Part shown: in pieces, positions 1 through 17,512 of the stretch
Layout of the letters: every line of letters begins with the position of its first letter
Position numbering within the stretch: the first letter of the stretch is position 1
IMG/VR virus record: IMGVR_UViG_3300045988_030775
Location: 1-17,512 of that record
Direction: 5' to 3' (one strand)
DNA length: 17,512 nucleotides
Source: a virus
Position numbers and translations under genes: made by a program
Notes under the pieces: generated by a model
Told to the model about the DNA's origin: nothing
The model's input: the letters and a program-made list of their open reading frames with translations, nothing else
Databases searched by the model: none

Positions 1-119
1 GCGTTTTTTATTTCGTTGTTTTTTTTGTTTTTTTGTGTTGTTCGGCGTGTTGTGTTTTTGTGGTGTGGTATTATATAACTATCAACCAAAGGATGAAGAA
101 AAGGATGGTGGTTGAGATG
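1..119. repeat. Left inverted terminal repeat (119 bp)
   Basis: Hand alignment: 1-119 is identical to the reverse complement of 17394-17512. The first mismatch is at 120 (a) versus the complement of 17393 (t). Confidence 0.97.
50..77 (+). promoter_or_regulatory. Candidate inward-facing promoter inside the left ITR
   Basis: TTGTGT (50-55), 16-nt spacer, TATATA (72-77). An alternative extended -10 is TGGTATTAT (66-74). It lies upstream of the first terminal ORF. Confidence 0.4.
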
Positions 120-302
120 ATGTATCGTCAAGACATTGAGAATGAGGTTGTTGATTATATTCGTAACAGTGGTGAGCGTGTTGTGGATTATGATGTTGAT
201 GCTGTTGTGGATTGTCTTGTTGTTATGTATGAGCGTGAGGGTGTTGAGTTTTATCGTTATTGTTTTGAGACTGTGGTTTTTATGAATCGTGTAGTTGAGT
301 GA
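117..302 (+). CDS. Hypothetical small acidic protein (61 aa), the only + strand gene
   Basis: ORF track 33..302. The likely true start is ATG 117, preceded by GGTGG (107-111) and AAGGA (101-105). The upstream part of the track ORF is just the open ITR. All six Arg codons are CGT, and C is rare in this ORF. Confidence 0.6.
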   Translation: MMYRQDIENEVVDYIRNSGERVVDYDVDAVVDCLVVMYEREGVEFYRYCFETVVFMNRVVE

Positions 303-343
303 GGTTGATGTCTGGTTGGAGTTTTGAGTTAAGATATAGAAAG

Positions 344-375
344 CCCCCTAGGTTATATGCCTAGGGGGTTTTTTT
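344..375. terminator. Bidirectional rho-independent terminator where + and - transcription converge
   Basis: Stem CCCCCTAGG (344-352) / CCTAGGGGG (360-368), 7-nt loop, then T7 (369-375). On the minus strand the same stem is followed by CTTTCTATATCTT. Confidence 0.8.
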
Positions 376-398
376 GAGTTTCAAGTCTCAAGTGGTAA

Positions 399-734
399 TC
401 AGTTTTGGCGTAGTGGGTTGTATGCTACTCCGAACCCGCCGGCGATGATACCGGCCGCAGTGCTGATGAGTCCGCCGATGTCGGCATGTCCGAAGCCCAT
501 GAGGCTTAAGCCTACCACGGATGCGGTCAAAGCGATGATGTAGATGATGGTGCGCACGGTATCGCTGAAGACTGGCGTGTAGCCGTCTGTGTGCTTGGCC
601 TTGTCTATGTCCGCGCTCCAAGCGTTGAGTACTTTGTCGATGTCGGTGTTGGATAGTTTTGTGACATTCGGTGTAGTGTCCGTTGTTGGTTCGATTACCG
701 TGTTGGTGGCGGTGGTGGTGTTCTGGTTTGTCAT
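399..734 (-). CDS. Membrane protein with two C-terminal TM segments, last gene of the lysis cassette (possible second holin/antiholin)
   Basis: Hydrophobic stretches TIIYIIALTASVVGLSLMGF and IGGLISTAAGIIAGGFGVAY. SD GAAGGAA lies upstream of the ATG. The function is inferred from position only. Confidence 0.7.
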   Translation of the reverse strand: MTNQNTTTATNTVIEPTTDTTPNVTKLSNTDIDKVLNAWSADIDKAKHTDGYTPVFSDTVRTIIYIIALTASVVGLSLMGFGHADIGGLISTAAGIIAGGFGVAYNPLRQN

Positions 735-750
735 AGTTCCTTCTTTTCGT

Positions 751-1473
751 TTACTTCAAGGCTTCTTCAAGTCGGGTGGCCCATGGCGCGTTCTTGCTTC
801 CTAGAGCGAAGCACGGCAAGGTGTGCCCGCACTGGTTGGCAACCATTTGCAGGGCCTTAACTTGGTCTGGGTGTGTCAGGTGATGGAGACGCTGGCCGTC
901 AAAATAGACCAAACGGCTTTCTCCGTTGGGCTGGATGATACACTGCATCATATCCTCGTTAGTGGTTGTTGTATCGAAGGTTGCTTGTAATAGTTGGTTT
1001 GCTTTGTTGGTTACATAGTTGACATCAAGGCCATTAACGGCCTTGTCGGGACAGCCGTAGTGGTCGGTGCCGGGTATCTCGCGGTGTAGCCACACGTTGC
1101 CGTTGAGTCCATCATACCACAGGCGGCCCCAGCCTTGACGGCGGGCGATATCGGCGCATAGGCGGGCCGAGGCGTCCATACACGCGCGCGTGCAAGGCAC
1201 ACCGGCCATGCCGCCTTCATGCTCGATGCTTACGGTGCTGTTGTTGCTCGCATAGTTCGCGTCGCTCCAACTGCCGTTGCTCTCGCTCACATACTGGTGT
1301 ATCTCGCCGTTGCCTCCGATGCCGTAGTGGGCCGAAGCGCCTCCGGAGCGTTGGAAAACGCTGTCGGTGCCGGTTAGGGTGCCGACCATGATGTGCAGTG
1401 TGATGTGGCTTATGGCGTAGCCGTTGCGCCCGTTGTAGTGGTTGGGGGACCCTATCCATGTAGTGCCGTTCAT
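751..1473 (-). CDS. Endolysin, N-acetylmuramoyl-L-alanine amidase (Amidase_2/PGRP fold) with a C-terminal putative wall-binding domain
   Basis: N-terminal SHITLHIM, EHEG and LHREIPGTDHYGCPD match the T7-lysozyme-type His/His/Cys zinc-ligand pattern. SD GGGAG is present. It lies directly downstream of the holin. Confidence 0.85.
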   Translation of the reverse strand: MNGTTWIGSPNHYNGRNGYAISHITLHIMVGTLTGTDSVFQRSGGASAHYGIGGNGEIHQYVSESNGSWSDANYASNNSTVSIEHEGGMAGVPCTRACMDASARLCADIARRQGWGRLWYDGLNGNVWLHREIPGTDHYGCPDKAVNGLDVNYVTNKANQLLQATFDTTTTNEDMMQCIIQPNGESRLVYFDGQRLHHLTHPDQVKALQMVANQCGHTLPCFALGSKNAPWATRLEEALK

Positions 1474-1482
1474 GGTTGCTCC

Positions 1483-1851
1483 CTAATCTTCTTCTTTGCC
1501 ATTGCTTTCTTTCTTATCGACTTTGAAAATATTGAGAATATTCGAGTTGTTTAGCTCGGGGTTGATTTTCGCGCAGTTTTCCATGATTGACGTGATTTCA
1601 ATCAGACAAATACCTGCACATACTGGCATGAATACGGGTAATTCGATTCCCAGATTGATGTAGCCCGAACCGTATTCAACGATTAACGCCACGCAAATTA
1701 TCGCAAGGTATGCGAATTTATGCCCGAGTCCCTGCCTCATTCTCTCACTAGACAGTTCGCCGTGCATGATTGCATTAACCACGCCGGTAATATAGTCAAT
1801 CAGCACCAATAAAAACACAATGCCGATAACGATCAACTCATGAGTTGACAT
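1483..1851 (-). CDS. Holin (phage_holin_4 / LL-H-type family)
   Basis: 122 aa with three hydrophobic segments and a charged C-terminal tail (KKESNGKEED). The family-like motif DYITGVVNA...SS...GL.HK is present. It lies immediately upstream of the amidase. Confidence 0.8.
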   Translation of the reverse strand: MSTHELIVIGIVFLLVLIDYITGVVNAIMHGELSSERMRQGLGHKFAYLAIICVALIVEYGSGYINLGIELPVFMPVCAGICLIEITSIMENCAKINPELNNSNILNIFKVDKKESNGKEED

Positions 1852-1861
1852 GTATGTTCCC

Positions 1862-2968
1862 TCACTTTCTTATACCTGATTGTTGTAACAAGCCGCCAAG
1901 TATCATACTGAACTCTGCTTTTATTTGCGGTGTTTCAAAACGCAGTCGTCCGACGCGATAGGCGCTTAATATTTTCTGCGTCATGTCGTCGGAACGTTTG
2001 AGCATGATGCAATCATTGTCAACCAGTCGGTAATCAAACGTATAATCCCTAGTGATTTTCGGCTGTTTTTTGGTAATTATATATAGTACCTCGTCGGTAT
2101 CGCTCAATTGTTGATATACGTTGAAAATACCGTATTCGGTTGTTCTCAACGTGAACGCATAACCGGCGTTGCTGAAATCACTGATGAGGGTATTGGCGTT
2201 ATCCCTGAAATCATTGTTGATTGCATAATTCGCGTAATTTTCGTCATATTTGCGTAAGAACGTACCGAATTTGGATGAGGCAACCTTTGCGCTGAACCCG
2301 CCGTAGTCGGCCAATTCCACCATGATGAAGCCGTCGCAATATCGTTGGTATTGCGTGTGATTATCTAATTGCGGCTTCAGGTTGATATTAAACGCGCTGA
2401 AATACGGGTTGGCCAATGTTACCGCGTTACTGCACATGATGACTCGAACCCTATCGTTCCACCGGTCTACCGTATTGTAAAATTCCTCAAGCGCGGTCAC
2501 TTCACCGCCCAAATACCGCATGTTATCGGGAAAAATCTCATCAAAAACAATGGTTCGTACTTTGGGGTACGCAACTGATTTCACCTGCCCTGCCTGACTG
2601 AGGGCGATGAAGTACCCCATGATATGCCATGTCGGGCGTGTCTTGCCGTGTTTGTCCGTGGTGGCGTCTCTGTCATCCAGCCAATGACATTCTGCCTGAT
2701 TGCCGGACACGCGAAACTCCAATTCCGGGTATTGTTCCGTGATGTCCGCGAACCATGTGCCCTTGTTTTTTTGCTCCTCCGCCGTCCTACGCAAATAGAT
2801 GAACTGCCACCGTTTTTTAATCCAGTCACCGATGACCAGTTTTTTGGCACCGTAGGTTTTGCCGAGGCCGCGCGCGCCGATGACGAACATCCAAGGCGCG
2901 TGATAGGATAATATGCGCCCGTAATCGTAATAATCGCCCTCGGCTAACAGTTTCTCCATATTATCCAT
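1862..2968 (-). CDS. DNA encapsidation ATPase (phi29 gp16-like)
   Basis: Walker A GARGLGKT and Walker B TIVFDE. The start is moved to ATG 2968 (MDNMEKL) because the track start 2989 lies inside a 15-bp stem hairpin. Confidence 0.85.
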   Translation of the reverse strand: MDNMEKLLAEGDYYDYGRILSYHAPWMFVIGARGLGKTYGAKKLVIGDWIKKRWQFIYLRRTAEEQKNKGTWFADITEQYPELEFRVSGNQAECHWLDDRDATTDKHGKTRPTWHIMGYFIALSQAGQVKSVAYPKVRTIVFDEIFPDNMRYLGGEVTALEEFYNTVDRWNDRVRVIMCSNAVTLANPYFSAFNINLKPQLDNHTQYQRYCDGFIMVELADYGGFSAKVASSKFGTFLRKYDENYANYAINNDFRDNANTLISDFSNAGYAFTLRTTEYGIFNVYQQLSDTDEVLYIITKKQPKITRDYTFDYRLVDNDCIMLKRSDDMTQKILSAYRVGRLRFETPQIKAEFSMILGGLLQQSGIRK

Positions 2969-2981
2969 ACTACCGTACAAC

Positions 2982-3017
2982 AGTGACAAACCGGTATATA
3001 TCTACCGGTTTGTCACT
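2982..3017. other. Perfect 15-bp stem hairpin between the tail lysin and the packaging ATPase
   Basis: AGTGACAAACCGGTA (2982-2996), loop TATATC, TACCGGTTTGTCACT (3003-3017). There is no strong U-tract on the minus strand, so it may be a processing or attenuation element rather than a classic terminator. Confidence 0.6.
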
Positions 3018-3020
3018 TTG

Positions 3021-4235
3021 TTAAAAGTTCGGCGGCGCACTAGTGCCGTCCCACACATTCAACAGCGAGTAGACGGTATTATAGCGTGTCCCGTATGGCC
3101 CGAACGGAGGCGTATTGAGGATATTGTTATACAGTTGGGTAAGAAATGAAGCATGAGGCACATTCAACGCGCCCGCCGGGCTTTGGTGATAGGCGCTCAC
3201 CCACAGTATTTGCATTTTCGCGTCATCATACGTCTGTGGGTAGCTCTCGTAATCCTCTGCGAACTGGTTTCGCTGACCCTGCCGTGATTCCGTGCGCCGT
3301 GCCCACGTCTGGAATGCCGCAACTTCGTTACCGGTCATTGCCCTGTCGAACGTGCCGCCCGACTCCATGAGCGCGGCAATGCTCGGCGCGGCGGCGGCAA
3401 ACGCCTCATACCCTGCGGCGTCAACCGCTTTCATAGCGTTCAACACCTGTAGGCGGCGCCCAAAACTCCATTGTGCGATGCCGATACCTTGATTGTTTGG
3501 TTCGACAGCATCCCAGCGCAATGATGATTCAACGGTACCGATGACATAGAGCGCGTATGAGCTTTCTCCGTCGCCTACGCTTGGCGTGCTCTGGCCTTGG
3601 TCGGCGTCCGGCTGACCTGTGCCGCCGCGATATGTCCAAGTCTGGGCGGTTGCCTTGTAGAAAACGGCTTGCGACGACGTCGTGCCCGAACCACTGTGAT
3701 ATACGAGATTATCGCCCTGTAGTTGTATCCACGCGGAGATGTCGCCGTCCACGTTCACGCCCGGGTTATTCCCACCTGTCGGATTATCGCCGGATTCCGG
3801 TGGTTCCGGCAATGCCGTGGGATGCAGATAACCGAGCAACTGGGAACCCTTTGCGAGCGGCAACAATTGACGTACGGCGGGCGTCGGGTTTTGAGTCAGA
3901 ACATCGATATTATCGCCCTGAACACCACCCCACACAATGGCTACGTGACTGCCGGGGTAGTTTTGACTGCCGAACCTCCAAAACACGACATCCCCCATGC
4001 CGGGCGTATAATTTTCGTCCTTTTTCTCGAAAACACGCCCCACGGCGGACGTGGTGGGGAACATGGTGTAATTGCCCTCCGCGTAACCTGTCGGCGTGAT
4101 GCAATCACCTAACGAAAGATTGTAATTATCCATACAGTATTTCGCCCATAAATCCCAGCATTGGGCACCGTAAGCCCCGTCCATGTCCCAGTATTGGTTT
4201 TGGGTTCGCTCCAACCATGCCTGTACGTCTACCAT
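3021..4235 (-). CDS. Virion-associated peptidoglycan hydrolase: N-terminal CHAP domain plus C-terminal lysozyme/transglycosylase-like domain (phi29 gp13 position)
   Basis: CHAP signature GAQCWDL ... GSHVAIVW. The C-terminal part has TVESSLRWDAV ... GIGIAQWS, resembling the E-S / G-h-x-Q motifs of lytic transglycosylases. Confidence 0.8.
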   Translation of the reverse strand: MVDVQAWLERTQNQYWDMDGAYGAQCWDLWAKYCMDNYNLSLGDCITPTGYAEGNYTMFPTTSAVGRVFEKKDENYTPGMGDVVFWRFGSQNYPGSHVAIVWGGVQGDNIDVLTQNPTPAVRQLLPLAKGSQLLGYLHPTALPEPPESGDNPTGGNNPGVNVDGDISAWIQLQGDNLVYHSGSGTTSSQAVFYKATAQTWTYRGGTGQPDADQGQSTPSVGDGESSYALYVIGTVESSLRWDAVEPNNQGIGIAQWSFGRRLQVLNAMKAVDAAGYEAFAAAAPSIAALMESGGTFDRAMTGNEVAAFQTWARRTESRQGQRNQFAEDYESYPQTYDDAKMQILWVSAYHQSPAGALNVPHASFLTQLYNNILNTPPFGPYGTRYNTVYSLLNVWDGTSAPPNF

Positions 4236-4244
4236 GATATTAGT

Positions 4245-4274
4245 ATACCCCGTCCGGCGTACCGGACGGGGTAT
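4245..4274. other. Perfect 13-bp stem hairpin abutting parS-1
   Basis: ATACCCCGTCCGG (4245-4257), loop CGTA, CCGGACGGGGTAT (4262-4274). Confidence 0.7.
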
Positions 4275-4289
4275 GTTTCACGTGAAACA
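4274..4289. promoter_or_regulatory. parS: parS-1, perfect consensus ParB/Spo0J binding palindrome
   Basis: TGTTTCACGTGAAACA, 16/16. It sits within the 18-bp palindrome ATGTTTCACGTGAAACAT (4273-4290) and is intergenic. Confidence 0.85.
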
Positions 4290-4299
4290 TGATTATTCA

Positions 4300-4336
4300 T
4301 AAACAATAAGATACCCCACGACAGTAAGCCGTGGGG
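4300..4336 (-). terminator. Rho-independent terminator after the fibre gene
   Basis: Minus strand: CCCCACG, 9-nt loop, CGTGGGG, followed by TATCTTATTGTTTAT. Confidence 0.6.
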
Positions 4337-4356
4337 TGTGGGGTTGGTGAGTATCG

Positions 4357-5259
4357 TCAGACAGCGACAAAATATGTCAAAACTGCCGAAAGATTCAAAT
4401 TTGATTGCGTTGTGGCGTTCGGGCCCGCCTGATCTACGTACGGGTATCCATCGGAGTTGATGCCAAAAAGAAGATGTGCCGGCATGGTATTACCCGCCCC
4501 AACGAAAACATCAAGCAGTTGCCTTAACGCTCCAGCTGGCCTATACCGTGATGGTATGGCCTGTTCTGCCGGATTTAAGCCGACGGCCCAGCCTGTCGCC
4601 GTGCCGGTTATGGTAACACGCAGTGTGACAAGCTTTGCAAGGGGAGAGTAGTAGGCGTGGTAGTCAATATTTGCCCCGTAGACCTTATCGGTAGTATGAT
4701 ATACTTCGATAGGTTCGACCCCCCTTTCCCGCAATGCTTCCAAGGCCGAGCTTATTGTTGATATTTGGGAGGTGTTGGCGTCGATACGGCTGTCAAGCGT
4801 TTTCGCGGTTCCAGAGTATCCGCCCTGTTTGGTAAACGTCGTGTCGGCCTGCGCTTTGGTATACACATTCGTGGCGTCGGCCTTGCCCTTAACCGTGTCG
4901 GATAGTGAGCTGACAGTCCCCTGCAATGCCGTCAACGCGGTATCTTCCGCTTTGCCGTTGATGGTGGACATGAGCGCCTGCGCGGTCTGCGCGGACGTGA
5001 CGCCAAGCGCGTTGAAATACGATTCCTGTTCGGTGATATCCGCTTTATTGGTTTGCGCCAATACGAGCGCATTATCCGCTGTGGTCTTGGCCGTGTTGGC
5101 GGTAGACGTTGCGGTAGTGGCGTCGGTTTCGTTGCGGTACATTTGCGAATCGATTTTGCTCATGTCGCCGGTGTAGTCGCCGCGCCACGATGGCTTATCG
5201 TCCGGGCTGTCGCCGAACTGGCTGAGATTATAGTGTGGGGTTTTATTGATGCTACTCAT
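4357..5259 (-). CDS. Tail fibre / receptor-binding protein (appendage analogue)
   Basis: The N-terminus MSSINKTPHYNLSQFGDSPDDKPSWRGDYTGDMSKID is typical of Gram-positive phage fibre N-termini. The centre is Ala/Thr-rich and helical. Start at ATG 5259 with SD GAGGAA 7 nt upstream. Confidence 0.7.
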   Translation of the reverse strand: MSSINKTPHYNLSQFGDSPDDKPSWRGDYTGDMSKIDSQMYRNETDATTATSTANTAKTTADNALVLAQTNKADITEQESYFNALGVTSAQTAQALMSTINGKAEDTALTALQGTVSSLSDTVKGKADATNVYTKAQADTTFTKQGGYSGTAKTLDSRIDANTSQISTISSALEALRERGVEPIEVYHTTDKVYGANIDYHAYYSPLAKLVTLRVTITGTATGWAVGLNPAEQAIPSRYRPAGALRQLLDVFVGAGNTMPAHLLFGINSDGYPYVDQAGPNATTQSNLNLSAVLTYFVAV

Positions 5260-5425
5260 GGTGAGGTTCCTCGCTTTCATTACTGCGGGCAGGCGTCCCC
5301 GCCCGAACAATATTATAGTTATCGGAATATTGCGTGTCCAGTTGGGCGGCGGCGAGGGCGGCTACCTGCGATTCCAGTGCGGCGATACGGGATGCCAACG
5401 CGGAAACGTCGGGAACGTCAGACAT
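5252..5425 (-). CDS. Small coiled-coil protein, 57 aa (below the ORF-track size cutoff)
   Basis: Hand translation: MSDVPDVSALASRIAALESQVAALAAAQLDTQYSDNYNIVRAGTPARSNESEEPHHE. It fills the gap between two minus-strand genes. Its stop overlaps the fibre start (ATGAGTAG). Confidence 0.5.
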   Translation of the reverse strand: MSDVPDVSALASRIAALESQVAALAAAQLDTQYSDNYNIVRAGTPARSNESEEPHHE

Positions 5426-5430
5426 AAACG

Positions 5431-5979
5431 CTACTTCGTTTCACCCTCGGGGATGCTCTTACCGTACGGGAATTGCGAGCGTCCGGGAAAGTCGCCGGGT
5501 ACGCAATTGTCAACGGCGGTTGCTCGTAAATCATATTCACGCGCAGGCAATCCCAGCGCGTCATACACGGATGCTTCCAATGCCATCTTGTCGTAATCAG
5601 ACCAGAATAGTGCATGATTGCGTGTATTATCATACATGCCGTCAAGCACCGTTTGCAGAGCGTCTTGCCTGCCGTATACTGGAGACCGCGCCAGTCCGGT
5701 GGACTGCGATTGTTCGATGAGCCGGATGAGTTCATCACGTAGGATGGCCATTTGCTTAACGAGGTTATCGGCGATTTGCTGGACGGCGGCGTTATTGTCC
5801 GTAATCGACTGGTTCACCTGCTCGACGAGTGTATTGAAGTCGGACTGCAAGCCATCCAGATTGCACCGGATGCACTCAATCAATTGGAGTGTGGTCAACC
5901 CGTCACGGTACGTGAACGGAACCGACGTGGGAATACGCGCCGGCGGATAGGCGCGTGGCATAAGGGCGTTGACGGACAT
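5431..5979 (-). CDS. Hypothetical structural protein (tail/fibre-associated by position)
   Basis: Start at ATG 5979 with SD GGGAG 5 nt upstream, 2 nt after the preceding stop. I recognise no motif. Confidence 0.7.
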   Translation of the reverse strand: MSVNALMPRAYPPARIPTSVPFTYRDGLTTLQLIECIRCNLDGLQSDFNTLVEQVNQSITDNNAAVQQIADNLVKQMAILRDELIRLIEQSQSTGLARSPVYGRQDALQTVLDGMYDNTRNHALFWSDYDKMALEASVYDALGLPAREYDLRATAVDNCVPGDFPGRSQFPYGKSIPEGETK

Positions 5980-5981
5980 GA

Positions 5982-6776
5982 TTACTCCCATTCTCCATAG
6001 TTATGGCAGTCACTGAAAATTGTATCATACGACCCCCACACCTGCATGAAACACGGTTCGAGGCTCCGCACGATTTCCATGTCCACGTTGATGATGGCCT
6101 GTCGGTACTCCTGTATCAGGCTCATGGCGGACTGGGAGCGGCCCGACGTGTGGGATTTGGTGCTCCCATCCGTAGCGTCGTGTTGCCATTCCGTGCTGGA
6201 TGTACTATGGGACTGAGAAGAGGTATCTTGCGTGCTATGGCTACTGCCGTCCGTATCCGCTTGCGCCTGATTGGCATGAGTCGCGTATCGAGCAAAATCA
6301 CCTTGCACGCCGGTTGCGGGCACTTCCGAGTCGTAGGACTGGGACTTGGTACTACTTGAACTGGTGCCGTCCGAGGAGCTTCGGGTTGCACTATCCTGAG
6401 AGGCGCTGGTTTTGCCGCTGGACTGGGCTACAGTATTGGACAGGCTTTCACTGACCATTTCCATAGTGTTCAATGGGTCATATTTCAACGCTAGCGTCCT
6501 GTAGCGCTCATTGAAATATGGCATGATTTCCGCCATCGTCATCCCCAAGTAAAAAATGAACTGCTGGGCGGTTTCCTGACCAATCTCCCTAAGCGCGTAA
6601 TGGCGGACGATTTTTTCATTCAACTCCGCGCGGTGAGATTCGTTGTAAATCGGGTAATAGTCGGCGCTAAGATGCAGCTTATCATCAGTATCATACCCGA
6701 ATGAAATAAGATTGCCGAGGGTTTCGGTATACTCCCCCGGCGTCGCCATCACATAGGCACTAAAACTCTGTACCAT
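5982..6776 (-). CDS. Lower collar protein (phi29 gp11-like) with a long Ser/Thr/Gln-rich central segment
   Basis: Located after the connector. The N-terminal motif RHYALREIGQETAQQF resembles lower-collar proteins of small podophages. SD GAGAGAGG precedes ATG 6776. Confidence 0.6.
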   Translation of the reverse strand: MVQSFSAYVMATPGEYTETLGNLISFGYDTDDKLHLSADYYPIYNESHRAELNEKIVRHYALREIGQETAQQFIFYLGMTMAEIMPYFNERYRTLALKYDPLNTMEMVSESLSNTVAQSSGKTSASQDSATRSSSDGTSSSSTKSQSYDSEVPATGVQGDFARYATHANQAQADTDGSSHSTQDTSSQSHSTSSTEWQHDATDGSTKSHTSGRSQSAMSLIQEYRQAIINVDMEIVRSLEPCFMQVWGSYDTIFSDCHNYGEWE

Positions 6777-6993
6777 ACGTGGCCTCTCTCGTTTGGTGGC
6801 TAATACGTGCGGCAACGATATCATGATATGTTTTCATTGCAACAACTTGTTTTTTCAGCAGCCCCGCAGCATGTCCGGACATGAGCAAGACCCCGTTTGC
6901 ATAGTTATCCAGGGCCTTTTCAGCCCTACTGATCTTATTGGCGACTTCATACATTTCGCATACAAGTCCTACCATAACGTCACGGGTTATCAT
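6760..6993 (-). CDS. Hypothetical 77-aa protein
   Basis: Its ATG overlaps the connector stop (ATGA), a sign of translational coupling. Confidence 0.65.
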   Translation of the reverse strand: MITRDVMVGLVCEMYEVANKISRAEKALDNYANGVLLMSGHAAGLLKKQVVAMKTYHDIVAARISHQTREATYGTEF

Positions 6994-7949
6994 TGCAATA
7001 CACCTCCGATACCCGCGTCATACGAGGCGGGCATGTCAATATCCGTCGTACCGCTGGCGCTCGAATCCAGCGCGTTGGGTACGCCGGAGCTTTGCGCGTC
7101 CGCATACTCCACCCAGATGTTCAACTGTGGCCATAGGCGGTTGATCTCAGTCGCCGCCGTCTGCCGCGCCTTGAGAAAACTCAATCGGAACACGTCCACC
7201 TTCTCATTGGCTTGCGCCACCTCGTCGGAGATGAGCCGTTCCTTTTTTTCCGTGCCGCTGGACTGGATGCCCAAATATCCTAGTACCTCATTGGTCACTT
7301 GCGTTTTCTGCTGGATGAACTTGTCCAGCAGATAGGGGGTGGTGTTGGGCCACGGTTGGAACATACTACCGGGGTCCAGTGAATCGTAGCCGATAATATA
7401 ATCCTGCCCATCCTGCCGCTGTTGTAACATGTTCTGTACGGTGAGCTTGGTGCGCGGGTCGGCGGTGATGATGGTCGGCAGTTTCAGGCTCTCCAAGTTC
7501 ACGTCATATGCCTTGTCAATGTCGGCGAGGCGTCTCGCATACTGCCATAGGATATCTTTGAAACTCATGCGCATACGATTGTCCCAAATAGGGATGCACT
7601 CTCGGCCCGCCTTGAGTTGCCTGTAATGGTAGTTGACGCCCACCGGCTCGAAGTACGTCGGGTTGTTATACACGTTCAATCGGCCTTGATAACCGGCTTG
7701 CGTGGCGAGGAACCGACCTATGAGTTTGTCTTCGAAGAAGAGCGCGCACCCGTGTTCGCAGAGACACATTTCCAACCATCGTTCATCTACGGTTGGCGGC
7801 AGTCCCCGCCAGCTGAACCGGTTCAATGCCAGTTCGGTCAGCAGATGGCAGTACATTGCGTCAAGGCTGTCGGCGCGTGCCTTGGCGTAATTGCCACGCG
7901 GATGCAACGCGCCGCCCCTACGATTCTGATTTTTCCTCGACCTAGACAT
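6990..7949 (-). CDS. Head-tail connector / upper collar (portal) protein, phi29 gp10-like
   Basis: Motifs NRFSWRGLPPTVDERWLE and GTEKKERLISDEV, about 320 aa, located between the tail knob and the lower collar. Confidence 0.85.
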   Translation of the reverse strand: MSRSRKNQNRRGGALHPRGNYAKARADSLDAMYCHLLTELALNRFSWRGLPPTVDERWLEMCLCEHGCALFFEDKLIGRFLATQAGYQGRLNVYNNPTYFEPVGVNYHYRQLKAGRECIPIWDNRMRMSFKDILWQYARRLADIDKAYDVNLESLKLPTIITADPRTKLTVQNMLQQRQDGQDYIIGYDSLDPGSMFQPWPNTTPYLLDKFIQQKTQVTNEVLGYLGIQSSGTEKKERLISDEVAQANEKVDVFRLSFLKARQTAATEINRLWPQLNIWVEYADAQSSGVPNALDSSASGTTDIDMPASYDAGIGGVLQ

Positions 7950-7964
7950 GCCTCTAGTATAGCA

Positions 7965-10214
7965 CTAGAATAAGATGCCCGGCAATGGGTCGTTATCCGC
8001 CCAATCGGTCACGCCGATATCATCCGGGTTGGTCCATATAGTAGCCCCAGACTCGAACACGCCTTTAATGGTCTGCCGATACTGCTCGGGCAAATCACCT
8101 CGCACGTAACACTCTTGCATCTGCCAGTAGGTGAATTTTGTCATGCATTCCAGCGATTGCGGCGGCGTGATGAAACGCTGGATAAAATACCCGTAACGCA
8201 ACATGTACTCTCCGATGCTCCGCAGAGCTGAGGGTGCGCACGTCTTGAATCGAACCAACACCCCGACAATACCGTTCGCGAGGTTAAAACCGTCTCCGCC
8301 GATGGCGCCGGATGTGGTCGGGGGTGTTAATTGCATCTGCTGTACCTGTGCATTGATGCCCGCAATGGTGTTTTGATAGTCTCCGAACGCGGAACGTTGC
8401 GCGTAATCCGCGTTCATATCCGCCATATTTTGGGCCAACTGGTTTGAAAGCGCTGTAGTCTGAGAGCCGTATGTGTTGGCCTGACTTGTTGTGGCCGCGT
8501 TGGTACTCAGCGAGTTCGCCGTGGAAAGTTGGGCGGCGGTATTGTTGATACTGCGGTTCGCTTCAGTGTTGACACCATTCATGACCGTACCGCCTAATGC
8601 CGATACCGCGCCCCCGACATTGCCCGAAGCGGCGTTACCCGCCACCCCGACCACGCCGTTGACCACGTTATTCAGCTGTGCGAGGTCAGCTCGCTGATTG
8701 TTGATATACGTCGTGTTGTCCAGACTGGTGTTAAGCGAGGTTGCTTGTATCGCGTTATTGGCGTTGCGGTTGCCGATAGCGAGTTTGTTGGCTTGGGTAT
8801 TGTACTGGTTTTGCATGGCCGTGGCCGCAAGAGACTGACTGATGCCCATCTGTGCTTTTTGGTACGCCCAGTCAGCGGACTGTTGACTGTAGGAACGAGT
8901 GTAGGCACTGTTTGCCATTGCCAACTGGGCACCATTGTTGACTATCACAAATTGAGGGAAATTGCTGATGCCAAACGCGGCGTCCAACATTTCCCCGCTA
9001 TCAATGGGCAACCCATTGTTTTTATCAAGAGGAGCGATCTCGCTTGCACCCGCCTTATTGTACCCAACCGGGTAAAAGTTCAAGCGCGCGCCATTGGGCG
9101 CGTAATTATGCACCTCTCTGATAACCAGATTATCGCTTTGGATATTTTCGGGCTTATAGGTGATATTAGTGCCATTCAAGCAAGTGCATTCAACAGTAGA
9201 ATAGGGGTAGCATTTGAGTTTTTTAAGGTTTTTGTAACGTTTAGGGATATTAAAATTATCACGAAAATCATTAATGGTAATAATGTCTTCATATCTGCTG
9301 GGCGCATTTGTGGCCGACTGGGGGAAACGGTAGATACGATTATTTAATTCCGAAGGGAGTGTTTTCCCAAACAGCTTATCTACGACATAGCCGGATTGCT
9401 TAAGAAAGTCATCATCTAAAGAGGGTATCATGTACATGTTTACAATACCCTGTGTTATCCATGAAAAAGCAGAGCCCAATCCCATAAACACTTGGATAGA
9501 CTGGATATCCTTAAAGTACAGTATTTCAGCACCGTTAGCCATGTTCTCAAACAGAGAGCCGCCCGCAGTAGTGAGAGACGGTTTTTCCTGACTGCCCGCG
9601 TCCGCTGACAAATCTACCGTGCTCACGACTATTACGCCGTAATTCAGATTTTTCCCGTCCATGCTGATAAGAGACTTGTATTGTTGGTTTACCGTCACCA
9701 TTTCACTACCGGTGTCCAGCCCTTCGGGTAGTGCGAGGTAACTGCGACCATAATCGGTCATCTGGTTTTCGTTGGCAATGCCGATATGGCCTCGCACCAC
9801 ATAACATGAACCAAACCTAAGTACATGCTGGAACGACTGCCAAACGTCCAACTGTACAGTGAGCTGAGTCGTGTACGCATTGATGTAATCCACGTGGTTG
9901 ATGAAATAATACCAATACCGTGGCGCCTCCAAGTCGGGGTAATCGTTATACACCACGACATAGTTGTAGTTGGACGCCTCGTTAAATGGCAGTTCGACGC
10001 GCACGGGTTGGCCGAACATGTGCATGACTCCATGCACCCTGTCAATGCCGGGCCGTCGGTCAAACCATTCCTGTTGTTTCTGCGGTGATTCGAACCGGGC
10101 TAGGTCACGGTAACTGCTATCCCACGGCACGTTACAGAGTTTCAGCGACGTGTTGGGCGTCCATTGAGCCCAGTTAAACGTCGCCTCGACGTTAGGGTTG
10201 ATATCTCTCAGCAT
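7965..10214 (-). CDS. Distal tail / tail knob protein (phi29 gp9 position)
   Basis: 749 aa from ATG 10214 (MLRDINPNV), with SD AAAGGGA. The track start 10256 lies inside the parS palindrome. The gene follows the capsid gene as in phi29. Confidence 0.65.
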   Translation of the reverse strand: MLRDINPNVEATFNWAQWTPNTSLKLCNVPWDSSYRDLARFESPQKQQEWFDRRPGIDRVHGVMHMFGQPVRVELPFNEASNYNYVVVYNDYPDLEAPRYWYYFINHVDYINAYTTQLTVQLDVWQSFQHVLRFGSCYVVRGHIGIANENQMTDYGRSYLALPEGLDTGSEMVTVNQQYKSLISMDGKNLNYGVIVVSTVDLSADAGSQEKPSLTTAGGSLFENMANGAEILYFKDIQSIQVFMGLGSAFSWITQGIVNMYMIPSLDDDFLKQSGYVVDKLFGKTLPSELNNRIYRFPQSATNAPSRYEDIITINDFRDNFNIPKRYKNLKKLKCYPYSTVECTCLNGTNITYKPENIQSDNLVIREVHNYAPNGARLNFYPVGYNKAGASEIAPLDKNNGLPIDSGEMLDAAFGISNFPQFVIVNNGAQLAMANSAYTRSYSQQSADWAYQKAQMGISQSLAATAMQNQYNTQANKLAIGNRNANNAIQATSLNTSLDNTTYINNQRADLAQLNNVVNGVVGVAGNAASGNVGGAVSALGGTVMNGVNTEANRSINNTAAQLSTANSLSTNAATTSQANTYGSQTTALSNQLAQNMADMNADYAQRSAFGDYQNTIAGINAQVQQMQLTPPTTSGAIGGDGFNLANGIVGVLVRFKTCAPSALRSIGEYMLRYGYFIQRFITPPQSLECMTKFTYWQMQECYVRGDLPEQYRQTIKGVFESGATIWTNPDDIGVTDWADNDPLPGILF

Positions 10215-10239
10215 ACTATCCCTTTCATAAAGAAGGGAG

Positions 10240-10255
10240 TGTTTCACGTGAAACA
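10240..10255. promoter_or_regulatory. parS: parS-2, perfect consensus, core of a 30-bp palindrome (10233-10262)
   Basis: AAGGGAGTGTTTCACGTGAAACACTCCCTT. The 16-mer TGTTTCACGTGAAACA matches 16/16. Confidence 0.85.
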
Positions 10256-10264
10256 CTCCCTTTT

Positions 10265-10292
10265 ATTATATCGCAGATTAGGCGACTGTCAC
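10265..10292 (-). promoter_or_regulatory. Strong sigma-70/SigA-type promoter reading into parS-2 and the tail gene
   Basis: Minus strand: GTGACA (10287-10292), 16-nt spacer, TATAAT (10265-10270). The predicted +1 is near 10257-10259. Confidence 0.55.
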
Positions 10293-10405
10293 AGTGCTCT
10301 GACAGCTGACACCGAACAGCGCGGCCGTCAGCTTGGTGGAACCGGCGGCCACTCCAGTGACTAGGCCGGTATTATCCACTAGGGGTTCGCGTCATCAATC
10401 ATCAT
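10278..10405 (-). pseudogene. Scar of a decayed Big_2-domain gene (phi29 gene 8.5 position)
   Basis: SD GGAGG (10410-10414) precedes ATGATG and an 8-codon ORF, MMIDDANP-stop. In the -1 frame the sequence reads LVDNTGLVTGVAAGSTKLTAALFGVSCQSTVTVA-stop. That aligns with the capsid C-terminus TVSESGVVTGVKAGSSSVTATLFGVSGKKGVTVTAAA. Confidence 0.55.
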
Positions 10406-10420
10406 CCAACCTCCGGTATG

Positions 10421-10458
10421 ACAAAGCCCGGAGCGCTCACGTGGCTTGCGCTCCGGGC
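10421..10458 (-). terminator. Rho-independent terminator downstream of the capsid gene
   Basis: Minus strand: GCCCGGAGCGC, 11-nt loop, GCGCTCCGGGC, then TTTGT. Confidence 0.55.
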
Positions 10459-10480
10459 CTTGTATTGCATCTCGCCGTGA

Positions 10481-10508
10481 GAGAGGGTAGCCAGCCAGCT
10501 ACCCTCTC
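10481..10508. other. 11-bp stem hairpin immediately after the capsid stop codon
   Basis: GAGAGGGTAGC (10481-10491), loop CAGCCA, GCTACCCTCTC (10498-10508). Confidence 0.6.
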
Positions 10509-10514
10509 ATTATA

Positions 10515-12251
10515 TCACGCGGCCGCTGTCACGGTCACGCCCTTCTTGCCGGATACGCCGAACAGCGTGGCGGTGACGCTGGACGAGCCCGCCTTGACGC
10601 CCGTAACAACACCCGACTCGGACACGGTGGCGTTGTCTGAGGTGTCGGATGTCCAAGCGGCTTGCATGGTCACATCGGCGGTTCGCCCGTCAATCATGGT
10701 CGCCGTAGCGGTCGCCTGTGCCGTATGTCCCACGGTCACCGCCGGGACGGTCACGTCAATGGATGCGATGATCGACGGGTTGAATCCGATGACACCAGCA
10801 CCGACCACCGGCACGTTCAGGGCGGCGGATACGGTGCCCGGCACTTCCGGCGTTGCCGGATCCGTGTACAGGGCGGTCGCCGTAACCGGAATAGTGATGT
10901 TCGGCTCGTCAAGGCCGACCACCAGCACGCCGGTGGGCGAAATGTATGTATAATCGCTCTTCGACCTGGCGGTGTCGCCGATACGATATTCGACAGCATC
11001 CGAGCGGAACGTGGCCGCACCCTCGTTGGAGATGGTCGTATCGGCGGTGACCTGTACCGCTCCGCCACGCGCCACGCTGTCCGGCGTGGTCGCGCCTCCT
11101 CCGTACATGGCGAGTCTGAGCTGGAACGTCGGCGTCCCGGCCGTCGTGCCGGTCGGTGTCACCATCTTGGAGGTAGACCCCGCGCCCGTCCAGAACATCA
11201 CGGCCGGGGCGAAGCCGGACACTGAAATGATGTGCTGGACATGCAGATAATGGTTGACTGAATTGATATTGACCGGATTGGTTTGCTGGGTCATCTCGTT
11301 GATAACGGGAATGTCGATAAGGAATTTATCAGTGGTCAGAATGGCTTGCACGCCATCCATGCCAAACCTGTCCTGCGGGATGGTGATAATCCGGTCAATG
11401 GTCGGCTCCGCATCCGTGCGCTGGAACACCGTTGCCAGACCCTGAACATCAAGCGCCGACTTGACTTCGGGGGAGCAGAACAACACAAGCTCATCCGGGC
11501 GGGCAAACGTCGGCATGTGACGCGCATTGTACCGAGTGGATACGAATTTCAGTGTGTCGGCCCATGCGCGAATCTGGCGCAACATGTCGCGAGCGTCGGT
11601 TTCCGAACTGCCCATGTCGTTCAAATCATTGTTCATATGGACGCGCCAATAGCCGCCCAGTTTCGCGTATTCCACGAACTGGTGGCACATGGCCTCAAAC
11701 AAGTCAACCTCGGCGGCATTATAACAGGAGGTGAGAATCTGCGAGGTGAGCGAAGCTAGGCCGGTTTCAGAGGCGAAAGCACGCTGGAGCGTCTTGTCAT
11801 CCGTGGTAGCGGGGTAGAAGTGGGCAAAGTCAAGACGGTGGTAGAGCGAATCCACGTCGATTTTCCACTTGCGGAAATTATCCGCGCCCAGGTATTCCGC
11901 GTCCGGGTCGTACACCTGAGCGAGTGGCATACCCACGGCGATTTCCTGCCACGTGTCGCCAAACACCTGAGATGCGCGCTGGAACACGCTCAGTGGATTA
12001 TTCCAGCGCCACGTGTTCACATAGGTGCCGCCGATACGGTTCACCAGAGCCGAATAAAACTCGTTCTTGAGCTGGGTGGATGACATGAGGGTGGCCATCT
12101 GCCTGTCCATGTTCATCTGAGTGGCCGAGGGCATACGTCGCTGATATTCGGGGGATGCCTCGTTGCGAATCATATTGAGAATCTGCGCATTGTTGAATTC
12201 GGTGAGCGGTCGCAACTGCTGCTTCGGCGTCACCACTGGAGTGGTCGGCAT
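10515..12251 (-). CDS. Major capsid protein with a C-terminal bacterial Ig-like (Big_2) domain, phi29 gp8-like
   Basis: 578 aa following the scaffold gene. The C-terminal ~80 aa (VTVGHTAQATATA...VTGVKAGSSSVTATLFGVSGKKGVTVTA) has the Big_2 pattern, and phi29 gp8 also carries a BIG2 domain. Confidence 0.8.
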   Translation of the reverse strand: MPTTPVVTPKQQLRPLTEFNNAQILNMIRNEASPEYQRRMPSATQMNMDRQMATLMSSTQLKNEFYSALVNRIGGTYVNTWRWNNPLSVFQRASQVFGDTWQEIAVGMPLAQVYDPDAEYLGADNFRKWKIDVDSLYHRLDFAHFYPATTDDKTLQRAFASETGLASLTSQILTSCYNAAEVDLFEAMCHQFVEYAKLGGYWRVHMNNDLNDMGSSETDARDMLRQIRAWADTLKFVSTRYNARHMPTFARPDELVLFCSPEVKSALDVQGLATVFQRTDAEPTIDRIITIPQDRFGMDGVQAILTTDKFLIDIPVINEMTQQTNPVNINSVNHYLHVQHIISVSGFAPAVMFWTGAGSTSKMVTPTGTTAGTPTFQLRLAMYGGGATTPDSVARGGAVQVTADTTISNEGAATFRSDAVEYRIGDTARSKSDYTYISPTGVLVVGLDEPNITIPVTATALYTDPATPEVPGTVSAALNVPVVGAGVIGFNPSIIASIDVTVPAVTVGHTAQATATATMIDGRTADVTMQAAWTSDTSDNATVSESGVVTGVKAGSSSVTATLFGVSGKKGVTVTAAA

Positions 12252-12275
12252 GATGGGAAAAATCCTTCCTGATTA

Positions 12276-12617
12276 TTAGTCCTCAAACAAATCATCGAAC
12301 GTACTGTAAGCGCCGTTGTAGTCATCGTCTGTCATTTCAGCCGATTCCGGCGTCGCGTCGCCGTCCGGGCCATCGTTCAACACGTGGTCTGCGGCGGCGT
12401 CACGCATTGCCTCAATGGTTTTGGATAGTTCCGCCACGGTCGCCTCCAAGGCGCTCAACCGGTTGGCCATGTCGGCGGCTTTATCCTCGCCCGCGTCTTC
12501 CGGTTCGCCATTGTCCTGCGTTTCCGGCTCCGGGTTCGGCGTATTATCGTCGAGCGGCCCGGCGTCCGGCTCGGTGCCGGGCGTGGTGTCCGGCTCGGTG
12601 TTTTCGGTATCGTCCAT
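12276..12617 (-). CDS. Scaffolding protein candidate (acidic, helical core)
   Basis: Very acidic, with Pro/Glu/Asp-rich ends and the helical segment ANRLSALEATVAELSKTIEAMRDAAA. It lies directly upstream of the capsid gene. ATG 12617 follows SD AAGGGG. Confidence 0.6.
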   Translation of the reverse strand: MDDTENTEPDTTPGTEPDAGPLDDNTPNPEPETQDNGEPEDAGEDKAADMANRLSALEATVAELSKTIEAMRDAAADHVLNDGPDGDATPESAEMTDDDYNGAYSTFDDLFED

Positions 12618-12637
12618 AATCACCCCTTAAAGTAAGT

Positions 12638-12665
12638 GGCATGACGGCAATCACGCCGTCATGCC
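12638..12665. other. 11-bp stem hairpin upstream of the scaffold gene
   Basis: GGCATGACGGC (12638-12648), loop AATCAC, GCCGTCATGCC (12655-12665). Confidence 0.6.
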
Positions 12666-12803
12666 GGGTTGCTAGGCTGTGCGGGTTCCCTCGCCGTCGC
12701 TGGGCGCTGGCCGCGCACGTCTACATCCGACCGAATCGCCTTACCGACTTGCCTTACGGTCGGGCCATCGAATCGACTTGGGACGCACACCCCGCTACCG
12801 ACT

Positions 12804-12812
12804 ATTATAGCA
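12804..12812 (-). promoter_or_regulatory. Candidate extended -10 promoter (TGCTATAAT) overlapping the polymerase stop codon
   Basis: The minus strand reads TGCTATAAT, and the TAA stop of Pol lies inside the hexamer. There is no good -35. It would start a ~175-nt leader for the late operon. Confidence 0.35.
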
Positions 12813-14265
12813 TAAAAATATGGCCATCATCATTGAGATGACGTGACCCGGGTAGGAACTCATCATAGGGGATGGGAGCGGCGCGATGCACGCCACTCAA
12901 ACGCATTACCGTGTCGCCGTCTGTTTCCACGCCGCAATATTTGCGATTGCCGAGGATACGGAGCCTCTCATAGGTGTGGTCGTTTTTCCACGCGCCTAGT
13001 TTCCGGTCATCTGCTTCGATACCCATAGGCGCGTCCAGCCCGTCCAATATCATGCCGTCGGTGTCGGAGTAGAGCACGCGTTCTGCGTTCGCGTTCATGG
13101 CGCGAGATAGTATTTGCCGTCCGTAAGCGCTGACATACGCGGCGGTCGGCAACCATGCCAGACTGTTGGCCGACTCGGGTTTGTCCACGGTAAAATCCAC
13201 ACCACCATCCACGGACGGTTTCGGATGCAACATGGGACGGTAGAGCGAGGCGCCGAATTTCCCCACCAGCGAGTTTAGTAACAGTTTCGCCATCTGCTTG
13301 CGCTCCCCGGTCGCGGTTTGTTTCACGTGAAACCATTTGTCCACGTATGCATAATATAACCCATGTGACTTGCGGAACTTCCAGCCACCGACATACTCCC
13401 ACACGTGGATGTCATAGTTTTCGGTCAGCGTCTCCCAATCCACATCCGCGACCGGCATGGCAACGACGCCGAGCGTACTATCCAAGCGTTCTCCCTCATA
13501 CCCCCATACGGGTAGGATATTGGTGAGCGTCGCCGTTTTCCCCGTCTTCAAGCGCGCATCAAACGCGATAACATCGACATGGAGCGGATAATCATTGTCG
13601 TGTCGATATTCGCCGTCGTACCATATGGGTGAGCCTACCGGCATGGGGGCATCACGCATGATACTCGGGTAGAGACTGTTCACATCCCAGCTTCGGCAGT
13701 CCCGGTATTCGCCCGTCTTGCTGTGTACTATCGCCCCATAGTAGGCGGGGCGCATCCGATGATAAGCCTCTTTATCCAATGGCGGGAAATGACGCTTGAA
13801 TCCAGCGTAATCCCCGTCTATATAGTCGGTCATCGCCATAGATGCTATCGTAGTGCCCCTAAGGTTCAGGGCGGCGCATTCCTGTGCGATGTTCCACGTG
13901 GTTTCCAAGTCATCCGCACCGCCGAATGTTTCACGTGAAACATTCAGGCCATCATCACGTGTGACATTGCGCACGTCCATAAAATCCACGGTGATGCCGC
14001 CCATGCGCACGCGAAAACCGTAGAAGTGGCCGCGAATGTTGAACGTTCCCCAAACGCCGTCCTTGGCTGGATTCGATTGCAAGGGGAGTCGTGTCAATAG
14101 TTCGGCGGCTATGGGCTTGATGTCCTGCCATCCGTGGGCGCACCATACGCGCGTGTGATAATCGAGCATGGTAAGCCGGATGACGGCGTTCGCCGTCAAT
14201 GGTTCCATGCCGTCATCCGTCAATAGTGTTGCGCCGTCTGTTGCCGCCGTTCGACGCTCTTTCAT
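12805..14265 (-). CDS. Family-B DNA polymerase, protein-primed (phi29 gp2-like), compact at 486 aa
   Basis: Motif A WDVNSLYPS, motif B KLLLNSLVGKFG, motif C YSDTDG, KxY-like NRKYCG, and Exo III YIDGD. Exo I and Exo II look atypical (see findings). Confidence 0.9.
   Translation of the reverse strand: MKERRTAATDGATLLTDDGMEPLTANAVIRLTMLDYHTRVWCAHGWQDIKPIAAELLTRLPLQSNPAKDGVWGTFNIRGHFYGFRVRMGGITVDFMDVRNVTRDDGLNVSRETFGGADDLETTWNIAQECAALNLRGTTIASMAMTDYIDGDYAGFKRHFPPLDKEAYHRMRPAYYGAIVHSKTGEYRDCRSWDVNSLYPSIMRDAPMPVGSPIWYDGEYRHDNDYPLHVDVIAFDARLKTGKTATLTNILPVWGYEGERLDSTLGVVAMPVADVDWETLTENYDIHVWEYVGGWKFRKSHGLYYAYVDKWFHVKQTATGERKQMAKLLLNSLVGKFGASLYRPMLHPKPSVDGGVDFTVDKPESANSLAWLPTAAYVSAYGRQILSRAMNANAERVLYSDTDGMILDGLDAPMGIEADDRKLGAWKNDHTYERLRILGNRKYCGVETDGDTVMRLSGVHRAAPIPYDEFLPGSRHLNDDGHIFML
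13319..13334. promoter_or_regulatory. parS: parS-3 (15/16; 14-bp core intact) inside the polymerase ORF
   Basis: TGTTTCACGTGAAACC. On the coding strand it encodes WFHVKQ. Confidence 0.75.
13927..13942. promoter_or_regulatory. parS: parS-4, perfect consensus inside the polymerase ORF, core of a 22-bp palindrome (13924-13945)
   Basis: GAATGTTTCACGTGAAACATTC. It encodes LNVSRETF. Confidence 0.85.
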
Positions 14266-14277
14266 GAATCCATCCTT

Positions 14278-15222
14278 TTAGTGTCGTGCCGCGCTGGTCA
14301 TCCATTCATCAAGTCGTGTCCCTACATCACCCGCGTCCGCTTTTGTCTCCCATTTATGTGTTTTATCATTATACCATGTGGCCTCCCGCACAACGGTGCT
14401 GAAATTCGTGTTGTTTATCAGCCATCGTTTTTGACGGTTCGACAGGGATGCGAATTTTTGGGCTATGATGTAATCGAATGCCTCAAGCTGTTGCGAGACC
14501 CTATCAAAATCCGAAACCCCCTCGCCTCCGAGAATCTGTCTAGTGCCTGCATGCAATGGCGCTCGGCCTATAAGCCCGGCGTATTCAAGCAACTCTCGTT
14601 CAAGTTTCCTTCTACCCCCTTCTCGTATCATCATACGCGCATGGCTTATGCCGCGCTCCGAGCCGAACACGTTCGCACGGTTGCGTGTGAGTTCGTCGCG
14701 CGCCGAACCGCCGACCGTGTGAGTGCCCAACACGTCAAAGGGGGATTCTCCGGCGCGTTCCATTTCACGTATTTCGGCCACGGTGTAGCGGGCCATGCTC
14801 AATGCGTCGAATTGTTGGGCGCGTTTGATTTTCTGCCGTGCCTCGATGCGGCGGCGCTGTTGCTGTCGTAATGTTTTCCGACGTTTCGACGGGGCGGCGG
14901 CGATTTCCGCGTCGGTAATCAACGGGCGCGCCGCCAACTCCCTATCAAGTTTCGTGACATGGACATCGGGCGCGACCTGATACGGCTCGCTGTCCCGCGC
15001 CCTTAAGGCTTGCTGTTGTTCCCCGAATTCCTGCCCGATACGGCGCGCGACCTGTTCGAGTTGTTGGGCGCTGAGTTTTCCCAGAAACGTTTCGGTGATT
15101 TGCTTGGGGAGGTGTCCGGTACCGTAATCTCTAATCGCTTGCTCTCGGCGTACCTGTGCCGACCTGATGGCGGCGTTGCGTTTCAGATTGTTGGCACGTC
15201 GGTTGTTTTTGCGTTTTGCCAC
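14278..15222 (-). CDS. Terminal protein candidate (genome-linked priming protein)
   Basis: Immediately upstream of Pol (12-nt gap), as phi29 gene 3 is to gene 2. About 314 aa with a very basic N-terminus (AKRKNNRRANNLKRN). Likely GTG start at 15222 after AAGGGGGGGG. There is no diagnostic motif, so the call rests on position and composition. Confidence 0.55.
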   Translation of the reverse strand: MAKRKNNRRANNLKRNAAIRSAQVRREQAIRDYGTGHLPKQITETFLGKLSAQQLEQVARRIGQEFGEQQQALRARDSEPYQVAPDVHVTKLDRELAARPLITDAEIAAAPSKRRKTLRQQQRRRIEARQKIKRAQQFDALSMARYTVAEIREMERAGESPFDVLGTHTVGGSARDELTRNRANVFGSERGISHARMMIREGGRRKLERELLEYAGLIGRAPLHAGTRQILGGEGVSDFDRVSQQLEAFDYIIAQKFASLSNRQKRWLINNTNFSTVVREATWYNDKTHKWETKADAGDVGTRLDEWMTSAARH

Positions 15223-15248
15223 GGCCCCCCCCTTGTGGGTGTGAAACA

Positions 15249-15280
15249 CCCCCCGCCGTAAGGACGGAAACGACGGGGGG
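15249..15280 (-). other. 10-bp G/C stem hairpin upstream of the TP gene
   Basis: Minus-strand RNA: CCCCCCGUCG, 12-nt loop, CGGCGGGGGG. The single non-Watson-Crick position is a G-U pair only on the minus-strand transcript. It is followed by UGUUUCAC. Confidence 0.5.
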
Positions 15281-15290
15281 TGAGTCTGGC

Positions 15291-15316
15291 GGCAACATCC
15301 CTATAGGGACGTTACC
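15291..15316 (-). other. Hairpin after the 145-aa early gene
   Basis: GGUAACGUCCCUAUAGGGAUGUUGCC on the minus strand. Both imperfect positions are G-U pairs on that strand and A-C mismatches on the other. Confidence 0.5.
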
Positions 15317-15344
15317 ATGCTATCATACGATGTGGACATTCACG

Positions 15345-15782
15345 TTACTTGCGCTTGTTTTCTGAGGCCAATTCGAGGTCAAAGAACTTATAACCACGGC
15401 GGCTCTTCTTTTCCACCACCTTGAGAACAAGCGGGTGCTCCCACGTGTCCGGCGTGCCGAAGATGGCGAACAGGTTACCAAAAGCGTGCGCCAGCGCGGG
15501 GGAGGCGGCGGCAAAGTCGCCCTCCTCCGCGTGGATGACAACACGGGTAGATGAGTTGATTTCACCGGTCTCTTGGTTGACCACCTCAACGGTCTGCGCA
15601 AGCACGTTGGTCACATGCAATAGCTCATTAAGATGTTCGTCCACCTTGTTGGCTGTCTGCATGGCGTTGTACAGCGCCATTTTACCATCCATAGTAGAGG
15701 TGTCGAAGAAATGGGATACGGCGTTAGCGCCGTTTGCCGCGAAATTGTTGCCGTTTGCTGTGGTCAGTTCGTTGTCAGCCAT
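15345..15782 (-). CDS. Early protein, 145 aa; candidate ssDNA-binding protein by position only
   Basis: Clean ORF with SD AAGGAAGG, lying just upstream of the TP-Pol module. The function is a guess from replication-module context. Confidence 0.6.
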   Translation of the reverse strand: MADNELTTANGNNFAANGANAVSHFFDTSTMDGKMALYNAMQTANKVDEHLNELLHVTNVLAQTVEVVNQETGEINSSTRVVIHAEEGDFAAASPALAHAFGNLFAIFGTPDTWEHPLVLKVVEKKSRRGYKFFDLELASENKRK

Positions 15783-15812
15783 GATTACTGTTGCCTTCCT
15801 TATAATGGTTTA

Positions 15813-16127
15813 TTAATTATTTTCCTCGGAGATGATATCATCTTCAACCACGTTGCCATTAACCGACCCCGGATAGTTGATAATGGTATCATCCCCAAAT
15901 TCGCAATTAGCCCAATAGATTGCCTCGTTCATGCGCGTCACCTGCGCATGGTATTCGGCGGACATGGGGAGCATGTCCCTGTTAATCTTACGGGCTTTTT
16001 TCATAGCCGTGTCAGCTGTGCGACACGCGCCGTTGACAACCACTTCGGTGTCCACGAGTTCGCCGTTTTCACTGCGCGTAACACCGCGCACAATACTATA
16101 GTGCTTGGCTCGCTTGATGTATGCCAT
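15813..16127 (-). CDS. Hypothetical early protein, 104 aa
   Basis: Start at ATG 16127 (MAYIKRAK), 7 nt after AAGGCGG. The track start 16202 overlaps the upstream gene. Confidence 0.65.
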   Translation of the reverse strand: MAYIKRAKHYSIVRGVTRSENGELVDTEVVVNGACRTADTAMKKARKINRDMLPMSAEYHAQVTRMNEAIYWANCEFGDDTIINYPGSVNGNVVEDDIISEENN

Positions 16128-16146
16128 AGTCATACCGCCTTTTTTC

Positions 16147-16656
16147 TTAGTATTCCTGCTGTTGCGACATTCTTGCAATGTCTTCATCAGTATACCGTCC
16201 ATTGGTCAGATTGTCAAAACAGAGACACGCGATTTTGATGATAGTCTGAGCGAACTCATCACCCCCCCACGTCTGGCACATCTCATAGCAAGTCGCGCCC
16301 TTGACATGGCAGGCAGCGCACCACGCCACCATTGCCGGACAGTAGATAAGCCCGGACAACATTTCAATGTCCTGCGTTCGTGACAATGCGACGTACATTG
16401 ATGACTGAGGCGAGATGCTTAGACAAATATTCGCCGCGTGTTCGACACTGTCGGCAAACGCCACTTGGCCACCCTGAGGCTTATAAAAATCCTTGAGCAG
16501 TGCTACGGTACGGCAAAACGTTTCCCAGTCGCCCTCACCACGGTTGTATTCCCGCAAGTGTAGATTACGCCGACGGCCACGAATGACACGGCGCACACGG
16601 TCATCGTCCAGCACGCCATCATCAAACCAATTCGTGCGGTTATCATTACTCTTCAT
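16147..16656 (-). CDS. Hypothetical early protein, 169 aa, Cys-rich
   Basis: ATG 16656 (MKSNDN) with SD GGAGAGG, 2 nt after the preceding stop. Confidence 0.65.
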   Translation of the reverse strand: MKSNDNRTNWFDDGVLDDDRVRRVIRGRRRNLHLREYNRGEGDWETFCRTVALLKDFYKPQGGQVAFADSVEHAANICLSISPQSSMYVALSRTQDIEMLSGLIYCPAMVAWCAACHVKGATCYEMCQTWGGDEFAQTIIKIACLCFDNLTNGRYTDEDIARMSQQQEY

Positions 16657-16658
16657 AA

Positions 16659-16910
16659 TCAACACCTCTCCAACAACGACGTATCAGCCAACGCCCTCGC
16701 ATCAACCAGCATATGAGCCACCTGCGCGTAATCACACGCATCAAACGCCACAGCCGACCAAACCAAACGACGCCTGCCGCCAGCCTGAGACCGCAACAGC
16801 ACCGCATATCGTAGTTCATATATCCAATTATGAGGACAATACACCACCCGTACATCACCTTTCTCAAACTTGGACGGAAACACGGCCACAACCTCATCAC
16901 TCACCATCAT
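16659..16910 (-). CDS. Hypothetical early protein, 83 aa
   Basis: ATGATG at 16910 overlaps the upstream stop (ATGATGGTGAGTGA). It was chosen over the W/R/C-rich alternative frame 16646..16900. Confidence 0.55.
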   Translation of the reverse strand: MMVSDEVVAVFPSKFEKGDVRVVYCPHNWIYELRYAVLLRSQAGGRRRLVWSAVAFDACDYAQVAHMLVDARALADTSLLERC

Positions 16911-17157
16911 CAAACACCCCCTCAAACGGCAACCACACTTTAACAGTACCATTCAAAAACCCCGTTTTTAGGTCAAACGAGGAATGAGCAAAACCAACAT
17001 ACACATCAAGTCCGGCAAACGCATGGCGAACAATATCAAGTACACCGTCTAACGCCTCCTTAAACGTACCGGCTGGATATGGGCCCCTTACTTGCACATA
17101 CTCAGTCGTGAGCTCGAACACCGTAAAATCATCAGGCGTAACAGTAAAACACCACAT
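16897..17157 (-). CDS. Hypothetical early protein, 86 aa
   Basis: ATG 17157 (MWCFTV) is preceded by GGTGGGTG. An alternative GTG start lies at 17172. Confidence 0.6.
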   Translation of the reverse strand: MWCFTVTPDDFTVFELTTEYVQVRGPYPAGTFKEALDGVLDIVRHAFAGLDVYVGFAHSSFDLKTGFLNGTVKVWLPFEGVFDDGE

Positions 17158-17162
17158 TTTAA

Positions 17163-17396
17163 TCACACCCACCGTTCTCCATAAGTCCTATAAAATTCCT
17201 TAAAATCAAAATTACGATAATACTCAAAACCATCATCCAAGTCAACAAAAGAACTCATCGTAATCCAACGGCCACACATCCCGTCATACATTTGAAATTG
17301 ATAATCAACCCCACAGTAAGCGCAAATCGCCTCACGCCACCGAAAACGACGGTTCAACCCAGTGAACCCGTCAACAACAGTAAAATAATGCCACAT
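17163..17396 (-). CDS. Hypothetical first early protein, 77 aa
   Basis: The likely start is the ATG forming the last 3 nt of the right ITR (17394-17396), using the same SD as the left-end gene. The track N-terminus is the open ITR. Confidence 0.6.
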   Translation of the reverse strand: MWHYFTVVDGFTGLNRRFRWREAICAYCGVDYQFQMYDGMCGRWITMSSFVDLDDGFEYYRNFDFKEFYRTYGERWV

Positions 17397-17512
17397 CTCA
17401 ACCACCATCCTTTTCTTCATCCTTTGGTTGATAGTTATATAATACCACACCACAAAAACACAACACGCCGAACAACACAAAAAAACAAAAAAAACAACGA
17501 AATAAAAAACGC
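17394..17512. repeat. Right inverted terminal repeat (119 bp)
   Basis: Reverse complement of 1-119 with no mismatch. Confidence 0.97.
17436..17463 (-). promoter_or_regulatory. Candidate inward-facing promoter inside the right ITR (mirror copy)
   Basis: Same sequence as 50-77 because of the ITR. It would drive the minus-strand early operon. Confidence 0.4.

Follow-up and report, generated by a model that had tools for sequence, protein, structure and literature searches.

Four chromosomal-type parS centromere sites in a phi29-like gut podophage: probable recognition of phage DNA by host ParB

Why would a small phage of lytic type, encoding no partition proteins, carry several copies of a bacterial chromosomal centromere? 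The question is raised by a viral genome of 17,512 nucleotides (the window, that is, the whole stretch of DNA analysed here), in which the 16-bp palindrome TGTTTCACGTGAAACA occurs with 0 mismatches at positions 4274-4289, 10240-10255 and 13927-13942, and a fourth copy, TGTTTCACGTGAAACC, with one mismatch (15/16) and an intact 14-bp core, lies at 13319-13334; the window holds no further match to TGTTTCACGTGAAACA at up to three mismatches. These are the three perfect palindromes and the single 15/16 copy, at the same coordinates, that an initial annotation made from the letters alone had described. In the shuffled-control scan that it had proposed, dinucleotide-preserving shuffles gave a mean of 0.12 matches (maximum 2) against the four found, and 0 of 200 reached four. 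The half-site GTTTCAC appeared 10 times in the window versus 2.65 expected, eight of these occurrences falling within full sites, which leaves no enrichment beyond the four. All of them conform to a chromosomal-type parS, defined as a 16-bp palindrome fitting TGTTNCACGTGAAACA, three at 16/16 and one at 15/16. Numbered along the 17.5-kb molecule, copies 1 to 4 stand at 24%, 58%, 76% and 80% of its length; copies 3 and 4 lie in the polymerase gene polB, in different reading frames, and the other two in intergenic DNA.

The linear podophage context with protein-capped ends, which had been presumed at the outset, was corroborated, as the window represents a complete phi29-like, protein-primed podophage genome bounded by 119-nt inverted terminal repeats. 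Pfam matches to Podovirus_Gp16, Phage_connector, phi29_gp9_C, Phi29_MCP, DNA_pol_B_2 and Phi29_Phage_SSB make up the full phi29-type gene set. The main features are the following.

1-119, no strand: left inverted terminal repeat, 119 nt, 100% complementary to 17394-17512
17394-17512, no strand: right inverted terminal repeat, perfect 119-nt partner of 1-119
7965-10214, minus strand: tail-knob (gp9-like) gene, by profile matches, with its ATG start at 10214
10515-12251, minus strand: phi29-type major capsid protein gene with a C-terminal Big_2 domain, by profile matches
12805-14265, minus strand: protein-primed family-B DNA polymerase gene (polB; PF03175, 2.8e-35; phrog_1907, 1.6e-54), containing copies 3 and 4

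A self-encoded ParABS cassette, with a ParA ATPase and a ParB beside the sites, is missing from this genome, in agreement with the lack of parA and parB reported earlier. A Pfam scan of the 24 ORFs (E up to 1 for small ORFs) detected no ParA or ParB domain in any of them, with zero matches to AAA_31, CbiA, ParB_N and HTH_ParB, and other DNA-binding domains likewise went undetected. Having four parS copies and no partition genes of its own, the phage most likely borrows the ParB of its host. Alternatively, the motif may be the target of a phage-encoded protein or a different host DNA-binding protein, its identity to parS being a convergence, and several early ORFs without recognisable function could supply such a factor. 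We regard this as improbable, since a match at 16 of 16 positions to the most widely conserved centromere of bacteria would hardly arise by convergence and the scan revealed no candidate domain. Moreover, a 172-aa early protein is without profile similarity to actinobacterial ParB (hhalign probability 0.07%), a 106-aa early protein is similar to p6 of phi29, which binds DNA without sequence specificity, and genomes devoid of parS still retain all core early genes.

The equation of the motif with the chromosomal parS consensus was upheld by a scan of bacterial chromosomes, in which the identical 16-mer was found in or next to the gidB-parA-parB cluster of Actinomyces, Frigoribacterium, Glutamicibacter and a Coriobacteriaceae genome; the scan covered a capped random sample of genomes in which Bifidobacterium was not represented, and the match comes from other Actinomycetota. 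The phage sites share with chromosomal ParABS centromeres the same 16 bp and their multiplicity, chromosomal copies being grouped within a few kb, but they reside on a virus, far from par genes, some of them embedded in essential coding sequence or forming a terminator stem. Several lines point to Bifidobacterium as the probable host: all of the cellular proteins closest to the endolysin come from this genus (61-72% identity over the full length), the nearest cultured phages infect it, and one phage genome, MT836241, combines a BP1-like backbone with a fibre module of the type seen in the window, including parS copy 1. Bifidobacterium does not sporulate. All Actinobacteria possess ParABS (PMC4255298).

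The sites and the structures surrounding them are arranged as follows.

4245-4274, minus strand: hairpin with a 13-bp stem, ACCCCGTCCGG...CCGGACGGGGT, directly after copy 1, then TATACT and the CHAP ATG
4274-4289, no strand: parS copy 1, 16/16, within the 18-bp palindrome ATGTTTCACGTGAAACAT, in the intergenic DNA that separates the stop of the fibre gene from the CHAP tail-lysin start
4313-4337, minus strand: terminator-like hairpin after the fibre gene, on the coding strand just upstream of copy 1
10233-10262, minus strand: 30-nt perfect palindrome AAGGGAG[parS]CTCCCTT surrounding copy 2, preceded by TATAAT
10240-10255, no strand: parS copy 2, 16/16, in the gap separating the major capsid gene region from the tail-knob gene
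13319-13334, no strand: parS copy 3, 15/16, in polB codons W311-F-H-V-K-Q316
13927-13942, no strand: parS copy 4, 16/16, within a 22-bp palindrome (13924-13945), in polB codons N108-V-S-R-E-T113

Copy 2 counts as intergenic because the tail-knob gene starts at the ATG at 10214, which has AAAGGGA upstream, and not at the GTG of the listed ORF (7965-10256). As RNA, the 30-nt palindrome around this copy folds into a stem of 13 bp closed by an ACGU loop (-21.1 kcal/mol, z -6.1), with UUCUUUAU behind it; this is a terminator-like hairpin, and its flanking stem covaries among relatives (GGGGAG/CTCCCC, and AGGAG/CTCCT in L024). It is the only copy with the stem-loop and U-tract at a gene end that characterise an intrinsic terminator, copies 3 and 4 lying within coding sequence and copy 1 having no U-tract. 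Hence, copy 2 seems to have a dual use, since the terminator-like hairpin that follows the capsid gene region incorporates it in its stem.

These locations could suggest a transcriptional switch, in which ParB or another protein, bound at or spreading from copy 2 and the copy upstream of CHAP, would keep late genes silent and so postpone lysis. Directly ahead of copy 2, at 10292-10265, a promoter-like GTGACA-16-TATAAT match would fit this proposal, as would the position of copy 1 only 39 nt upstream of the CHAP start. However, the promoter-like match belongs to a duplicated, terminator-like unit consisting of the end of a Big_2 domain, TATAAT and a hairpin: the 3' flank of the capsid gene carries TATAAT and a hairpin, and this unit is repeated at 10233-10270 with parS as the stem. 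Promoter-like matches overall numbered 23, which does not exceed the 17.7 +/- 4.8 of shuffles, and two of the four sites, together with the counterpart of copy 2 in 33 relatives, are buried deep within coding regions. We therefore give the switch little credence.

Could the palindromes act solely as hairpins, as terminators, mRNA stabilisers or structures of the displaced single strand during protein-primed replication, without any protein partner? The fold of copy 2, with its U-tract and covarying stem, and that of the 22-bp palindrome at copy 4 (-17.6 kcal/mol, z -3.9) are in line with this idea, whereas copy 3 folds no better than shuffles (z -0.6). A hairpin needs no fixed sequence, yet the same 14-16-mer recurs at five non-homologous locations in the clade and in an unrelated clade of Clostridium phages, and variants in relatives are mostly single, non-compensated changes. 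A role as hairpins alone is accordingly very improbable.

The two sites in polB allow selection on the DNA to be distinguished from selection on the protein. Given the encoded peptides, the probability of the observed codons was 1.7e-4 for site A (copy 4), which is spelled with minor codons, and 5e-2 for site B (copy 3), jointly 8e-6, and 0 of 3000 synonymous resamplings yielded two cores. Third-position conservation was 0.89-0.90 in the site codons versus a background of 0.78, and the 14-nt core of site A ranked sixth among 1448 windows; within the gene, the polB sites are among the best-conserved 5-10%, which is not an extreme level. The residues that the sites encode are variable polymerase positions, between the invariant W311 and K315, and the single mismatch of copy 3 is dictated by TGG, the codon for the invariant Trp. 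On this codon evidence, the sites are under selection as DNA.

Loss of the sites in close relatives had been named beforehand as an outcome that would speak against a function. The relatives did not bear this out: among 80 IMG/VR genomes with polymerases 87-94% identical, 76 keep at least one site at no more than one mismatch, and 43 have three or four. Copy 4 is perfect in 46 and within one mismatch in 67 of the 80, copy 3 is within one mismatch in 47 of the 80, with T5>C as its commonest variant, and copy 2 is perfect in 59 of 78 when two alternative locations are pooled. Copy 1 is found at no more than one mismatch in only 14 of the 66 relatives covering the region, where it lies downstream of differing fibre genes and is always followed by the same conserved hairpin (4245-4274 in the window), TATACT and ATG. 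The third site of the clade, which is copy 2 in the window, occupies two non-homologous places in two subclades, intergenic in 39 genomes and within the tail-knob coding sequence (R-F-V-S-R-E-T-Q) in 33 that carry a divergent tail-knob allele (54-57% amino acid identity), which indicates turnover.

Positions 1, 16 and 5 (T>C) account for the bulk of the mismatches, variation that the definition of a ParB site permits, position 5 being left degenerate in Bacillus-type parS. At the equally synonymous third positions of site A, position 4 varies in two sequences, position 13 in one and position 16 in 26, while T>C at position 5 occurs in 17, all of these being counts of sequences and not of independent events. 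This pattern of a fixed core with tolerant outer positions and a tolerant position 5 is the one expected from ParB specificity. Three relatives (L060, L061 and L063) have instead, at the site A position, a symmetric variant, the 22-bp palindrome GAACGTCTCACGTGAGACGTTC, generated by two compensatory synonymous pairs; it would fit a dimeric binder of altered specificity and also a hairpin without partner. In the more divergent subclade L059-L080 the sites decay, and four genomes are without any, so that selection on the sites is not universal.

Taken together, we consider it probable from the sequence data that the four motifs are genuine parS, kept by selection for the recognition of phage DNA by host chromosomal ParB. 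Following established ParABS biology, CTP-bound host ParB dimers would load at the four sites after injection and slide outward, and with sites distributed in this way over 17.5 kb the whole genome would be within normal ParB spreading distance. ParA, and possibly SMC, might then treat the ParB-coated phage DNA as they would an origin region. In cells that grow slowly or are in stationary phase, unintegrated, non-lysing genomes could in this manner be kept positioned and be passed on together with the host chromosome. Among the roles listed initially, such a carrier state is the one that we infer to be most likely, while entrapment in spores is unlikely given that the predicted host does not sporulate; in a host that forms no spores, the carrier state would take the place that Spo0J-dependent forespore entrapment has for phi29.

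The same sequence evidence would also be expected if the sites served as a sponge, with hundreds of replicating genomes, each bearing four strong sites, titrating ParB away from the host origin and disturbing segregation, SMC loading or ParA-dependent DnaA control to the benefit of lytic growth. The several perfect-consensus copies per genome, presumably of high affinity, would suit titration. So would the isolate genomes: the polymerase had no match in any of the 185,579 species-representative bacterial genomes searched, and there is thus no direct sign of carriage in isolates, which also counts against the carrier state. A further point against the reading that we favour is that the four cultured lineages of Bifidobacterium podophages contain zero parS sites, which implies that the sites are dispensable for infection. 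Nothing in the sequence separates titration from hitch-hiking on host ParB, but a related device in the CI55P1 phages (see below) conserves a single site, and in the documented case of phi29, which concerns segregation and not titration, weak and imperfect sites suffice (PMC2731898). We judge the sponge unlikely, and recognition by host ParB for maintenance remains our preferred reading.

That preferred reading is best understood as a further instance of the device described for phi29 in 2005. The Spo0J sites of phi29 that the initial annotation had mentioned are indeed documented, the phage having five parS sites and Spo0J being involved in segregation of its genome into the prespore (PMC2731898, citing Meijer et al. 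2005, EMBO J 24:3647). In PZA, a member of the same group, we detected five parS-like sites with 1-3 mismatches each. The present phage shares with phi29 and its relatives the linear, protein-primed genome, several host-type parS, the lack of phage parA and parB and host ParB (Spo0J) as the proposed partner. It differs in that three of its four copies are perfect consensus and two lie within the polymerase gene, and its polymerase is only ~35% identical to those of the phi29 group over ~60% of the protein. Since the predicted host is a non-sporulating actinobacterium, forespore entrapment could not be the pay-off, and no clear Spo0A-box system is apparent: TGTCGAA occurs six times versus 2.65 expected (9 of 200 shuffles reach six), always in coding regions and at no obvious promoter. 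The plasmid prophages P1 (parABS) and N15 (sopAB) likewise combine an extrachromosomal phage genome with centromere-like sites, which in N15 are also dispersed over a linear genome, but both supply ParA and ParB themselves and rely on private centromere sequences, whereas this phage encodes neither protein and presumably copies the host sequence.

To our knowledge, studies on the capture of host parS by virulent phages are confined to one system, that of phi29 and Nf in Bacillus subtilis, where the capture serves spore entrapment. A full-text literature search returned no match for a phage parS working with host ParB, and the words parS, Spo0J, ParB and spore are absent from a 2024 review of phi29-like phages (PMC11476376). 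The device appears here in a stronger form, with perfect sites and four of them per 17.5 kb, in phages that most likely infect a non-sporulating genus relevant to health. This raises ParB hijacking outside sporulation, whether for a carrier state, silencing or titration, as a testable question with a possible bearing on the reported association of 'lytic' phage genomes with bacterial cells (PMC12768965), and it shows cleanly, in a natural setting, how binding sites turn over under selection within coding DNA. More tentatively, we speculate that a common gut clade of 'lytic-type' Bifidobacterium podophages is inherited as a protein-capped linear episome by means of host-centromere copies alone, without a phage partition protein, and that the sites arise anew again and again, even within essential genes and the stems of terminators, because the phages need them to persist in the gut. 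Were this so, phi29-like phages would in general have a carrier-state strategy independent of sporulation, namely mimicry of host parS, and parS could mark which 'virulent' phages persist inside cells.

The clade is uncultured and very frequent in human gut data, with 114 IMG/VR contigs and early-gene protein clusters of up to 1,697 member sequences. A second group of phi29-like gut phages, the CI55P1 phages of Clostridium_AQ (C. innocuum group), also carries a perfect parS in polB in the same V-S-R-E-T frame, although with one site instead of four, at another polymerase position, in a genome of ~40% GC and with a host from the Bacillota. This genus is presumably spore-forming, in which case it would fit the phi29 model directly. 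The CI55P1 site is perfect in 12 of 13 close IMG/VR relatives and has one mismatch in the remaining one.

The genome carries three perfect copies of the 16-mer TGTTTCACGTGAAACA, at 4274-4289 (copy 1), 10240-10255 (copy 2) and 13927-13942 (copy 4, site A), and a further copy with one mismatch, a C as last base, at 13319-13334 (copy 3, site B), exactly as the initial annotation had reported them. No other match with up to three mismatches occurs anywhere in the window, the half-site GTTTCAC is not enriched past the four full sites, and dinucleotide-preserving shuffles yielded a mean of 0.12 matches, none of the 200 reaching four. Among at least 120 matches listed from a search of one genome per bacterial species, the 16-mer was present in many phyla; Bifidobacterium is absent among these matches, and the parS comparison was made with other Actinomycetota. 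All four Actinomycetota loci inspected hold it inside or beside the gidB-parA-parB cluster. Actinomyces culturomici has three copies, within parB or adjacent to it; Frigoribacterium and Glutamicibacter carry the motif in the gidB-parA interval, and in a Coriobacteriaceae genome it comes after gidB. The motif is the consensus sequence of chromosomal centromeres.

A perfect 119-nt inverted repeat forms both ends of the window, and the minus strand holds essentially all genes.

Genes of the window; all except the 106-aa early protein were identified with Pfam and PHROGs
1862-2989, gp16 packaging ATPase
5982-6824, lower collar
6990-7949, connector
7965-10214, tail knob, gp9-like
10515-12251, major capsid protein, phi29-type, with Big_2 domain
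12805-14265, family-B polymerase, protein-primed
15345-15782, single-stranded DNA-binding protein (SSB), phi29-type
15813-16133, minus strand, 106-aa early protein adjoining the SSB gene, with an acidic tail (AlphaFold pLDDT 73)
Also present: holin, amidase endolysin and CHAP tail lysin

The terminal repeat and this phi29-type gene set therefore identify the window as a complete phi29-like podophage genome. Two inward-reading ORFs lie at its ends (33-302, plus strand; 17163-17480, minus strand), and they share their first 29 residues, MCCSACCVFVVWYYITINQRMKKRMVVEM, because both begin inside the terminal repeat, which encodes about 28 of these residues; divergence follows. An Rfam search of the whole window, parS sites included, returned neither pRNA (prohead/packaging RNA) nor any other family above threshold, the lone match being a sub-threshold c4-a1b1 within the capsid gene (10898-10947); if the phage has a pRNA, it is unrecognisable by current models.

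Families of ParA (AAA_31, CbiA) and ParB (ParB_N, HTH_ParB) matched no ORF by Pfam or PHROGs, small ORFs being searched even at E = 1, and profile comparison was also negative, which bears out the earlier claim that the phage encodes no ParA- or ParB-like protein. Two conserved early proteins are of unknown function. One, of 172 aa, for which only a poor, low-confidence model was obtained (pLDDT 49), showed no profile similarity to actinobacterial ParB. The other, the 106-aa protein, has no Pfam or PHROG match, and its top structural match in the PDB is the phi29 histone-like protein p6 (8pw4_A; probability 0.97, E 0.12); from its predicted fold it is probably a p6 analogue, p6 being a non-specific DNA-binding protein. 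Overall, the finding is real, and the proposal of parS sites used by host ParB is supported.

Conservation of the sites, a check proposed in the initial annotation, was found among 80 relatives fetched from IMG/VR, with polymerase identities of 87-94% at the protein level and 82-93% at the DNA level: 76 of the 80 keep at least one site with no more than one mismatch, and 43 keep three or four sites. Of the 80, 46 have a perfect site A and 67 have it with at most one mismatch; for site B, which an invariant Trp codon caps at 15/16, 47 of the 80 reach that level. Near the tail-knob start, 59 of 78 relatives have a perfect site, and between the fibre and CHAP genes only 14 of 66 relatives have one with at most one mismatch. 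Two of the three frames through the palindrome are stop-free, and the two copies in the polymerase gene use exactly those two, encoding W-F-H-V-K-Q (copy 3) and N-V-S-R-E-T (copy 4). Given the peptide and phage codon usage, the probability of the sequence is 1.7e-4 for site A, where minor codons (GTT, TCA, CGT, ACA) are used, and 5e-2 for site B, and two cores never occurred together when the gene was resampled synonymously 3000 times. Together with the shuffles, this codon test rules out an artefact of chance or composition. Third positions are conserved at 0.89-0.90 in the site codons vs a gene average of 0.78, and the 14-nt core of site A ranks sixth of 1448 windows by invariance; the conservation signal at the polymerase sites is moderate, within the top 5-10% of the gene. 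Moreover, the residues encoded by the sites occupy variable positions in an alignment with Bifidobacterium phage polymerases. A protein-coding constraint behind these sites is ruled out by the different frames, the minor codons and the variable residues.

Read along the minus, coding strand, copy 1 occupies the gap from the fibre gene to the CHAP gene, with a terminator-like hairpin before it and, after it, a hairpin with a 13-bp stem, TATACT and the ATG. Copy 2, located on this strand after the capsid region and before the tail-knob gene, is the centre of a perfect 30-nt palindrome, AAGGGAG-parS-CTCCCTT (-21.1 kcal/mol as RNA, z = -6.1), and UUCUUUAU comes next, making up a terminator-like unit. 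Some 250 nt upstream of copy 2, after the stop codon of the capsid gene, there is another unit of TATAAT plus hairpin, its stem unrelated. Within the capsid/tail-knob spacer (10260-10515, ~300 nt) are a leftover duplicate of the final part of the Big_2 domain of the capsid protein (…LFGVS…VTV…stop) and a TATAAT-plus-hairpin unit; promoter-like matches at 10538-10509 and 10292-10265 both belong to this duplicated unit, and the spacer differs in length by hundreds of bases between relatives.

Among the relatives, the tail-knob site is found in either of two places that are not homologous. It forms a window-like intergenic terminator stem in 39 genomes, and in 33 genomes with the other tail-knob allele (54-57% identity) it lies inside the knob gene, ~100 nt further on, where it encodes R-F-V-S-R-E-T-Q, the window counterpart reading R-F-E-S-P-Q-K-Q. 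Likewise, the fibre/CHAP site was found after several unrelated fibre genes. Re-creation of the same 16-mer elsewhere is what a selected binding site would be expected to display, and neither a hairpin nor a coding constraint can account for it. Codon choice, third positions, variable residues and relocation all show that it is the DNA sequence that is constrained, rather than the encoded proteins. Mismatches cluster at both ends of the motif (positions 1 and 16) and, as T>C, at position 5, which is degenerate in Bacillus-type parS, and the inner positions, equally synonymous, are almost invariant; this spectrum of tolerated change fits predicted recognition by ParB. As for the genomes themselves, the 80 relatives, ~90% identical elsewhere, carry two tail-knob/collar alleles (knob 96-99% or 54-57% identity, collar 88-98% or 69-73%) and have mosaic fibre and CHAP genes too, which indicates that modules are often exchanged within the clade.

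In a divergent subclade the sites are decaying, and four genomes lack any; no phage gene was found among the relatives whose loss tracks that of parS. In L060, L061 and L063, which are related genomes with every parS copy lost, the site-A position still has a perfect palindrome of 20-22 bp (L060:3952-3971, L061:1412-1433, L063:3946-3967). There GAATGTTTCACGTGAAACATTC has become GAACGTCTCACGTGAGACGTTC through two compensatory pairs, both fully synonymous, the L060-type sequence being CGTCTCACGTGAGACG. By our estimate, such a compensated palindrome would arise by chance in ~1 in 50-100 cases; the three genomes form a single lineage. The binding specificity could have changed here, or this site could serve separately as a hairpin; GAACGTCTCACGTGAGACGTTC has no second copy in any fetched locus.

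Host parS on a phi29-like phage has been described before. The initial annotation had mentioned Spo0J-binding sites in phi29, correctly so, since phi29 carries five parS sites and Spo0J is involved in segregation of its genome into the prespore (PMC2731898, citing Meijer et al. 2005). PZA, of the phi29 group, has five parS-like sites with 1-3 mismatches. CI55P1, a phage of Clostridium_AQ (C. innocuum group) belonging to a gut phi29-like clade separate from that of the window, holds one perfect parS inside its polymerase gene (4504-4519), in the V-S-R-E-T frame (S-V-S-R-E-T-M) like site A, and among 13 close IMG/VR relatives this site is perfect in 12 and has one mismatch in the other. No parS was found in the cultured phi29-like phages of Bifidobacterium, Arthrobacter, Curtobacterium, Microbacterium and Actinomyces that were checked, and the cultured B. 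dentium phage BD811P3 yielded no relatives in IMG/VR. Capture of host parS is thus recurrent but patchy among phi29-like phages, and the window clade is a third one with this trait, not described before. It is the same kind of system as in phi29, a host parS on a virulent phage, and not a new kind; what makes it a clearer case than phi29 itself is that its sites are perfect, occur several times, are conserved and turn over.

Three observations point to Bifidobacterium as the probable host. The endolysin has as named cellular homologues only full-length amidases of Bifidobacterium (61-72% identity), and among cultured phages those closest in polymerase and capsid all infect this genus. In addition, the human-faecal contig MT836241.1 is 81% identical in DNA to Bifidobacterium phage BP1 over 8.5 kb, with its BP1 fibre region replaced by a segment (9778-11024) 82.5% identical to window 4129-5361, comprising the fibre gene, one perfect parS (copy 1) and the start of the CHAP gene. 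A BP1-like backbone with a window-type fibre module implies recombination in a shared host between two phi29-like clades whose polymerases are only ~35% identical. According to a review of more than 100 actinobacterial genomes, several of Bifidobacterium, ParABS is common to all Actinobacteria (PMC4255298). Spo0A boxes, which would suggest a host that sporulates, showed only a weak excess: six TGTCGAA heptamers vs 2.65 expected, a number reached by 9 of 200 shuffles, at 3344, 3501, 10989, 14438, 15701 and 16441, all in coding regions and none at an obvious promoter.

What the genomes establish is a set of sites selected as DNA, matching a host-type centromere, in a phage without recognisable partition proteins. 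In ParABS systems, CTP-bound ParB dimers load at parS and slide over several kb. Host ParB dimers would likewise load at the phage sites, whose positions at 24%, 58%, 76% and 80% of the 17.5-kb genome would bring all of it within their reach; that the terminal proteins might retain the clamps is speculative. In Bacillus, the pay-off of phage parS is forespore entrapment. In a non-sporulating host, unintegrated phage DNA might be inherited or positioned while lysis is postponed, and we favour such carrier-state inheritance or positioning as the pay-off. Caution is advised, however, since cultured Bifidobacterium podophages manage without parS, the divergent subclade is losing its sites, with four genomes devoid of them, and no phage of this kind, as a sign of carriage, was found in the bacterial assemblies of GTDB species representatives. 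The main alternatives are that the sites titrate host ParB or that ParB silences phage genes, and sequence alone cannot separate these from a carrier state. The case is of interest because a host parS on a virulent phage here occurs in a clade very common in the human gut and with a probable host that forms no spores. In a 34.9-kb NCBI contig (L092; GCA_001292545.1, CYGL01000165.1), a related phi29-like genome adjoins unrelated genes, a minus-strand block without any recorded family match; the contig is probably a chimeric metagenome assembly rather than an integrated or dimeric form.

Follow-up and report, generated by a model that had tools for sequence, protein, structure and literature searches.

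A parS palindrome within a predicted promoter-hairpin element between the capsid and tail-knob genes of a phi29-like phage

A bacterial-type parS palindrome lies directly behind a -10 hexamer, and a short distance ahead of the tail-knob gene, in the phage genome presented above. What does a host partition site do in such a position? It may place the tail genes under the control of host ParB, or it may have come to lie beside a promoter for another reason. An earlier note on this DNA had leaned toward the first answer and had added that the symmetry flanking parS hinted at a second function, at the level of RNA. We addressed the question in the whole 17,512-nt stretch of DNA (the window) and in its relatives.

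The phage, its probable host and its parS sites

With its 17,512 nt, the window comprises a complete linear genome, bounded by perfect terminal inverted repeats of 119 bp, and its minus strand holds nearly all of the genes. Gene identities were assigned via Pfam and PHROGs:

751-1473, Amidase_2 endolysin
1483-1851, holin
1862-2989, gp16 packaging ATPase
3021-4235, CHAP/lysozyme protein
5982-6824, lower collar
6990-7949, gp10 connector
7965-10214, minus strand, gp9-like tail-knob gene (phrog_2248 at 3.9e-87, and PF20934)
10515-12251, minus strand, phi29-like major capsid protein (MCP) gene (PF25622, 3.5e-85)
12805-14265, protein-primed family B DNA polymerase
15345-15782, phi29-type SSB

The protein-primed polymerase B, the homologues of gp9, gp10 and gp16, and the terminal repeats place the phage in the phi29 family, and the window phage is a complete phi29-like podophage of 17.5 kb. 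Several early ORFs within positions 15813-17480 match no family. Neither a phage-encoded ParB nor a helix-turn-helix protein was found among all small ORFs with Pfam and PHROGs, and an Rfam scan of the whole window at permissive E-values returned two sub-threshold chance matches and no pRNA.

The nearest cultured phages are the Bifidobacterium podophages BadAztec, BadAargau, BP1 and BD811P1-3, which have the same gene order (full synteny) and MCPs 37-41% identical to that of the window phage. The catalytic domain of the amidase is 76-80% identical to the amidase of Bifidobacterium dentium phages. Because of the similarity in amidase and capsid, together with the synteny, the host is most likely a human-gut Bifidobacterium, an assignment that comes from endolysin and capsid similarity and not from an isolate record. 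Bifidobacterium is non-spore-forming. A host search in which bacterial genomes were scanned with the capsid protein gave a sole match, to an unrelated Ig-domain in a Polyangia MAG.

The window holds four parS-like sites, of which three are perfect and one has a single mismatch (0.12 sites expected; 0 of 200 shuffles reach four). For even one perfect 16-mer in 17.5 kb, the chance expectation is about 4e-6. The sites are as follows:

4274..4289, parS-1, perfect; between the fibre and CHAP genes, immediately 5' of a conserved hairpin
10240..10255, core of parS-2, TGTTTCACGTGAAACA, matching the consensus at 16/16 positions
13319..13334, parS-3, differing from the consensus at one position; in the coding sequence of the DNA polymerase
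13927..13942, parS-4, perfect and part of a 22-bp palindrome; likewise in the polymerase coding sequence, where it is read V-S-R-E-T

The site at the knob gene, parS-2, fits the chromosomal-type 16-bp palindrome consensus tGTTNCACGTGAAACa in full, and we take its central 16 bp to be a genuine host-type parS that ParB would bind. A ParABS system with this parS consensus has been reported in gut bacteria, including a Bifidobacterium (PMC10197239).

Scans of IMG/VR yielded 148 related loci, which correspond to 115 non-redundant contigs. At least one parS is present in 75 of the 82 near-complete relative genomes. Among the first 80 relatives, every parS-like match falls in one of five slots, at window-equivalent positions of about 4280, 10100, 10248, 13327 and 13935, and three of these slots are coding. 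The best-conserved of the parS sites is parS-2: among the 55 non-redundant relatives that carry the parS-2 unit, and on which all of its statistics are based, the core is perfect in 53 and has decayed in two. parS-1 is often decayed or deleted among relatives, and conservation at the two polymerase-gene sites is only mildly above average (top 6-13% of windows). The excess over chance, the fixed slots and the conserved core of parS-2 indicate that parS in this phage is real and selected.

Anatomy and ancestry of the capsid-to-knob junction

The features of the junction, all on the minus strand and given from the capsid gene toward the knob gene, are as follows:

10509..10517, extended -10 TGATATAAT, which shares bases with TGA, the stop codon of the capsid gene
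10481..10508, hairpin 1, in the position that corresponds to that of the parS hairpin (-21.4 kcal/mol; covaries)
10459-10426, hairpin 2, the "terminator" of the earlier note (-28.2 kcal/mol; weak U-tail UUUGUCAU; covaries)
10410-10414, GGAGG, SD of the fossil alternative knob start
10379..10402, fossil start of an alternative knob allele, MIDDANP*, matching the knob N-terminus of relative L070
10278..10376, fossil of the last 32 codons of another capsid allele (DNTGLVTGVAAGSTKLTAALFGVSCQSTVTVA*), by comparison with the capsid ends of relatives L046 and L049
10292-10287, -35-like GTGACA, Val-Thr codons of the fossil capsid C-terminus
10270-10265, -10 hexamer TATAAT, with a predicted +1 near 10258
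10262-10233, perfect 30-bp palindrome AAGGGAGTGTTTCACGTGAAACACTCCCTT, consisting of parS and AAGGGAG/CTCCCTT arms; predicted RNA hairpin
10227..10234, T-rich tail TTCTTTAT, directly after CTCCC; terminator-like
10225-10219, AAAGGGA, SD of the tail-knob gene, conserved in relatives
10214-10212, ATG, start codon of the tail-knob gene

The arrangement that had drawn attention to the locus is thus present in every part: GTGACA is followed after a 16-nt spacer by TATAAT, the palindrome with its 16/16 parS begins 2 nt past TATAAT, and the SD and ATG lie beyond it. The first two T of the tail TTCTTTAT also pair inside the 30-bp palindrome. A GTG at position 10256 was considered as the start of the knob gene and ruled out, given that relatives show non-triplet indels between the hairpin and the SD. 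The spacer upstream of the knob SD is best read as non-coding, since its length varies among relatives.

Several observations bear on the proposal that transcription starts at parS-2. TATAAT occurs on the coding strand four times in the 886 nt of internal intergenic DNA (0.12 expected; 0 of 3000 shuffles). At the parS-2 unit, the -10 is TATAAT in 50 of the 55 relatives and differs by one substitution in the other five, and it is retained where the upstream DNA has been replaced. From this enrichment, conservation and retention, the -10 associated with parS-2 looks functional. The -10 of the proposed start is therefore credible, and the +1 near 10258 is a prediction by spacing, according to which parS-2 would span approximately +4 to +19. 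The hexamer GTGACA, taken earlier for the -35, fared worse. It encodes Val-Thr of the fossil capsid end, it lies inside the capsid gene in native short-form genomes, and it is absent where TATAAT persists next to replaced upstream DNA; GTGACA, a 5/6 match, is found in the window and in 33 of the 55 relatives, and at least 8 of the 55 match at three or fewer of the six positions. The promoter-like site as a whole does score 11/12, but it shares this score with two other sites (16217-16189 and 5340-5312) and cannot be called the clearest promoter in the genome.

The fossils that surround GTGACA disclose how the spacer came about. Positions 10376-10278 translate as ...TKLTAALFGVSCQSTVTVA*, the end of a capsid protein, and the order across the 300-nt junction is a two-hairpin junction, seven codons of the other knob allele, the fossil capsid end and the parS unit. 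Because translation reveals remnants of both a knob allele and a capsid allele, the 300-nt capsid-to-knob spacer of the window reads as a recombination scar.

The palindrome is also a strong hairpin when read as RNA. It folds at -20.3 kcal/mol (z = -7.2), while a parS without such arms, as in parS-1, reaches only -5.8 kcal/mol, so that the GGGAG/CTCCC flanks add approximately 14 kcal/mol. The outer arm pairs covary, from AU to GC in five sequences and from GC to AU in one; this covariation is modest, with two pairs, a score reached by 34 of 500 shuffles, and closely related sequences. Unlike the outer arms, the core sequence of parS-2 shows no compensatory drift. Arms that vary by pairing around an invariant core are what a dual constraint would predict. 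The energy gain, the covariation of the outer pairs and the occurrence of a hairpin in this slot in every relative all bear out the hint that the flanking symmetry serves a role at the RNA level.

A point that the earlier reading missed is that the palindrome and its T-rich tail are themselves terminator-like. The stem-loop of an intrinsic terminator is provided by the parS-2 palindrome, and the location is that of a gene end: the parS hairpin begins 15 nt past the stop codon of the fossil capsid end in the window and about 8 to 17 nt past the capsid stop codon in relatives with short junctions. A terminator scan did not list the parS-2 site, and the T-tract TTCTTTAT of the window is interrupted. 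A canonical T7-9 tail is present in many relatives. In about 15 variant relatives, the parS hairpin is followed by TTATTTTTTT, and this combination has the form of a textbook intrinsic terminator, at which transcription would be expected to end. The full-length parS hairpin has 13 bp, and transcripts from the predicted +1 would retain a hairpin of 9 bp. The gap between the -10 and the stem is 2-4 nt in the window and 0 nt in cultured relatives, and an "escape from termination" by restarted transcripts would consequently be less clean in the window than in the relatives with 0-nt spacing.

Among the relatives, the junction takes distinct forms. The short form (60-76 nt) consists of the capsid stop, (TG)ATATAAT, the parS hairpin, a T-rich tail, the SD and the ATG. 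The parS-free form (110-125 nt) consists of TGATAYRAT, hairpin 1, a linker, hairpin 2, the SD and the ATG, and is found in all 12 loci with a 58%-identical knob allele as well as in L022, L027, L029 and L065, four relatives that have the same knob gene as the window and in which hairpin 2 abuts the knob SD. Intermediate fusion junctions of 154-173 nt also occur. Within 420 nt of the capsid stop, 15 of the 115 contigs have no parS.

These forms bear directly on the suggestion that the tail genes depend on the parS-2 promoter behind an upstream terminator. The stem of that supposed terminator is real (10459-10426), but its U-tract UUUGUCAU is poor. In 16 of the first 80 relatives, hairpin 2 stands directly against the knob SD with no promoter between them, and because of this it must be read through there; the tail genes would therefore be independent of the parS-associated promoter. 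The proposed dependence is contradicted by the same relatives, four with the same knob gene and 12 with the other allele, in which the parS-2 unit is absent.

Within the clade, the same (TG)ATAYAAT stands ahead of both the parS hairpin and hairpin 1, and the capsid-end contexts before it are shared as well: after CCTAGTGATACAAT comes hairpin 1 in L004, and the parS hairpin in L036 and L044. Both hairpins have the stem foot GGGAGTGT/ACACTC, and a comparison of the L069-type hairpin 1 (GGGAGTGT-GGCTTAAGCC-ACACTCTC) with the parS hairpin (GGGAGTGT-TTCACGTGAA-ACACTCCC) reveals that they differ essentially only at the top. Because they share the -10 and the capsid-end contexts and differ only at the top, hairpin 1 and the parS hairpin are interchangeable cassettes in one slot. 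TGATAYRAT itself is conserved across differing capsid-end contexts.

The slot extends to phages that have no parS at all. In seven cultured relatives (BD811P1, BD811P2, BP1, BadAztec1, BadAargau2, Arthrobacter phage Anjali and Curtobacterium phage Pize), no parS was found even when two mismatches were allowed, and the capsid-to-knob junction of all seven holds TAnAAT, then a GC-rich hairpin with a T-rich tail behind it, and an SD. The same hexamer, strong hairpin and T-rich tail mark the junctions within the clade that are free of parS. The spacer is short in six of the seven, and TAGAAT, TAAAAT or TATAAT touches the 5' foot of the hairpin. The non-parS hairpins covary strongly (seven pairs with two-sided changes). 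This distribution suggests that the hairpin/-10 module at the capsid-to-knob junction is older than parS, and that the top of the hairpin became parS in this clade. A sister clade, related to BD811P1 and MT836241 (103 contigs), yielded no parS within one mismatch. MT836241 itself has one parS, located in a stretch with 83% identity to the window, and probably acquired it by recombination.

Functions that the element may serve

We propose, with a probability of roughly 55%, that the element is dual-coded: a parS loading site and an RNA hairpin would occupy one sequence within the older -10/hairpin module, and the position at a promoter would be a consequence of the reuse of the hairpin. As a loading site, parS-2 would be one of the three to four parS sites that load host ParB onto phage DNA, with an effect on the genome as a whole, namely the positioning, partition or persistence of phage DNA in dividing cells. 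In a non-sporulating host, candidates for the pay-off would be inheritance of a carrier state through division, polar positioning, and interference with host segregation.

As RNA, the GGGAG/CTCCC arms and the U-rich tract would form the -20 kcal/mol hairpin and thereby fill the slot of the older module. When read from upstream, this hairpin may attenuate or terminate capsid transcripts or may shield their 3' ends. Transcription would start anew from the abutting -10, inside the stem or at its foot, so that the new transcripts would carry a truncated 5' hairpin; in the cultured relatives, where the spacing is 0 nt, restarted transcripts would lose most of the 5' arm. From the conserved anatomy, we infer that the capsid-knob module is a terminator with an embedded restart promoter. 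An existing non-coding hairpin would have been the cheapest place to evolve a 16-bp palindrome, and parS would thus adjoin the promoter because the hairpin slot was convenient for it, not because ParB operates the promoter.

The reading that had been offered earlier, in which host ParB bound at parS-2 (approximately +4 to +19) acts as an operator or roadblock and gates the expression of the tail, connector and collar genes, now seems unlikely to us. The geometry is right for it, with a -10 that ends at 10265 and parS at 10255-10240; the -10 appears functional; and a ParB dimer that covered +4 to +19 would get in the way of RNA polymerase. ParB-family proteins, for example KorB, can repress promoters. 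Moreover, parS-2 is the most conserved of the parS sites and keeps a constant distance of 9-10 nt from the -10, and parS-1 also adjoins a promoter-like sequence (TATACT-N6-ATG). The constant spacing, however, is explained by recent common descent, and three of the five parS slots are intragenic. The slot at about 10100 is particularly informative: in the alternative knob allele, parS lies at +122 inside the coding sequence, where it is read V-S-R-E-T like parS-4, and the promoter has no parS. In total, 19 relatives do without the parS/TATAAT unit or have parS inside the knob gene instead. It is also not obvious what would be gained by gating the tail genes and not those for capsid, replication or lysis. 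The five-slot distribution fits a loading of ParB at the level of the genome better than a gating of specific genes.

More distant phages add evidence on both sides. A capsid-alignment search returned only close relatives, and distant clades were reached through other capsid queries and an exact-parS scan of IMG/VR, which revealed about 20 deeply divergent phi29-like phages among the 120 contigs listed. Among these matches listed, the MCPs are 22-29% identical to that of the window, and most parS sites mark a gene boundary, where they closely follow a stop codon or precede an SD. A parS between stop codon and SD with no visible promoter, as is usual in these other clades, speaks against an operator. 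One very distant phage, L273, has two tandem parS in the capsid-to-knob spacer (the genes were confirmed), which is in favor of an operator at this junction, and the position at the junction could matter locally. Another, L360, has parS near both genome ends. Overall, ParB gating of the tail genes is physically possible but unsupported, and it gains nothing from the comparison.

It is similarly unlikely that parS-2 is purely a partition site, which only loads ParB and whose flanking symmetry and T-rich tail are incidental. The persistence of parS-1, parS-3 and parS-4 without long GC-rich flanks is in line with such a site, as are the weak covariation statistics of the parS hairpin. Against it, the parS-free relatives keep a strong, covarying hairpin at the same position, the flanks of parS-2 contribute 14 kcal/mol, and perfect T-runs follow the hairpin in relatives. 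In addition, extended parS palindromes arose independently elsewhere: phage L307 has a 32-bp palindrome, TCACCCCA-parS-TGGGGTGA, and phage L325 has AAAAA-parS-TTTTT.

A more intricate arrangement, in which the 30-bp sequence combines a ParB loading site, the capsid terminator and the initially transcribed region, and in which ParB occupancy decides between readthrough and restart, strikes us as rather improbable. If it were true, a 30-bp element with three functions, in a virulent phage of a non-sporulating gut actinobacterium, would couple virion completion to host ParB/CTP or to the state of the cell cycle, and through the remaining parS sites the phage genome would be tied to the host's segregation machinery and carried along at division.

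We consider it very improbable that the element is an RNA hairpin only, either a terminator or a 5' stabilizer, with a parS identity of no consequence and ParB that does not engage phage DNA. The conservation of the hairpin slot without parS in all cultured relatives, and the sister clade of 103 contigs that is entirely without parS, would be expected from such a hairpin. A stem needs only pairing, yet the 16-nt core is invariant in 53 of 55 relatives; three further parS copies are present, two of them in coding DNA; and a perfect 16-mer is hardly a chance event in 17.5 kb (about 4e-6). A p4-like early protein of the phage, binding the palindrome in place of host ParB to regulate late transcription, is the least plausible candidate: several early ORFs (15813-17480) match no family, and the late promoters of phi29, which have no -35, depend on an activator made by the phage. 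Against it speak the three copies that match the universal chromosomal parS exactly, the recurrence of this 16-mer in many unrelated phi29-like clades whose early genes differ, and the lack of any DNA-binding domain detected with Pfam and PHROGs.

Comparison with known systems

The element proposed here, a parS loading site encoded within an RNA hairpin, can be compared with five kinds of known systems. Chromosomal loading sites for ParB-CTP (tGTTNCACGTGAAACa) are like it in the 16/16 match, the palindrome and the several clustered copies. They lie near the origin of a chromosome, whereas the sites described here are on a 17.5-kb linear, protein-capped viral genome, with three slots in coding DNA.

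Transcription is lowered by a ParB-type protein in the case of KorB at OB sites on RK2 and in silencing by P1 ParB or F SopB. With a ParB-type protein at or near a promoter, these systems resemble the operator interpretation. However, they use a dedicated ParB homologue of a plasmid or phage and partners such as KorA, none of which are encoded in the window.

Two further comparisons concern the hairpin as RNA. The T-phi of phage T7 is an intrinsic terminator just after the major capsid gene 10, and it shares with the junction a strong hairpin and U-rich tail immediately after the most highly expressed structural gene, with tail genes beyond. The difference is that here, in all lineages examined, a -10 lies against the 5' foot of the stem, which suggests re-initiation, and that the stem encodes parS. 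The leaders of ompA and of ermC/aprE have 5'-terminal stem-loops that stabilize bacterial mRNAs. If the +1 is near 10258, the 9-bp hairpin with almost no unpaired 5' nucleotides would be similar to these leaders; at full length, in contrast, the hairpin of the window looks terminator-like, and its 5' end is a predicted one.

The closest parallel is phi29 and its relative Nf. To our knowledge, no well-studied virulent phage other than phi29 is known to borrow host parS/ParB, for which the accepted reason is entrapment in the spore, and parS goes unmentioned in a 2024 review of phi29-like phages. Five parS sites of phi29 are read by host Spo0J and the phage DNA is carried into the forespore, and phi29 late promoters have no -35, according to PMC2731898. 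Like phi29 and Nf, the window phage is a virulent podophage of the phi29 family that carries the host parS in several copies and encodes no ParB. The pay-off for phi29 is spore entrapment in conjunction with Spo0A boxes, in contrast to a window host that is most likely a non-sporulating Bifidobacterium. The window has six Spo0A boxes (TGTCGAA; 2.65 expected), at most a marginal excess given that 9 of 200 shuffles reach six, and with its host inferred as above it does not present the combination of a spore-forming host and Spo0A boxes at promoters. Furthermore, no terminator/promoter hairpin that holds parS is described for phi29 in the sources consulted, and a predicted one is present in the window.

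We would thus class the element with the phi29-type parS sites already known from phages, as a variant that is joined to a conserved terminator/promoter hairpin and occurs in a phage whose host probably does not sporulate. As such, it illustrates how a palindrome bound by a protein can be built onto an RNA hairpin that was there before, and it cautions that adjacent motifs alone do not establish regulatory logic. Across more than 100 genomes from the human gut, the clade retains between one and four host-type parS in fixed slots, whereas its sister clade has none, and about 20 deeply divergent phi29-like phages also carry perfect parS. We suggest that the hijacking of host ParB may therefore be a general habit of the phi29-like family that need not be tied to sporulation, which provides a testable lead on the persistence of "strictly lytic" gut phages.

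Gene junctions around the capsid gene

The 300-nt spacer between the major capsid protein gene and the gp9-like tail-knob gene is a scar of recombination. Fossils of other alleles of both flanking genes lie within it (window 10278-10420), and the scar layout of the spacer is common to more than 20 relatives.

10402-10379: fossil of the other knob allele, seven codons (MIDDANP*), with its own SD at 10410-10414
10376-10278: fossil of another capsid allele, last 32 codons
10420-10517: extended -10 (TGATATAAT) that overlaps with the stop codon of the capsid gene, then two hairpins and a weak U-tail; also at loci L069-L080 of related phages and others
12843-12804: a further module of this type at a gene end, in which a hairpin with a T-run (12843-12825) precedes TATAAT (12809-12804)

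Both hairpins at 10420-10517 display strong covariation. The extended -10, the hairpins and the weak U-tail could together specify a small RNA some 90 nt long; alternatively, the region could adopt a fold in which CTCACGG pairs with CCGGAG of the downstream SD. No pRNA was found in these phages. The module at the polymerase gene end has the same layout as the capsid-to-knob junction, with a terminator followed by a -10, and its TATAAT overlaps the TAA stop codon of the polymerase gene, upstream of the gene lying before that of the capsid.

The parS-1 side and the genome ends

Directly 3′ of parS-1 (window 4233-4291) lies a hairpin, ACCCCGTCCGG-TACG-CCGGACGGGGT (-23.1 kcal/mol), that combines high conservation with covariation and leads into TATACT-N6-ATG. 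This element is spaced as a leaderless promoter of the CHAP gene would be, and there is no SD. In several relatives, the parS-1 core is cleanly deleted (CCCCATGAACATACCCC). The fibre gene upstream of parS-1 (window 4357-5310) is strongly mosaic across loci L001-L080; because many unrelated fibre alleles join the same conserved hairpin at these loci, the pattern suggests that receptor-binding proteins are swapped at that hairpin. The spacer before the fibre gene (window 5281-5340) holds a promoter-like site, which also has a GC-rich hairpin (CGGGCGGGGACGCCTGCCCG) downstream, here 7 nt after its TATAAT.

5340-5312: promoter-like TGGACA-17-TATAAT, 11/12 like the site at parS-2
159-154 and 75-70, minus strand: two TATAAT directed at the genome end

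The latter two lie within the left 398 nt of the window (1-398), where no convincing minus-strand gene was found. The terminal inverted repeats are perfect over 119 bp and rich in T/A runs (right-hand copy at window 17394-17512).

parS in other alleles and phages

A perfect parS also occurs at +122 within a 58%-identical knob allele (loci L073 and L077-L080), where it is read V-S-R-E-T, the reading that parS-4 (window 13927-13942) also has within the polymerase gene. No parS was found in the sister clade with a BD811P1-like capsid (103 contigs, loci L158-L260); MT836241, a member of that clade, has a single parS (L088 position 10864), which sits in a stretch that shares 83% identity with window 4129-5350 and was probably imported by recombination. 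Perfect parS, one to three per phage, also occur in other small, low-GC phi29-like phages whose capsids share only 22-29% identity (L273, L289, L307, L315, L325, L330, L360, L377 and others). Most of these sites fall after a stop codon and ahead of the following SD; L360 carries a site close to either end of its genome, and in L273 a tandem pair precedes its tail-knob gene.
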